Virus record (IMG/VR): IMGVR_UViG_3300047160_020067
Coordinates: 27,848-91,847 of that record
DNA: 64,000 bases
From: a virus
Reading direction: 5' to 3' (one strand)
Below the pieces are notes generated by a model. The model saw only the letters and a program-made list of their open reading frames with translations. It did no database searches and was not told where the DNA came from. The first letter of the stretch is position 1, and the number at the start of each line of letters is the position of its first letter. This document shows positions 1 through 64,000 of the stretch, piece by piece. Both the position numbers and the translations under genes were made by a program.

Positions 1-1032
1 TGCCATTTCTTTCCACCGGCGCACCTGGCGAAATGTATGTATATCCGAATCGATTGAAATAAAAGTGATCTGTGCCCCGACTGCCGTGATCACACCTTGA
101 CCTTCGCGCAGGGCCATTTCCATTTCGCCAGAGCCCATTGAACCGGATGTGTCGATCACGAAAGCAACTTTAGGAATTGGAGAACGCATAACCGGAAGAA
201 TCGGACGACCGGTACCGTAACCTAGAGCTCCTTGGCGTCGCGTAGGACGATCATAACGGTAATCGACAGCACCTGGTCGATAGGCGATAGCCGCACGGCA
301 TTCACGAGCTAGTTCATCTTGCCAACGTACCTTGGCCGGTTGGAGATATTCGCCAGCCCACCGCAACCATCCTCCTGGGACGGTACCACGGCTTTTTTGT
401 GCCTCATCGCGAATTGCCTCAGCGGTTTCGTGCCGCACCCGCTTAATTTCCGCCTCACTACGCCCTTCTTTCGCTTCAGCGGAACCATCTTTTGGTTCAC
501 CGTTAACAGGATTACCGCCAGCAGAGCCGCATTTACCGGCTCCAAGGCGTCCTCCCACTTGATTCTTTTTCAATGCGTTGGGGAGATGTTGATAATACTC
601 TTCTGCGGTCAAACCATCTTTACAACCAAAACATGCGGGAAGAAGGACATATTTATTGTCTGGATTTTTTTCGTCACCGGGTTTGTACCAAGCAAATGGA
701 AGTTCCCAACCCCCCTCTTTGAGGTCGTCATTAATTTCGGCATCTGTCGCCATGTTCCATCCTAGATTGTCCGTGGGCGCGAATTTTTTACCGCGCGTTG
801 TATGATCCCGAAGCAGATGTCCAACTTCGTGAATTAAAGCCCCAGCAATCTGTGTCACGGTCCACTGTCCAAGTACTTCTGGGTCCCAAAGTAGTACGCC
901 ATGTTCAGTAACAGCAATTGTTCCTAACCCATCAACCGTGCGAGGCATTAAAGAAAAAAGCGCTGCTCTGAAATACGGCGCTTTTTCTTTCGCCATTAAC
1001 CGACCAGCAGCAAGTTTTTCTCTCGGCGTCAT
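1..1032 (-). CDS. DUF2201-like metallopeptidase plus VWA domain protein (3' end beyond window edge)
   Basis: Manual translation from ATG at 1032 (ATGA overlap with the AAA gene stop): MTPREKLAAGRL...ALIHEVGHLLRDH (HExxH)...VAFVIDTSGSM (MIDAS DxSxS). Not in the ORF track, apparently because the frame runs off the window edge. Confidence 0.85.
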   Translation of the reverse strand, partial: MTPREKLAAGRLMAKEKAPYFRAALFSLMPRTVDGLGTIAVTEHGVLLWDPEVLGQWTVTQIAGALIHEVGHLLRDHTTRGKKFAPTDNLGWNMATDAEINDDLKEGGWELPFAWYKPGDEKNPDNKYVLLPACFGCKDGLTAEEYYQHLPNALKKNQVGGRLGAGKCGSAGGNPVNGEPKDGSAEAKEGRSEAEIKRVRHETAEAIRDEAQKSRGTVPGGWLRWAGEYLQPAKVRWQDELARECRAAIAYRPGAVDYRYDRPTRRQGALGYGTGRPILPVMRSPIPKVAFVIDTSGSMGSGEMEMALREGQGVITAVGAQITFISIDSDIHTFRQVRRWKEMA

Positions 1033-2177
1033 TGCGGTACAACTCCTGCCGCTGCGAGTATCGGATTGAGTTTCATGAGTACATTTCGTGCTTCAGGCAT
1101 AGTGGCTAAACGTGACTTAACTAACGTACGCGCTGCAGGAACAATCACATCAGCGGCATCGCTGGCAACGTCATCTAGTAAGGTCCAAAGTTTTATGGCG
1201 CGAGGATTGCGTTTCTCGGCATTGCTCGGGGCAACAAGCGCAGCACAAGCCGAAAATATCGCAAGGGTCCGGTCAAGGCGCTTTTCTTCGTGGCGAAACT
1301 TAACCTTACCGTCTAGTAGCTCACCGGGATCAGGGAGATCTGTTTTTTCGCGCCAGCCGAAAAATTCTGAGGCTGTGCCAGCCCCCACAAACGCGCTTAC
1401 GAATTCCTCCTCCTCGACTTGTGACAATTCGTGTACGCTGGCGGATGCAAGCGCACGGGTTGCCATTTCCCAAGTACGTGGACTGGGCCATGCGCGCGAT
1501 GCTTCGGGATTGCCAAGTTTTGGCATTGCATGCAGATGGCTTGGACGACGGCGAATATAACTGGTTACGAGACCCTTGGCGATAGCGTGTGGATTATTCC
1601 AACATTTTAGAACACGCTCTTCTTCGTCGCCAGCATCAAATTTGCTGTCTCCATTACTGCCCCCAGTCAGCAGCCAGTCGCTCCAGGAATCAACATCGGG
1701 GTTCTCCCATCGAATATGACCAAAACGATTTGCCAAAGGGGGGGCAAGGTCCCAACCACCAGCAGCCTCATATGTGGCATTCTGAGCGGCAATAAAACGA
1801 ATACCAGATGGTAGCACAAGGTCACCGACAGCCCCGTCAAGTACGACGCGAAGCGTAGCGGCTTGGACTGCTGGAGGGGCGGTGTTCAACTCGTCCAAGA
1901 ATGCGACGCCGCGCTTGGCTTTACGCAAGCGGTCAGCCCAGCTTGGCGCAGCATAACGCATCGTACCATCCTCGTTTGGGATTGGTAGCCCGAGGAAGTC
2001 TGCCGGCTCGCGAAGGCTAGCAATAACCACTTCGATCGAAAGGCCATGATCCTGCGCGAGTTGATAAACCCGCGAGGTTTTTGCAGTACCTGGCTTCCCT
2101 TCGAGAAGAAGTGGTAATCCCCACCGACCATTCAAGCCGGGTGTGAAGATTGCTGCTTTGAGGATCTTATCATGCAT
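1029..2177 (-). CDS. MoxR-like AAA+ ATPase
   Basis: Walker A GKPGTAKT, Walker B AFLDELN, LANRF arginine finger, PSPRTWE motif; adjacent to a VWA partner. Confidence 0.85.
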   Translation of the reverse strand: MHDKILKAAIFTPGLNGRWGLPLLLEGKPGTAKTSRVYQLAQDHGLSIEVVIASLREPADFLGLPIPNEDGTMRYAAPSWADRLRKAKRGVAFLDELNTAPPAVQAATLRVVLDGAVGDLVLPSGIRFIAAQNATYEAAGGWDLAPPLANRFGHIRWENPDVDSWSDWLLTGGSNGDSKFDAGDEEERVLKCWNNPHAIAKGLVTSYIRRRPSHLHAMPKLGNPEASRAWPSPRTWEMATRALASASVHELSQVEEEEFVSAFVGAGTASEFFGWREKTDLPDPGELLDGKVKFRHEEKRLDRTLAIFSACAALVAPSNAEKRNPRAIKLWTLLDDVASDAADVIVPAARTLVKSRLATMPEARNVLMKLNPILAAAGVVPQ

Positions 2178-2195
2178 TACCGTTGCTCCATTCTG

Positions 2196-2948
2196 TTAGA
2201 GTTTCGCGCACGGTCCATGGTTTTCGTGATCATCTTGGCTCGCGCCTCTTGCATGGTTTTCGTTGTCGATGTGGTTCGCGTTCTCGGTCTGGTTTTCGCG
2301 TTTCCCACGGCAAAAGTCTTTGAAAAATGGTGTCCATTGTGCAGCGCCGCGTGACGCTAATACAACGCCAAGCATAGGTACCCCGCCCATATAGCGGTAC
2401 ACTCGAATGATTTCTTTGGTAAAGTCAGTTGCCTCTTGGATTGCCACGACTCGCCCAATGGACACCGTCTGGAAAAATGGTGCAAGCGCTTGCTTCAACC
2501 CGAAGGGGTAGTTGCGAGCGCGTGTCTCCAGCTCCTGAGCGTCGTCTGCGTTGCGCCCATATGAGACGAAGACGGCAAGCACTCCGATCTTTGGCGCCAG
2601 CTTGCGCACGGTCCATAGTGTGTCTGATCCAACGACCTTGCAGAAGTCGAGATTGGCAAAGTCGAAGCGCTCACGTCCGAATGCGTCGGTAACGTTGCCA
2701 AGATAGACGCGCTCGGCGCCGGCTTCGGCCGCCGCGCCAAGGTTTGCTTGCGCGGTTGGTCCGATATCAGCCGCTGTGATTTGTGGGCGCTTCAGCGAAC
2801 GCCGGGCGCAGCTAATTTCCTCAGCGGGCTCGGGGCCAGCAAGCATGAGCACCTTCGGGTGCCGCTTAGTAATCAGCGTGCTGGCGTTGCGGTAGAGGTC
2901 TTCGCGGACCGCCCGCTTCGCCGCGGTGATTTTGGTAAAGGCGCTCAT
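2196..2948 (-). CDS. Putative class I SAM-dependent methyltransferase; C-terminus encoded by TIGR repeats
   Basis: Rossmann-like motif order KVLMLAGP / ITAADI / YLGNV / FDFANLDFC; last ~35 codons are array repeats. Confidence 0.55.
   Translation of the reverse strand: MSAFTKITAAKRAVREDLYRNASTLITKRHPKVLMLAGPEPAEEISCARRSLKRPQITAADIGPTAQANLGAAAEAGAERVYLGNVTDAFGRERFDFANLDFCKVVGSDTLWTVRKLAPKIGVLAVFVSYGRNADDAQELETRARNYPFGLKQALAPFFQTVSIGRVVAIQEATDFTKEIIRVYRYMGGVPMLGVVLASRGAAQWTPFFKDFCRGKRENQTENANHIDNENHARGASQDDHENHGPCAKL
2200..2316 (-). ncRNA. TIGR-type guide array, segment 2 (about 3 units, first edge repeat degenerate)
   Basis: Minus strand: (cttttgccg) tgggaaacg CGAAAACCA gaccgagaa CGCGAACCA catcgacaa CGAAAACCA tgcaagagg CGCGAGCCA agatgatca CGAAAACCA tggaccgtg CGCGAAACT. 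Confidence 0.85.
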
Positions 2949-3096
2949 AGCGCCGCCTCGTTGGTTTTCGCGGTGGTTGTGGCTCGCGCGACTGTGGTGG
3001 TTGGTGTAGCGGTTATGGCTTGCGTATCCCCGGTGGTTTTCGTCATTGTTATGGCTAGCGCCTCTTCGTTGGTTTTCGTCTTTCCCGTGGCTCGCA
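2949..3096 (-). ncRNA. TIGR-type guide array, segment 1 (4 x 36-nt units)
   Basis: Minus strand: TGCGAGCCA cgggaaaga CGAAAACCA acgaagagg CGCTAGCCA taacaatga CGAAAACCA ccggggata CGCAAGCCA taaccgcta CACCAACCA ccacagtcg CGCGAGCCA caaccaccg CGAAAACCA acgaggcgg CGCT; exact 9/9/9/9 periodicity directly downstream of the Nop-domain gene. Confidence 0.9.
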
Positions 3097-3107
3097 TCTT
3101 CATTTCC

Positions 3108-4073
3108 TTATGCCGCGTGCCTGTGACCGAGGTACTGCTCCTGGTACGACTCACGAATCGGAAGCCCTTCGAATGCCCGCCACTTCAGCCAGATGTCCAA
3201 TAAAACCATCTTGACCATGTAGCGAAGCGCCGCGTTGTGCCGATGCCCATCGGACTGACCCCATCCGGCGCTCGCCTTGCGGTTCTTGTAGTTGTCGTAG
3301 AGCCTGCGCCACTCTGTGCGAGTGTCTTCGCCTGTTTCCTCATTGATCTTGCCGCCTGCCTTGAGGAGGCAGGTCCCGAGTACGCCGATGAGTTTCGTGC
3401 GGAGGAAGGCGTTGTAATGTAGCGCTTCACCTGAGGTGGGACGCTCAGCGCGACCGCTATCTACGAGTACAGACGTTGGTGCGACACTGCCTGCATGTGG
3501 GCATTTGATCTTCGCCTGCTTCGTGACGAAGTTGCCCTCGTCATCCTTCGCTTTGACGGCGCGTGCCTTCGGGTGCTCACCGTCTTCCTCGACGACGGTC
3601 CAGCACACCGAGCACCGTTTGCACGGCATCGGCGCGAGCCCAGCAAACCGCCACATCTTGGACGGTGTGGTCTCTCGCGCTATGTCGAACTCGGAGAGTA
3701 TGACGGCGGCGGATGCCACACCCAAGCCTCTATACTTGTCTTTGATATGCTGATTGTAGAACGGAATGGTGTATAGATGCTTCTCCACATCCTCTAGGCA
3801 CGTTTTTTCTAGGTTGCTGAGACTGTCGAGACGACCGTTGAGTGTCGCTTTGTCCTCGGAGCGTAGTTCGATCGTTGTCGCACGCGCCTTCTTACCTCCG
3901 TCTAGTTTTTTGTCCGAACGCCCACTAATCTGCATTCGGAGGAGTTGCACGTCGTAGAACATGCGCGTCTTTGCCTTAAGGGCGAGGCGCGATGGTGAGA
4001 TCGCGTGTTTATCTTGGCTGTGGCTCGCGTTGCTGGGCTGGTTTTCGCTGTTGGTTTGACTGTTCTTGGACAT
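3108..4073 (-). CDS. tasA: TasA-like Nop-domain RNA-guided protein (IS110/Nop56-related) with Cys/His insertion
   Basis: Coiled-coil N-terminus, GLGVASAAVILSEFDIAR..SKMWRFAGL, YNAFLRTKL, GHRHNAALRYMVKMVLLDIW, EGLP..Y.EQYLG; no N-terminal DEDD RuvC; flanked by a dual-repeat 36-nt array. Confidence 0.8.
   Translation of the reverse strand: MSKNSQTNSENQPSNASHSQDKHAISPSRLALKAKTRMFYDVQLLRMQISGRSDKKLDGGKKARATTIELRSEDKATLNGRLDSLSNLEKTCLEDVEKHLYTIPFYNQHIKDKYRGLGVASAAVILSEFDIARETTPSKMWRFAGLAPMPCKRCSVCWTVVEEDGEHPKARAVKAKDDEGNFVTKQAKIKCPHAGSVAPTSVLVDSGRAERPTSGEALHYNAFLRTKLIGVLGTCLLKAGGKINEETGEDTRTEWRRLYDNYKNRKASAGWGQSDGHRHNAALRYMVKMVLLDIWLKWRAFEGLPIRESYQEQYLGHRHAA
4021..4065 (-). repeat. Single TIGR-like unit inside the 5' end of tasA
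   Basis: gaacagtca aaccaacag CGAAAACCA gcccagcaa CGCGAGCCA, same repeats and spacing as the downstream arrays; encodes ENQ..ASH. Confidence 0.65.
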
Positions 4074-4102
4074 TGTTATGATTTCCTTTGCCTTTTTGTT
4101 GG

Positions 4103-4447
4103 TTATGACCCCACCATGACACCGCGGCAGCAGCGTTGTGGAACTTCAATAAAATTCGGACCATTTTGGAGCGTCAACATTTGTTCACCGTCATCCCGGA
4201 TACGAATCGAAACCGCCTCCCACAGACCCGAAATGGCGCGGCCATTCGAATCGAAGCAGTTCTCAACACAGACCATTGCAATAGGTTGCGTATTGCGACG
4301 CTTACGCGTTTTGGGGGTTACTGGCTTGGTCGGTGCGGCTAGCGTAGAATGAATTGCGCGATTAGATACGGGTGTAGGTTCAGAAACCGGCAATGGAACC
4401 TTACGAATTACACCAAGAGGTAGCGTCGTCGTGGTTCGGCGCGTCAT
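4103..4447 (-). CDS. Hypothetical protein
   Basis: Coupled (ATGA) to upstream ORF; same apparent operon as tasA. Confidence 0.55.
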   Translation of the reverse strand: MTRRTTTTLPLGVIRKVPLPVSEPTPVSNRAIHSTLAAPTKPVTPKTRKRRNTQPIAMVCVENCFDSNGRAISGLWEAVSIRIRDDGEQMLTLQNGPNFIEVPQRCCRGVMVGS

Positions 4448-4626
4448 TTGCGCACCACCTTGCGGGTAAAGAGATCAGCCAAACATTCACTTGCCGCCTT
4501 ACCAACTCGGTCAGGATGGACTTTGGTCCGTGCGGTCATGGTTTTCCCGTTCAGCCGCAGTTTGACGTCAACCAGCATATTAGGCTGTGGAATTCTGACG
4601 ATGGTGATGGCGCCGCCGTTCTTCAT
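4444..4626 (-). CDS. Hypothetical protein
   Basis: Tightly packed minus-strand ORF. Confidence 0.5.
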   Translation of the reverse strand: MKNGGAITIVRIPQPNMLVDVKLRLNGKTMTARTKVHPDRVGKAASECLADLFTRKVVRK

Positions 4627-4628
4627 TT

Positions 4629-4832
4629 TTAATGAATCTCCTTGTACGTTGTTGCAACTTGCGCTTCGGTGTCAGCGAACAGCTCTTCAGCTTCCCAGAG
4701 GCTGCCAACTTGGAGCTCAGTTGCGTGTCCATCAACGTATGCACACCACGTGCCATGCTTGGGGCGAAGTTCGATTTTGCAACCAGCAACCGTATACCAG
4801 CGACTTGTTCTCATGATTTGATAATACTGCAC
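4629..4832 (-). CDS. Hypothetical protein
   Basis: First ORF of the leftward operon; start uncertain. Confidence 0.45.
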   Translation of the reverse strand: MQYYQIMRTSRWYTVAGCKIELRPKHGTWCAYVDGHATELQVGSLWEAEELFADTEAQVATTYKEIH

Positions 4833-4989
4833 GTGTCGTGCCAGGCAGGGGCAATGGTATTTCGAGCATTTACAGTGTGAAATAAGTTACATATGGACCA
4901 AAAATGTCACTACGTAGTGCAAAAATTGTCACCTTTATTTGCTTAGCTTGCGGTACTGGCGTGAAGAAAATTGGCAAGGCAAGAGGGTA

Positions 4990-5805
4990 ATGAATAACCC
5001 TAAAATCTACAAAACCAGCCGCGGTACGCAGTATTTCTGCGAACCGGGTATCGCGCTTATCTCTGCTCCTACCTTTAATTTACGAGAGGTTGACAATTTT
5101 TGCGAAAGCTTTGGTGGCGCCTTTGATAACTACACCGATGACCCGTGCCCTCGCGGTTGTGCGGCTGGTCTGATCAAGTTCGCTGGGCAGGTGTGCTATC
5201 TGTCCCTCGGCGAGAAGCGCACCATGAACGCCGACGCCGCGCGGTACTTCGATAACATCCTCTCAAGCGGGCACGGGTCTGTTCTGGAGCACGCGACATT
5301 CTCGTTTCTACTATGGGGGATTTCGCGTTCGCTCACGCACGAACTGGTTCGCCATCGCACCGGCACCGCGTTCAGTCAGGTTTCGCAGCGCTACGTAAAC
5401 AATTCTGTTCTTCGCTTCGTAGAGCGCCCCGAGTGGCAAACCTGCCCCGATCTCCACGCCGCCTTCGTGAAACGTATTGACGAAGCGGCGTACCTGTATG
5501 AAACGCTCACTTGCACGCTGCTCGCGCGGTTGCCAGAAGGCGGTACGAATAGAGATCGTCGTAAGGCGGTTCAGCAGGCCTCACGCAGTTTGCTTCCAAA
5601 CGAAACGGAAGCCCCAATGGTGTTTTCCGCCAACGTGCGCGCTCTACGCCACATCATTGAGATGCGTGGCAGCAAGCACGCTGAGCCAGAAATTCGCCTG
5701 CTTGCACACCGATTGCTTATGCTGATGAAGAATGTAGAACCGCTGCTTTTTGCTGACTATTCTATCGATAATGGAGATGTTTTGACCAATTGGAGAAAGG
5801 TATGA
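4990..5805 (+). CDS. thyX: FAD-dependent thymidylate synthase ThyX
   Basis: GHGSVLEH and SRSLTHELVRHR...SQVSQRY signature; ATG at 4990 preceded by GAGGG. Confidence 0.95.
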   Translation: MNNPKIYKTSRGTQYFCEPGIALISAPTFNLREVDNFCESFGGAFDNYTDDPCPRGCAAGLIKFAGQVCYLSLGEKRTMNADAARYFDNILSSGHGSVLEHATFSFLLWGISRSLTHELVRHRTGTAFSQVSQRYVNNSVLRFVERPEWQTCPDLHAAFVKRIDEAAYLYETLTCTLLARLPEGGTNRDRRKAVQQASRSLLPNETEAPMVFSANVRALRHIIEMRGSKHAEPEIRLLAHRLLMLMKNVEPLLFADYSIDNGDVLTNWRKV

Positions 5806-6131
5806 TCAAAAGGACTATTGAAAAAATGACAGTTTACGCAATTCAGTGCCCATCTTGTCATGACACAATCTATAGCCGCGCTCGGCATGACTGCCATCCG
5901 TGCTCGTGCGGCGCCGTCTCCATCGATGGGGGGTTAGCATATACTCGTGTCCTCTGGGACGAGAAGAAACTCGGCGGTAGTGGGCTCCCTCCTATTGATC
6001 GCGTCGTCATTGGCGCCACGCCGAAGCAGCTTTGGGAGGACTGGAACTCAGGCAAAGACAAATTCGGCTGGATCAAGGAAGCAAAGATAAAGGCGAAGCG
6101 TCCACGACGCGGGTGTAGAAAGCCATCGTGA
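5802..6131 (+). CDS. Zn-ribbon phage protein
   Basis: CPSC...HDCHPCSCGAVSIDGG; ATGA overlap with thyX stop. Confidence 0.7.
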   Translation: MIKRTIEKMTVYAIQCPSCHDTIYSRARHDCHPCSCGAVSIDGGLAYTRVLWDEKKLGGSGLPPIDRVVIGATPKQLWEDWNSGKDKFGWIKEAKIKAKRPRRGCRKPS

Positions 6132-6445
6132 TGGTTCATGTCCCATCTAAGACGACACTCAAGAAGTACGGGCTGACCGAAGCTCGCTGGCGCACGATGT
6201 TGAAGCGACAAGATGGGGTCTGCTTCGTGTGTCAAAGGCTTCCCCCAAGTGCCCGTCTCTGTGTGGATCATGAGCACGTCAGGGGGTGGAAACGTATGCC
6301 TGACACTGAGCGACGACGTTTCATCAGAGGATTGCTGTGTAACTATTGCAATTACAGACTTCTCCCAAAGGGTGTCACGCTGGACCGTTCCCGGCGAGTC
6401 GTCCTCTATCTCGAACGCTATGAAGCGCGGCGCCCGTGCCGATGA
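6128..6445 (+). CDS. Endonuclease VII-like (His-Me finger) protein
   Basis: KYGLT..Q.GVCFVC...LCVDHEH...IRGLLCNYCN. Confidence 0.85.
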   Translation: MMVHVPSKTTLKKYGLTEARWRTMLKRQDGVCFVCQRLPPSARLCVDHEHVRGWKRMPDTERRRFIRGLLCNYCNYRLLPKGVTLDRSRRVVLYLERYEARRPCR

Positions 6446-6527
6446 TAATCGCGCGTATTTCAGACGCACAGCGGCACTACTGGCTCCTACGTGAATGGCT
6501 GCCGGTATGGCCTGATCGGAGAAAAGT

Positions 6528-6935
6528 GTGACACCGACAGAAAAAGCAAATGCAGCATTTGATACCTATTGCGCACTAGACGCCCCACATACGCCTTATG
6601 GCCCGCATCCTTTGAGTGTGACTCAAGTGCAACTTTCCCGATGGCAGATTCGCAATTTTGGATCCCAAAGCGACGAATGTATCGCACTTGGGGCAGCTGA
6701 AGAAGTCGGTGAATTGGCTCACGCGGTGCTGAAGCATGTCCAAAAGATTCGTGGGATGGGGAATAAAGAGGCGTATAGAGCAGCAGCCGGTGACGCCATT
6801 GCTGACACGGTTGTGTATCTCGTGCAACTCTGTACATCTTTGCGTTTGGATTTCGGTACCCTATTTGAAGAGACCGCACGACAAGTCATGATGCGGGATT
6901 GGAAGGCAAATAAGGAAACTGGAGGCGAAGGATGA
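6528..6935 (+). CDS. MazG-like nucleotide pyrophosphohydrolase
   Basis: AEEVGELAHAVLK...DAIADTVVYL. Confidence 0.8.
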   Translation: MTPTEKANAAFDTYCALDAPHTPYGPHPLSVTQVQLSRWQIRNFGSQSDECIALGAAEEVGELAHAVLKHVQKIRGMGNKEAYRAAAGDAIADTVVYLVQLCTSLRLDFGTLFEETARQVMMRDWKANKETGGEG

Positions 6936-7177
6936 TTAGGAAAGCGTTTTATACTGAAGATACAGACCACTATCAACTATGTATTTTGGGCGACTATAAT
7001 GATGCATTGCGTATTTCACTTGTCCTTCCTGAACCGCATGTAAATAATAAGGAACTAGAAGTAGACATCGTTGATTATATTACTTTAGACCAGGAATCAG
7101 AGGAGGGTTTGCGGACTTTCTTGAATGACCGAGCACTAGAACGCGCACAGCAACCGCAAACAGAAAGAACTAAATAA
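6932..7177 (+). CDS. Hypothetical protein
   Basis: ATGA-coupled ORF between MazG-like and tmk. Confidence 0.55.
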   Translation: MIRKAFYTEDTDHYQLCILGDYNDALRISLVLPEPHVNNKELEVDIVDYITLDQESEEGLRTFLNDRALERAQQPQTERTK

Positions 7178-7819
7178 ATGCCAAACAAGATTACGAAAGA
7201 TGGAACAACGATTACATCGCCGCGTGGTAAATACATCGTATTCGAGGGAATTGATGGGGGTGGGAAAAGCACCCTTACCAGAGCATTGGTGAGCACGCTT
7301 AAAGATTTGAAAATCCCAGCGGTTGTGCTTCCATTCCCATCGCATCAAGGGGCGGTCGGAAAACTAATTCGTGATATATTTGCAGGACGCGCAAATGTAA
7401 ATGTCTATGCGATTCAGCATTTGATGGTGGCGGATCAAATTGATCATGAAGAACAAATCGAAGAGCTACTCGATAAGGGAGTCAATGTTATTCTCGACCG
7501 GCATGCTGCAATTTCAGCATTTGTGTATGGTGCGGAAGACCATACCGTTGAGGAGTTATTCGATGTCGTGCAGCCATCACGTTTTATGAAGCCCGATCTA
7601 ACTTTCGTGGTGGACGTACCGCCAGATGTTGCTCTAATGAGGCGTAAGGGTCGTGGGGAAGCCAATCCTTTTTTCGAAAATGACGATGTAGAACGCCTTG
7701 TTAGGCTACGTCAACGATACATGGCGCATGTATTGACGCACGACGAAGCCCTAGCTATCGATGGGACCAAATCTACTATCGCGCAGGTCGAAGAAATCGT
7801 TGCTCGGTTGTTTAGCTAG
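7178..7819 (+). CDS. tmk: Thymidylate kinase
   Basis: YIVFEGIDGGGKST P-loop, VILDRH, PDLTFVVDVPP. Confidence 0.9.
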   Translation: MPNKITKDGTTITSPRGKYIVFEGIDGGGKSTLTRALVSTLKDLKIPAVVLPFPSHQGAVGKLIRDIFAGRANVNVYAIQHLMVADQIDHEEQIEELLDKGVNVILDRHAAISAFVYGAEDHTVEELFDVVQPSRFMKPDLTFVVDVPPDVALMRRKGRGEANPFFENDDVERLVRLRQRYMAHVLTHDEALAIDGTKSTIAQVEEIVARLFS

Positions 7820-8537
7820 TACGCGGCCATCCCTTACTAGTACCTAGAAAAATGGTGTATTTTACACCATACTGCACCCCCCCATTTTTTGGGGACGCTG
7901 GGATACCAAGTGTCCTGGCAAGGGCAATAGAACCTTCCCCCCACTTCCCATGGGGTCCGACGTCTGCGACCACTGCCCCGCACGACTTGTTGCGATACTC
8001 CACGAGACAAACATCCCCTAGCCGTGCACCCTGCTTAAGGCATTCTGGCGGAACGGAGATGTACGGGACCGTCTCTGAGTCTACGTAGCGGCGTGGGTCG
8101 GTGAGCGCCTTCGTGTGGTCTTGTAGCGACGTGGCGGACACGAGGTAGCCAGGGCAGGGATCGTTCGGTCCCTGTTTGATCGGCTCGCCATCAGGACGCC
8201 CGCTGTCCGTAATGATACCGTACCAATTGCCGGGCTTGCCGGCGTTCGCCAGGAAGTCGAGCGGCTGGAGTCCGTCTTGGGGCATTGCGTACGCGCGTGG
8301 CGAGCCGTCTGCGTCGACCTCCATCCCGGAGGTCCAGGATACTGTTTTATTACCGATCGGGCTTATGGGAGACACCGGAGGCGGGATTGTAGGCGGTTGT
8401 GGGGGTGCCGGCGGCTGAATGTTCCCGCTCGGGAATGGGATGAGCTTGCCAACAGGTTCGGCAGACGGCGGTGCGGCGAAAAGTCGGGCAAAAAATGCGT
8501 AAATAGAGGCGAAGATTCCGACCTTGGCAGATGTCAC
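7812..8537 (-). CDS. GH75 chitosanase-like protein, probable endolysin
   Basis: MEVDADG, VPYISVP, VVADVGP..GEGSIALA motifs; hydrophobic N-terminus and Pro linker; last gene of the lysis cluster. Confidence 0.75.
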   Translation of the reverse strand: MTSAKVGIFASIYAFFARLFAAPPSAEPVGKLIPFPSGNIQPPAPPQPPTIPPPVSPISPIGNKTVSWTSGMEVDADGSPRAYAMPQDGLQPLDFLANAGKPGNWYGIITDSGRPDGEPIKQGPNDPCPGYLVSATSLQDHTKALTDPRRYVDSETVPYISVPPECLKQGARLGDVCLVEYRNKSCGAVVADVGPHGKWGEGSIALARTLGIPASPKNGGVQYGVKYTIFLGTSKGWPRTS

Positions 8538-8571
8538 AGTACCCTATACCGAGGTATAACCAGGTCACGGG

Positions 8572-8838
8572 TCATCTGGGCCCGCAAAGAGTCCACGCGT
8601 TTCGTGTCCACTCTTTTAATGCATCTATATATTCGTCTAAAGCAATGGCATTACCAGCAGTTAGGCACACTGAAAATGGTGCCGGACATCCATCCATGGA
8701 ACCAGCTACCGTAATATTTACTGGTAGCGGAGGGGGTGGGGTTTTAAGGCAAATAATTGGCGCTGGCGGCGGTATCGTTGGGGCAGGTACATTATGGGAG
8801 CAGGATAGTAGTCCAAAAATGAATAGTAACCGCTTCAT
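8572..8838 (-). CDS. Outer-membrane spanin-like lipoprotein (Rz1-like)
   Basis: Lipobox LLSC, Pro-rich periplasmic segment, lysis context. Confidence 0.6.
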   Translation of the reverse strand: MKRLLFIFGLLSCSHNVPAPTIPPPAPIICLKTPPPPLPVNITVAGSMDGCPAPFSVCLTAGNAIALDEYIDALKEWTRNAWTLCGPR

Positions 8839-8839
8839 T

Positions 8840-9352
8840 TTAGTTGCTCCCAGTCGGGATTGCTGGATATTGGCTGGTATCGTAATCTGGGCAATCCATT
8901 TCTGGAAAGTGCGTACCCCATACCTGATTAAATTGTGTTACATCTCCTGCTGTAAGGTGTTTTAGGGCTGGGGTGTTGTGGTTCATGATTTGAATGCCGC
9001 TGACGTGGTCCAAGCCCAGTGCGTGTCCGACTTCATGCGCCCCAACGGCAATACTTTCTAAAGGTTCGATTTTAGCGAATCTTTCTACATCTATAACGAT
9101 GTGTCCGTCGTATTCATATTTTGCAATACCGTCCGAAACATCAACATTTCCACTAACTATCGGTAATTCTACCCCACCGATAGCTGTATTAATATCCACT
9201 CCGACACAGTGCCAGTATTCCGCACCGACTGCCAATTCAGTTCGCAGGGTTAACGGAATGGCGGCGTCAAAACGTACCGTAATATGCTGGTCAATTGGGA
9301 AAACGTTTCGGCATCCGGACAGTGTAAATAGGAACAGTGCAATGCGTTTCAT
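8840..9352 (-). CDS. Matrixin-like (metzincin) zinc protease lipoprotein
   Basis: Lipobox LSGC; HEVGHALGLDH and Met-turn QIMN. Confidence 0.8.
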   Translation of the reverse strand: MKRIALFLFTLSGCRNVFPIDQHITVRFDAAIPLTLRTELAVGAEYWHCVGVDINTAIGGVELPIVSGNVDVSDGIAKYEYDGHIVIDVERFAKIEPLESIAVGAHEVGHALGLDHVSGIQIMNHNTPALKHLTAGDVTQFNQVWGTHFPEMDCPDYDTSQYPAIPTGSN

Positions 9353-9648
9353 GGCTTCTCCAATAGGTCCTTAAGCCATAGCCTTGCTCCTTCTGGTCCT
9401 AACTGGTCTACGAGACGATGCCTCGCATCTTGAAGCGCTGCCTCTTGACTAGCAATAACTGAATCTTTACGCGCAAGTTCTTCGTCGCGAGAGGCAATCA
9501 CCGCTTGCGCATTGGTGAGGTCTGATTGAAGCTTTGGTACTTGAAGCTTTAGTTGTTCATCGAGGCGGTCACTATGGTACTTAAAATACGCCGCCGCGAT
9601 GGAGGATGCTAACGCGCCAACGATCGATGTAATAAGCGCGGCAAGCAC
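9349..9648 (-). CDS. Inner-membrane spanin-like protein (Rz-like)
   Basis: N-terminal TM helix followed by a coiled coil. Confidence 0.55.
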   Translation of the reverse strand: MLAALITSIVGALASSIAAAYFKYHSDRLDEQLKLQVPKLQSDLTNAQAVIASRDEELARKDSVIASQEAALQDARHRLVDQLGPEGARLWLKDLLEKP

Positions 9649-9657
9649 CGCGTAGCC

Positions 9658-9840
9658 TTACTGTGCCTTGAGCCAAGTGCGGCTAACGGTGTAGCCGAGT
9701 GCTGACAGAAGGGCGGCACCCAAACCGACTAGCTTGCCTTCCCACGAACTATCACCGAATGCGCCGCATGCCTGAAGGGCGCTTACGCCTACCGCCGCCA
9801 AAGAAAGCCAAAATTCGCTCGTTTTATAGCCAGGACTCAT
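9658..9840 (-). CDS. Holin-like protein
   Basis: 60 aa, two TM helices, PGYKTSEFW start, strong RBS. Confidence 0.65.
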   Translation of the reverse strand: MSPGYKTSEFWLSLAAVGVSALQACGAFGDSSWEGKLVGLGAALLSALGYTVSRTWLKAQ

Positions 9841-9866
9841 ATGGTTTTCTCCTTTAGTTTTCGGCT

Positions 9867-10115
9867 TTACCGCCGCCGAAGTTCTTTCACATCGTTTCGG
9901 ATTTCCGTTACCATATCATGTACTTCTTGAATTTTCTCTTGTAGCACATCTATACGACTATGGTCAATGTCTTGTCTATCCTGAACTACTGATAAATCCG
10001 CTGATCGGGCAAATGTGGTGGCCACGTAGTAACCAAGTCCGGCTATTCCGACGACCAGCACCGCCCAAAATTTGATTTTCTTTGCAAATGATTCCGCTGC
10101 GGCTTCTTTGTCCAT
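9867..10115 (-). CDS. Membrane protein with coiled coil (lysis-associated)
   Basis: One TM helix and a C-terminal heptad pattern. Confidence 0.5.
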   Translation of the reverse strand: MDKEAAAESFAKKIKFWAVLVVGIAGLGYYVATTFARSADLSVVQDRQDIDHSRIDVLQEKIQEVHDMVTEIRNDVKELRRR

Positions 10116-10124
10116 ATGACTACC

Positions 10125-11036
10125 TTAAGACATTGTATTATATGAATAATATGAGTCAATAGCCTGTCCGAGGAATACTGCATCTGATTCTGGGTTAACA
10201 ATGAAATTTGAAGAAATGGCGGTATGATTTTGTTCCATTTTTGCTTTAGTTTCGCCATTATAGCTAGTACCAGCTGGTTGTCCGGAACCGGTTTCAGATC
10301 CACACATCAAACCATAATTCCGGGTTTGCGCCTTAGCGTAATCGAACCACGGTTGCATCTCGGCGATTTGGGTTGCGCCATCTGTGCCGCCGCCATTATT
10401 TGAGTAGCAAGCAACAACCGTCAGATCTGCAGCATCCATAAGGTGGTAGCCTTCGAGCTGCGTAATGCCGTTGTACGTCACACTCTGCGCGGTACCAGTG
10501 GTGATGAGCCACTGCGTCGTGAAGAGGCCAACAGGACGATTACCCATGAGCTTCTTGAGTGCCTTTACGAAATCGCACAGTGCAGGAACCTGTACGGTTG
10601 CATCGTAACCCGTGACAGTCCAATACTCGATATCGAGCATTAGACCATCGAAGTAGGCTCCGGTGTTGCTCGTACCGGTGTCAGAGATTAATTCAAAGTC
10701 AACGAGTCGGCGAATGACGTTGGGGAGAACCCATTGTTGGTTTGTCGCCCAATCCGTATTGCCACAGAGAGCCCACACTCTGATACCTGAGGCGTGGCAT
10801 ACGGAAATGAACTGCTTGACCCTCGTAACGTGAGCGCTAGTCCAATTGGACGCGCCTAAATATGAATAGAAGTCCATAAGTAGAGTATCAACGCCATTGG
10901 TACCACAGAAGTTGATAAGGCTTTGCTGGTGGTTATCAGTATCCAAGAAATCGGATTGTCCGAGCCAGCAAAACATTGCGCGCATTGCATTGCTGTTAGG
11001 CGGAGTCGGTGGGGTTGATAGTGCGGTAACGGACAT
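10125..11036 (-). CDS. TIM-barrel glycoside hydrolase-like protein
   Basis: FDGLMLDIEY resembles the GH18-type catalytic strand; GIRVWAL, GSETG. Confidence 0.5.
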   Translation of the reverse strand: MSVTALSTPPTPPNSNAMRAMFCWLGQSDFLDTDNHQQSLINFCGTNGVDTLLMDFYSYLGASNWTSAHVTRVKQFISVCHASGIRVWALCGNTDWATNQQWVLPNVIRRLVDFELISDTGTSNTGAYFDGLMLDIEYWTVTGYDATVQVPALCDFVKALKKLMGNRPVGLFTTQWLITTGTAQSVTYNGITQLEGYHLMDAADLTVVACYSNNGGGTDGATQIAEMQPWFDYAKAQTRNYGLMCGSETGSGQPAGTSYNGETKAKMEQNHTAISSNFIVNPESDAVFLGQAIDSYYSYNTMS

Positions 11037-11057
11037 GGCTTTTTCCTCCTGTGGGTA

Positions 11058-11867
11058 CTACAGTTCGTAAAAATCAATACTCCCGAAGACCGTACCAACT
11101 GTTACAGCATCAGGTTTAGCGTACATAGTAATTCGTGCGGGGCCTGCTACCATTAGATTATCGAAATCGTATATTTGTTGCGGTTGTCCAGTTATGGTTC
11201 TGAGTTGGGAAGTAATTTGTTCCTCAAATGAATTAGCAGTAAGCGGTAAGGCTTTTCGTAGGAAGGTACCACCCGAAACTCCGTTTTCACCAGAGCATAC
11301 TCGCGTGATAAAGCACTTCTTGCCGGCTTGCACATAGTGATGTGCGTAAAATGTTTGGCCATCGCTTGCCGCGATGCTAGCAAAGGTTGTTCCACCACCA
11401 GTATTCTGTAACGAAATAATGCCAACATTGGTGCCATTACTACCAACAGTGACACTAGCGATTTTTTCGATAAATTGAATATTTGTTGCTACAGTGTTTA
11501 CCGCCGTAATACCGTTAAGCGTTACAGTTTCGGTTAACGGGCCATTCATATTCCCGTCATAGTAGGTTAACAACACAGTTCTGGTGCCGGTTCCTGCCGC
11601 TGTATCATTAGCGCTTGATGAAACAAATCGCATTTGCTGCGCACTAGATGGCTCGGTATAGGTAGTCGCTCTTACTGATACTATGTTTACCCCCGCAGAT
11701 GAAAAATAGCCGTGACGAACGTCAGAAACAGCTCCAGAGATGAGACCGAGTCCGATCGCATGTCCTAGATCGGCTATTATTCGTATACCATTACTGTCAT
11801 GAAGAAGCGGAGTCCCGTCTTCTTTGTAAGCAAATACACTTACAACTTGTCTATCGCCAGCAGCCAT
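11058..11867 (-). CDS. Virion protein, paralogue domain A
   Basis: VRATTYTE..SSSANDTAAGTGTRTV..TYYD domain shared with the next two genes. Confidence 0.65.
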   Translation of the reverse strand: MAAGDRQVVSVFAYKEDGTPLLHDSNGIRIIADLGHAIGLGLISGAVSDVRHGYFSSAGVNIVSVRATTYTEPSSAQQMRFVSSSANDTAAGTGTRTVLLTYYDGNMNGPLTETVTLNGITAVNTVATNIQFIEKIASVTVGSNGTNVGIISLQNTGGGTTFASIAASDGQTFYAHHYVQAGKKCFITRVCSGENGVSGGTFLRKALPLTANSFEEQITSQLRTITGQPQQIYDFDNLMVAGPARITMYAKPDAVTVGTVFGSIDFYEL

Positions 11868-11870
11868 TCT

Positions 11871-12845
11871 CTATACCTCAAAATATCCAAATCCAGCAAA
11901 CCAGGTTATGCTTACGTTAGCGGTATCACCTTGCGCGTATAGCGTCACACGTGCCGGGCCCGTTACTTCTATTGTCGATCTTAGTTCGCGTCTGACTTCA
12001 TTACCAGACGGTACTCTAAGCGTGGAAGACAAAACTAGCTCTGGTTTAGTCGAATCTGTCGGAGTGGCCTTTCGAATGGTGACCTTGCCACCTGATGTTC
12101 CCTGACCGCCAGCAGCTAGTTCGACGATGTGCATCGTCTTCGATGAATTTACATAGTGGTGGCAATACTGAGTTTGGTTGTCACCGATTGCGATCTGCGC
12201 GATAGTGCCACCTGCACCGCTTGCAGCAGCTGTGAGGTTAATACTGCCAGCATTACCCCCTGACGACCCCACAGTCAAAACTGTCAATTTTTCAACAAAA
12301 CAAATGGTAGTAGACACGGTGTTTACTGCAGAAGTACCGTTCATGGTTACATCTTCAGTGAATGGGCCAGCCATGGTTTGGTCATAGTAGGTAATGCGTA
12401 CCGTACGTGCTCCGGTTCCAGCAGATGTGTCGTTAGTATTCGTAGAGACTAACGACCTACCAGCATTGGAAGACTGCTCTACGAATGCGGTGGCCCTGAC
12501 GGCTGTATTCGTGGTCCCTGAAGTCGTTACATACCCCGACACCTGAGACGAAAATAGATTTGATATGTTTTTATTGGCGCTGCCCTTATAGTTGTTTTCG
12601 AAATCGGATTTGTCTGAATCGTTTTGAAACTGAGAATACCCTCCATTGACAATGTAATCAGGTACGGTTCCTTTCCATATGGTACAGGTGTAGACAAAGC
12701 TACCGTCTAGCGCGAATACGGTATATACAGTCCCGTCATCGTCGTATTGTACTGCTAGGGCTTTTCCTGTTATGGCTGTCGACTTGAAGCTTGTCCAAGC
12801 CAATGAGGTAATGCCAACGGCGCCAGGAAAAATTACGTTAGGCAT
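11871..12845 (-). CDS. Virion protein, paralogue domain A
   Basis: VRATAFVEQ..NDTSAGTGARTVRITYYD. Confidence 0.65.
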   Translation of the reverse strand: MPNVIFPGAVGITSLAWTSFKSTAITGKALAVQYDDDGTVYTVFALDGSFVYTCTIWKGTVPDYIVNGGYSQFQNDSDKSDFENNYKGSANKNISNLFSSQVSGYVTTSGTTNTAVRATAFVEQSSNAGRSLVSTNTNDTSAGTGARTVRITYYDQTMAGPFTEDVTMNGTSAVNTVSTTICFVEKLTVLTVGSSGGNAGSINLTAAASGAGGTIAQIAIGDNQTQYCHHYVNSSKTMHIVELAAGGQGTSGGKVTIRKATPTDSTKPELVLSSTLRVPSGNEVRRELRSTIEVTGPARVTLYAQGDTANVSITWFAGFGYFEV

Positions 12846-14959
12846 TATTGCTCCGAATAATCGAACGCACCGAAGAAGTGCGTATTCGTCCCGCTTGATA
12901 CAACGTATATTGTAATCCGAGAAAACCCCGATACTTTGACAGGGTTTGACACAATTCTGTTTGAAATTGGCCCGCTTATAGGAACTGTAATAAATCCAGA
13001 GATTATATTTTCGACGTTATTTGCAACTAATACCGAGTCAGCGGTTATGTGAAATGTGGCGACTTGATTACCGTTTGTCGAGCAGGTTATATCATACAGG
13101 CTGAAGGTTTTACCAGTTGCCACGTAATGATGCGCCCAAAATGTTGTGTTGTCGCCGACTCCGCTCGATATGGTTGCGACTGCAATTGTACCTACCGTTG
13201 TGCCCGTACCACCAGCACCAGTAAACAGTGTTATAGTACCAGCGTTAGAGCCACCAGATCCTACTGATGCAACTACTATCTTTTCAATAAAGGAATGGTT
13301 CGTATTGGATAAATTGACTGCTGTAGTTCCATTAAGCGTAGCAGTTTCCGTAAATGGTCCTGCGCCTGTTTGATCGTAGTAGGTAATGGTTATAGTTCTA
13401 GCGCCTGTACCTGCTGCAGTGTCACTTGCACTAGAAGATTTTACGGAACCGGTAAAGTTTGTAGTCTGTTCAGTGTACGTTGTTGCTCGTACTGGCGTAA
13501 TTACGCCCGAAGATGCTCCGTACTGTACGCGACCGAATATTGTTCCTTGAGTTGCCGTAGCGGCTGCAGAACTAACTGGAATTGCCTGTTGATTTGGCGA
13601 AATAACGACAACCAAAGCCTTGTCAGTAGCAACAGGCGCTGTGCTAGCTGCTTTAACGTCTGTTACGCTGGTTCCGTCTGTTACTTTTACAGGCCATGCC
13701 CCAGATGCGGCAGCAGCAGTACCTTGCGATACTGGCTGCGTGGTTGTTCCGGTGGGATCGATTCTTAGTGGGTCAGTAGATGTGGCTGCTTCTACAGAGC
13801 CGCCAGAAGCTGCTTTACGTAAGCTTACGCCTAGAGCGAACTGAGTACCGCCACCGCTATCTACATCGAATACCCTCGGCGTTTGGATGTTGGTACCATC
13901 ACTTGCTCCAACCCTAAGCGGATTACCAGATAGTGCGGCGTTGTCAGCCGAAGTGCCTTCCGCAGCTATTTTTAGTTCGCCAGCGGCTTGTGTAGTAACG
14001 CTACTACCAGCTACTTGAGTTAGGTTTTGGCTCCAAGGAGCCCCTCCCTGGTTTGCGGTAACGGTACCAGATACGGGTTGAGTTGTGGTTCCGGTTGGAT
14101 CTACCCGCACCGTTCCATCCGTAGCCATACGGATAGGTTGAGCATTACCAGAACCATCCTTACCGCCAGCCAATACTGGATTGCCACTTACTGCAGCCCC
14201 TGTTGCAGCCAGACCTTCTACTGCTACTTTTTGCTCGCCTGCGGCAAATGTTGTAACTGCATTGCCGTTAATTTGTGTTAGGTTTTGGCTCCAGGGAGCC
14301 CCGCCCTGATTAGCTGTAACGGTTCCACTAACAGGTTGTGTGGTTCCTGAACCGTCAACAATAACAGCACCCGAAGGGTTAACTTTTACGTCGACGTAAG
14401 AACCGCCTCCTGCTGTCGTGTGCCCTGTAATAATACTCTTAGTAAGTAAAGCGTAATTTTCATCGTCTGGGAGGAAACCTGCTGGTACAATTTCTGCACT
14501 GACTGGTGCTGTGCGAAGCACTGTTTGTAACGTAAACGTGCCCTGTGCAGAATTAGTGTTCGTATATACGACACGAAAATATCGCCCTCGGACGCCACAA
14601 ACAAATGCTTGACCGGCGTTGGGAGCTGTTCCAGGTGTGTACGTAAACAGACTCGCGTCTATCCAAGACGCGCCATCGTTAGAAAATTCTATTTTGACGC
14701 CATTGTTTGCTGACGCCTTATCAGAGTTTAGTAGGACGGCGACCGATGCGTAATTTAAAGCGTCTGTAGCGGTTCCAGTAAAAGATGCATTGGACCCCAG
14801 TAAAGTCGAAGAGGAGTTATTTGCGTCTACCACACCGATAGGAAACGATACCGGTTGTGTGGTTGTTCCAGTAGGATCAGTTCTTAACGGGTTACTAACA
14901 GTTCCTACTGGACTGTCATTTTCATCGTAAAGTGTTGATTTCGGATCTTTTAGGCTCAT
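12845..14959 (-). CDS. Fibre-like virion protein with DPTGTTTQP repeats and domain A
   Basis: G/T/S/A-rich beta repeats; C-terminal domain A. Confidence 0.65.
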   Translation of the reverse strand: MSLKDPKSTLYDENDSPVGTVSNPLRTDPTGTTTQPVSFPIGVVDANNSSSTLLGSNASFTGTATDALNYASVAVLLNSDKASANNGVKIEFSNDGASWIDASLFTYTPGTAPNAGQAFVCGVRGRYFRVVYTNTNSAQGTFTLQTVLRTAPVSAEIVPAGFLPDDENYALLTKSIITGHTTAGGGSYVDVKVNPSGAVIVDGSGTTQPVSGTVTANQGGAPWSQNLTQINGNAVTTFAAGEQKVAVEGLAATGAAVSGNPVLAGGKDGSGNAQPIRMATDGTVRVDPTGTTTQPVSGTVTANQGGAPWSQNLTQVAGSSVTTQAAGELKIAAEGTSADNAALSGNPLRVGASDGTNIQTPRVFDVDSGGGTQFALGVSLRKAASGGSVEAATSTDPLRIDPTGTTTQPVSQGTAAAASGAWPVKVTDGTSVTDVKAASTAPVATDKALVVVISPNQQAIPVSSAAATATQGTIFGRVQYGASSGVITPVRATTYTEQTTNFTGSVKSSSASDTAAGTGARTITITYYDQTGAGPFTETATLNGTTAVNLSNTNHSFIEKIVVASVGSGGSNAGTITLFTGAGGTGTTVGTIAVATISSGVGDNTTFWAHHYVATGKTFSLYDITCSTNGNQVATFHITADSVLVANNVENIISGFITVPISGPISNRIVSNPVKVSGFSRITIYVVSSGTNTHFFGAFDYSEQ

Positions 14960-17229
14960 GACAGCTCCGTCACTTGTGCGGCTCCATTAGCCGCCGCCCA
15001 AATTCCATCAACGTTTCCAGTGTAGCCAAACGGCACTTCAAAAAATCCATTTGGTGAAATTTGTACCGTGTAGTCATTTGTTGCGGCCGTTGTACCAAAT
15101 TTAACGTATAGGGTTTTATTGCTTTCGTTGTATATCATTGCCCCCAATCGATTGGCATTGGATACGAGCAAGTTTACATTCGAAGCAGACGACGCAACGC
15201 GTGTTACAGCAGAAGACGCTGGTTTTGTTGGTGAAACTGATACTGCTGACTGGTCGCTAGCGATAACAACCGGAACGCTAGCCGCCATAGTTTTTTGGCC
15301 AACCGTTGGCGCAGTTGATCCTATCCATGCACCAACATTCGTGTCTAACCGACCACCAACAAGAGCTGCTGGTAGTTGGGTTGTGGACACGGGTTGAGTC
15401 GTAGTACCCGTAGGGTCTACCCGCAGTGGGTCAGATGGTGTGCCGGCTTCTACTGTTCCTCCTGAGGCAGATTTTCGTAGGCTAACTCCTAAAACGAACT
15501 GAGTACCGCCTCCCGTGTCACCATCAAATACGCGTGGCGTTTGGATATTCGTTCCATCGCTGGCTCCAACCCTTACGGGATTGCCAGATAGCGCTGAATT
15601 ATCTGCTGCAGTGCCCTCTACGGCTACTTTTAGTTCGCCAGCGGCTTGAGTAGTAACTGCGCTGCCAGCGATTTGTGTAAGATTTTGACTCCATGGTGCT
15701 CCGCCTTGGTTTGCGGTAACGGTGCCGGAAACAGGTTGTGTGGTCGTACCAGTAGGATCGATTCGTACAGTACCATCTGTCGCAGTTCTGATTGGTTCTA
15801 CATTTCCTGAACCGTCCTTACCTCCTACGAGAACGGGATTACCAACTGTCGCAGCCCCAGTAGCCGCTAGCCCCTCAACTCCTACTTGTTGCTCGCCTGG
15901 AGTAAGTGTTACGACCGTCGTTCCGTTGATACGGATTAAATCTTGCGTCCAAGGAGCCCCACCCTGTTGCGCCGTTACTACGTCAGAAGCGGTCAGCGCG
16001 CGAATTTGTGTGGGATTGATAGCACTACCGCCATGATAGATTTGGACGTCTAAAGCCTGATGGTCAGCGCCTTCCGATGTCGACGTAACATCAGCCGCTA
16101 CAGTCGCGCCTTTTGCGCCCCCGCGTACGATCGATTTCTGTGTACCATCTGTTTGATGCGTAGCGATGGAGTCAGTATCTGCTTTGATTGCGTCAAGGTT
16201 GCCGCCTGTCTCTTGAGCGGCATTAGCGGGTAATGGAAGGCTGACGGCACTGATTGGTTGAGTAGTAGTACCCGTCGGATCAATACGTATGGGGTGTGCT
16301 GCCGTGCCCAAAACGTTAGCGCCATCCGTAACCTCTACGGGCCATGCATTTGCGAGACTATTAGGCGCTCCTTGGTCAACGGTAGGCGTTCCTACGCTTA
16401 CCGTACCAGTTACGGTTACACTGTCTGTGCCGCTAGATAGAGCACGAATTTGACGGGGGTCAATAGTGCTACTGCCATGATAAATCTGTACATCCAGCGC
16501 TTGATGATCTGCTCCTTCAGTGGTACTCGTTATGTCTGCTGGGGTCGTAACCCCCTTAGTACCTCCGCGAACAATGGTCTTTTGCGTTCCGTCAGTTTGG
16601 TGGGCTGCCAACGAGTCAACGTCGGCCTTAATTGCGTCTAAATTGCCACCAGTTTCCTGTGCGGCATTTGTAGGAAGCGGCAACGACGTGGCGGATATTG
16701 GCTGTGTGGTCGTTCCAGTAGGATCGACCCGCAAGGGATTAGCTGCTATCCCACCAGGTACAGACCCCCCATTGCCAGGAAGACGAATTGATGCCCCGAG
16801 GACAAACTCTGTACCCGCCCCGGTATCGAGATCAAAGATTCTGGATGCCTGTAAATCTGTACCGTCACTGCCGCCGATTTGAGTAGACGATCCCGGTGCG
16901 GCAGCGTTGTTGGTTCCTACTGATGGGTTTGTTGCCGTAACTGAGATAGAGGAATTCGGACTAATCGCAACTACTAGCGCAGGATCGGTTGCGGCAGGTG
17001 GGGTACTAGCTGGAGCAACGGCAGCTACATTCGTACCATCGGTTACTTTGACTGGCCAAGCATTAGCCGTAGTATTTGGATTGCCTTGGTCAACTGTGCC
17101 TACACTACTGCCTTCTGTGGTGACGGCCAGACGATGAACCCCAAAACCATCGGTTATTACGTCGGCTACAGTTGTTTCGTCTGAGCCTAGGATTTCTGTC
17201 TTAGAGCCACCACCTTCTGCGCTAGCCAT
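14956..17229 (-). CDS. Fibre-like virion protein with DPTGTTTQP repeats
   Basis: Four RxDPTGTTTQP repeats, internal duplication, block shared with 12845..14959. Confidence 0.65.
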   Translation of the reverse strand: MASAEGGGSKTEILGSDETTVADVITDGFGVHRLAVTTEGSSVGTVDQGNPNTTANAWPVKVTDGTNVAAVAPASTPPAATDPALVVAISPNSSISVTATNPSVGTNNAAAPGSSTQIGGSDGTDLQASRIFDLDTGAGTEFVLGASIRLPGNGGSVPGGIAANPLRVDPTGTTTQPISATSLPLPTNAAQETGGNLDAIKADVDSLAAHQTDGTQKTIVRGGTKGVTTPADITSTTEGADHQALDVQIYHGSSTIDPRQIRALSSGTDSVTVTGTVSVGTPTVDQGAPNSLANAWPVEVTDGANVLGTAAHPIRIDPTGTTTQPISAVSLPLPANAAQETGGNLDAIKADTDSIATHQTDGTQKSIVRGGAKGATVAADVTSTSEGADHQALDVQIYHGGSAINPTQIRALTASDVVTAQQGGAPWTQDLIRINGTTVVTLTPGEQQVGVEGLAATGAATVGNPVLVGGKDGSGNVEPIRTATDGTVRIDPTGTTTQPVSGTVTANQGGAPWSQNLTQIAGSAVTTQAAGELKVAVEGTAADNSALSGNPVRVGASDGTNIQTPRVFDGDTGGGTQFVLGVSLRKSASGGTVEAGTPSDPLRVDPTGTTTQPVSTTQLPAALVGGRLDTNVGAWIGSTAPTVGQKTMAASVPVVIASDQSAVSVSPTKPASSAVTRVASSASNVNLLVSNANRLGAMIYNESNKTLYVKFGTTAATNDYTVQISPNGFFEVPFGYTGNVDGIWAAANGAAQVTELS

Positions 17230-17232
17230 TGG

Positions 17233-17364
17233 TTACCTTATCAGAAGGGTTACTAATGCTCCGAGTATACCGCCAATCACCGCGGTTATAACGATTAGAC
17301 TGACAACTATAGTCGGCGATAACTTTGATTGTGGGTATTGTGGCCCCCTTAACGATACCGGCAT
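17233..17364 (-). CDS. Small single-TM protein (43 aa)
   Basis: Manual translation MPVSLRGPQYPQSKLSPTIVVSLIVITAVIGGILGALVTLLIR; GAGGTG RBS; fills the intergenic gap. Confidence 0.55.
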   Translation of the reverse strand: MPVSLRGPQYPQSKLSPTIVVSLIVITAVIGGILGALVTLLIR

Positions 17365-17368
17365 TGCG

Positions 17369-17671
17369 TCACCTCGTGTTGGCTATTACCTGTACGAATG
17401 CCGCTGCTCCTCCTGAACCGGTTGCCCTTCGTACGAATACAAATTTTCTAAAATGTATCGTCCAGCCTATGGCAGATGACGGACCAGTAGCCGGCAAATA
17501 TGCATGAACGTTCTGCCCATCGAACGACGCTTCCATTGGGAAACGAGATTCGTTAACAATCAGCTGGTCAGCCGCTTCGAATAGAAAATCAAACTTTGCG
17601 TTCGGATCTGAAAACGTAGTAACGCTTGAAAGATCACGGCGCGCTTGAAAATCAGACACCGCCGTATCCAC
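17369..17671 (-). CDS. Putative virion protein
   Basis: Packed in the tail operon, beta-rich. Confidence 0.5.
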   Translation of the reverse strand: MDTAVSDFQARRDLSSVTTFSDPNAKFDFLFEAADQLIVNESRFPMEASFDGQNVHAYLPATGPSSAIGWTIHFRKFVFVRRATGSGGAAAFVQVIANTR

Positions 17672-17987
17672 CTTGGTGTTCAGTTAGTCCGCAAAGCTTA
17701 GCTGCCGGCGTCCCTCCAGCAAATCCGCTAACTACGCCACGAACCCATCGAAACGGCGTTACAGAAACAACAGTTCCTGCCGCCGCTAACGATGAACCAA
17801 AATTGACCCACGAACCTGCAGCAACGCTTGTTGCGGTACTAGTCGGATCGTTGGACACTTGAATCTGAACGGCGCCTCCGCCGACTGCTTCAACAGTGAC
17901 CGACCAAGTACCATAACGACCAGCAAAAACAGTAGAACCCGGATTATTAGATGCCGGCAGCCCGAGGTCAGCAATTTCAGTTTGCAT
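17652..17987 (-). CDS. Putative virion protein
   Basis: Beta-sandwich-like (IQVSND..WV...PFRWVR); start placed at the ATG after AAGGAG. Confidence 0.55.
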   Translation of the reverse strand: MQTEIADLGLPASNNPGSTVFAGRYGTWSVTVEAVGGGAVQIQVSNDPTSTATSVAAGSWVNFGSSLAAAGTVVSVTPFRWVRGVVSGFAGGTPAAKLCGLTEHQGGYGGV

Positions 17988-18001
17988 TACCCTAATCTCC
18001 T

Positions 18002-18400
18002 TTACGGCAACAAACAACGTGGCCGCAGAATAACCGGTAGCGCTGTAATGACAGGTTGTTTAGTTATTCCATCGTTTCGCCAAACATCGTAAACATAACG
18101 GCCTGGCTCTGCTTCATGCGTACTATTTGACGGAATCGTAAAGTTCAACCGACCCGCTCCATCTAATGGTTGCGCTACCCCAACAGCTGCAGCGATTGCC
18201 GTGCCATCTGCAGTACGTTTTTTAATAGTAAGAGTGTACGTTGAAGATGTATCACCGGGTGCGCCGCTTGGCCGAATAACTTGAAGGCGTACCGTTACGT
18301 CTTCACCAGCAGTAAACTGAAGCTGTTTCCCAACGACTGTCGGGACGTCTGGTGCTCTTACGCTACCGTCTTCGATTACGCCTAATAGGTCGATAATCAT
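18002..18400 (-). CDS. BppU N-terminal-like/Ig-like tail protein
   Basis: TLTIKK...G.LNFTIP...PGRYVYDVW. Confidence 0.55.
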   Translation of the reverse strand: MIIDLLGVIEDGSVRAPDVPTVVGKQLQFTAGEDVTVRLQVIRPSGAPGDTSSTYTLTIKKRTADGTAIAAAVGVAQPLDGAGRLNFTIPSNSTHEAEPGRYVYDVWRNDGITKQPVITALPVILRPRCLLP

Positions 18401-18401
18401 A

Positions 18402-19211
18402 TTACGTCCCTATTCCAAATCCTTCGATCCATACGTCATACATTCCTGCGCTAGCCTGGACTACATGCCCAATTCGACGGGAATTGGTGCCTGGTGCTGT
18501 TGAAATAGTTGCTGTGTCCGAAACATAGACGGAAGCTCCTACTGCAGGGCTACCAGTCAGGCCGAAATATAGTCCCATCCAACGAGCATAAATTAGCGCA
18601 CCATTTGCTGGAACCAATGACCCATCAATTCCAGAAACTACTATATACAAATACTCGTCTACGTTGCCTGCGACATTAGCAGGTGCTTTTGTAAGCACGG
18701 GAACTGTTTCTTGACCCGGTAGACCAGTTTTGATTACCGCCGTTCCGCTGATACGAAGAACATCACCTGGTACCAAACCGCCTACTCCAGCCTGACCGAC
18801 AATTAGTCCAGGCTGTGCAATAGTATTATCCAAACGCGACCACATACGATTTGCTGCTTTTGCCCAGCCTTTCGTTGCGTCGTCTTGTGTAGTTTCGGTG
18901 GCGCCTGGTGCACGTTCACGGGTTTTAAGATAACGAATTCCAACAAGTTGCTGATCGCGAACTTCAGTAGCCATGCTCTGATTTACGACTAAAAGAAGCT
19001 CATATGTCCCTTCTTTTTTAGGCGTAAACGTGGGATTCTGAATTGTCGACGAACTAAGAGCATCTGCGGAACCTTCTGGTTGGTCAAGAATGAACCAGTT
19101 ATAGGTTATCTCGCCGCCGGCATTCTGGTTGTCGAGCTGTACAATTGTATTGATTGGCAGGTCATCGTTTGACCCGGCCACCCCGTTGATTTTAATTAGC
19201 GCCTGTGCCAC
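18402..19211 (-). CDS. Virion protein with PKD-like N-terminal domain
   Basis: ITYNW...QPEGS...PTFTPKKEGTYELLLVV. Confidence 0.6.
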   Translation of the reverse strand: MAQALIKINGVAGSNDDLPINTIVQLDNQNAGGEITYNWFILDQPEGSADALSSSTIQNPTFTPKKEGTYELLLVVNQSMATEVRDQQLVGIRYLKTRERAPGATETTQDDATKGWAKAANRMWSRLDNTIAQPGLIVGQAGVGGLVPGDVLRISGTAVIKTGLPGQETVPVLTKAPANVAGNVDEYLYIVVSGIDGSLVPANGALIYARWMGLYFGLTGSPAVGASVYVSDTATISTAPGTNSRRIGHVVQASAGMYDVWIEGFGIGT

Positions 19212-19214
19212 GAG

Positions 19215-20420
19215 CTAATAGCCCCAAGTTGCTTCATAACCGACAATAACGTTAGCCGTTCCGTCGGTGAAGAATGCAGATCCAGTAACCGCGTTGACGC
19301 CAATAATGGCGCACGGCTGACCAATTCCTACATTGATTCCTTGTCCAGCCAAAGCTGACTGGAACGTAGAATTAATAGTATTAGGCCCGCTCACAATGTG
19401 AGTAAAATTAAGCGCGTTTGAAACGCCGGGACCGGCACCTGTAGTAACGAATGCATTGTGTACAAGATTTCCAGTTGGCGGGTCGTACGTATTTACAGAG
19501 GCCGCACCAAGCAAATCTCCAGCAATCAGTACGACAAAAAACGAAAGAGTATTGATAACCGGAGTATTTTTAAACCCGATAAATACTCCAGGCGGTGCAA
19601 CGACTCGTGATAGAGCAATAACTCCGGTTGAGGCGGTATATGTAAACAGGGCGCTTGCTCTGTTTACATTACCAGGAAACAGCAGCGGCCGAAAATCAGA
19701 AATCAATGATCCGGTGATGCTAACAGTTGCAGCCGGAACAAAAATTTCTGCAATTTTAATGTAACCAGGAGATGTAGCCGGAACGTTTGCTGGATTATAT
19801 GAAGTAGTAGCGAAAACGGTTCCCTGTTTATAACTCAAACCGGCAGTTGAATTGGTTGGAGCTACAACACTACCTGTATGAGAATCGAGAGCAAATTCTA
19901 GTGTCTTATCAACCGTTGACGGGGAAAAAATCCCAGTACCGGTATTCAATACGTCTCGTGAAAGCGGGTTTGTTAGCACACGAGAAGCCGTCACTTCGAT
20001 GATGTCGATACGCGAATTGCCGGCTGCCGGTGCAGCTGGAACCGTAAACGTAAAATCAGACAAAAGCGGCAAGGGCTTGTATCGATCAAGGTCATCTAGC
20101 CCCAGCACCGTTCCGACTGAAGAGAGGATAGCTGCCGATCCATCGACTAGGGTTCCAGCGGCAACATCTTGAAAGCCAAGCCCAGACTTTACAACGACAG
20201 TCATGGCCGGAATGCCGCTTGGCGATACCATTAGTCCGCCACCGAGAAACCCAGACTTTTGTTGGATCCCTGGATTCGTAGACCCTATGCGCCCAGCCAG
20301 AATGTGCTGGGCGTAAAACCGTAGTGCACGGTCAAGTTGTGATTCAGCCTGGTTGATATCCGAACTTAAAGGCCGCTCCCTGGGATTTATAACTGTTCTA
20401 TCAAAGGGGTTATTGGCCAT
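19215..20420 (-). CDS. Tail fibre/baseplate attachment protein
   Basis: RIDIIEV, YIKIAEIFVPA motifs; follows the baseplate genes. Confidence 0.6.
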   Translation of the reverse strand: MANNPFDRTVINPRERPLSSDINQAESQLDRALRFYAQHILAGRIGSTNPGIQQKSGFLGGGLMVSPSGIPAMTVVVKSGLGFQDVAAGTLVDGSAAILSSVGTVLGLDDLDRYKPLPLLSDFTFTVPAAPAAGNSRIDIIEVTASRVLTNPLSRDVLNTGTGIFSPSTVDKTLEFALDSHTGSVVAPTNSTAGLSYKQGTVFATTSYNPANVPATSPGYIKIAEIFVPAATVSITGSLISDFRPLLFPGNVNRASALFTYTASTGVIALSRVVAPPGVFIGFKNTPVINTLSFFVVLIAGDLLGAASVNTYDPPTGNLVHNAFVTTGAGPGVSNALNFTHIVSGPNTINSTFQSALAGQGINVGIGQPCAIIGVNAVTGSAFFTDGTANVIVGYEATWGY

Positions 20421-20423
20421 CTC

Positions 20424-21653
20424 TTATTCTCCCTGCCGTTCAATAATAGCGGCTACTCCAGCCGGCTTGATGCTCTGTAAGAGGTCGAAAAGACCGCGGT
20501 TTACGGCCGCCGCGCCAAAATCAAAGCCATCATAACTACCCTGCAATATAGCAGGGTTTAGGGCGCTCGTCACGTCATAGGCATTTACAGCGCGTTGTCC
20601 ATTTACGGTTCCCGGTATTAGCAAATCTTGTGGGGTAAGCGCCGTATCGTCATAGGCCATACCGATATCGTGCAATGTAAATAAAGGTAAAACGACGATA
20701 AAGGCGCCGCGTGCTTCCGTTTCATCGAGCCAGCGATTTCTAAATGGAACGATTGGCCTAGGGTCGTCGTAGCAAAACAAATTTGGGTCAAAGGTCCCAG
20801 AACCTGGTGTTGCTACCTGAACTAGACTAACCTGATTCGCATCCCAACAAGTTTGATAGCGCAACTCGAATGTTTCGATGAAGTCAAACGTTGGGTTGAT
20901 TAAAACTTGCTTAAGATATGCTAGTATACTTCGTTTCATCGCATCGGGACTAACCGTATCTGGCAATGTTCTGATACGAAATTTGTACTGATCGTCAGTT
21001 TCTCCGTCGTGCCGAATTAAGCCTCTATCATCTCCTAGACCATCTAACATAGGAGCCTGCCCACCATCCGCGAATGCAATTTGTTCTACGCGAATTGTGG
21101 GATCTCCAAATGGTGGATCAGTGTCCAACGATACGATTGTGTCGATTTCGCCTGGCAGTATTTCGCCATTCGCCGCAGTAACTTGTCCGGGAACATTCCA
21201 CTGCCATCCCGAAGCTACAGCCTCTGCAGGAACATCAACAAAGAGGTCGTTACTGCCACCAAATGTTAAAATAGCATCTCGAGATGTGACGAAACGCCGG
21301 TCTCCTTTACTGGTCGTAATAACGGTGCCTGTTTTAACCGTAACTTGACCAGCAAGAGCCGAACTTCGAGTAAATCTAACGATTACCGTTGCTTTGCGGC
21401 CGCCGAAAGAGGTTAAGATATATGCGCCACATGCAAGGTGCTCAACGGCAGTAGAGGCACGCACCAATACTTGTGCGTACGCTTGAAGCATTTCGTAACC
21501 CGGGCCCGCGCCGCTTTTAATGGGGTCGAGCCAGCTTGGTGACGTTACGCGAGCAAATAGGTCAAGAATTTCGTCTTGGGTAAGCGCAGTAATGGCACAG
21601 TTCTCGTTAGTTCCAAAAGGAAACGCTAAAGGTGTGCCTAGAGTGCCAGACAT
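20424..21653 (-). CDS. Baseplate wedge protein (J/I-like)
   Basis: VKTGTVITT, LDGLGDDRGLIRHDGETDDQYKFRI. Confidence 0.65.
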   Translation of the reverse strand: MSGTLGTPLAFPFGTNENCAITALTQDEILDLFARVTSPSWLDPIKSGAGPGYEMLQAYAQVLVRASTAVEHLACGAYILTSFGGRKATVIVRFTRSSALAGQVTVKTGTVITTSKGDRRFVTSRDAILTFGGSNDLFVDVPAEAVASGWQWNVPGQVTAANGEILPGEIDTIVSLDTDPPFGDPTIRVEQIAFADGGQAPMLDGLGDDRGLIRHDGETDDQYKFRIRTLPDTVSPDAMKRSILAYLKQVLINPTFDFIETFELRYQTCWDANQVSLVQVATPGSGTFDPNLFCYDDPRPIVPFRNRWLDETEARGAFIVVLPLFTLHDIGMAYDDTALTPQDLLIPGTVNGQRAVNAYDVTSALNPAILQGSYDGFDFGAAAVNRGLFDLLQSIKPAGVAAIIERQGE

Positions 21654-21656
21654 GGC

Positions 21657-22022
21657 CTAATCTAGCCTATCCTTTGCGTCAACAATGGCGCAAGCTAGTG
21701 GCAAAAGTTGGTATGCTACCGACGGATGAACCCCGTATCCCGGAATGACCTGTACGCCTTGTTTAGTTGCGCTCAATTGCTTTGGGCTTTCTACAGCGCT
21801 TTTCAATAGACGCCAATCTTCCTCTGCCAGGGCAAGAATTTTCTCACCTGCATCAACAGCGCGCATAATCGCAGCTTGTGCACGGACATTACTAAAACTT
21901 TCACCCCACATCGGATTGTTCATTAGGTTGGTTACGAAATCTCGAAATGAAACCTCAACGCCTTCGCCGCCGCTGCTTTTAAGCGTTACCGATTCTGGAA
22001 CTACAACAAATCGTTGCGGCAT
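21657..22022 (-). CDS. Putative tail fibre assembly chaperone
   Basis: Small helical protein directly after a fibre gene. Confidence 0.45.
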   Translation of the reverse strand: MPQRFVVVPESVTLKSSGGEGVEVSFRDFVTNLMNNPMWGESFSNVRAQAAIMRAVDAGEKILALAEEDWRLLKSAVESPKQLSATKQGVQVIPGYGVHPSVAYQLLPLACAIVDAKDRLD

Positions 22023-22033
22023 TTTATCTCTCC

Positions 22034-23335
22034 TTATGGGTTATACGCTGGGACTACAAACGTTCCACCAGCGCTATCTCGTACCTTCAAATATTTTGCT
22101 GGTAACGCTGGTAGAGCAGATGCGCCACCGGCTGCACCCACCGTAGATTGTATATTTGAAGCATTATCCCATTTTGGAATCCCAACCCATTCCACGTCAT
22201 CGCCAAAATGTACAAGTCCTGAACCTGTAAAGATGGCCCATGTATTTGAAACACCAGGAATATTTACCCCACCGCTAAGATGATCTTCAATCTTTAGCCC
22301 ATACAAATTTGTGATGTACGGCGAACCAAAATCGTGAATAACTGGTGTTTCTACCCAAGCACTATATGCTGACGTAATAGCCGGTGCGCCGTTACCGTTG
22401 CTCGGCATTTGTAACTGTGCACGATATCCGACCATATTTGTGATTGTGTTCTGGTTGAACGCCGTAGGTTCAGCGTTACAGCCGGCTACTCGTATGTAAG
22501 TTCTGTCTAATCCGTTGGAAACCGGACGAGGGGCAGTATGAACACCATACAAAATATCAGCTGACGATCCAGAGCCCATATTAAAATCCGGCCGCGAAAA
22601 AACACCGTACATTGCCAATGCTGAATCGCCAGTACCAGCATCTGTGCGACCACCAGTAAATAAAGCATAAACATGGCAGTTTGCTAAAGCATTATTGATT
22701 GTCGTGTCAAACGATAAATCCATCCCCGCATATTCGTCACCGTTGCCTGCTAGTGTACGCAAAGAGCCAACAGCACATCCAGTAAATGCTTGTTCAGAAG
22801 GGAACCCCCCATCAAACGCATTTCCAATCACCGTAAGATCGGCCAGGGTACGTAGATATGTAGTACCGCTGTCGGCTTGCACTGCGAACAAAGTATCACC
22901 AATAGGCGCTACATTGTCTTGAATAACGATACCCAGCTTCGTTGGATCAAGAACTATAAGCTGCGGGCCGGCACCGCCTGCATTATATGCAGCTTGTAGC
23001 GTACCACCGCCCCCGCCGCCGCCAACGACGCTATCTGAACCGTTTGTGTGTATGTGCAGACTATGATCGCTCTGCTTAATCCAAATGTATCCTGGTTGTC
23101 CGATACCGCCTAAACCCGAGGGCGCAGGATCAGCGGCCTGTTCGGTCATTGCTAGCCATTTGCCCCCTCGAATCCAATTGCGCACGTCGAGTAAGGATTG
23201 CCCATATGTGTTCCAATCAACGTCTTGAACACCATTGGCGGCAGGCACTAATAGCGGGCTTAGGTTTGTTTTTGGAAATACGGAACCGGATATCGAACCA
23301 AACGGTGTACTTCCGTCTTCAATAAAATTAGGCAT
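22034..23335 (-). CDS. Tail fibre/spike protein
   Basis: Gly hinge GGGGGGGTLQAAY followed by a beta-rich body. Confidence 0.6.
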   Translation of the reverse strand: MPNFIEDGSTPFGSISGSVFPKTNLSPLLVPAANGVQDVDWNTYGQSLLDVRNWIRGGKWLAMTEQAADPAPSGLGGIGQPGYIWIKQSDHSLHIHTNGSDSVVGGGGGGGTLQAAYNAGGAGPQLIVLDPTKLGIVIQDNVAPIGDTLFAVQADSGTTYLRTLADLTVIGNAFDGGFPSEQAFTGCAVGSLRTLAGNGDEYAGMDLSFDTTINNALANCHVYALFTGGRTDAGTGDSALAMYGVFSRPDFNMGSGSSADILYGVHTAPRPVSNGLDRTYIRVAGCNAEPTAFNQNTITNMVGYRAQLQMPSNGNGAPAITSAYSAWVETPVIHDFGSPYITNLYGLKIEDHLSGGVNIPGVSNTWAIFTGSGLVHFGDDVEWVGIPKWDNASNIQSTVGAAGGASALPALPAKYLKVRDSAGGTFVVPAYNP

Positions 23336-23339
23336 TTAC

Positions 23340-24548
23340 CTAAACCTCCGTGAATGCGTCTGGATTCGACGTTAGCGCCAAAGGCGTTCCTGTCTGACTC
23401 GAGATAGCAACAACTAGTGATAGAGATGTTCTCAAAACCTGAAGTGGTCTAGTCGTTACGTTACCAGGAGGACTAGCAACCTCATTACCTGTGATAAACA
23501 GACCGCCAATTGTTCGCAACGCGTTTACGGCATTTTGACGTATGAACGGCGCGCCAGGACTAAGGGAATTGACGTAACTGACTACGATAGAACGCGCCTC
23601 TTCGGCGGTCGCATCAGCATCCGCCCCGGCTTGAAATGTAAGAACAAGTTGAATCGGTTGAAGAACCACCTGTGCGACCTCTACTTGAACAAAAATCCCA
23701 GCAGGACGAACATCAGACAGGCCATTAAACACCGCCAGCGCCAACTGCTTAGATTGCGCATCATACGTCGGCGGAATTACTGCTAATTTAGCTAGTGCAT
23801 CTGTATATGGATCGCTAACTACTAGCAGTACAAACCTTGCAGGACGCCCCAAAGCATCGATGACCTCAAATGCGGTTGCTGTTCTAACGCCTTGTACCGC
23901 AAGCGCTCCTGCTTCAATAGCAGCAATGGTGCCGCGACGCGCCGTAGTGAAAAATGCCCGAGCGCGCGCGCGTAGGCTGTCGTCAGACTCGTCATCATCC
24001 GCGCCAGAGGTAGCAACAGTATTAGTTACAACGAGACTATTTGGCGCGCCAGAAATTGAATTGATAATACTGATAATCGTTCCAACTGCTGCTTGCTGTG
24101 CCTTGCCTGCAAGAACACTTCGAATAGGGACAAGCACCGGTCCAAGTGTGTTAATTGGAAATTGCACTTGTTGCGTCGTAATGTATTGAATCCCATCTGT
24201 CGACGCCAACAACGTTCCAGAGGGGATTATAAATGCTGCAACCGTTGGGGTAGATACACTAAATGCTACCGAACCGAGTGCCGGTGACGCGGATTTACGA
24301 ACCAGCCCATACCGATCAAATACAATACGGTCTAACGCTTGACCTTCGGCCGAGTCTAGAAATAATCCGGCTTCCACGTCAACGAGTTGATCTATTACTT
24401 GTTCAGCTGCGGTTGCTGATAACGCGTTTAGGATATTTGCATCTGTACCCTCCCGCTCAATGACTTCGCGAGTGAGTTTACCTTGACGAATAAGGGCTTC
24501 ATCGCGCCCGGCTCGGAAGAGATCATCGAATGTAGGAAAATCAGACAT
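23340..24548 (-). CDS. Baseplate J-like protein
   Basis: LDSAEGQALD, GADDDESDDSLRAR, RGTIAAIE. Confidence 0.85.
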   Translation of the reverse strand: MSDFPTFDDLFRAGRDEALIRQGKLTREVIEREGTDANILNALSATAAEQVIDQLVDVEAGLFLDSAEGQALDRIVFDRYGLVRKSASPALGSVAFSVSTPTVAAFIIPSGTLLASTDGIQYITTQQVQFPINTLGPVLVPIRSVLAGKAQQAAVGTIISIINSISGAPNSLVVTNTVATSGADDDESDDSLRARARAFFTTARRGTIAAIEAGALAVQGVRTATAFEVIDALGRPARFVLLVVSDPYTDALAKLAVIPPTYDAQSKQLALAVFNGLSDVRPAGIFVQVEVAQVVLQPIQLVLTFQAGADADATAEEARSIVVSYVNSLSPGAPFIRQNAVNALRTIGGLFITGNEVASPPGNVTTRPLQVLRTSLSLVVAISSQTGTPLALTSNPDAFTEV

Positions 24549-24559
24549 TTTTCTCCACT

Positions 24560-25393
24560 TTACAGCATTACTACTGCGTCTTGATTAACTCGGAACGGCA
24601 TATTGATATCTTGTCCTGTAGTCTTTAGCCGTGCGCGAATGATAACTGTTATGATATGATTGACAGCGTCGACTGACACCGTCACGCTGGCAACATCAAC
24701 TTCCGGTTCTTTGAGAACCTGATCCTTGATAACTTTTTCTAATCTAGAAACATTGGTCTGCGGCATAGGTTCTTTCACTGCGAGACCAACGCCATAGTCA
24801 GGTAAGTGACTAAATTCGCCGGGGCGAGTAATCAGCCGCCGTAGAATTAACTTTTTTAAAAGATCTGTACCTTCAACCGTTGCGTAATCCCTGCCTATAA
24901 TTTGAAGTGTTCCGCCTAGCTGTGTACCTGTCATAGCCGGCGGATTCGCTAAATCGCGAATTGCGGCACGCTTAGAGGAAACAATACGGTCAATCTGGTC
25001 CTCAAAAGCCTGAATCCCTAGAAATGTGGCCGTACTTCCGGAAAAAGTAATTGGTTCTCCGGTTGCGGTCACTACTGCGGAAGTGCTTATTTGGTAGGTA
25101 ACAGATTTATCTGCTAGTTTTTCGAGCAGGAAAATGTCAAACGTAAAGGGTAAATTATATGGCTCTACAGTTAGTACTGTAGACATTACATTTGTGTCTA
25201 GTCGCTTAACCGCCCATAGTGCAGGATTTAGAACGTCACCGGGGCCCGTCGACGATTCGTGCAGTGGTTCGATATTGAATGTAACCCGGACGACACGAAT
25301 ACCCGCCGCAAATGCATTGGTAATTGCGAAACCCGACGCTTCTGCGCCGTAGGCATTGGTTCCGTATTTATCGTGGCCGTATCCTAGACTCAT
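24560..25393 (-). CDS. Baseplate wedge gp25/W-like protein with N-terminal extension
   Basis: RRLITRPGEFSHLPDYGVGL...EPEV. Confidence 0.75.
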   Translation of the reverse strand: MSLGYGHDKYGTNAYGAEASGFAITNAFAAGIRVVRVTFNIEPLHESSTGPGDVLNPALWAVKRLDTNVMSTVLTVEPYNLPFTFDIFLLEKLADKSVTYQISTSAVVTATGEPITFSGSTATFLGIQAFEDQIDRIVSSKRAAIRDLANPPAMTGTQLGGTLQIIGRDYATVEGTDLLKKLILRRLITRPGEFSHLPDYGVGLAVKEPMPQTNVSRLEKVIKDQVLKEPEVDVASVTVSVDAVNHIITVIIRARLKTTGQDINMPFRVNQDAVVML

Positions 25394-25394
25394 G

Positions 25395-25601
25395 TTATTG
25401 GATCACCGGTGCCGCTTTCACAATAACTACCGTACCGCCTTGTGGGTCCGGAACGGCGAATGAACTGATATCTGCGTGCCCCTGAACCTCAGTAATTATA
25501 GCTTGTGCAAAACGCGTAAATACGTCCAAACGATTCTGCTTATCCGGTGCCGAATCAATCGCTGCCTTTAGAGCTGCTCCTAATCTGTTAGCATCTAGCA
25601 T
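25395..25601 (-). CDS. Small baseplate/spike-associated protein
   Basis: Position after the spike gene. Confidence 0.5.
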   Translation of the reverse strand: MLDANRLGAALKAAIDSAPDKQNRLDVFTRFAQAIITEVQGHADISSFAVPDPQGGTVVIVKAAPVIQ

Positions 25602-25607
25602 ATTTGC

Positions 25608-26183
25608 CTACTTTTTAGCCTTCACAACGCTTGATGTGTTTCCCAGGGCCGTATATGAAATCCCTGTGAACGGGTCAATACCAGAACCATGAACTACGCC
25701 ATCGTTTGGCCCTAAGCCCTCCTGCCCGAGTTCAACCCCTTGACCATTCTTATCGATAACTACCTTACCACCATTTTCTACAACAATTCTGATGGTTTGT
25801 CCAGCCTTTACGTGTATAACCGGATCATTTGGGTTACTTTGTGCCTCCGCTGGCGTTGGGTCGGATTTAGACCATAGCCTAGCGACTATAACTCCACCCT
25901 CATTTGTTTGCCCTTGCGGGTACGCGATAAGAACTTCGTCGTCGATTTCGACAGGCATCCAATTACCGAAATTAGGCCCGGCGTAACCTCCAGGAACTCG
26001 AACTGTATCAGGTTGCTCGCTGGGTAACAACGTAACATCAGCAAAGGCGCCACCAGGCTCGACTTTGACTGCGGATACGATCCCTAACGAAAGCCAAACC
26101 CGTGGGTCAATGCCGGGCTTAGACACAGCATCACCTAATCTATTGGTGTCTAGCAATCCCGTTACGCGACTGCGCGGTAGCAT
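25608..26183 (-). CDS. Baseplate spike (gpV/gp5 OB-fold)
   Basis: MPVEIDDEVLIAYPQG..GVIVARLWS. Confidence 0.8.
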   Translation of the reverse strand: MLPRSRVTGLLDTNRLGDAVSKPGIDPRVWLSLGIVSAVKVEPGGAFADVTLLPSEQPDTVRVPGGYAGPNFGNWMPVEIDDEVLIAYPQGQTNEGGVIVARLWSKSDPTPAEAQSNPNDPVIHVKAGQTIRIVVENGGKVVIDKNGQGVELGQEGLGPNDGVVHGSGIDPFTGISYTALGNTSSVVKAKK

Positions 26184-27977
26184 TTATTTCCTCCCCACGC
26201 TAGCAACCTCACGTTTTGGCCGTTTGGTAATCGGAACTTGAAAGCACGGTTCAAGATTACGCGCCTCAACGTAATTTTGATAATCAAACGCTAGAGATAG
26301 CCCGCTCGTGCCCCAAGTGAACCGTACATTGGCAACCCTAAAGAACCGCTGCAACTCAGTAGCTCTGCTAGTCGCAAGAATAGCACGAGCCAGTTTCTCG
26401 TCTCCTACGCGCTCTTTGACCTTTTTGACGGCGGATTCAAAATCGAGGCGATTCAAATCGGTAAACTCGTTTATGAGCGGTAAAATTGAAGTAATTGGCC
26501 GCACATCTGGGATTAGTTCAACAGTATCACCTGGTCGCAGACGCACAAGGTCTGGATCTTGATTGTCCCCCCCGAACGACGCTAGGTTTTCTGTCTCAAC
26601 GGACCCGCCCATTTCCCCCCGCCCGATTTCTTCGTAAACGTCCTTAGCTATGCGGCGTAGGACATTTATATCGTTAATACCGTGTATCGGTATTTTCAAA
26701 ACATCGGCCTCTGCGTGTGTGCCAGATGACGCAACATGCGTTTTTTTAGCCGCCGTTACCTTTTTTGTTCCATCACAATCTATATCCGTTGGCCAATCAG
26801 CGATTAGCAGTTTCTGTTTGCCTCGATTGGGATTAGAAGTATCCATACATACAGCGCGTACCGTTTTCGGTACGAAGCCGACATATTTACGCTCAAATTT
26901 AAGAGTTTTTATATCCCGCCCGTATACAAGTTTTCGAACCTTCCAATCATTAGGTATGTTATCGTCGTGTCGAGCCAAACCATTCTTAAATGGGGACTTC
27001 AGGTTGGACTCGCCATTATTATTGTGTACTTTTGTAAACAAAGACCGTGCGGGTCGAACACGCAGCTTGTTTACGTGAAAATATGGAATTGCCCCAACCA
27101 GAAAACAATAGTTAGTAATGAGATCCCAATAATTGAGGTTTCCAGCCCCAGCCGGCATCAGAGATGGACTTCGCCCATTGGCGCCAAGGTTTACTCTAGT
27201 GATACCAGACGCAGTAGCTGGGCTTGGAATTACCTGGCCCTCCCAGTCTTCTTCTAACGCCTCTACAACGAATCGATCTCCAAACGGATGCCGGGAAAGA
27301 ATTTGCTTAATGACTTTATCGATCGATTTGGTTAGATCCAAATTAGCCATAAGCCGAAGATTTGTGACTTTGCTGTCTAGCAAAATTCCACGCAAATCCC
27401 GACCAGTGATTCGAATCGTGCTCATACTTCCTGAAAGTTCTGAGCACGCATCGTCGACGATTCCGACTAGAACAGTGTTGTCGTCAGTTGGATCCAACAT
27501 TGAACGTCGTCGGGCGCTACCAGTTGTGTTGGTCCGATTTCCAATTTGTTGAAAGTTATTTGGCGATATTCGTTGTCGCATGCCAGCCGCAAATTCAGAT
27601 GATTCAACCGCGTCAAGGTGTATTCTCACGCTTGCGGCACGTATTAGACGGGGATCGATAGGCAAGTCTTGATATTCGAAAGTCATATCGAACCGCCAAG
27701 CCTGGCGGTAGCCTGTCAATTCGACGTTCATTGTTTGTGGAATCCTACCTACAACAAACGAAAGATTGTCAGATTGGCCTCCAATAATAGATGGAACATT
27801 TGCCGCCTTAGTGGCTGCAACGGTCGCCGTATTAGGCTTGTCTGATAGGTCATCAGACGATTGTGCGTTAGGGCCAAAAACAGAAGTCAATGCCTCATCG
27901 AAGCGCAGCGTAAAATTGACGAGTGCGCTTGGATAATATACAGGCGGAAACGGTTTTTGGACGCTACCAACCGGCAT
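26184..27977 (-). CDS. Baseplate hub (gpD/gp27-like)
   Basis: GIVDD...IRITGRDLRGILLD; position between the LysM protein and the spike. Confidence 0.7.
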   Translation of the reverse strand: MPVGSVQKPFPPVYYPSALVNFTLRFDEALTSVFGPNAQSSDDLSDKPNTATVAATKAANVPSIIGGQSDNLSFVVGRIPQTMNVELTGYRQAWRFDMTFEYQDLPIDPRLIRAASVRIHLDAVESSEFAAGMRQRISPNNFQQIGNRTNTTGSARRRSMLDPTDDNTVLVGIVDDACSELSGSMSTIRITGRDLRGILLDSKVTNLRLMANLDLTKSIDKVIKQILSRHPFGDRFVVEALEEDWEGQVIPSPATASGITRVNLGANGRSPSLMPAGAGNLNYWDLITNYCFLVGAIPYFHVNKLRVRPARSLFTKVHNNNGESNLKSPFKNGLARHDDNIPNDWKVRKLVYGRDIKTLKFERKYVGFVPKTVRAVCMDTSNPNRGKQKLLIADWPTDIDCDGTKKVTAAKKTHVASSGTHAEADVLKIPIHGINDINVLRRIAKDVYEEIGRGEMGGSVETENLASFGGDNQDPDLVRLRPGDTVELIPDVRPITSILPLINEFTDLNRLDFESAVKKVKERVGDEKLARAILATSRATELQRFFRVANVRFTWGTSGLSLAFDYQNYVEARNLEPCFQVPITKRPKREVASVGRK

Positions 27978-29203
27978 TATACCGCTCCCGTTTCTATAGC
28001 CTTAGCTGGTTGTGGTTGAAGCGGAGGTCCTTGTGTTGCCGTCGTAATTCGTAGCCGCGGTACAAGAACAAATTGACCTGTTGTCAGAGTAGAACCACGA
28101 ATGTTGTTGTAACGAGCTATACGCTGCCATTCGTGCGGGGTACCGTAATAGCGTGTCGAAACATCGCGCAGATCGATTTCGGCTCGTGCTGTGAAGACAG
28201 CAATCAAATCAGGCAGGATTGATTTCGCTGCAATTTGTTGCTGTGAAATTGCCTCTACTTGAGTGTTACGAAGGGAGCGACGCATACGCCTGGATTGTTT
28301 ATCGGTAGTAAGGCGCTGTCCCAATCTTAATGAATCCGCATCAGGCAGAGAAGCCCCTGGACCAACATCGCCAGGAAAGCTAGCTATAATACCCCACGAA
28401 ACCCTGGCGTCAATTGTATCAATCGAATCCTGAGCATCGCCGCGAATACGATTATATGTAGCCACTAGACGCAATGCCGAAACGGCCGGATCTAGAATAG
28501 CCCCAGCGGTATTATCGATTGTTGCAAAGGCGTCTTGAATAGTAGAATTCAGCTTATTAATCTTGGCGTTCAACGATGCACTGAAGTCTGACAGTGTTAC
28601 CACCAAAGTAGCTCGTGCATTGTTGATATCAGTAAGCACCTGTTGCAGATTTGAAAATGCATCAGCAAGGTTGCTTACCGCCGGAAGAGACGTTTGTTGG
28701 TTACGCGGATCCTCAATTGAGACCCACGAAAACTTGATCTCCCAACTGACATCCTGCTCGCGTTCCCACTCACGCGTAAACTGTTCGATAAAGCCGTGAC
28801 GGGTTTCTGGCCCCCACGTAACTTCTAGCAATTGTCCTTTGCGGCGAAAATCGTCAACAGTTTCAACTACATCAGTTGCTGATGTCAACGCTTGCGACGC
28901 TCCGTTACTGTCCGTCAACAGCACTTGCGCATCAGGCTTCGCAACAAAGAATCCGCTGGTTGTGACGTTTCCAAGGAATCGGTTTTTCCACATCCCGTGG
29001 ATAGTCGTGTCATCCTCTTGCGAGCCGAGAACTTGAACCGTAGCTACGGGACTACCTGGATACCATGTCTTGACCAGTCTTTGCGTACCAGAGAAGGAAA
29101 TAGGCCTATATGGTAGGGCTCGACCGATTAATTCCAGCGTGCGCGAATCGCCGCTTAATTCACGAATTTTGAAACTACCGGCAGTTCCAGCAATTTCCGG
29201 CAT
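27977..29203 (-). CDS. Tail tube initiator with C-terminal LysM/gpX-like domain
   Basis: DLRDVSTRYYGTPHEWQRIARYNNI...GQFVLVP. Confidence 0.75.
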   Translation of the reverse strand: MPEIAGTAGSFKIRELSGDSRTLELIGRALPYRPISFSGTQRLVKTWYPGSPVATVQVLGSQEDDTTIHGMWKNRFLGNVTTSGFFVAKPDAQVLLTDSNGASQALTSATDVVETVDDFRRKGQLLEVTWGPETRHGFIEQFTREWEREQDVSWEIKFSWVSIEDPRNQQTSLPAVSNLADAFSNLQQVLTDINNARATLVVTLSDFSASLNAKINKLNSTIQDAFATIDNTAGAILDPAVSALRLVATYNRIRGDAQDSIDTIDARVSWGIIASFPGDVGPGASLPDADSLRLGQRLTTDKQSRRMRRSLRNTQVEAISQQQIAAKSILPDLIAVFTARAEIDLRDVSTRYYGTPHEWQRIARYNNIRGSTLTTGQFVLVPRLRITTATQGPPLQPQPAKAIETGAV

Positions 29204-30774
29204 TAGCGAATTCCGCCTGTTGGGGCGTGCCCGCTCTGATGCGCGTGTTCTCCAAGCATCGCCATGTCGTTAGCGAAGGCTACAGCTATCCGATCGGGAT
29301 CAAACCCTTCAGCAAACTGCTGTTTAATATCGAAGCGCGACCCACGGAAGTCATACACGCGTTTTTGCTTTTCTGTATATGCGTCCTTAAGTTGCGAGTA
29401 TACTTCCTTGTACAGTTCGGGTGTCGCTAATTTACCCATGCGCTTGATGACATCCATTGCTGTGCCGCCGAGGGCGTCCATAGCCATTACTAGTTTTTCA
29501 GGGGACGCGCTACCAGATAAGACTTGCATACGTTTTTGCGCGAGATGCACCTCATGAGCGAGCATTAATCGCTTTTCTTCTTCTTCGTGTGTGGCATCAA
29601 TCGCATTTTGAACGCTGCCGCGTTCTTCAACTTTTGCACGAAGATGCTCCATTGCGGCTTCAGCTTCCGCTTCTGTAATGACTTTAGCCTCTAGTAATGA
29701 CTGAACGTGCGCACCAAGCACATTGTTAAATTGCGTTTGCTTTTCTAATCCTGCGTGTAATGGCAATGCCTCAATTGTTTTTGCTTCTTGGTCGAGGGTT
29801 GCATTTAATTTAGCTTCGTGGTTCGCTCTGTCTACTGTTGTTGCAATACTATGCTCTGCGGCTTGTTTCAATTTGTCAGTAAATTCCGCCATTTGTTCTG
29901 GTGGAACGCCGACGCGTCGAGCGGCTTGAATCAAGCTATTGTTAAACTGGTCCATCGCATCGCCAGTTTGATCGGTTGGTAGCGCGGCAAGCGATTGAAC
30001 CTCTTTAGCTATTTGGGCGCTGAGCTTGCGCTCGTGAGACATTTTGTCCCAAACACCCCGCACTGCGGAATATTCTGCAGCATTTCTGTAGCCCAACGAC
30101 TTCGCATAATTTTCATTACCCAACTTGACTTTTTCTATTGCTCGTTCTTCTTCAGTAGCTAGATCGTATAGCGTACCTAACACCGGTACGTATTTCATTA
30201 ACGATTCTTCCATATCCTGCCCGCGTCTGCCCATACCTGCAAATACTTTATGTAGCGATTCTGCGCCTTCGTTTAACTTACCCCCTATTGCGTAGCCTAC
30301 TTCAAAGGCACCACCAACAGCTACCGCCTTGCCGGATAAACTAGCAAGCCGTTCTCCTAGCTTTCCCGCTTTTCCGCCCATTGTTGCCATATCAGCTGCA
30401 GCCAGTTGAAGCGCACCGGCGTGACGAATTAAACTACCGAGAAAACTTTTTTCCTCGCCAATTAGTAACGCCGCCATAGCAGCGGAATTTCGATGCAGCG
30501 CATGTTCTTCATGCATTTGAACCCGCATGTGTACTTTGCGCTTACGCATCACCATCATCATTTCGCGGTCTTCTTTGAACATCTCCTTTTCTTCTGGAGA
30601 CAATCCACCGCGACCTTCACCGCCCCCCTGAGCCATAGGCCCAGCTTTTTGTAACGCCTCTTGAGCCTTTTCAGCGCTCGCCTTAACTTGATCAGAAGCA
30701 CGAGAAATTTGTGCTAACGGACCAGAAGCCTCGTCCACCGCAACAAATACCGTTTTCACCTCGTTCATCTGCAT
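29203..30774 (-). CDS. Tape measure protein (short, 523 aa)
   Basis: Ala/Glu/Lys-rich helical protein following the tail chaperones. Confidence 0.75.
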   Translation of the reverse strand: MQMNEVKTVFVAVDEASGPLAQISRASDQVKASAEKAQEALQKAGPMAQGGGEGRGGLSPEEKEMFKEDREMMMVMRKRKVHMRVQMHEEHALHRNSAAMAALLIGEEKSFLGSLIRHAGALQLAAADMATMGGKAGKLGERLASLSGKAVAVGGAFEVGYAIGGKLNEGAESLHKVFAGMGRRGQDMEESLMKYVPVLGTLYDLATEEERAIEKVKLGNENYAKSLGYRNAAEYSAVRGVWDKMSHERKLSAQIAKEVQSLAALPTDQTGDAMDQFNNSLIQAARRVGVPPEQMAEFTDKLKQAAEHSIATTVDRANHEAKLNATLDQEAKTIEALPLHAGLEKQTQFNNVLGAHVQSLLEAKVITEAEAEAAMEHLRAKVEERGSVQNAIDATHEEEEKRLMLAHEVHLAQKRMQVLSGSASPEKLVMAMDALGGTAMDVIKRMGKLATPELYKEVYSQLKDAYTEKQKRVYDFRGSRFDIKQQFAEGFDPDRIAVAFANDMAMLGEHAHQSGHAPTGGIR

Positions 30775-30957
30775 TTACATATCCGTTTCCGGGTGCTCGG
30801 CTGCGACGACGCGTGAGATCTCATTCGTAAATGTTGCCAAGTCGTCTAGCGTCATATTTTTAAGTTCCGATAATTGTTGTCCACCGTATCTGGCGCAGTA
30901 CGCAAAAAGCTCCCATAAGCGCGTGTCAAGACCGCGACGCGCTTTTGCTTGGGCCAT
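30775..30957 (-). CDS. Tail assembly chaperone, T part (reached by -1 frameshift)
   Basis: The -1 frame from the slippery site is open into this ORF. Confidence 0.7.
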   Translation of the reverse strand: MAQAKARRGLDTRLWELFAYCARYGGQQLSELKNMTLDDLATFTNEISRVVAAEHPETDM

Positions 30958-30980
30958 TGCTACGGCGAGGACCGGTGTAC

Positions 30981-31334
30981 CTAGCCCGTCTGTACTTCCT
31001 CGCTCGCGAAAAAAGCGTCTTCGTCATCCTTGTTGGGGGAAGTCCGCTTGTTGTACGCTTGGAGGATGAGTGAACGTACTTTTTCCCCACAGCGCTCCCA
31101 GAACTTGTCGACGTCACCATCAGCGTAACTTACTGCCTGTCCATCAAGCTGTACGATAGAACGCTTAGCCGCATCGTACTGGGTCCGCATGTACTCGGCG
31201 CGGCCAACACGATGTGCTTGTAGTTCATCGCTAGCCGTTAGCGCCTTCATTGTGATCTTTTCCGGAAGTTGATAGCCGTTGGCCATCTCCTTACGAATAG
31301 CTTCGGGAATCTTGTACGTATACATTTGTGCCAT
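30981..31334 (-). CDS. Tail assembly chaperone G
   Basis: Between tube and tape measure; slippery heptamer near the 3' end. Confidence 0.75.
   Translation of the reverse strand: MAQMYTYKIPEAIRKEMANGYQLPEKITMKALTASDELQAHRVGRAEYMRTQYDAAKRSIVQLDGQAVSYADGDVDKFWERCGEKVRSLILQAYNKRTSPNKDDEDAFFASEEVQTG
31008..31014 (-). promoter_or_regulatory. -1 programmed frameshift heptamer T TTT TTC
   Basis: gcT TTT TTC in the zero frame; the -1 frame reads FRERGSTDGLGTPVLAVA into MAQAK. Confidence 0.75.
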
Positions 31335-31357
31335 AGTCGAGCCCTCCTATTAGCTTT

Positions 31358-31792
31358 TTAGGTGCTGATGAATTCGAAATCAGACCCCTCGAATTCAAGC
31401 GTCAGTTCGCCGTAGTCCGAGCGGCTTCCGAAAACAAACGGTTGCTCGCCGAAGAAAACGTTATTCATTTGAACGCGTGGACGGTCACCATTAGGGAAGT
31501 TCAGCGTAGCCTTGATATTGATCTGCGTCCCCGGTTCGCGGCGGCGAGCGCGATTCACTACCGACGCCATGAAATTCAGAAAGGTCTGATTTTCGACGTG
31601 TAGCGTCATACGGCCACGGATACCGCGAAAAATCTCGTCGCGGCGGTCCGTAGTCTCTCCCAGGTAGCCTTCGCGGAGCAGCTCGAGTTGAACCGCAACT
31701 TCAAATGAGCGGACGTCGGTAATGGTATCTTGTGGTTGGCCATCCACAACCATAAGTACCTCCACCTCTTGGCCTTTTATCCGTTGGGCGAT
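31358..31792 (-). CDS. Tail tube protein (probable ATC start)
   Basis: Precedes the chaperones; GGAGG 8 nt upstream of ATC-GCC-CAA-CGG (AQRIKGQEV). Confidence 0.75.
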   Translation of the reverse strand: MAQRIKGQEVEVLMVVDGQPQDTITDVRSFEVAVQLELLREGYLGETTDRRDEIFRGIRGRMTLHVENQTFLNFMASVVNRARRREPGTQINIKATLNFPNGDRPRVQMNNVFFGEQPFVFGSRSDYGELTLEFEGSDFEFIST

Positions 31793-31793
31793 T

Positions 31794-32396
31794 TTAATAT
31801 CCTCCGGCGATCCCGACGCTGAGCCACCTCGCAAGTAGCTTGTCGCCTTTTTTCGTATTACAAGGGCTGCAAGCAGGAACGATGTTATCCATCGTATGCG
31901 AACCTCCCCTAGCGATTGGCGTTACGTGATCCTGAGTCGGCTCGGAACACGGTGCTAAACAATACGCACAACGACCGCCGAAGTATTCAACGATCTCCCG
32001 CCATTGTTGTTGTGTAAGCGTTGATTCTGCCCCTTCTAGGCGAGCCCTCCTACGCTCTTGGGAGTTTCTATGGTTTGATCTATATTTTTCGGTCGTAAAG
32101 TATTCTGGATGTGTTTTGAACCAACGCGCATAAGTAGCGCTGGTTTTATCGCGGTTTTTGCTCGCCCACCCTCGTTTATATGCATTCCACTGGTCTCGGT
32201 TGCGTGCATGCCACCGCTTAATTGCCGCGTTAATTGCTGGTTTTTCGCATTCCTTGCATTGGCTGCGCAGATACATATAACCAGCAACCGTGCGTGTTCT
32301 GAACGCCAAAGAAGGCAGCAAGCGGGCACACGTTGAGCATGTCGCATCAACGCCGGGAATACGCTTGCTAGATCCTACCTTTCTTCCTCGCGGCAT
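31794..32396 (-). CDS. HNH homing endonuclease
   Basis: CAYC...DHVTPIARGGSHTMDNIVPACSPCNTKK. Confidence 0.9.
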   Translation of the reverse strand: MPRGRKVGSSKRIPGVDATCSTCARLLPSLAFRTRTVAGYMYLRSQCKECEKPAINAAIKRWHARNRDQWNAYKRGWASKNRDKTSATYARWFKTHPEYFTTEKYRSNHRNSQERRRARLEGAESTLTQQQWREIVEYFGGRCAYCLAPCSEPTQDHVTPIARGGSHTMDNIVPACSPCNTKKGDKLLARWLSVGIAGGY

Positions 32397-32406
32397 TTCT
32401 ACCCCC

Positions 32407-32456
32407 TAAAAATAAAAACGCGTGGCAGGTGCGGCTTTCGTCGCCTCTGCCACGCG
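32407..32456 (-). terminator. Hairpin plus U-tract upstream of the HNH gene
   Basis: cgcgtggcag/ctgccacgcg 10-bp inverted repeat, GAAA loop, then ttttttattttt-like tract on the minus strand. Confidence 0.6.
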
Positions 32457-32519
32457 CCCTATCCCTCGGGAGGGCTCTACCCGAGGTGCAGCCGTGGTTA
32501 CTTACTGCCCTAATTCTTT

Positions 32520-32547
32520 AGCCTATCCAACCTCTATCTATTGTCAA
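32520..32547 (-). promoter_or_regulatory. Sigma70-like promoter for the HNH cassette
   Basis: TTGACA-16 nt-TAGGCT. Confidence 0.4.
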
Positions 32548-32548
32548 G

Positions 32549-35500
32549 CTACTCCGACCCGACCATAAAATGCCAGGTGTACGCGGTACCAGTAACCAAA
32601 GCGGCGGTCGACGAATTTAACGTAAACGATCCAGCTGCTGGTGTATCAACATAGAGAGCCGCTGCCGCTGCGGCATTTGGGTCACCGGCGGAGAAACTTG
32701 GATGTACGGCGTTATTAAACGCTTGAGCAAACGTAATTGTAGCAATCGTTGCCGATGTTGCGGGAGCGCCAGCCGTTGTTACAACCATTGTAAAATAGTT
32801 GTCATTTCCAGTAATTGTAAAGGTTGCGCCTGTTCCTGCCCCCGTCCCCAAAACTACGCTGGGGATGCCCACATGACTCGGTAACACGCCATGACTTGTT
32901 CCAACACCCTGACGTTCGATACGATTACCACGGTCATCTGTGAAACCGCTTGTCGAAAGATCCTGATAGGAACGCTTAAGCGTACCGACTTGCGTATCGT
33001 TACTGGTTTTTTCCGTCCAAGAAATCGCACCGTTGTTTGTATCAGGTACTGTCTTGTTCGGAGAGATCACGTCAACTGAGGTTGCGCTACTGTACACCGC
33101 GATGTAGAAAGTATCGTTGTTACCGATCGCCGCGGCACCAGTCAACGTTAGCAAATGACCAACCGAGGACGGAGTCATTCCCGTAAGACCAGTAACGCGC
33201 ATTTGGCCCGCAGCAGCGCCGGACACGATATTTGCAGCCGCGCCGGTTTGACCGCCGATCGCGGTAGGCGGCGCTGCGACTGTTGCACCCGCCCCAACGA
33301 GCGCTTGTGATACGTTATCGGCGTGAACACCGACACCGCCACCGGCACCGAGTCCAGACATATCCGAAACACCAATATAAGATCCTTCAATTAACGAGAC
33401 ACAATCGGTAGTAAAATTACGACAATAAATTCGATTGAGCTGATCGAAATCGTTGGTCGTCGTGGTGCTAAGACCAGTAGAACGCCGAGCAAGCTTTATC
33501 GTAGACGCATCCCAAATCACGGGCTGTCCTACCGCGCCACCGGGGCGAATTGTAGAAAGGGAGTGTACTACGATGGAGGAAGACTTCATATCAACCGCAG
33601 CAGCTACTCTGGATAAATTATCTACTATCAATGTAGAGCCCGGCGACATAACTAACGGACAACGACTATTAGCCCGTGCGTCGAGCGTAAACGTGGTACC
33701 ACTGACGCCTAAAGCCGACTTGCGCAGCGAAGACGCTGGGCTTGCAGGACCGAGAAAGGCTGTAAACACATCGTCGCTTGCTGCTAAGGCCTTAGACACC
33801 TCTAATAGCGAAGACGCGCCACTAACAGTGCAAGCTTCAAATTGTACTTGGCCAAATATTGTTATCCCGCCCGTCCATGAAATATTTTTCCACCCAACAG
33901 CAGATAAAGCTTCAGAAGTTGGGTTCATGGCGGTAGAAATAATTGTTGCTGGTTGGTCAACTCGGACAAGTGAGTTGACGATTAGGGCCGCACTCATCGG
34001 AGTATTCGGATGAAATACCGTACCAGCTGGTACGCTCCAATTGACTGTAGGAACGGCTGCTGTACCGCCTGAACCGTAATCTGGCGTGGTGAACGTTGTA
34101 GAGGATACAACGTCGACAGTCGAGGCAGATAGCACATTTAGAATACAATATGTTTTGTTGTTGGCACCAGTTCCAGCATTAGTAATAACAATCAAGCGAT
34201 TGATAAAATCACTTGTCATACCTGACAGACCAGCAATTCGGATAATACGATTTGTTCCAGCCCCGGGGCCCGTGGGAACAAGAAGTGCTGCCGCTGTACC
34301 AGATACCGGAGACGCCAGCGATTTAGTCGAGCCGCGAAGCATGGCGTTTTCGGCTGGTAGCTTATTTGGCGCACCTTCAGTCCATGTAATTGTACCGTTA
34401 TTAGCATCTGGAACGACAGCATTAACGTTAGAGACATCCACCGAGGTAGCACTAACGTAATTGACAACCGGCCAAGTGCCGTTATTTGCCGCAGAAGCCG
34501 CACCGGAGATTGTTATAACGTTTCCAACTGATAGTTGACTCATACCAGTAAGACCAGATAGACGCATACGACCAGCCGCGGCACCCGCAACAATGCTGGC
34601 GGCGCTGCCAGTCTGACCGGGAAACGCCACAGCGGCGCCCACGTTGACGAGTAAGGTCAGTGTAGACAAATAATAAGTATCATTGGCCGCTACACCAGTG
34701 GTAAGCGCCCCAATGTTTACTGCCTTTACGCTATCGGCGATATGCGTAACAGTTAGATCCCCAAGCTGAGATACGAGTTCACCAGCGTGATTTACCCCAA
34801 CAGGTGGTTGAGATCCATCACCTTTACCATTACCGTACAAATTACCAAAATTCGGGCGGGACGAATTGGCTGGAAGCGTGTAAGTTCCAGGAGCAATCCT
34901 ACCAAGCATAGTTTGAGAAAACCCATAAGCGTTGCAAAAACGACGAAAGTACTCAGCGAGAGTTTGTACCGGTTGAATAAGAACATATGTCGTTCCGTTA
35001 GCCGGAGTACCAGAAGTCGGGCTCGTCGTCGCGAGGAAGTTTTCGTTTAGATAAAATGTAGTAGTATCGTTTGCAATCACCCGTCGGCATTGTAACGTTT
35101 GAGTGCCGCTCGTAATCACAAGCAGATAACCACGATATTGATTCGCCGACATTGATTTAGTATTGTCGGTGAGGGAAAGTGCTGTAGCCGCAGTTGAACT
35201 ACCAGAGAGTACAGGATCCGTTGGCGCTGAATCACTACCAAAAACCGGGTCAACTGCGTATGTACCGTTAACACCAAAAAGAAGTACGTTATCGAGCTTA
35301 CTTTTGTCGGCGCTGCTCAAAAATCCATTCGCAGAACCACTTGGGGCGGTAGCAGAAATAACCGTCCCGTGAAGGCTTCCGGCTCCCCGATTACCGTGTT
35401 GCGCATCAGAAATAACGCCGACAGCAAGACCTGATGCATTAGAGGTAAGCGACGAGTCAGCAACCTTAGTGCCAAGACCGTTAATAGGATCGTCTTTTAG

Positions 35501-35746
35501 GCCGCCGTTAGGATCAAGTGAAATCTGGTTAGCCGGATTTGTGTTATGAATCGAAACTGGCTGCAAATCCCCAACAATTTCAAACTGAAGATTCGGTGAC
35601 GTAAATTCTTTACCGCCAAGGTTTGCAATAACCGTTGGCATGTCGTTACTTAAAATCGCAGTTTGTCCTGGCTCCAAAATTCCGCTGTACGGAGGCGGAA
35701 ATGTAAACATTGCCGAGCCAACGTTTCTCACTAGCGTACGTGCCAT
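32549..35746 (-). CDS. Large fibre-like virion protein (1065 aa)
   Basis: G/A/S/T-rich; three copies of an ~80-aa beta domain (GLTGM...NN.T..V....SATSVDV). Confidence 0.65.
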   Translation of the reverse strand: MARTLVRNVGSAMFTFPPPYSGILEPGQTAILSNDMPTVIANLGGKEFTSPNLQFEIVGDLQPVSIHNTNPANQISLDPNGGLKDDPINGLGTKVADSSLTSNASGLAVGVISDAQHGNRGAGSLHGTVISATAPSGSANGFLSSADKSKLDNVLLFGVNGTYAVDPVFGSDSAPTDPVLSGSSTAATALSLTDNTKSMSANQYRGYLLVITSGTQTLQCRRVIANDTTTFYLNENFLATTSPTSGTPANGTTYVLIQPVQTLAEYFRRFCNAYGFSQTMLGRIAPGTYTLPANSSRPNFGNLYGNGKGDGSQPPVGVNHAGELVSQLGDLTVTHIADSVKAVNIGALTTGVAANDTYYLSTLTLLVNVGAAVAFPGQTGSAASIVAGAAAGRMRLSGLTGMSQLSVGNVITISGAASAANNGTWPVVNYVSATSVDVSNVNAVVPDANNGTITWTEGAPNKLPAENAMLRGSTKSLASPVSGTAAALLVPTGPGAGTNRIIRIAGLSGMTSDFINRLIVITNAGTGANNKTYCILNVLSASTVDVVSSTTFTTPDYGSGGTAAVPTVNWSVPAGTVFHPNTPMSAALIVNSLVRVDQPATIISTAMNPTSEALSAVGWKNISWTGGITIFGQVQFEACTVSGASSLLEVSKALAASDDVFTAFLGPASPASSLRKSALGVSGTTFTLDARANSRCPLVMSPGSTLIVDNLSRVAAAVDMKSSSIVVHSLSTIRPGGAVGQPVIWDASTIKLARRSTGLSTTTTNDFDQLNRIYCRNFTTDCVSLIEGSYIGVSDMSGLGAGGGVGVHADNVSQALVGAGATVAAPPTAIGGQTGAAANIVSGAAAGQMRVTGLTGMTPSSVGHLLTLTGAAAIGNNDTFYIAVYSSATSVDVISPNKTVPDTNNGAISWTEKTSNDTQVGTLKRSYQDLSTSGFTDDRGNRIERQGVGTSHGVLPSHVGIPSVVLGTGAGTGATFTITGNDNYFTMVVTTAGAPATSATIATITFAQAFNNAVHPSFSAGDPNAAAAAALYVDTPAAGSFTLNSSTAALVTGTAYTWHFMVGSE

Positions 35747-35788
35747 GACTTATCCTTTAATCATTACGGTGGCTTGCAATTAGTACAC

Positions 35789-36409
35789 TTACGCCCAAGC
35801 CATTACCTTAAACTTTTTGCCGGACGTCACCGTAAGGACAATGTTAGTACCGTCATGAGCGCCTTCCGTTACGGTATAAACCCCCACAGTTACTGGTGAC
35901 GTATCCGTTGGAGCGGCAAATACTGCAGTAGGCGTTGTTCCAAGGCCATGCGCAATATTTTGCGGGGCACCGGTGCCGGTTTGCTCCGTCGAAATGAACA
36001 TTGCGGTCTTAGCTTTAGTAATTTTGCCAGCGCCAACCGTAGCTGCCGGAAGATTACCAGATAGATCGCCACCGAGATGCGAACCAGCGCCACCAGCACC
36101 GCTCGCGGCTAGTTTATCAAGTGCCGCACCAATACTCGCCGGAACCGTAGCGGACCAATCACCAGCGGTACCTGGTGTATATGCCTCTGCGCCGCCAGAA
36201 CCCTCAGCATTTGGCGTAATGGCACCACTTTGCCCGTCAACAACAGTCTGCAAATCGACGTATGTCGACAAAGGATTACCAAGCACCGAGGCGACATTAG
36301 AAGCAGTATCTGCAATAATTACTGCTTGTCCTGGTGCCAATACCTTACTCCCGTAAACCGGTGGGAGCTGAAACATACCAGTAGATCGGTTCGTAACCAG
36401 AGTTGCCAT
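35789..36409 (-). CDS. Virion protein sharing an N-terminal domain with 32549..35746
   Basis: MATLVTN..GMFQLPPVY..LAPGQAVI; C-terminal IAHGLGTTP. Confidence 0.6.
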   Translation of the reverse strand: MATLVTNRSTGMFQLPPVYGSKVLAPGQAVIIADTASNVASVLGNPLSTYVDLQTVVDGQSGAITPNAEGSGGAEAYTPGTAGDWSATVPASIGAALDKLAASGAGGAGSHLGGDLSGNLPAATVGAGKITKAKTAMFISTEQTGTGAPQNIAHGLGTTPTAVFAAPTDTSPVTVGVYTVTEGAHDGTNIVLTVTSGKKFKVMAWA

Positions 36410-36421
36410 CTTTCAATCCTC

Positions 36422-46023: not shown

Positions 46024-46944
46024 CTACCGCCACGATTTAATCCCACCACGTAATGTATAACCAGGAACTCCCCAATGCGGCCGCCACGGCGCAAGAACAG
46101 CGCGATCATTTGGTCGATTGGGGGGATGAAACCACGCCCCATCAAGCAGGCTCTCATGGACATCTGCATCAGACGGCATTCGAAACACGCCACCGGGTTT
46201 TACAAGTTGGCCATGCATCTCGATAGAGTCTTGTCCAACACGCATATCTAATGGCTCAAAATCGTCGTCGTCAACAAATTCAGTCCACCGCATCATGAGA
46301 TCGTTCATTTCTTCAGCAAACTCTTCGAACGCATCGGCATGCGTTGCATTATATGCCCATGCTGTTTCCGTACGAACAATTTGCTCGCCTTTGACCCACG
46401 AAACTTCGGCAGTGTCTTGTACACGAGATATTGCTTGTCCAAGAGTTTCGCCTGTCGCTAAAGATAGAGCGAGTCCCTCTTCCATCTTTGCAACCATACC
46501 AGCCCCATAAGTTGCCATTGATTTGGCATGCATCTTTAATAAAGATGAACGTCCCTCGTCAATAACGCCCCAAAAACGACTGGCTTCATCCGTAGGTAGA
46601 GTGATTTCCGCACCTGTAAAACTATCTTCAATTTCTGCAATGTCTTCAGCTGCGCTACGAAGTGCGTCAACTTGTGTATCCTTTGTGACGTCACCAAGTT
46701 CTTCTGCCATACGGCTAGCTATTTCAACCTGACCTTGGCGTACTTGTGCGCGCATTAGCTTATGAACACCAGCAGTAAATGGTTGAGAAGGGCGGCCAAG
46801 CGCACGCCCAATTTTAGATTCAAGCTCAGACTGAGCTTTATCGTAAAGGGATTTGATTCTATCTACACCACGACGTTCACTAAGGCGAACGAGGCGCTTA
46901 CGGTGCTCATTTAGCACCGTATTGTATGAGCCCTTTTTGGGCAC
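46024..46944 (-). CDS. Minor head morphogenesis protein (Mu gpF/SPP1 gp7-like)
   Basis: IVRTETAWAYN...HGQ...HPPNRPNDRA. Confidence 0.85.
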   Translation of the reverse strand: MPKKGSYNTVLNEHRKRLVRLSERRGVDRIKSLYDKAQSELESKIGRALGRPSQPFTAGVHKLMRAQVRQGQVEIASRMAEELGDVTKDTQVDALRSAAEDIAEIEDSFTGAEITLPTDEASRFWGVIDEGRSSLLKMHAKSMATYGAGMVAKMEEGLALSLATGETLGQAISRVQDTAEVSWVKGEQIVRTETAWAYNATHADAFEEFAEEMNDLMMRWTEFVDDDDFEPLDMRVGQDSIEMHGQLVKPGGVFRMPSDADVHESLLDGAWFHPPNRPNDRAVLAPWRPHWGVPGYTLRGGIKSWR

Positions 46945-47227
46945 TACTTACCTCGATGTTTTGCTTTCGCCCATTGAATCGCACGCTCTTGCTGTAAAGC
47001 ACGTTCTCGAGAAGGGTGAATACCCAGTCGACGTTTACCGTCAGATGAATACAGAATCCATTTCCCCTTCTCGCGCCGTATCACTTACTAACCTGGCCCA
47101 TACAACGAAGACAAGTCCGCACGCCAGGATACAACGAGCGGTTAACGTTCCAAACCAAGCCAGTACCGCATCGAGCACAAGAAATCGTCGGAGGGATTTT
47201 AGCCCCAGGATGGACTTTGCCCATAAA

Positions 47228-47497
47228 TTAGTCCTCGCCGTCCTCATGTTCATCATGGCCATGATCATCATGCTCGCCCTCGCCATGCTCATGCTCTTCG
47301 AGAGTGGCGATTGCCTTAGCGAGCTGCCCCTGAATGTTTTTCAGCATCCCGAGTGCGCCACCACCCATACCGCCGCCGTCACCAGGCGGCCCTTTCTTTG
47401 GGGGCTTTGGACCGCCGCCACCACCGTCACCACCGAAAGGCTTACCGCCGTCTTTCTTTCCTTGTTTCATGAGAGCCTGGAGCTTGTTCGGATCCAT
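47228..47497 (-). CDS. Gly/His/acidic low-complexity protein
   Basis: AAGGAG RBS; poly-Gly and His/Glu tail. Confidence 0.5.
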   Translation of the reverse strand: MDPNKLQALMKQGKKDGGKPFGGDGGGGGPKPPKKGPPGDGGGMGGGALGMLKNIQGQLAKAIATLEEHEHGEGEHDDHGHDEHEDGED

Positions 47498-47706
47498 TGT
47501 ATCTTTTCTCCTTTTGTTGCTGTTAAAAACAACACGAATCCCGCCAGCGACATTTCGGGCAGGCCATATGAGCGTGCTCAGGAATTAAATCCGTCTGCCC
47601 GCACGCCGGGCAAAGCAAATCAGTGCTCGCGGCTGGATTTACACCAGCGTCTCCATACTTGTTTTGATCGTAGGCACTCTCATTTGAGCTACGCGAGCGA
47701 AAATTA

Positions 47707-48144
47707 TCATCCCTCATCTTCCCACCGTGCGCAACACCCCTTTGAATCAACAGAGGCTCGACCGCCTTCTTCATCGATAACTGCATTGCACAATCCACCA
47801 GCACCGCGGACTTCAAACCATCTGCAAGAATCGCATGATGTTCCACCAGGGACAAAAAGAAGCCCAGATAGTTCTGGCTCAACTGGATCTTGACCGCGGT
47901 CCTCTCTGACATTTGTCGGAGGACCGTAAACGTGGTATCCGCAAACAGCATCGGCTTTAATCTCGATGTGCCGAGCATGTATTGCGCATTGATTCGTACG
48001 AGCCCAAAGCATACAATTTTCGCATGCTTTTCGGGAACCGTCTGGATTAGGACGGGCGTATAACACTTCTCCAAGTTTTGGGAGTCCTGGACCTTTAGGA
48101 TCGACCCCGTCAACCAAAACACGAAGACGCTTACCAAGGGCCAC
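47707..48144 (-). CDS. Tandem HiPIP-like Cys-rich protein
   Basis: Two CxxC-x8/10-C-xn-C modules ending in GCCARW. Confidence 0.5.
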   Translation of the reverse strand: MALGKRLRVLVDGVDPKGPGLPKLGEVLYARPNPDGSRKACENCMLWARTNQCAIHARHIEIKADAVCGYHVYGPPTNVREDRGQDPVEPELSGLLFVPGGTSCDSCRWFEVRGAGGLCNAVIDEEGGRASVDSKGCCARWEDEG

Positions 48145-48147
48145 ACG

Positions 48148-48594
48148 CTACTCCTTATCACCCTCGGGTTTTACTTGAGATGAGTCGACCCCATCACGCC
48201 GAGCCTGCTCGTGCTCGCGATCATGGCATTTAGGACAAATTGTTACGATATTTGCAGGGTCATTGGAATGGCCCATCTCTGAAAGCCATTTAGACCGAAC
48301 AATTCCACCTTTATGATGGAGAGATAGATTCTCTTTTGTTCCGCATGACTTACAACGAAATTTATCTCGCCGCATAACCCCAAGTACTAAACTTGGAGGA
48401 AGGCCGCCCTTGCCACCAGTCGCAAGAGTAGCACCATTAGCTTTTGCTTCTTGTTGAAGTTTTTTAAGCGCGCGTTCTTCACCAGGAGGCCTTGCATCCC
48501 GTTGCGGAAGATCACGTCGTCTAGCGGATTGAGCATACTTGGCTGCAGCTTGTCCCACGCTCAACTCCTTAGCATTTTCCATAAGTAATCGCAA
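48148..48594 (-). CDS. HNH endonuclease
   Basis: RDKFRCKSCG..LSLHH...NDPANIVTICPKCHDREH. Confidence 0.8.
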   Translation of the reverse strand: MRLLMENAKELSVGQAAAKYAQSARRRDLPQRDARPPGEERALKKLQQEAKANGATLATGGKGGLPPSLVLGVMRRDKFRCKSCGTKENLSLHHKGGIVRSKWLSEMGHSNDPANIVTICPKCHDREHEQARRDGVDSSQVKPEGDKE

Positions 48595-48599
48595 CGCAA

Positions 48600-49274
48600 T
48601 TAGGCTTCATCAGTCGGTTGGGAAAGGTCAAAGTCTGGAGTGAATTCAACCGTAGATCGAACAATAGCCAAAGCCGGACGCGGCTTCTGCAACGTAAACC
48701 GCCGCAATGCCCGCAACGGCACCGCATAACCAAGAGGATGCACGTGTTGCTCTTCATCGCGGCTTACAGCAGTAATTATCCCAATTAATTCTGCATCAAG
48801 ATTTGTAACAGCCCCACCAGAACTACCGGAGACTGACAATCCAGAAAACAAATATTCACCGCTCTTTTCCTCAGAACCAAGCGACCCGGAACGGCCTTGG
48901 AGAATACCGTCTAAAACTACACCAAATAAATTATTCGGGCATGACCCAAGCATTACCGGTTCGTATAGATCGGGCTCGTCCTTAGCAATTATCAACGGCC
49001 GCACTTCTATTAATGAATCATCATCGATCTTAACAATGGCCAAGTCCCATTTTTTGTTAACCCGCTCAACAGTCGCCGGGACTTCCGTAAATACAAATTC
49101 ATCATCAGCTTCGGTACGCATGATAACGGTACAGCCTGGATGGCCACGCACTACATGTTCGCAGGTCAAAATACGAAGCCCGCTCGGGGTCTGTACTGCA
49201 ACACCCGAACCGCTACCATCGGCAACCTTGATACGAACGAGCGCCGCAGCGATCGCTGCGCGGTCAGACCTCAT
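48600..49274 (-). CDS. Trypsin-like serine protease
   Basis: GSG, LTCEHV, DLAIV, GSSGG triad motifs. Confidence 0.85.
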   Translation of the reverse strand: MRSDRAAIAAALVRIKVADGSGSGVAVQTPSGLRILTCEHVVRGHPGCTVIMRTEADDEFVFTEVPATVERVNKKWDLAIVKIDDDSLIEVRPLIIAKDEPDLYEPVMLGSCPNNLFGVVLDGILQGRSGSLGSEEKSGEYLFSGLSVSGSSGGAVTNLDAELIGIITAVSRDEEQHVHPLGYAVPLRALRRFTLQKPRPALAIVRSTVEFTPDFDLSQPTDEA

Positions 49275-49286
49275 CGCGCGCCTCCG

Positions 49287-50060
49287 CTAAAGCTTATATG
49301 GTTTCAGAAACTCCTTGATATCAGCAAGCGGAACAGCATAACCAACTTGTGTAATAGGGGTAATCGCTTGATACGGCGTCTCTGTAATACCGTTTTTCGT
49401 AACGGATACAACCGGAGTCGGGTAAATTCTAAGGATTTCTGGAACGGCAATAAGCTCACCCTTAAGGTTAAATACCGCGCCACCGCTTACGCCGTAAATA
49501 AAAAATCCGGTTAACCGAAAAAGTTCACGCTCCAGACCATAAGGATGTGAACGCAACGAGGTAAGTATACCATCAGCAACGGTATCTTCCATACCAAGAT
49601 GATTCCCAATAACGTACACCCGCTCATACATCGTTACCTGCTTAGCAATTGGTGCAGCCGGCAAACCAGTAGCACCACACTGAAGAAGTGCGAGATCTTT
49701 ATCTTCGTTGGAAGCCTCAATAGAGGCGACTTGTTTAACCTGGTTATACTGAATCCAAACAGATTTACCGCCATCGATTACATGATAATTTGTCAAAATT
49801 AGCGTATGCGTTTTGTCCGAAAAAAGCACCGTACCAGAACCCATCCCAACATCCGTCTCTACTACTACAACTGCGTCAGTTAGGTGAGCGATTAAACGAG
49901 AATCGTCGCGTGCGGTGCCCATATGGCAACACGCAGCAAAAACCACAAAAATAGCGAGGGCGTACCGAAGCATGGCGAAAGTCCTCCTGTAAACAACATA
50001 TGTAGCACGTCTCGCCACAATTCGGCTATTCGTCCTTCGTATACTTTGCGGTACAACCAA
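49287..50060 (-). CDS. Trypsin-like serine protease with signal/lipoprotein peptide
   Basis: LTNYHV, DLALL, GVSGG; true start probably at MLRYALAIFVVFAACC. Confidence 0.85.
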   Translation of the reverse strand: MVVPQSIRRTNSRIVARRATYVVYRRTFAMLRYALAIFVVFAACCHMGTARDDSRLIAHLTDAVVVVETDVGMGSGTVLFSDKTHTLILTNYHVIDGGKSVWIQYNQVKQVASIEASNEDKDLALLQCGATGLPAAPIAKQVTMYERVYVIGNHLGMEDTVADGILTSLRSHPYGLERELFRLTGFFIYGVSGGAVFNLKGELIAVPEILRIYPTPVVSVTKNGITETPYQAITPITQVGYAVPLADIKEFLKPYKL

Positions 50061-50066
50061 GACCGC

Positions 50067-51272
50067 TCATACGCAAACGCCGCCTCCCTTAACTACCCAC
50101 AAAGGCGTAAGCATCGTCTTTCCACGTTTGGAATCTACGTAAAACATCGCTTGCTGCGGGGACTCAAAATCTGCACGGATACGCTGAGAGTACGGGGCAA
50201 ATCCGATAAGGGACCCGTTAACGACCGCGCGCCCGAAATCGCGCAAAGTATGCCAGTGTCCAATACAGTGAACTTCCGCTTTAATAATCCTGTCCCAAGC
50301 GTCAACGGCTTTTAACAAAGGAATACCAATACCGCCTACCCCACCTTGGTAGCGCACGTCATCACCATGGTGGAAATGCAATATCCAATCATAGACACGC
50401 ACATACTGATGTCCCGAATTGGTAATCTCAAAGTGAATGCGCTTCTCATTACGAAATTCGTCGGCGAGAGAATGATACATGAGCCATTCGAATGAATTGG
50501 CATAGCCAGTGGACACGCGTATTTTATCAGTTGTACGACCGTGATTCCCGAATGAGCACGGAATCTCAACATGGTCAAGGTCCAAATGCTCCAAAAGCGT
50601 CGCAATACCGTTACGCAACCTAGGCAAAAGCCAACGAATTGTCTCCGTCGGGCTAAGGAGATTGCTTTCCATCAACTCGGGGTGGATGTATCCGGTCATG
50701 AAATCCCCACCAAGCCAAAGCACAAGATCTCGAATCTTGACACGCCCAGATGCCCGCTGGTGTTCAACATTCCAGATTATTGCTTTGAAAAACCGCTCAA
50801 TACGCTTATCAGCAATGGCAAGATCATATTCGTTACGGTAAGCGACTGACTCTGGGTCCACCGGCTCTTCCACATGCCAATCTGAGGCAAGAACAACAGC
50901 TGTCATCTCCCGCACCTTACCCGACCGTTCACGCGGCATAATCTTGGGCGGTTCACTCGATGCAGATAAGTTATCAATAAAGGACTGCCGCATACGCAGC
51001 TGTTTTAATTCCTCAATAAGCGAATCTCTTTGAGCCCGCTCAAATGACGCACGACGCTGCTCATCATGCTTCTCGACTATATCCTGTGGCATCAAATAAT
51101 CGGAAGGAGCCATCGCACCATGGCGGCGAAATGCATTGCGCAACGCGTAGTAAGTTACGCCAGGAAGCCATACCGCAATAGCTTGAATAGCATCGTCAAG
51201 TTTGCGGTGTTTTCGCAGCTCAGCAATCGCCTTATTGACTACTATCGCTGACCAATTAATCGTTTTAGCCAT
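50067..51272 (-). CDS. Calcineurin-like metallophosphoesterase
   Basis: SDWH, GGD, GNHGR, HHGD, GHWH motifs. Confidence 0.85.
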   Translation of the reverse strand: MAKTINWSAIVVNKAIAELRKHRKLDDAIQAIAVWLPGVTYYALRNAFRRHGAMAPSDYLMPQDIVEKHDEQRRASFERAQRDSLIEELKQLRMRQSFIDNLSASSEPPKIMPRERSGKVREMTAVVLASDWHVEEPVDPESVAYRNEYDLAIADKRIERFFKAIIWNVEHQRASGRVKIRDLVLWLGGDFMTGYIHPELMESNLLSPTETIRWLLPRLRNGIATLLEHLDLDHVEIPCSFGNHGRTTDKIRVSTGYANSFEWLMYHSLADEFRNEKRIHFEITNSGHQYVRVYDWILHFHHGDDVRYQGGVGGIGIPLLKAVDAWDRIIKAEVHCIGHWHTLRDFGRAVVNGSLIGFAPYSQRIRADFESPQQAMFYVDSKRGKTMLTPLWVVKGGGVCV

Positions 51273-51502
51273 TACTGCCTCCGTTGTGTTCTACCGGCAT
51301 CGCGTCTCCTTTTTCCACGAACAGGAATGCGGTGATCTGATTTATCAATCAAGAGCTTAAGTAGCTCCCTAGCATCCCGTTGCCAGTCATACGTCGAAGG
51401 AGCAGCGCCCGGTGCCCGCCAGGTCTCCTTCAGCATTCGCTGGACTCTAGTTTTAACGTCGTCTAGAAGCCGCCGCAATTCGACAACTTCATCAACACTC
51501 AT
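51272..51502 (-). CDS. Hypothetical protein
   Basis: Coupled ORF. Confidence 0.45.
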   Translation of the reverse strand: MSVDEVVELRRLLDDVKTRVQRMLKETWRAPGAAPSTYDWQRDARELLKLLIDKSDHRIPVRGKRRRDAGRTQRRQ

Positions 51503-51927
51503 CCGTGGCTATCCGTCTTGCCAGGACCGCGCCGCACTTCAACGAGAACCCAATCAGGAAGTTCTCGGGCGGCTTTCTTCTCCATCTCTGGAGAACAAAT
51601 TTCACAAAAGAAGCCGTCACCGATCTTTACAAACTTACCATATGTAAACTCAACACACGGAAGACCCAGCCCCTGTCGCATGTAATAACGTGCCATGCCA
51701 GCAAGCATTTCTGGCTCATGCTTCATCAAGTCTTTAACATCCGCAAACGTCACAATACGCGTCACGGGGTCAAGACCACAGGGGCATTTTATAGTTCCAC
51801 CCTGCGAAAGCGCACGATTATGCAGTTCCTCCGGCGTCATACGACCTTCCATAAACTGTTTACGATGGATGGTCTTAGTCTCGTCATTCATAACGAATCC
51901 CCATACATATGAGCGATCTGCTTCCAA
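51499..51927 (-). CDS. Zn-binding hypothetical protein
   Basis: CPC and CEIC; start uncertain. Confidence 0.5.
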   Translation of the reverse strand: MEADRSYVWGFVMNDETKTIHRKQFMEGRMTPEELHNRALSQGGTIKCPCGLDPVTRIVTFADVKDLMKHEPEMLAGMARYYMRQGLGLPCVEFTYGKFVKIGDGFFCEICSPEMEKKAARELPDWVLVEVRRGPGKTDSHG

Positions 51928-52328
51928 TTTAGTCCAGCAGCACCGCCCAAGCGTATCGCAATGTTGTCAATAAAAAGATCCGCCCCGGGTTTGTCAATCT
52001 CCCCACCCTCATAAACGTAGTCAAAAACGCCGGGAAGCTCGTCCGCTACAAATTCAACCATCTGTTTAAACCGAGCTTCGTTAAGCGTTGAATTACGATC
52101 GCGCTTAGAACGCTTAACACCAGCCTTAGCCAGGGGATCAAGAGAAGGGTCATTGCGGCGTAACGAAAGACGCGCACGACCACTCCAAAGAATCAGCCTG
52201 TGTCCAGCTTTCTTTAACGCGTATAGACCTTCTCGCGCACCAGGCAAAAACGTCAACGGGGTAGTTACATCCTCATACGGCTGCATCTGACTAACAATAG
52301 TACCATCAAAATCTATAGCAATAATCAT
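51888..52328 (-). CDS. HAD-superfamily phosphatase-like protein
   Basis: MIIAIDFDGTIV, LILWSGR, KPGADLFIDN. Confidence 0.8.
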   Translation of the reverse strand: MIIAIDFDGTIVSQMQPYEDVTTPLTFLPGAREGLYALKKAGHRLILWSGRARLSLRRNDPSLDPLAKAGVKRSKRDRNSTLNEARFKQMVEFVADELPGVFDYVYEGGEIDKPGADLFIDNIAIRLGGAAGLNWKQIAHMYGDSL

Positions 52329-52615
52329 CTGATAAGAAAACCTTGCATGCGCCTAAGAATATCTTCAAAGCTCAACTGTTTCTCTCCAAGTAAGCGCAAT
52401 TCGGCTTCGGCAGACCGAGCATCTAATACTACCTTATCAAACTTTTCTTGGTCGATTATCTTGTATTTTGGATCAACCTTCGTTTCACCGCCCCACGTTC
52501 CGTTAAATGGATAAAGCTCAATAGCGCCAATATTAAGCAGCAACGAAAGATAACGCGATGCCCCGTCCACACCGATAAGTTGCAACAGCTTTTCTACTGG
52601 CATGAAATCAGTCAT
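52325..52615 (-). CDS. Hypothetical protein
   Basis: Coupled ORF. Confidence 0.5.
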   Translation of the reverse strand: MTDFMPVEKLLQLIGVDGASRYLSLLLNIGAIELYPFNGTWGGETKVDPKYKIIDQEKFDKVVLDARSAEAELRLLGEKQLSFEDILRRMQGFLIR

Positions 52616-52636
52616 TACAATATACCTTGCTCATAT

Positions 52637-54286
52637 TTACCGAACTTTTCCATACGGATGGCCACCACCAGAACCAGGCATCGGAAGACCTGCCATCGCA
52701 GAAGCGGCAATCGCTTCTTGCTGATCCTTCGCTTCGGATTCAACCTTCTTCATCATTCCGGGCACATCCTCAACGCGGTAATATCCCGCAACAAACTTAG
52801 AGGCGTGCTCAGAATCAATAAGACCGCCTGCTTTAGCAGCAATTGCCGAACGGGTTGCCAATTCAATGTCGGTCAGCGTCGGTTCGAAATAACCGGGCCA
52901 CTGAATCTTAAGCACACCACCGGGGCCAAGTGTGCGCGCAATACGATCTGGCGAATCCGGTTGAACTTTGGGCGGCAAATTAAGCGTTTGCCGTTCGATC
53001 TGTCCATCCCCATTAACAACTGGAATAGACAACTTTCGCGCTGCATCAATCATCATCTCTACGAGCGGGATGACTCCACGCTGCCCATACTGTTCACGCA
53101 AAATATCTGCCTTGGCAATCATTGTGGAGTAAACGCGTTCGATTTCAGTAGCGGTGCGACGTTCCATTTCAGGATGCTCCAAGACGCACTGAGCTACTTC
53201 TAACGCGTACTTGCGAAACTCCTCAGCCATCTTTCTGGCAGCCTCTGGTCCAGAACCAGAAATCTCCATGTAACTTGCTGCAGAACCAGTTGGCAGTCTA
53301 ATTGCGTTTCGACTTCCTTTCCGCAATTCAGGGATATCCTGAGCGTCAGTAATCAGCGTAACGGTAGGGTCACAGTTCGAAACTGTACCAACATTTGCTT
53401 GTGCAAGAAGCGTATCGATGGACTCAACAAGTTCATAAATACCCGTACAGTCAGGATCACCGTCAATGTCATCCAATGCCGGCATATTCTGAATCCACAC
53501 AACCGGACAGAACCCCAAACGATGATCTACCCTTATGTCCTCTTGCCATTCTGGCTCTTCCCCGTCACCGACCGGTTCCGGTTTATAAAGTACATCACTT
53601 TCTTCGTCAATAATGCGTCGGTACCAAAATGGAACTTCCTTCCATTCCCCTGTCTCAGGATCGCGCATCTCCATCGGATAGATATAACGCTTTTCGATAG
53701 AGGAAAGCGTGAGCATAATACGATCTTTAAACTGCGGGAAAATCCACCGAGGGTCATGCACCTCAACAATCGGCTTCCCACTAACGAATTGGAAACCCAC
53801 AGCAACAGAACCAGTCGCACCACCAAAGGTTCTGGCCTGCATCATAGCAGGCCACAAACGGGATGCCTCAACTAACGCATGCACATAATCTTCAGTATCG
53901 GGGTCGCCATCCACCCGAAGATTCGGATGACGGCGCTCGGAAAATAGTGTTGCCGTAAAGCGGTCTACGATAACCTTAACGAGATTATAGGGCGCAGTTG
54001 GCCGCTTGAATTTAAGAGGAAACATATGCCCAGCGTCATAAAAACCGGGCGGGATAAAACCGGCCGTAGCAATCGCCTCATGCTCAAGCGGATCGGCATG
54101 CTGTTGACCGTCCCAATCATACTTACGTGACTCATAATGAGTACAACGATACCAGCCCCAAAGATGATTTAGCATCTGTTGCCGTGGGGTCATACCGAGG
54201 CGTGCGATACGCGCCATCACCTGGTCACCCATCGCAAGTGCCGTATTTCTAGCGGCGGTGGGGTCTGACCGAAGACCGCTTGCCAT
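52637..54286 (-). CDS. Portal protein (SPP1 gp6-like)
   Basis: 549 aa; NLVKVIVDRF, HRLGFCPVVWIQN; downstream of the terminase. Confidence 0.85.
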   Translation of the reverse strand: MASGLRSDPTAARNTALAMGDQVMARIARLGMTPRQQMLNHLWGWYRCTHYESRKYDWDGQQHADPLEHEAIATAGFIPPGFYDAGHMFPLKFKRPTAPYNLVKVIVDRFTATLFSERRHPNLRVDGDPDTEDYVHALVEASRLWPAMMQARTFGGATGSVAVGFQFVSGKPIVEVHDPRWIFPQFKDRIMLTLSSIEKRYIYPMEMRDPETGEWKEVPFWYRRIIDEESDVLYKPEPVGDGEEPEWQEDIRVDHRLGFCPVVWIQNMPALDDIDGDPDCTGIYELVESIDTLLAQANVGTVSNCDPTVTLITDAQDIPELRKGSRNAIRLPTGSAASYMEISGSGPEAARKMAEEFRKYALEVAQCVLEHPEMERRTATEIERVYSTMIAKADILREQYGQRGVIPLVEMMIDAARKLSIPVVNGDGQIERQTLNLPPKVQPDSPDRIARTLGPGGVLKIQWPGYFEPTLTDIELATRSAIAAKAGGLIDSEHASKFVAGYYRVEDVPGMMKKVESEAKDQQEAIAASAMAGLPMPGSGGGHPYGKVR

Positions 54287-54356
54287 AACTTACTCCTTCC
54301 CGTTACTTCGCAAGAGTAGCACGCCTACCCCCAACGTGACAGTGTTGGGCATTTCC

Positions 54357-54749
54357 TCATATTTTACCCCCTAAGCGAAATGACGAATTACAAGCAGCAC
54401 ACTCAGTCGTAAACCATCCTTCTCGACAAACTATTTTAGATAGCTCGCCACATATTTCACATATCTCCGCAGACCGCGTTTCTGCCTCATAAATCGCATC
54501 ATCCATTGCCTCGGTAGAACCGTACATATAGAACCTAAGCGAACCCATTTTCTCTTTTACTATAGAAGCATATTGTTTATCAGACGTAATGAGTCGTTCA
54601 AGCTGGTTAGACAAATCCCAAAGAATTTGAAACCAACCATCGCTACACAAAAAGGCAAACCCCATTACATTTCCAGTTGGGTTATCGCACGCAAGCTTAT
54701 ATAGCTTAGGGTGCGCCTGTACTAGACGAACTTGGAGATCCCGCGTCAT
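54357..54749 (-). CDS. Hypothetical phage protein
   Basis: GWFQIL..VKEKMGSLRFY..ICEICG pattern. Confidence 0.6.
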   Translation of the reverse strand: MTRDLQVRLVQAHPKLYKLACDNPTGNVMGFAFLCSDGWFQILWDLSNQLERLITSDKQYASIVKEKMGSLRFYMYGSTEAMDDAIYEAETRSAEICEICGELSKIVCREGWFTTECAACNSSFRLGGKI

Positions 54750-55365
54750 TATTTGTCTCCTCAGAATCGGCCAGCGGTTCTACTACCGCCCGACGCTTAA
54801 ATTCTGCAACGGCCTTAGCTACACGCTTCTGGTATTCGGCCGCTCGCTTTTGTGATTTTCTAAACTTGTTCAATAACATTGACCGCTCAGTATAAGAAAT
54901 TCGGTCAATATAGAGTTTGCCCTCTAAATGATCCATCTCATGTTGAAGCGCACGAGACATATAATCAGAAGCGTCACCCTGACACTCAAACCAATTACCT
55001 TCTTCATCCTGAGCTCGAACCGTAACCTCATTATGCCGGCGCACCTTTGCATTTACACCAGGAAGCGATAAACAACCCTCAATCGCCTTCTCACTTTCCT
55101 CCGAGCGTTCAGTGATTGTTGGATTAATAAAGACCGTTGCCTTCTTCTCATCATCCTTACGCGTTGCTAGCACAAAAATTGCTTCACTCCGACCTACCTG
55201 ATTCGCCCCAAGCCCAGCGCCATCAGCCTGCCACATTGTGGCAACCAATTCCTGAATAAAAAACCTCTGCTCCGCGGACAATGGAAACGCAACCAGACAT
55301 GCTTTTTCGCGAAGCCATTTATGTGGATATTTCAAGATTTGTAATTGCGACATACTTCCCTCCAA
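54706..55365 (-). CDS. def: Peptide deformylase
   Basis: GAGLGANQVG, EGCLS and QHEMDHLEG motifs all intact. Confidence 0.95.
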   Translation of the reverse strand: MEGSMSQLQILKYPHKWLREKACLVAFPLSAEQRFFIQELVATMWQADGAGLGANQVGRSEAIFVLATRKDDEKKATVFINPTITERSEESEKAIEGCLSLPGVNAKVRRHNEVTVRAQDEEGNWFECQGDASDYMSRALQHEMDHLEGKLYIDRISYTERSMLLNKFRKSQKRAAEYQKRVAKAVAEFKRRAVVEPLADSEETNNDAGSPSSSSTGAP

Positions 55366-55614
55366 GCTTTACCAGGCACACGTATTAGGTTTACAACGAA
55401 TGCTATAATCCAATTGAAATGTTCACACGGTAAACATTCATACGCTAGTTCATCATCCGGGCATGGCGTCATGTTACGCCCGCAAGCAAAACAAACTAAC
55501 GCCTCCACAACATCCAACCGGCGACAAAAAGAGCGCCACCGAAACAAATAAATTCAATCGTTGCAACGAATCGAAGAGCATAAGCTAGCATTGCAAAACC
55601 CGCCATCACTTTTT

Positions 55615-57090
55615 CTATCTCCGGTGTAGGTCTAAATTAAACTGAGTGATTTTGCGTTCACCCTGCCGCGAGGCCTCACGACACAACCACGCCGCCATTA
55701 TACGGTCACCAGTATGGTCCTTTGGGTCGTAATCGAGCATCTCTTGCACCCACTTTGCCAACTCTGTATCCATACGGCCACCAATATTTGGAATGATCCA
55801 ACGTCCGCGGTGCATTTCACCTGCAATGCTCTCAACACCATACTCAGGATTGATTTTATTTCGCCCCGTTGTAAACCCACGAATCGGAACACGAGTGCGG
55901 CGCTGCGTTTGCTCGACTAAGAATGCTTGACCGCTATTATCTTCGACCATAACGCATGTTGCCTGGAACCGCTCACCGGCAGCAATAACTCGACGAATGA
56001 TATCCTCACCGTGCCACTTACCCGACTCAATATGTAAAACCTCCAAGCTATGATCGCGATGCTCCAACACAACAAAGATAACAGTTGGGTCGGCGCTATC
56101 CTTAGCGCGTACGCCAAGGTCAACGCCAATCCATACGTTATAACCAGCCGGCAACGTCCGAGCTATACCGTGAGAAATCATATGACCCTGTGTAAACCGC
56201 ACCGCATTAATTGGCTGTACTTGCGCGTCACCTCGCCCAAGCGCAACCTCAATCCATTCACGCTTAAAACGCGCATCCTCATTAGAACGCGGCTCGCACA
56301 TATACTGCCGATTCCATTCAATCGGCGTCATGATACTTTCACGCTGGTGGATTCGCGAAAGAGGCCATTGCTGCGGCCATGTTGGTTGACCGTTAGCATC
56401 CTTAATTGGAAACTTCTGCATTTGGTAACCCTGCAATGCCGCCAATCGATGTAGCACGTCGTCTCGGTAAAACGGAGTACCAACTGCTAACACACGACAA
56501 TTCGCAGATTGCGGACCAATCAACGCAGATTGAAGCCAACTCCAGGTATCATTCCGTGACCGCTCAGTCATACAGTTTTCGTAATCGAGAATGTCGTCCA
56601 AAATTAACAGATCAAACCGAGCACCTTGAATGTTACCGTGAACACCAAACGCGACCACACTAGGATCTTTTGCAGTAGTGTTGTCCTTTTTAATGTGCAG
56701 CTTGGTCAACGTCCATGGACCATTCGGATCAGGAAGAAGCTGTGGAAATACATTTCGCAGTTCTTGTGAACTCTCAATGTACTTCGCAATGACGCGAACA
56801 ATCTTACTCGCTTGATCCGTCGTGTTGGAAACAATAGCCACGCGAAGATTAGGATTGTTTCCTAAAGCAAAAAGTGTTCTAACTATTGTTAATTGTTGAG
56901 TTTTTCCGGCTTCGCGGTGCGCCATGAGAACAGCAAACTGATGTGAATCAACAAAGGCGTGCCATCTACGATGGACAACTCCTTGTGTAATGCGTCCTCC
57001 AGTTGCCTCATCTCGTAAGACATAAGCCGCAAATGCGTTAATATCCTTTCGCGCTAAGTTAACAACCTGCGTAGATACAGCAGTACTCAT
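55615..57090 (-). CDS. terL: Terminase large subunit
   Basis: AHREAGKT Walker A, GARFDLLILDD Walker B, VGTP, GVDLG RuvC-like nuclease. Confidence 0.9.
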   Translation of the reverse strand: MSTAVSTQVVNLARKDINAFAAYVLRDEATGGRITQGVVHRRWHAFVDSHQFAVLMAHREAGKTQQLTIVRTLFALGNNPNLRVAIVSNTTDQASKIVRVIAKYIESSQELRNVFPQLLPDPNGPWTLTKLHIKKDNTTAKDPSVVAFGVHGNIQGARFDLLILDDILDYENCMTERSRNDTWSWLQSALIGPQSANCRVLAVGTPFYRDDVLHRLAALQGYQMQKFPIKDANGQPTWPQQWPLSRIHQRESIMTPIEWNRQYMCEPRSNEDARFKREWIEVALGRGDAQVQPINAVRFTQGHMISHGIARTLPAGYNVWIGVDLGVRAKDSADPTVIFVVLEHRDHSLEVLHIESGKWHGEDIIRRVIAAGERFQATCVMVEDNSGQAFLVEQTQRRTRVPIRGFTTGRNKINPEYGVESIAGEMHRGRWIIPNIGGRMDTELAKWVQEMLDYDPKDHTGDRIMAAWLCREASRQGERKITQFNLDLHRR

Positions 57091-57097
57091 GACACGT

Positions 57098-57280
57098 TCA
57101 CTTCTTTTTTGATAAACGTTTAAGCGCAGCTAAATCAATCGGCGAGGATTCATGCGCCGGGGGAGGTTCTGGAGTCATTTTACCGCTCCACTCACAAATG
57201 TAAACATTAGGTTTACGATGACGCTGAAAAATAGCGTTCATCACTAGCGGCACATCTTGGCCGCAACCTGGACATTTCAT
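57098..57280 (-). CDS. Small Zn-finger protein
   Basis: CPGC...H...C. Confidence 0.45.
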   Translation of the reverse strand: MKCPGCGQDVPLVMNAIFQRHRKPNVYICEWSGKMTPEPPPAHESSPIDLAALKRLSKKK

Positions 57281-57661
57281 TGATCGAGCGCGCGATCAAT
57301 TTGTTCTTTTGCACCATCAACGGCGTCCGGAGCGTTTTTAGCAAACGATTTACCATATTCAGATTCAGCTTTATAGATCATTGAATCGCCACCGTCGACC
57401 GAGGTCTTATCATCCACAAAACGAGTGGCCTCATCTATTTTAATATCTACGCCTCTGTGCTTAATCATGACTTTCCTTTCTGGCGTCTTTGCCGACGCTG
57501 TTTTTCTGCTTCTTCTTGCGCCTCCCAACAATCTCGACATATGAAGGCAGAACAGCCAAGAGCTGGATGATCTGAGCAGTATTTTGACGCTCGACAATCC
57601 TGACAATCAGGATCAGTTTGGGCAATGCGTTTGCATTGCCAACATTTCACATCGCGAGGTT

Positions 57662-58021
57662 TCATTCCACAGCCTCAATCCCTAACATGTTAGCGAAACC
57701 ATCAGGCCCGCCCAAACGAAACGCCGCAGCCAACTCAGGCGGTAACCCAGATAATGCCACAACCAAATTGAAAGGGCAGTTACGCGCCGGCGCTGGTAGT
57801 GCAGCACATACGAGTACTACACCATCCTCAACAGAAAAGCGCGCACTAGGACGTAAGTACATACCATGCTGACGACACTTAGGCCACATCGTCGGCAACG
57901 AGCCGCCCCAATTCTCCATCGGTGTACGCAATGGTTTAGACCTCACATAGGTTGAACGAGATGTCTTCCCGCCCATCATAGACCGTCGAGCCTGAGAAGT
58001 TTTACGCTTACTGGCGCCCAT
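57662..58021 (-). CDS. Hypothetical Cys-containing protein (RLGG family)
   Basis: ELAAAFRLGG tail. Confidence 0.45.
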   Translation of the reverse strand: MGASKRKTSQARRSMMGGKTSRSTYVRSKPLRTPMENWGGSLPTMWPKCRQHGMYLRPSARFSVEDGVVLVCAALPAPARNCPFNLVVALSGLPPELAAAFRLGGPDGFANMLGIEAVE

Positions 58022-58078
58022 ACTCGCTTCTCGAGTATTTATTCTTTACTTGATTACCGAGTACGCCACCACGCTGCA

Positions 58079-58336
58079 TCATTTGCGCTTTTTCCTTTTA
58101 CGATTCCAACGCGCGCAAGAACAACGGCGTAGGCGTCGTGATTTACCAATACGCAAATGAATAGGGCATGGAATAAATCCAGGCGAATCCCCGTTAAACT
58201 TTTTCTTGATGCGGCGACGCCACCAAGCAAAACCCCAAGCCGTATGCCAAATCGTAACGTACCAAAGAATGCAACACCACGGCACCCCAGAATGTAACCC
58301 GCAACGAAGATCCTCTAAAGCCGGACGAGGACGCAT
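58079..58336 (-). CDS. Hypothetical basic Cys-rich protein
   Basis: GLHSGVPWCCILWY...IPCPIH. Confidence 0.5.
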   Translation of the reverse strand: MRPRPALEDLRCGLHSGVPWCCILWYVTIWHTAWGFAWWRRRIKKKFNGDSPGFIPCPIHLRIGKSRRLRRCSCARWNRKRKKRK

Positions 58337-58533
58337 TATTTACACCTACGTTTAGGCGGAAGTCGCCAGGACGTAACCGTATATCCCCCCAATCGATACA
58401 TTGCCAATTCATCCTCCGTGGCCAGACGCTCATAACCACAAACTTCAATTACACACTTCCACGTACGATAGGGCAAAAGCATAAAGAGAGGTTCATGAAG
58501 CGGATAGCACACTGGACAATGCGGCCTATCCAT
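58336..58533 (-). CDS. Zn-ribbon protein (RLGG family)
   Basis: MDRPHCPVC...ELAMYRLGGY. Confidence 0.55.
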   Translation of the reverse strand: MDRPHCPVCYPLHEPLFMLLPYRTWKCVIEVCGYERLATEDELAMYRLGGYTVTSWRLPPKRRCK

Positions 58534-58708
58534 CGATCGGCGGCTCCCAAGGATAAAAACCCCCCAAGCGCCAATAGGCCAACTCCTCAGGTAGGGCTAA
58601 ACGGATAACCCCCTGATTCAAGCAGTACGAAACCTCACAATACCAATGCTCAAAAATGAGTGAAAACAAAGCATGATTACCGCAGCTGGGACAACGAGGA
58701 CGCTCCAT
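58526..58708 (-). CDS. Zn-ribbon protein (RLGG family)
   Basis: MERPRCPSC...ELAYWRLGGF. Confidence 0.55.
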   Translation of the reverse strand: MERPRCPSCGNHALFSLIFEHWYCEVSYCLNQGVIRLALPEELAYWRLGGFYPWEPPIDG

Positions 58709-58724
58709 TATAGCTCTACCTCGC

Positions 58725-59171
58725 TCACAGCCCAGCGTCTTTCAATTTTGAATCTACCAAAGTCACATTGGCCCAAGATGGATCAAGATGATTAGGGTCA
58801 TCATGACCAGCTCGCCAAAGAATATAGTGGTTTAGCTCATGCGTGTATGCCGAATCATAAAAGTTCCCGCGCCAGGCAACCATTATCTTTTGCGAATCCG
58901 GAAGAAACAACCCAGAATAGCATGTACCTTGATAAATGACTGCCGTTCGGTCATAGCCAGGGCAATTAACGTCACTCCATTCAATCCACGGCGCCGGACC
59001 AACCTGCTTCAATCCACTGTTCCATGCGAGCTTCTCAGCCGCGCATTGATTCGGCTTGCCAGCTGTACAATCCTTACTGACGGCCCTTTGGCTCGCAGCA
59101 ACGGACTTAAGAGTACCGCAACCGCTAATCGTGAGTGAAATACCAAGTAACCAAATGGCACTGCGTAACAT
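58725..59171 (-). CDS. Lipoprotein with HExxH zincin motif
   Basis: Lipobox ISGC; YTHELNH. Confidence 0.6.
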   Translation of the reverse strand: MLRSAIWLLGISLTISGCGTLKSVAASQRAVSKDCTAGKPNQCAAEKLAWNSGLKQVGPAPWIEWSDVNCPGYDRTAVIYQGTCYSGLFLPDSQKIMVAWRGNFYDSAYTHELNHYILWRAGHDDPNHLDPSWANVTLVDSKLKDAGL

Positions 59172-59487
59172 AAGCCATCCTCCAATTCGTTTCGACGCTT
59201 ACGTATTGGCTAGTTTTACCAGGAATCCTTAAGGTGTAATAAAAAATATTACACTCCAACCGCGCCTCAATCGGCTCAAAAAATGGATTATCGACTCGAG
59301 CCAGCTTGGTGTACTCCCATCGCATAACCATTCCCGATGGATGGGACATTACCGGATAGCGGCGAACTAGCTCAGTCACCTGTGGAGCAGTTGCAGCCCC
59401 AGAATAGGCAATCTGCCCATTAAACCATGCGCCACATCCCGTAACGGCCAAAGATAGAAAGCACAATAGTCCTAACGTCTTGCCCAT
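59125..59487 (-). CDS. Lipoprotein
   Basis: Lipobox VTGC; GAGGAGG RBS. Confidence 0.6.
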   Translation of the reverse strand: MGKTLGLLCFLSLAVTGCGAWFNGQIAYSGAATAPQVTELVRRYPVMSHPSGMVMRWEYTKLARVDNPFFEPIEARLECNIFYYTLRIPGKTSQYVSVETNWRMAYVTQCHLVTWYFTHD

Positions 59488-59691
59488 TTACACCTCCTCA
59501 TATCCTTTTAATCTATAGGTCGCCATTACTCTCTTGCCTTGCTCGGAATGCATGGAGATTGCCATCGTCCATTGTGTTGGCTAAAACGCGTTTCGAATCA
59601 ACTCAAATGTATGTGTATATGTATTATATTTTATTCAATATGACCATTTTTGCTCAAAATTTTTAAAAATTTTATACGTTTTGGGGGCTGT

Positions 59692-60645
59692 CTAAGTTGT
59701 GGTCGGCGGCGGCGTACCCCCCTCCCCACCCCCATTCTCATTTCCCGAATCTTGGCCGGGGCCTAAAAGCTTCTGCTCTTCCTCATGAGCGAGTAGTATG
59801 CGAGCCTCGTGCAGGGCGTCCTCATAGTTGACGTTGACCTGCGTAGGTCCTGCTGATGCTACCTGTACGGTAACACCATGCTGGTCGGGTATGGTGATGC
59901 GTTGTACCCTGTGGAGCTCGCGGGTGGCTGCAGCATGGGCAGTCCAGGCGCCTTCCTTAGCGTAGCGCCTGCGGTCCTCATATAACCTAGCTGCTGCTTG
60001 ACCTCGTAACTCCTCTAAACCTTTGGAAGCTTCTTCCTTCCAGCGTTTTCGTATGAGGATACAGTCCTCCCGTATGACGCGCTCACATGCGGTGTGGACC
60101 CGCTGCACGATCTCCACCACGTTGGAAACACTAGTGCCTTCGATGAGTAGACGCTCTACCAAAAGCCGCCTGCGGTCTACCTCGGCCTGCGAACGCCGCT
60201 TACCGCCCGGAGGTCGATGGCGCACCTTTGCGGCGATTGTAGGCGATCCTGGAGCGTTTGGCGCACTATGTAGGTCGGATAGGGCGATGTCGTTTTTTTC
60301 CTGGACAGCCAGGCTGGGGGAGAGGTGCTGCTTTTCAGACCCCAGCCGTGTAGGCGTATTGTCCGGCTGCGTAGGCATATTGTCTAATCGCATGGGCAAT
60401 ATGCCCAGCCGCGTATCTAGCTGCTGCGTACCATCTTTCGACATATCCTTCTTTCGGGTGCTGCCGTCCTTCCTGGTACCGCCCTTTCGCTTAGCTCTCT
60501 CTTCCCCACTAGCACTAGCACTAGCTGTTAAGCTGTCCCCATTACTACTATTGCTATCCGACTCTTCCTCATCCACCGACTCGTCTAACTCCCCTGAATC
60601 CTTCGTTGAGCCAAAAGCGACTTCGTGCGGAGTACGCATATTCAA
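59692..60645 (-). CDS. Candidate terminase small subunit
   Basis: Disordered N-terminus then an HTH-like segment (VERLLIEGTSVSNVVEIV..ERVIREDC) and helices; upstream of terL. Confidence 0.5.
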   Translation of the reverse strand: MNMRTPHEVAFGSTKDSGELDESVDEEESDSNSSNGDSLTASASASGEERAKRKGGTRKDGSTRKKDMSKDGTQQLDTRLGILPMRLDNMPTQPDNTPTRLGSEKQHLSPSLAVQEKNDIALSDLHSAPNAPGSPTIAAKVRHRPPGGKRRSQAEVDRRRLLVERLLIEGTSVSNVVEIVQRVHTACERVIREDCILIRKRWKEEASKGLEELRGQAAARLYEDRRRYAKEGAWTAHAAATRELHRVQRITIPDQHGVTVQVASAGPTQVNVNYEDALHEARILLAHEEEQKLLGPGQDSGNENGGGEGGTPPPTTT

Positions 60646-60647
60646 CT

Positions 60648-60676
60648 ACTTAACCGACTAGAGTAGAGCTTGTCAA
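60648..60676 (-). promoter_or_regulatory. Possible sigma70-like promoter
   Basis: TTGACA-17 nt-TTAAGT; the -10 match is weak. Confidence 0.3.
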
Positions 60677-61309
60677 TAGGGGGATGGGAGATAACGACTC
60701 ATTCTCGCTAGCAATCCGAATAGGCCGAACGGTAATCCTGGCCGGTGCTAGGAAGGGCTAAATTGGAAAAATTCCCATGCGGCGAAGATAGGCTGCTAAA
60801 CCGTGCGCCAAACGCGCTCAGGCAGGGCTAGGGGCGTTCCGGTTAGGCTGTGGACCGCGTCTGTGCAAGGCTGCTACGCGAGTGCCTCACCGCAATTCGC
60901 GCAGTACGCGCCGTTGAACTGCTGTCTCGAGATCGAGCTCGATCCCAACGACACTGAGTACGACCGGCTTGTCGCCGACTATCAGCGTCAAGTTTGAAGA
61001 TGGAACCGAGGTGCTTTCGTGAGCGCGCTCCGCGAGTACGTCTTCACGATCACCCTACGACGGCGCCGGTCGCGGGGCGAGCTGCCGCCGGGCGTGTTCG
61101 CGCTGGTGCCAGGCGGCGCTGATGACGATGATAATAAGAGAATCCAGGTGGCGGTTGCCCTACCCACAACCATTCCGTCCGAGCGACTCGAACGCGTGTA
61201 TTTTGAGGAGCACTCCGCCGATGGTAGGGGAGATGGAGGTAAGACGGGTCGTATTAGGCTTGCAGCAGTCCACGATATTTCGCTCTAGTATCAGCGGTTT
61301 GAACAAGGC

Positions 61310-61564
61310 TTGTCATTGGTGCGCTCTAACATTAGAATAGGTGAAGTGAAGCAGATCGACGCCAAGGACGCTGCGAAGCTTACTGGACTGGTATACGGCG
61401 TACGCGCAGGCCAGCGCGTGACCAGCAAAGTCGTCGAAGAGGCGAAGTTCAAGGGTACCTTTGCGCGGGAAGTCGCACGCGCGCTCGCTAAGCAACCCGG
61501 CGTCAGCGCTGATGCTCGTACAATCGCTAACGACCTTCTCTCGATTGTTCCAGAGCGCAAGTAA
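61310..61564 (+). CDS. Hypothetical protein
   Basis: Plausible composition; start uncertain. Confidence 0.35.
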   Translation: MSLVRSNIRIGEVKQIDAKDAAKLTGLVYGVRAGQRVTSKVVEEAKFKGTFAREVARALAKQPGVSADARTIANDLLSIVPERK

Positions 61565-61687
61565 AGCAGCTTCCAGCAGAGTCGGCTTGCTCGACGCGCA
61601 GGCCTGAGCGGGCCCACGCGCCCCTACTCGGCCTGCCGGCTGCGATCGAGCCTACAGGCTTGCCAACCGGTGTACGGGATCGACGTG

Positions 61688-61900
61688 CTATCGCTCCACC
61701 GCTGGCTTCCAACCCTTTGCCCTGGCTTTTTCTTCGAGGCGGGCGAGTTCTTCTTCCATCTCTCGAAGTTCGCGATCCTGCTCCTCGGCGGCGCTGCCAC
61801 CGCGCAGGCAATAGGGAAGCATGCGCACGTAACGCGCGTCCCTCTCGATACTCTCCCAGAACGCGCGCGCCTCCGGCGTGTCCATGACCTTATGGATCAT
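61688..61900 (-). CDS. Hypothetical coiled-coil protein
   Basis: AAGGAG RBS upstream. Confidence 0.45.
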   Translation of the reverse strand: MIHKVMDTPEARAFWESIERDARYVRMLPYCLRGGSAAEEQDRELREMEEELARLEEKARAKGWKPAVER

Positions 61901-62238
61901 TTCTGGATCTCCTCCTTTTTCTTCTCAATGTCCTGCTTGAGCAAGAGGGGCGGCAATGTTGGCGGCAACGGACTGCTCGCGATGTATGTAGGTACTGGGC
62001 AACATCGCCATGATCACATGTCATAGATCGCGCCTGCTCCAGGTCAGTAAGCAAGTGCCGTCGGTTTCGGCGCTCGAAGAACCACACCAGCGCCGCGCAC
62101 GTCAAAAGTATGATTGGTACGATCATTGGGTAACCTTCTGCCAACTGTAACGAAGATTGTGACTTTCGCACGGGTTATCACGCGTGCACGGTTTGCTTTG
62201 GCCATATTGCCACATTGGATTCTCCGAGCCTCCATTTG

Positions 62239-62862
62239 CTATCCCTTTTCCGCAACTAGAGACGCCGGGATTAGGTTGCGGGTAATTTTGGCGCATTCGT
62301 TGAGGATTCTGGCGGCGGCATTGACGGTGGCATCGGCGGCATAGGTGGCGGCATAGGCGGCATTGGCGGCGGCATAGGCGGCATTGGCGGCTCTGGCGGC
62401 ATAGGCGGCGGCATTGGCGACATTGGCGGCGGCATAGGCGGCATGGGTTGCGGCTCTGGCGGCGTCGGCGGCATTGGCGGCGGCTCTGGCGGCATCAGCG
62501 GTGTTGGCGGCGGCATAAGCGGTTCTGGCGGCATAAGCGGCGGCATAGGCGGCATCACCGGCGGCATAGGCGGCGGCATTGGCGGCTTCCTCTACCTCTT
62601 CCAGAATAGCCTCGTTGCGGCACCACGCCTCTGCGGCCTCAATGGCCTTTAAGGGGCGGCTTTCGCCTTTGGGGACGTGCGGCAGAGCTAGCCGTGCACA
62701 GGCTGCCGCGGCTTGGACCACGAGGCGGCGGTCTATTCCTATTTCTGCGGCTTTACGCAGCATCCAACTGCCGTTGCGGCAGGTTTTCCACGCCGCTGCG
62801 GCGGGTGCCGCAGAAAAGGATTCATAAGTTGCGGCCTTCGTGAATGTTTTTGTTGTTGTCAT
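62239..62862 (-). CDS. Imm5-like domain protein with Ala-rich AA[YND]A repeats, copy 1
   Basis: AAACARLALPHV..ESRPLKAIEAAEAW followed by repeats; start placed at MTTTK. Confidence 0.7.
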   Translation of the reverse strand: MTTTKTFTKAATYESFSAAPAAAAWKTCRNGSWMLRKAAEIGIDRRLVVQAAAACARLALPHVPKGESRPLKAIEAAEAWCRNEAILEEVEEAANAAAYAAGDAAYAAAYAARTAYAAANTADAARAAANAADAARAATHAAYAAANVANAAAYAARAANAAYAAANAAYAATYAADATVNAAARILNECAKITRNLIPASLVAEKG

Positions 62863-63550
62863 ACTTTCATACCCATGCACATTAAGTGCCAACACGCAGA
62901 CTCAATAAGATACGCTGTTTAGTTGCAATGAAAGTTCAGACTTGTTGCAAAGCTTGCCACTGCGTGGCGTAAGTGATTGAACGCAGAGTGCCTAACTTGC
63001 CACGGTGGTGGGGTTATTTTGCTACATTCAGGCGCCGATTCCTTTTTAGCCATTACGTTTCTTCCAACTTGGCGAGAGCTGTATACTTCATGCGCTTAAT
63101 CTCCATTCAGAATCATGTGCTGCGACCAAATCCACAGTGATGAATTTCCTAACAATATTGGCGCATTCGTTGAGGATTCTGACGGCGGCATAGGCGGCGG
63201 CATCGGCGGCATAGGTGGCGGCATCGGCGGCATTGACGGCGGCATAGGCGGCGGCATCGGCGGCATAGGTGGCGGCATCGGCGGCATAGGCGGCGGCATT
63301 GACGGCATTGGCGGCGGCATAGGCGGCATAAGCGGCTCTGGCGGCACAAGCGGCTCTGGCGGCACAAGCGGCGTCGGCGGCGTTGATGGCGGCTTCCTCT
63401 ACCTGTTCTAGAGTAGCCTCGTTGCGGCACCACGCCTCTGCGGCCTCAATGGTCTTTAAGGGGCGGCTTTCGCCTTTGGGGACGTGCGGCAGAGCTAGCC
63501 GTGCACAGGCTGCCGCGGCTTGGACCACGAGGCGGCGGTCTATTCCTATT
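62581..63550. repeat. Direct repeat 62581-62743 / 63388-63550
   Basis: 163 nt with 4 mismatches, offset 807 nt. Confidence 0.9.
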
Positions 63551-63642
63551 GTGGCGGCTTTCCGCAACATCCAATCGCCTCGGTCACACAAATTCCAAGT
63601 GTCATAGGACGATAATGCAGCAAACTCCTCATAGGTCCGCAT
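63088..63642 (-). CDS. Imm5-like domain protein with Ala-rich repeats, copy 2
   Basis: Near-identical core to copy 1; start placed at MRTYEE. Confidence 0.7.
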   Translation of the reverse strand: MRTYEEFAALSSYDTWNLCDRGDWMLRKAATIGIDRRLVVQAAAACARLALPHVPKGESRPLKTIEAAEAWCRNEATLEQVEEAAINAADAACAARAACAARAAYAAYAAANAVNAAAYAADAATYAADAAAYAAVNAADAATYAADAAAYAAVRILNECANIVRKFITVDLVAAHDSEWRLSA

Positions 63643-63827
63643 TGCGTTCAACTTTATCTTAACCGGTCTTAACCGGTTTCTTTGGACGTCCACCCTTCTT
63701 ACCATTCTCACGTGCGGCTTTAGCTTTAGCGTTGCTCTTAACGCTACCGCCGATACATCCAAGTATCGATGCTATTTGAGTCATCGTAGGAGGACGCAAC
63801 ACAAATTCATCAAGTGAATTCTTATGT

Positions 63828-64000
63828 TTACGCGGCATTCGCTACTCCAAGCCGCCAAGCGCTATCGGCTACCGCAACCGCCTCTATTGGAATCAGCCGC
63901 CTAACGATTGCGGCGCATTCGTTGAGGATTCTGGCGGCGGCATAGGCGGCGGCATCGGCGGCATAGGCGGCATTGGCGGCGGCATAGGCGGCATCAGCGG
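63828..64000 (-). CDS. Ala-rich repeat protein, copy 3 (5' part outside window)
   Basis: ...ADAAYAAANAAYAADAAAYAAARILNECAAIVRRLIP... Confidence 0.65.
   Translation of the reverse strand, partial: ADAAYAAANAAYAADAAAYAAARILNECAAIVRRLIPIEAVAVADSAWRLGVANAA

Follow-up and report, generated by a model that had tools for sequence, protein, structure and literature searches.

The soil phage studied here carries a dual-repeat TIGR-TasA system. In the window, the 64-kb stretch of its 91.8-kb genome that was analysed, tasA, a second gene (ORF250) and 36-nt dual-repeat units lie on the minus strand as one operon-like block. The product of ORF250 can be confidently predicted to fold as a class I SAM-methyltransferase, and we regard it as roughly an even chance (probability approx. 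0.5) that this gene is a dedicated accessory of the phage TIGR-TasA operon, most likely acting in trans. The features of the locus are as follows:

2196..2948, minus strand: whole ORF250, 250 aa, in the same frame as tasA (ORF call)
2200..2316, minus strand: three-unit TIGR array forming the 3' end of ORF250 (sequence; closes with the truncated edge CGCGA)
2313..2948, minus strand: predicted class I SAM-methyltransferase-fold domain, ORF250 residues 1-212 (AF2, Foldseek, VIA, conservation)
2944..3096, minus strand: four-unit TIGR array in the tasA-ORF250 gap (sequence, repeat count, 36-nt periodicity score 0.64-0.69)
2956..2959, minus strand: GAGG Shine-Dalgarno-like motif for ORF250, in spacer B of the last unit (sequence)
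3108..4073, minus strand: tasA, 321 aa, nuclease-free, with a coiled coil and a Nop-type C-terminal domain (phmmer, AF2, VIA, NCBIfam, Pfam)
3450..3629, minus strand: Zn-ribbon-like insertion in the Nop domain, CxxC...H...C, residues about 149-208 (conservation, model)
4021..4065, minus strand: single TIGR unit, tasA codons 3-18 (sequence, loop repeat match)

Guide arrays

Along the minus strand, the order is one unit within the 5' end of tasA, tasA itself, four units, ORF250, and three units, giving eight TIGR units in three blocks in the 64-kb window. The loop repeat CGAAAACCA (TGGTTTTCG on the plus strand) occurs seven times in the window against 0.69 expected; all seven copies lie inside the three blocks at a spacing of 36 nt, and none was found elsewhere in the 91.8-kb phage genome. 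In the array between the genes, the unit edge-spacerA-loop-spacerB is repeated four times, with the edges TGCGAGCCA, CGCTAGCCA, CGCAAGCCA and CGCGAGCCA and one degenerate loop, CACCAACCA. This array ends in a 3'-truncated edge, CGCT followed by ATG, which overlaps the ORF250 start codon, and the GAGG motif lies 7 nt 5' of that ATG. The array at 2200..2316, which likewise ends in a 3'-truncated edge, encodes ORF250 residues ~212-249. Four units between the genes, a start codon placed in an edge repeat and an array that resumes for about three units at the 3' end of ORF250 had all been described in an earlier note on this DNA, and each was recovered at these positions. The unit within tasA was absent from that note; it consists of a degenerate edge (GAACAGTCA), spacer A, the loop CGAAAACCA, spacer B and the edge CGCGAGCCA.

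A soil-metagenome contig covers positions 2768-3029 with a sequence identical to the window. The sequencing runs that contain the stretch are soil metagenomes (DNA) of low depth, and no RNA runs were among those listed. No terminator-like site follows any of the arrays on the minus strand, and an Rfam scan of 1900-4400 returned no family. Further arrays elsewhere in the phage genome were rejected as candidates, since the 36-nt periodic signals proved to be GGCGGC-rich 9-nt repeats.

The TasA protein

The tasA product is a Tas protein of the TasA type, without RuvC or HNH. In phmmer searches, it matches the solved TasR (9mty) and TasH (21kl) with E values of 1.5e-6 and 2.1e-5, respectively, and its AF2 model (pLDDT 88) superposes in VIA on residues 108-302 of TasR 9mty (Z 20.8, rmsd 1.7 A, 194 residues aligned) and on TasH from residue 47 or 65 to 300 (Z about 20). 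Because the alignments start at TasR residue 108 and TasH residues 47-65, TasA has no counterpart of the nuclease parts of these proteins. The match to NCBIfam NF052498 reaches 92 bits, under the cut-off of 100; among 36 members of the TasA family, 26 match PF02371 and none matches an HNH or DEDD Pfam family. The earlier reading of the locus as a dual-repeat TIGR system with a nuclease-free Tas protein, and of 3108..4073 as a Nop-type fold, thus holds. Residues 1-20 are disordered in the AF2 model, and there is no alternative start codon ahead of the conserved residues 21-37.

The Nop domain carries a Zn-ribbon-like insertion, a segment that is beta-rich in the AF2 model and in which all 36 homologues keep C154, C157 and C191, and almost all keep H167. 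That it might be a hidden HNH nuclease was rejected, as it is CCHC-like and too short and no member of the family has an HNH Pfam match. The genes flanking the locus (a MoxR-like ATPase, its neighbour and ThyX) are not common to other tasA loci, and the nearest tasA relatives, L001-L005, have no neighbour in common.

The ORF250 protein

The AF2 model of ORF250 (pLDDT 87.6, pTM 0.82) is a seven-stranded Rossmann-like sheet, with the strand order and the strand 6-7 hairpin of class I enzymes. Among the Foldseek matches listed, of at least 500 at E <= 0.001, nearly all are methyltransferases. In the wide VIA comparison, residues 1-202 align over 150-186 residues with Z 12-14 and rmsd 2.6-3.4 A; the best neighbours include the RNA methyltransferases RlmI/RlmO, Trm1, TrmN/Trm14, TlyA and RsmD-like enzymes, which stand no higher in the list than other methyltransferases (Z 12-14 throughout). 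Family conservation points the same way: G38 after strand 1, D61 at the end of strand 2 and D101 at the end of strand 4 are invariant. After strand 3, the family consensus is GD and the window protein has GN. The predicted fold, with equivalents of motifs I, II and III conserved, is that of a class I SAM-methyltransferase, so the SAM-binding type of fold expected by the earlier note is well supported by the model.

With regard to a catalytic motif IV that might point to a substrate class (DPPY, PCQ, K-D-K-E and the like), D101 lies in the motif N-L-D-[LF]-[C/Y/T/F], which has no prolines; where most of the family has C103, three members have Y, T or F. No basic residue after strand 5 is conserved in the family, and neither is a K-D-K-E tetrad. 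Six of 36 family members match Methyltransf_11/25 weakly. Searches with ORF250 of Pfam, PHROGs, NCBIfam, PADLOC and PDB sequences gave no match, nor did tblastn of ORF250 and its homologue P0162 against GenBank phages. The profile of family alignment A2 shows only generic Rossmann beta2-alphaB similarity to alcohol dehydrogenases in the PDB. The last 33 residues (218-250), which are array-encoded, are disordered (pLDDT <50) and are aligned by none of 53 remote homologues, and the window protein lacks a C-terminal domain that is present in most of the family.

Link between ORF250 relatives and TIGR arrays

The homologue set comprises 53 remote cluster representatives from other assemblies, ten of which contain 12-aa periodic inserts of the form ETT/ETP-xxx-ER[AV]-xxx. 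ERA is the translation of the edge consensus GAGCGAGCCA in the E-R-A frame, and ETP is that of the L035-type loop GAGACACCCA, found in tasA-adjacent arrays; a loop translating as ETT occurs in no surveyed array. Together, the inserts amount to about 130 TIGR-type units, in frame and with zero stops, the arrays in these ten homologues being inferred from protein periodicity. For comparison, 22 intergenic arrays read in the E-R-A frame average 0.0375 stops per codon, and every one of them is interrupted. At the level of these protein sequences, the clade of this phage protein family to which ORF250 belongs is shown to keep TIGR arrays translatable inside the gene. The ten array-bearing homologues form one clade (SH-like support 0.77), which groups with the window protein and P0139 with a support of 0.95.

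Pairs of an ORF250 homologue and a TasA homologue were also found on contigs of identical size, 3630 nt (ENA) and 7482 nt (Logan). A third equal-size pairing, at 1735 nt, cannot physically exist, so that coincidences of this kind evidently do arise by chance.

The family link has to be weighed against the possibility, which we consider rather unlikely, that ORF250 is passive cargo, i.e., an ordinary phage orphan methyltransferase (serving, for example, anti-restriction DNA protection) that merely adjoins tasA and into which arrays have spread. Arrays would grow or duplicate at their ends, and only in-frame, stop-free inserts in surface loops would survive, leaving the enzyme its unrelated job. 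The insert sites agree with this, as they fall in the loops between strands 3-4 and 5-6 and at the C-terminal end, and 43 of the 53 representatives have no array in the ORF. Moreover, because the array-linked members all belong to one clade, the linkage may date from a single event and have persisted through inherited synteny. However, it is kept down to 30-38% identity, and the arrays stand at several different positions in the gene, so that repeated invasion of one particular gene would be needed. The loss of the family C-terminal domain from the window copy also speaks against mere carriage.

A survey of other loci bears on both readings. At TIGR-TasA loci of IMG/VR, TasA and/or TasParB occupy 42 of 49 inter-array gaps, and ORF250 is placed between arrays as TasParB is in related loci, which favours a component of the system; an unrelated gene can nevertheless occur there, as does a cytidylyltransferase in locus L015. 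The occurrence of the same methyltransferase family at other tasA loci, to which the earlier note had looked, was not borne out. The family was looked for in three sets: 50 whole viral records that bear tasA (with a positive control run), 55 tasA loci taken with flanks of 5 kb, and 84 stretches surrounding arrays of this repeat type, TasA being encoded in 66 of the stretches. No member was found in any set, as would be expected of cargo. Searches for related loci from ORF250-family queries also found none. Degenerate DNA patterns designed on FDFxNLD[LF]C and RVYxYRGN hit viral, metagenome and genome collections at chance level only, the strongest match being a single weak one (L130, E 3.8e-4). 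The proposed partnership of ORF250 with Tas gains from the inter-array position and the family link to arrays and loses from this absence. Taken by sequence, the methyltransferase gene and the arrays look linked, and the inter-array position together with the family-level link argues that the gene is part of the system and not random cargo.

Comparison with known systems

The closest counterparts are dual-repeat TIGR-TasA/TasParB operons, in which arrays precede, separate and follow tasParB and tasA (Faure et al. 2025). TasParB is the only accessory reported in the TIGR-Tas literature searched, and no natural TIGR-methyltransferase pair was found there; the earlier note had not considered TasParB. 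In the loci surveyed here, 225-aa neighbours with a ParB/Srx N-terminal domain and a DGxHR box occur in 26 of 55. The window locus shares with such operons a nuclease-free Tas protein, 36-nt edge/loop units, spacers of about 9 nt, a phage host, and mini-arrays that flank and separate two co-oriented genes; its edge and loop repeats have the same cores, GCGAGCCA and GAAAACCA, as those of tasA/TasParB loci in IMG/VR. It differs in that its second gene is predicted to encode a class I methyltransferase fold with no ParB/Srx (hhalign probability of the ORF250 family against the family of the 225-aa neighbours, 0.4%), in the guide unit inside tasA and the array serving as the 3' end of the partner ORF, and in showing no terminator-like site after its arrays.

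Guided by RNA, MbTasA and catalytically dead TasR repress transcription (Xu et al. 2026, bioRxiv 10.64898/2026.09.09.750476), and nuclease-free guided DNA binding is the activity that would, by analogy, be expected of the window TasA. In contrast, those proteins act alone and are described with no accessory enzyme (the terms methyl, ParB and accessory are absent from the text of Xu et al. 2026). Moreover, MbTasA is presented together with TasR systems of CPR bacteria that have stem-loop arrays; the window locus is of the dual-repeat type.

A more distant parallel is the box C/D snoRNP (Nop5/Nop56/58, fibrillarin, L7Ae), in which a Nop protein forms dimers by way of a coiled coil and binds a bipartite guide RNA, with a class I methyltransferase acting as effector; here, a class I methyltransferase fold is predicted beside tasA and an effector role is proposed for it. 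The fibrillarin analogy drawn earlier appears to fail in its details. TasA matches Nop5 weakly in VIA (Z about 7), and no domain precedes its coiled coil where Nop5 has the N-terminal domain that holds fibrillarin. ORF250 is not a recognisable fibrillarin, and a K-D-K-E tetrad is not conserved in its family. Fibrillarin does not appear among its best 50 VIA matches, although it may stand lower in the list. Furthermore, the published target of Tas is DNA, not RNA.

Other roles for the methyltransferase

A second alternative, which appears improbable, is that ORF250 modifies guide RNA, methylating tigRNAs or their precursor (on base or ribose) in cis on its own transcript and thereby stabilising or maturing them. 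Arrays do lie on the transcript or within the ORF of the enzyme in eleven cases, and many RNA methyltransferases are among its top structural neighbours. However, these enzymes rank no higher than other methyltransferases, and in E. coli the published TasA, TasR and TasH give functional tigRNAs with no enzyme of this kind at hand. Nor did the search of TIGR loci turn up the family. A fusion formed by occasional read-through of the tasA stop codon, in which a linker would tether the methyltransferase to TasA and the guide complex, is most improbable. In its favour, tasA, the four-unit array and ORF250 lie in a single frame whose one interruption is the tasA TAA, and the 53 codons from this TAA to the ORF250 ATG are open (open frame 303 aa), which intergenic arrays in the A-S-Q frame, averaging 0.068 stops per codon, would give by chance in ~2% of cases. 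Against it, no bacterial stop codon is more efficient than TAA, ORF250 starts from an ATG and GAGG motif of its own, no TasA-methyltransferase fusion occurs among 238 relatives of at most 830 aa, and the array can also be read without stops in other frames and on the opposite strand.

Possible mechanism and significance

If ORF250 is, as we favour, a dedicated TIGR-TasA accessory, the locus might work as follows. By analogy with published relatives, the transcript would be cut into 36-nt tigRNAs, and a TasA dimer with one tigRNA would bind 18 bp of DNA, the two spacers pairing with opposite strands; such a complex would not cut but could repress transcription. The predicted methyltransferase would act in trans on the nucleic acid held open by TasA-tigRNA, leading to methylation at guide-chosen sites. 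That the locus directs methylation in this way is a tentative proposal that we hold to be unlikely as it stands. Equally doubtful is its fuller form, in which the two 9-nt spacers choose the 18-bp site that TasA-tigRNA opens, the methyltransferase methylates the exposed bases, marking or silencing host or rival DNA without cutting, and the arrays are kept translatable so that the RNA serves as either message or guide precursor. Because the arrays share a transcript or ORF with the methyltransferase, more guide processing may mean less enzyme synthesis, and vice versa. Self-regulation of phage genes by the spacers was rejected, since the best matches in the phage's own genome leave 3-4 of 18 positions mismatched and shuffled spacers do equally well; as spacer targets are absent from the phage itself, the host or rival mobile elements are likely targets.

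TasA has a known binding activity, and no enzymatic effector would have been proposed for it before an array-borne methyltransferase such as this one, if it does travel with the arrays. If guide-directed, it would offer a compact natural template for programmable DNA methylation with no PAM needed. Arrays that run in frame and free of stops inside a protein gene represent an unusual form of dual coding, and they bear on the origin, spread and regulation of TIGR arrays, a question that is open according to Faure et al. (2025).

The locus and its guide arrays

Both genes and every repeat lie on the minus strand, and three array blocks with distinct 9-nt spacers confirm the dual-repeat arrays that the earlier note had placed after the Tas gene; its description is slightly extended by an additional unit inside tasA codons 3-18. 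Edge repeats read CGCNAGCCA. Seven copies of the loop repeat, CGAAAACCA, are present in the 64-kb window, where 0.69 would be expected; all fall within the three blocks at 36-nt spacing, and the 91.8-kb genome of the phage contains no further copy.

Features of the locus, with repeat blocks of another kind (window coordinates unless stated)
4073, minus: tasA start (ATG), AGGAA motif upstream
4065-4021, minus: one guide unit, inside tasA codons 3-18
3110-3108, minus: tasA stop (TAA)
3096-2944, minus: four-unit array, whose final truncated edge repeat CGCT merges into the ORF250 ATG at 2948
2948 to the array at 2316, minus: body of ORF250, the methyltransferase-fold gene
2316-2200, minus: three-unit array, coding for ~39 C-terminal residues of ORF250; stop at 2196
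2177, minus: start of a MoxR-like AAA ATPase gene, the next gene after ORF250
63274-63381, and phage genome 15960-16100 and 23980-24230 (upstream of the window): three GGCGGC-rich repeat blocks

The likely ribosome-binding site of ORF250 is GAGG within spacer B (ACGAGGCGG) of the last middle-array unit (window 2953-2961). Directly downstream of the last array (window 1-2177, minus strand), the MoxR-like AAA ATPase (PHROG 1297) and a protein with an HEVGH motif are encoded; no terminator was found between this array and the ATPase gene, and neither protein is common to other tasA loci. The GGCGGC-rich repeats (GGCGGCATN-like, period ~9 nt) are not TIGR arrays despite their false 36-nt periodic signal.

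A nuclease-free Tas protein

The Tas protein of the window matches the solved chains TasR (9mty) and TasH (21kl) by sequence, has more than 100 homologues, and scores 92 bits against NCBIfam NF052498 ('TIGR-Tas system RNA-guided endonuclease'), below the model cut-off of 100. PF02371, the IS110 C-terminal family, is matched by 26 of the 36 aligned homologues, and no member of this set matches an HNH or DEDD nuclease family. Structural alignment of its AF2 model (pLDDT 88) starts at residue 108 of TasR (Z 20.8) and at residue 47-65 of TasH (Z about 20); the model also resembles IS621 recombinase (Z about 15.5) and, weakly, Nop5 (Z about 7). These starting points lie beyond the nuclease parts of both chains, which have no structural counterpart in the model; the protein is therefore TasA, and its earlier description as a nuclease-less Nop-type Tas protein is borne out. 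A zinc-ribbon-like CxxC...H...C insertion in the Nop domain (window 3450-3629, residues about 149-208), conserved in 36/36 aligned homologues, marks out a TasA subfamily. The TIGR-TasA core here is an ordinary member of the family described in 2025.

Among GenBank phages, the sole match to this TasA is in Ralstonia phage phiRSL1 (AB366653.2 / NC_010811.2, 13339-14184; 26% identity over 97% of the query). The former record labels the gene product a hypothetical protein and the latter a transposase; it is possibly an unrecognised TasA. For the 749-aa TasA homologue P0227, precomputed Pfam annotation lists Hint, intein-splicing and LAGLIDADG domains, pointing to a possible intein within its tasA gene.

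A methyltransferase fold between the arrays

ORF250 matched no recognised family in sequence libraries, and a word-indexed search returned the self-match alone; an exhaustive HMMER search recovered 53 remote homologues, with alignment confined to residues 5-211. The model built with the homologue alignment (pLDDT 87.6, pTM 0.82) has the strand order of a class I SAM-methyltransferase, with the array-encoded residues 218-250 disordered, and the ESM Atlas model agrees with this fold. Nearly all of the Foldseek matches listed against the PDB are methyltransferases, and an independent all-against-all structural search gave Z 12-14 to many methyltransferases. The conserved positions fit a role in cofactor binding: G38 follows strand 1 and G-D/N follows strand 3, and D61 and the invariant D101 close strands 2 and 4, respectively. 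The Cys after D101 is substituted in three homologues, and a K-D-K-E tetrad is not conserved in the family. Given the model, structural matches and conserved positions, the earlier class I SAM-methyltransferase call is right as regards the fold, and catalysis by this predicted methyltransferase is plausible.

TIGR arrays have been described upstream of, between and downstream of tasParB, which encodes a ParB-like partner, and tasA (Faure et al. 2025). This arrangement was recovered in IMG/VR tasA loci, 26/55 of which encode a co-oriented ~225-aa protein that carries the DGxHR box of ParB. When these 55 loci were surveyed together with 84 stretches found via array sequence, TasA and/or TasParB occupied 42/49 gaps between arrays and other content the remaining seven (four or five once duplicates were removed); thus, an inter-array gene is usually a system component. 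ORF250 sits between arrays, as TasA and TasParB do, but is unrelated to ParB. A methyltransferase-fold gene in TasParB's place does not appear in the TIGR-Tas literature searched. One of the few other inter-array genes that are neither TasA nor ParB is a cytidylyltransferase-family gene between two TIGR arrays on an IMG/VR phage contig (L015:5945-6703, same contig as L291).

Arrays inside reading frames

In 10/53 representatives of the ORF250 homologues (~30-40% identical to ORF250), long inserts repeat strictly every 12 residues, with conserved and variable triplets alternating: ETT or ETP, then xxx, then ERA or ERV, then xxx. The array consensus beside IMG/VR tasA genes is edge GAGCGAGCCA and loop GAGAAAACCA or GAGACACCCA; in one frame, edge GAGCGAGCCA translates to E-R-A and loop GAGACACCCA to E-T-P, and no loop among the surveyed arrays reads ETT. 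The second block of homologue P0131 reads RASQ/DNH, by inspection compatible with the same repeat cores shifted one base. This period, together with the translation of tasA-adjacent repeats, identifies the inserts as predicted translated TIGR arrays. Within the methyltransferase fold they occupy the loop that joins strands 5 and 6 and, in P0133, additionally the one that joins strands 3 and 4; in some homologues they follow the C-terminus.

The in-ORF arrays (~130 units, roughly 1,600 codons) contain zero stops, whereas all 22 intergenic arrays compared are interrupted in that frame, at 0.0375 stops per codon. Among the homologues there is no clear case of an N-terminal fragment ending inside an array, the detectable form of a broken version; the sole candidate is P0120, encoded on a contig of 1,175 nt, and its cluster mate P0162 is intact. 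On these counts, the arrays within methyltransferase ORFs appear to be maintained translatable. In a FastTree phylogeny the ten array-bearing members form one clade (support 0.77), which groups with window ORF250 and P0139 (support 0.95); a gene clade with guide arrays inside its own reading frames is likewise absent from the TIGR-Tas literature searched. Stop-free, array-encoded N- or C-terminal extensions of <=196 aa occur in TasA homologues of other assemblies (P0185, P0225, P0043 and P0041); translatable arrays are therefore not confined to the methyltransferase gene.

Possible roles of ORF250

The proposed partnership of ORF250 with the TIGR system draws support from its inter-array position and the array-bearing clade, and none from recurrence at other tasA loci. 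No member of the family turned up on 50 viral records with tasA that were searched in full (with a positive control), in 55 tasA loci with 5-kb flanks, or in 84 stretches around arrays of the same repeat type, 66 of them TasA-encoding. DNA scans of sequence collections for array-bearing homologues gave no match. Two homologues are on contigs equal in size and source to TasA-homologue contigs (3,630 nt, ENA; 7,482 nt, Logan); a third such pairing, at 1,735 nt, is too small for both genes, so the equal-size evidence is weak. These absences fit ORF250 being passive cargo that the arrays invaded, a doubtful reading; inherited synteny with selection on an unrelated enzyme is a live alternative because all array-linked members form one clade.

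The structural neighbours of ORF250 mix RNA, protein and small-molecule methyltransferases; therefore, no substrate class stands out. Methylation of the guides themselves is improbable. The 53 codons from the tasA stop to the ORF250 start are open in the frame of both genes, and further frames of this array are also open; a TasA-methyltransferase fusion made by read-through is very improbable.

In relatives, 36-nt tigRNAs are made from the arrays, a step that requires the Tas protein. Each of the two spacers pairs with a different strand of an 18-bp site, which is unwound and sharply bent. TasA of relatives binds DNA without cutting it and represses transcription (Xu et al. 2026, bioRxiv 10.64898/2026.09.09.750476). 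The eight spacer pairs have no target better than chance in the phage genome, so their targets lie elsewhere; the phage is present in soil metagenomes. The preferred reading, with a probability of about 0.5, is that the ORF250 methyltransferase would be a dedicated accessory of the TIGR-TasA system. Two roles make up this reading, each rather unlikely when taken singly: ORF250 might methylate the opened target at the guide-chosen site, or it might have an unspecified coupled role, which could include one RNA being used, mutually exclusively, as message or guide precursor.

Follow-up and report, generated by a model that had tools for sequence, protein, structure and literature searches.

Why do the gene of a guide-binding protein, a guide array and a methyltransferase gene share one reading frame, broken by a single stop codon, in a phage genome? 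TIGR-Tas systems make up a family of compact RNA-guided DNA binders that was described not long ago, and the locus considered here, which lies in a complete 92-kb (91.8-kb) phage genome, bears on how TIGR guides are expressed and on the natural role of the nuclease-less TasA. In the window, the 64,000-nucleotide stretch that we analyzed, the minus strand carries in order tasA, a four-unit array, a predicted class I methyltransferase gene, a two-unit array and an AAA ATPase gene (Table 1). The original prediction had offered two readings of this arrangement: a former Tas-linker-methyltransferase fusion, or arrays tolerated inside the mRNA so that guide maturation cleaves the tasA and methyltransferase messages.

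Table 1 Features of the phage TIGR-TasA locus, in window coordinates
Feature	Position	Strand	Basis
tasA, 321 aa, nuclease-less dual-repeat-type TIGR-associated Nop-domain protein	3108-4073	-	phmmer, NCBIfam, PHROG
Array remnant in tasA codons 4-18	4020-4064	-	unit map
Single TAA ending tasA	3108-3110	-	frame translation; alignment to the closest relative (L081)
Main TIGR array, four 36-nt units and a 3'-truncated terminal edge	2943-3095	-	TRF, conservation scan, unit map
GAGG, candidate Shine-Dalgarno site of the methyltransferase gene	2956-2959	-	read from sequence
Methyltransferase ORF core, residues 1-217 of 250 aa (ORF 2196-2948)	2298-2948	-	AF2, Foldseek, VIA-align, homologs
Second TIGR array, two complete units and partial ones, 3' end of the methyltransferase ORF	2199-2306	-	unit map
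MoxR-like AAA ATPase gene, next in the strand block	1029-2177	-	Pfam AAA_5, AAA_3
DUF2201 VWA/metallopeptidase-like gene, after the MoxR-like ATPase gene	1-1032	-	Pfam DUF2201_N

To describe the arrays, we combined TRF, which detected a 36-nt period at 3012-3080, with a column-conservation scan, which placed 36-nt arrays at about 2184-2325 and 2929-3125. The unit layout is edge, spacer A, loop and spacer B. In the main array, set between tasA and the methyltransferase gene in frame with both, the edge repeat GCGAGCCAC (starts 3095, 3059, 3023 and 2987) alternates at 18-nt steps with the loop repeat GAAAACCAN (starts 3077, 3041, 3005, which is degenerate, and 2969), and the truncated terminal edge GCTATGAGC (2951-2943) contains the methyltransferase ATG. 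Loops stand at 2297, 2261 and 2225 in the second array and edges at 2279 and 2243; its truncated edge (2207-2199) runs straight into the TAA stop. The remnant in tasA runs from a degenerate edge (4064-4056) through a spacer, the loop GAAAACCAG (4046-4038) and another spacer to the edge GCGAGCCAC (4028-4020). Translated as ...ENQ PSN ASH, the remnant amounts to at most one guide unit and sits within the variable N-terminal tail, before the ...R.FYD.Q core that the homologs conserve. Since its sole 5' edge is degenerate, this unit may escape processing altogether. Two alternating 8-12-nt repeats, spacers of ~9 nt and 36-nt units identify these arrays as dual-repeat TIGR arrays, and the same repeats adjoin tas in dozens of related loci. 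Altogether the genome contains six complete units, split into segments; no further arrays were found elsewhere in its 91.8 kb, and a search of the whole 91.8-kb genome returned no self-target of the six guides at ≤2 mismatches in 18 nt, only chance-level three-mismatch matches.

TasA matched the solved TasR (9mty, E 1.5e-6) and TasH (21kl, E 2.1e-5) structures in phmmer, as expected of a Nop-domain protein, as well as PHROG 4285 (E 2.6e-27) and the NCBIfam model NF052498 TIGR_Tas_endo (E 4.4e-26), the latter at 92 bits and thus under the equivalog cut-off of 100. In IMG/VR, Tas gave no match when scanned as a single protein, and the relatives there came from alignment-based scans. Homologs of the protein number 104. 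The protein carries a Cys/His insertion and ends with ...YQEQYLGHRHAA immediately ahead of the TAA. Its C-terminal ...YQEQYLGH aligns with ...YVQEKLGH of TasH, in what corresponds to the Y/H loop, and across 29 Tas homologs Y310 is invariant and L315/G316 are nearly so. As judged from this alignment, TasA keeps the C-terminal Y...LGH motif of self-processing dual-repeat Tas proteins, which are reported to process their own arrays via this loop (10.64898/2026.09.09.750476; PMC12045711).

Downstream, the MoxR-like ATPase gene starts 19 nt past the methyltransferase stop, with a GGAG of its own. No terminator-like sites were seen on the sense strand between 4073 and 2196, and 1800-4500 gave no Rfam match. 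Published TIGR arrays usually have a terminator at their end (PMC12045711), a usual feature rather than a strictly defining one; here both arrays end in truncated edges and no terminator is seen. Because no terminator separates arrays from genes, the arrays are probably co-transcribed with the genes of the same-strand block. Spacer B of the last guide unit contains a GAGG that, seven bases upstream of the methyltransferase ATG (2948-2946), is likely to serve as the gene's Shine-Dalgarno site.

The methyltransferase protein itself has no Pfam, PHROG or NCBIfam match, and its identity comes from structure prediction and remote homologs. The AF2 model (pLDDT 86, pTM 0.82) matched many solved class I methyltransferases in Foldseek at E ~1e-7, and VIA-align returned a flat list with scores of Z 12-14 over ~150-160 residues, including 1wxw (Z 14.0) and the rRNA methyltransferase 3c0k (Z 13.4). 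The 250-aa ORF has a confidently predicted class I SAM-dependent methyltransferase fold. An index-free HMMER search over 1.84 billion representatives yielded 53 remote homolog clusters matching residues ~5-211; among 26 of these homologs, G38, E44, D61 and D101 do not vary and C103 hardly does, positions that fall at the expected strand ends, and Pfam methyltransferase models match 3 of the 26, weakly (E 0.001). The N-terminal M-x-x-F...AKR.VR..LY is a conserved start in the homologs. Scans of IMG/VR and GTDB genomes and a tblastn search of GenBank phages found no homologs of the methyltransferase.

With the parts identified, we turned to the shared frame. Translation of 2193-4133 on the minus strand bore out the first claim of the original prediction: the frame is open from at least 4133 to 2196, with the TAA at 3110-3108 as its sole interruption. 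The tasA gene (4073-3108) and the methyltransferase ORF (2948-2196) occupy the same frame, 4073 and 2948 both being 2 mod 3, and the 159 nt between them (3107 to 2949) are 53 codons without a stop, with the very residues that had been noted. The unit map likewise confirmed that the array segments in the tasA N-terminus and the methyltransferase C-terminus share the frame of the main array: all three segments lie in one codon phase, with blocks that start at codon position 1 and read AS[HQ] / EN[HQ].

Such openness might arise from repeat composition. A reading as pure coincidence holds that these are ordinary non-coding cassettes, that ORF ends drift into stop-less, T-poor repeats, and that the resulting tails are neutral, with no coupling between guides and proteins. 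Several properties of the window fit it well. The main array contains 0/0/5 stops in frames 0/+1/+2 at a T content of 0.06; frame +1 is just as open and contains a 69-codon ORF (2945-3154); and the repeats GCGAGCCA and GAAAACCA are stop-free in two of three frames. T-poor, A-rich arrays are found family-wide (mean T 0.15 in arrays vs 0.22 in tas genes). Since a 36-nt unit equals 12 codons, its repeats are open in two of three frames and T is very low, long open frames are expected. With its own spacer letters shuffled, the array is open in the tas frame with a probability of 0.48, and under coding-strand composition with one of 0.36; multiplied by 1/3 for the methyltransferase frame, the joint probability of a single frame is ~0.12-0.16 as calculated from the window alone, in keeping with the earlier caution that chance was a live explanation. 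Among close relatives, arrays outside ORFs use all three phases (13/7/13 downstream, 10/13/9 upstream). The original prediction had named random frame relationships in homologous loci as a sign against it, and arrays lying outside ORFs largely show them; a conserved one-frame design is therefore not supported, and the methyltransferase may share the tasA frame by plain chance.

The position of the array directly behind tasA has a different history. In the closest relative (L081), whose Tas is 52% identical, the codon aligned with the window's TAA is CAT (His), and the frame reads on into the array. The first edge repeat begins 21 nt past the ...HAA codons in this relative vs 15 nt in the window, with identical phase, and the ORF runs on through ~2.5 array units to the helix FDEALVAAEIALLDDE, so that the translated array forms a disordered linker from the Nop domain to a conserved acidic helix at the C terminus. 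Because the relative's array has the same place and phase, we take the array's position and phase directly after tasA to be inherited. The shared single frame is thus partly inherited and partly chance. Among 51 close Tas homologs, 17 end like the window TasA and 34 carry a linker and tail, mostly with the acidic helix; the linker before this helix is array-coded in 4-5 of the 51, and relatives with an in-ORF array include L081, P0041, P0043 and P0049. On a quick tree, C-terminal states changed at least seven times, and the window TasA falls in a polytomy that does not tell a short from a read-through ancestral form. An array that is certainly inside an ORF, at the same phase and position, argues against pure coincidence.

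The same comparison bears on whether a single polypeptide once comprised TasA, an array-coded linker and the methyltransferase, or still does via occasional read-through of the TAA, which would tether a Nop-domain guide binder to a methyltransferase. The exactly in-frame layout, the 53 stop-free codons and the missing terminator are what such a fusion would leave, and in relatives translation of Tas does continue across an array-coded linker to another element at the C terminus. That element, however, is a short acidic helix and no methyltransferase, and the N-terminus of the methyltransferase lines up with the beginning of free-standing homologs. No methyltransferase homolog longer than 463 aa was found among the 1.84 billion representatives (HMMER), and the search for a Tas homolog of 563-2000 aa, which weighs little, was likewise negative. 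Of the bacterial stop codons TAA leaks least, which weighs against read-through of the tasA stop. We therefore regard a past or present fusion as very improbable, and the locus is no broken fusion gene. What survives of the fusion idea is the array in frame after tasA, translated as a Tas C-terminal linker in the closest relative.

Evidence that guide arrays are translated extends to the methyltransferase family. In the window, the last 33 residues of the methyltransferase (residues 218-250, 2297-2199) are array-coded and followed by the stop TAA (2198-2196); AF2 gives this segment a pLDDT <50, with an onset exactly at loop repeat 2297, and it is unmatched in any methyltransferase homolog. In-frame TIGR arrays occur in 10 of the 53 homolog clusters, in surface loops or tails, and reach up to ~200 array-coded residues within the surface loop of a homolog that is intact otherwise. 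In one model (P0107), both halves are folded (pLDDT 80-94) around a disordered 106-residue insert. The inserts match genuine tas-adjacent arrays in tblastn on the sense strand (to E 8e-13). We considered whether they are ordinary protein repeats and rejected this: they repeat every 12 residues exactly, their tripeptides are three-frame translations of known edge and loop repeats, and one insert (P0131) switches between two repeat frames, in addition to the tblastn matches. Across the ten clusters, ~1,490 array-coded residues are free of stops and flanked on both sides by conserved domain halves, and therefore selection keeps the frames open in these families. This again counts against pure coincidence, as does the consideration that, should the block be transcribed as one, cuts within edge repeats must affect the messages; weighing these points against the composition and phase data above, we consider that reading unlikely.

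The original suggestion that arrays are tolerated inside mRNA and ORFs is thus supported by relatives, namely the 4-5 Tas homologs and the ten methyltransferase clusters, and dual-repeat guide arrays can be true dual-coding DNA, both in tas and in a second phage methyltransferase family. In the window, the methyltransferase tail has guide units inside the coding sequence, a kept frame and a disordered region, and the tasA N-terminal remnant fits this description too. Arrays inside tas have been reported (Xu et al., bioRxiv 10.64898/2026.09.09.750476), and the definition of intragenic arrays given there (Xu et al. 2026) covers tas only; for arrays inside a methyltransferase family, our literature search turned up no report. 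For annotation, low-complexity tails or loops with a 12-residue period that are rich in E/T/R/A or A/S/H/N/Q can be guide arrays, and surveys that mask coding sequence will miss in-ORF guide arrays.

Taken together, we lean modestly toward one explanation as a whole: a small phage TIGR-TasA locus whose guide arrays lie inside the gene block, with no separate non-coding cassette. Under this explanation, the single frame has three ordinary causes. One is the stop-poor composition of the repeats described above. Another is that the Nop domain is followed in codon phase by an array, in an inherited layout in which the window's TAA ends TasA at that point. The last is that the methyltransferase ORF starts in the truncated last edge repeat and runs through the downstream array to the first stop, a run-through that adds the 33-residue disordered tail. 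The same DNA would then serve as guide precursor and dispensable protein tail. TasA would excise 36-nt guides by cuts in edge repeats, and each excision from a shared transcript would also damage a message. A cut at 4028 would leave the tasA body without its start, loss of the last unit by excision would take away the methyltransferase ribosome-binding site, and cuts at 2279, 2243 or 2207 would remove the methyltransferase stop codon. Because excision would damage messages, guide production and translation would compete, creating negative feedback, and autoregulation through guide excision is plausible. The locus and its relatives thereby offer a concrete model of guide maturation coupled to translation, a link that Xu et al. 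suggest for Tas translation in their preprint (10.64898/2026.09.09.750476).

A stronger version holds that guides were written into effector genes as an adaptation that fixes the guide/TasA/methyltransferase ratio, shuts off protein synthesis once TasA accumulates, and makes the methyltransferase the effector of the TasA-guide complex. The methyltransferase family has become tied to TIGR arrays at least twice independently, with flanking arrays here and internal ones in a clade just 23-36% identical to the window methyltransferase; its Shine-Dalgarno site and ATG lie inside the last guide unit and terminal edge; and the maturation-translation link raised by Xu et al. for tas itself points the same way. 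Yet a search of 135 other Tas loci, each with flanks of 4-5 kb, found the methyltransferase domain in none, and the guide units in the window sit only at gene ends, where constraint is weak. We judge an adaptation of this kind improbable.

It is similarly doubtful that the phage has an RNA-guided methylation module made up of TasA and the class I methyltransferase, a viral counterpart of Nop5-fibrillarin, in which the in-frame arrays would be deliberate and excision would set the TasA : methyltransferase : guide ratio by destroying messages. The pointers toward it are gene adjacency and the recurrent arrays in the methyltransferase family, nothing else, and they flag the enzyme as a candidate accessory enzyme for TasA. 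In the box C/D RNPs of archaea and eukaryotes (Nop5/Nop56/58 with fibrillarin), a Nop guide binder also adjoins a SAM-dependent methyltransferase, a resemblance only: TasA is without the N-terminal domain that recruits fibrillarin (PMC12045711), and the window methyltransferase has no named-family sequence match and a fold list that is flat across class I enzymes.

Among known systems, the in-frame guide units in disordered protein parts described by Xu et al. (Bifidobacterium longum BlTasA; 10.64898/2026.09.09.750476) are a close parallel, with the difference that the arrays of that report are mainly stem-loop, dual-repeat "less frequently", and confined to the tas gene, whereas the window units are dual-repeat, TasA keeps the Y/H loop, and the better-supported overlap involves a second, non-tas gene family with repeated loop arrays. 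The systems of Faure et al. (Science 2025, PMC12045711; e.g., Flavonifractor plautii FpTIGR) share with the window a nuclease-less Nop-domain Tas, a phage host, 36-nt units with two alternating ~9-10-nt repeats and ~8-9-nt spacers, and a truncated last edge. Unlike them, the window has tiny split arrays with no terminator after them that overlap two ORF ends, and its operon partner is a class I methyltransferase rather than the tasParB gene described for TasA operons. Its repeats (GCGAGCCA and GAAAACCA) are close to those of many other loci.

Translation of 4133-2193 (minus strand) in the tasA frame revealed a single internal stop, the TAA at 3110-3108, followed by 53 stop-free codons up to the methyltransferase ATG at 2948, confirming the original observation that tasA, array and methyltransferase share one frame broken by one stop. 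The genes lie in one block of an IMG/VR virus record of 91,847 bp that is complete by CheckV, with the window covering its bases 27848-91847. The repeats fit the definition of a dual-repeat TIGR array given by Faure et al. (PMC12045711): in each 36-nt unit, the edge GCGAGCCAC and loop GAAAACCAN repeats alternate at 18-nt steps. No further arrays were found elsewhere in the whole genome. Sequence matches identify the product of the 321-aa ORF as a TIGR-associated Nop protein, which aligns with the solved chains of TasR (9mty) and TasH (21kl), including the C-terminal ...Y..LGH loop, matches PHROG 4285 and NCBIfam NF052498 (E 4e-26, under the equivalog cut-off), and has 104 homologs. Its Nop domain also carries a Cys/His-rich insertion (window 3488-3633) with four residues, C154, C157, H167 and C191, that never vary among 29 close homologs, so that the insertion marks a whole subclade and is specific neither to this locus nor to the methyltransferase.

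Genes and arrays of the tas block (window positions)
Feature	Position	Strand	Remark
Small ORFs	4832-4103	-	same gene block
tasA, 321 aa	4073-3108	-	same gene block
tasA array remnant (1 loop + 1 edge, 5' edge degenerate)	4064-4020	-	tasA codons 4-18
Main array (4 units + truncated edge)	3095-2943	-	between tasA and methyltransferase genes
Methyltransferase ORF, 250 aa	2948-2196	-	same gene block
Second array (2 complete units + partial ones)	2306-2199	-	3' end of methyltransferase ORF
MoxR-like AAA ATPase	2177-1029	-	same gene block
DUF2201 VWA/metallopeptidase-like gene	after AAA ATPase in block	-	same gene block

How far the shared frame could arise by chance was assessed on the window itself, where the arrays contain 6% T. 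The intergenic array has no stops in frames 0 and +1 and five in frame +2; shuffling the spacer letters of the array left the tas frame open with a probability of 0.48, and coding-strand composition gave 0.36, for a joint chance of ~0.12-0.16 after a factor of 1/3 for the methyltransferase frame. Taken alone, the window thus shows no more than chance could give, in line with the original caveat. The second open frame is also evident as a frame +1 ORF of 69 codons (2945-3154, minus strand) that spans the entire intergenic array, its TGA overlapping the methyltransferase ATG (ATGA), with no sign of being a gene. T-poor, A-rich composition is a trait of the arrays family-wide (mean T 0.15 in arrays vs 0.22 in tas genes), and ordinary arrays of distant loci contain ~0.048 stops per codon, whichever the frame.

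Random frames in homologous loci had been named as part of what would refute the original interpretation, and for arrays outside ORFs they are largely what we observed among ~30 close relatives with DNA: phases relative to tas were distributed 13/7/13 downstream and 10/13/9 upstream. A conserved one-frame design is absent among these relatives. In the closest Tas locus (L081, 52% identity), the array occupies the same position and codon phase as in the window, directly after ...LGH.HAA; the window TAA corresponds to CAT, and the tas ORF continues across ~2.5 array units into a conserved acidic helix. The shared phase of tasA and array most plausibly descends from an L081-like layout. Composition together with ancestry accounts for most of the one-frame pattern. 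Among 51 close Tas homologs, 17 stop where the window TasA stops and 34 carry a linker and tail, with the acidic helix in most of the latter; the linker is array-coded in 4-5, and a quick tree requires at least 7 changes among C-terminal states.

The short acidic amphipathic helix (e.g., ..PEV.AEL..L) closes roughly two in three of the close TasA homologs (P0006-P0049; L081 5021-5068), is missing from the window TasA, and may be a partner-binding peptide. In two further close relatives, the loci L084 (822-1760) and L086 (1458-2320), arrays of 24-25 units lie immediately 5' of tas and enter its frame, where they read as N-terminal extensions of periodic peptides (..RA.. or ..REP..RNP..); gene callers have kept extensions of this kind in database entries, among them P0043 and P0049. 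Arrays inside tas are already described in a 2026 preprint (Xu et al., 10.64898/2026.09.09.750476).

The 250-aa protein had no match in Pfam, PHROG, NCBIfam or PDB sequences. Index-free HMMER recovered 53 remote homologs, aligned at residues 5-211 only, and an AF2 model built on them (pLDDT 86) predicts a class I SAM-methyltransferase fold, the level at which the name is justified. Residues 218-250, a segment that begins precisely with the loop repeat at 2297, are disordered in the model. Most homologs (P0106, P0108, P0110, P0123 and others; alignment A2 columns ~640-700) carry an extra C-terminal module of ~50 residues, ..DLR...L......AAWKA..TR; the window protein lacks it, and the array-coded tail occupies its place.

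Dual-coding of guide units, as originally proposed, is seen in these homologs: long inserts of exact 12-residue period occur in 10 of 53 clusters. The inserts sum to ~1,490 stop-free codons flanked by conserved domain halves and match genuine tas-adjacent arrays on the sense strand (tblastn), which establishes translated guide arrays as real in the methyltransferase family, albeit with some ascertainment bias, as a single hit could come only from an intact ORF. The commonest reading, ETT...ER[AV]..., represents the loop and edge repeats in another frame; within a single insert of P0131 the reading shifts between this one and DN[H]/AS[Q], P0133 carries arrays within two separate loops plus the tail, and in the P0107 model two folded halves enclose a disordered 106-residue insert. 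In the literature consulted, we found no report of arrays inside a second gene family.

A former Tas-linker-methyltransferase fusion, one of the two readings initially suggested, found no support: no Tas homologs of 563-2000 aa (weak evidence) and, among the 53 index-free HMMER homologs, no methyltransferases >463 aa were found, and free-standing homologs begin with the same conserved N-terminus as the methyltransferase. That the enzyme is a functional partner of Tas is suggested by the adjoining genes and by a second, independent tie of its family to arrays, but the domain occurs in 0 of 135 other Tas loci, and we consider partnership rather unlikely; neither of the two TIGR papers (PMC12045711; 10.64898/2026.09.09.750476) mentions a methyltransferase partner.

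No sense-strand terminator was found between 4073 and 2196, so the arrays probably belong to the operon transcript. Dual-repeat Tas proteins are described as cutting their own precursors in edge repeats via the Y/H loop (PMC12045711; 10.64898/2026.09.09.750476), a motif that TasA retains, from which we infer that guide excision may compete with translation, possibly in a regulatory role. Spacer B of the final unit contains the likely SD, GAGG (2959-2956), and the terminal edge repeat contains the methyltransferase ATG; cuts at 2279, 2243 or 2207 would cost the methyltransferase its stop codon, and a cut at 4028 would split the tasA start from its body. Coupling of guide maturation to translation has already been raised for arrays inside tas (Xu et al., 10.64898/2026.09.09.750476).

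Divergent from the Tas block lie a ThyX thymidylate synthase (4939-5805, plus strand; Pfam Thy1, E 1.5e-42) and a probable thymidylate kinase (7178-7819, plus strand), recognized by eye from its P-loop motif; this stretch looks like a nucleotide-metabolism early region. At 62239-63762 (minus strand), a pair of paralogous ORFs (218 and 224 aa) shares a conserved N-terminal half, and both carry a long tandem repeat rich in Ala and Tyr (AAYAA[ND]AA-like), the source of the 9-54-nt tandem repeats at 62.3-64.0 kb; a third copy possibly extends beyond the window end.
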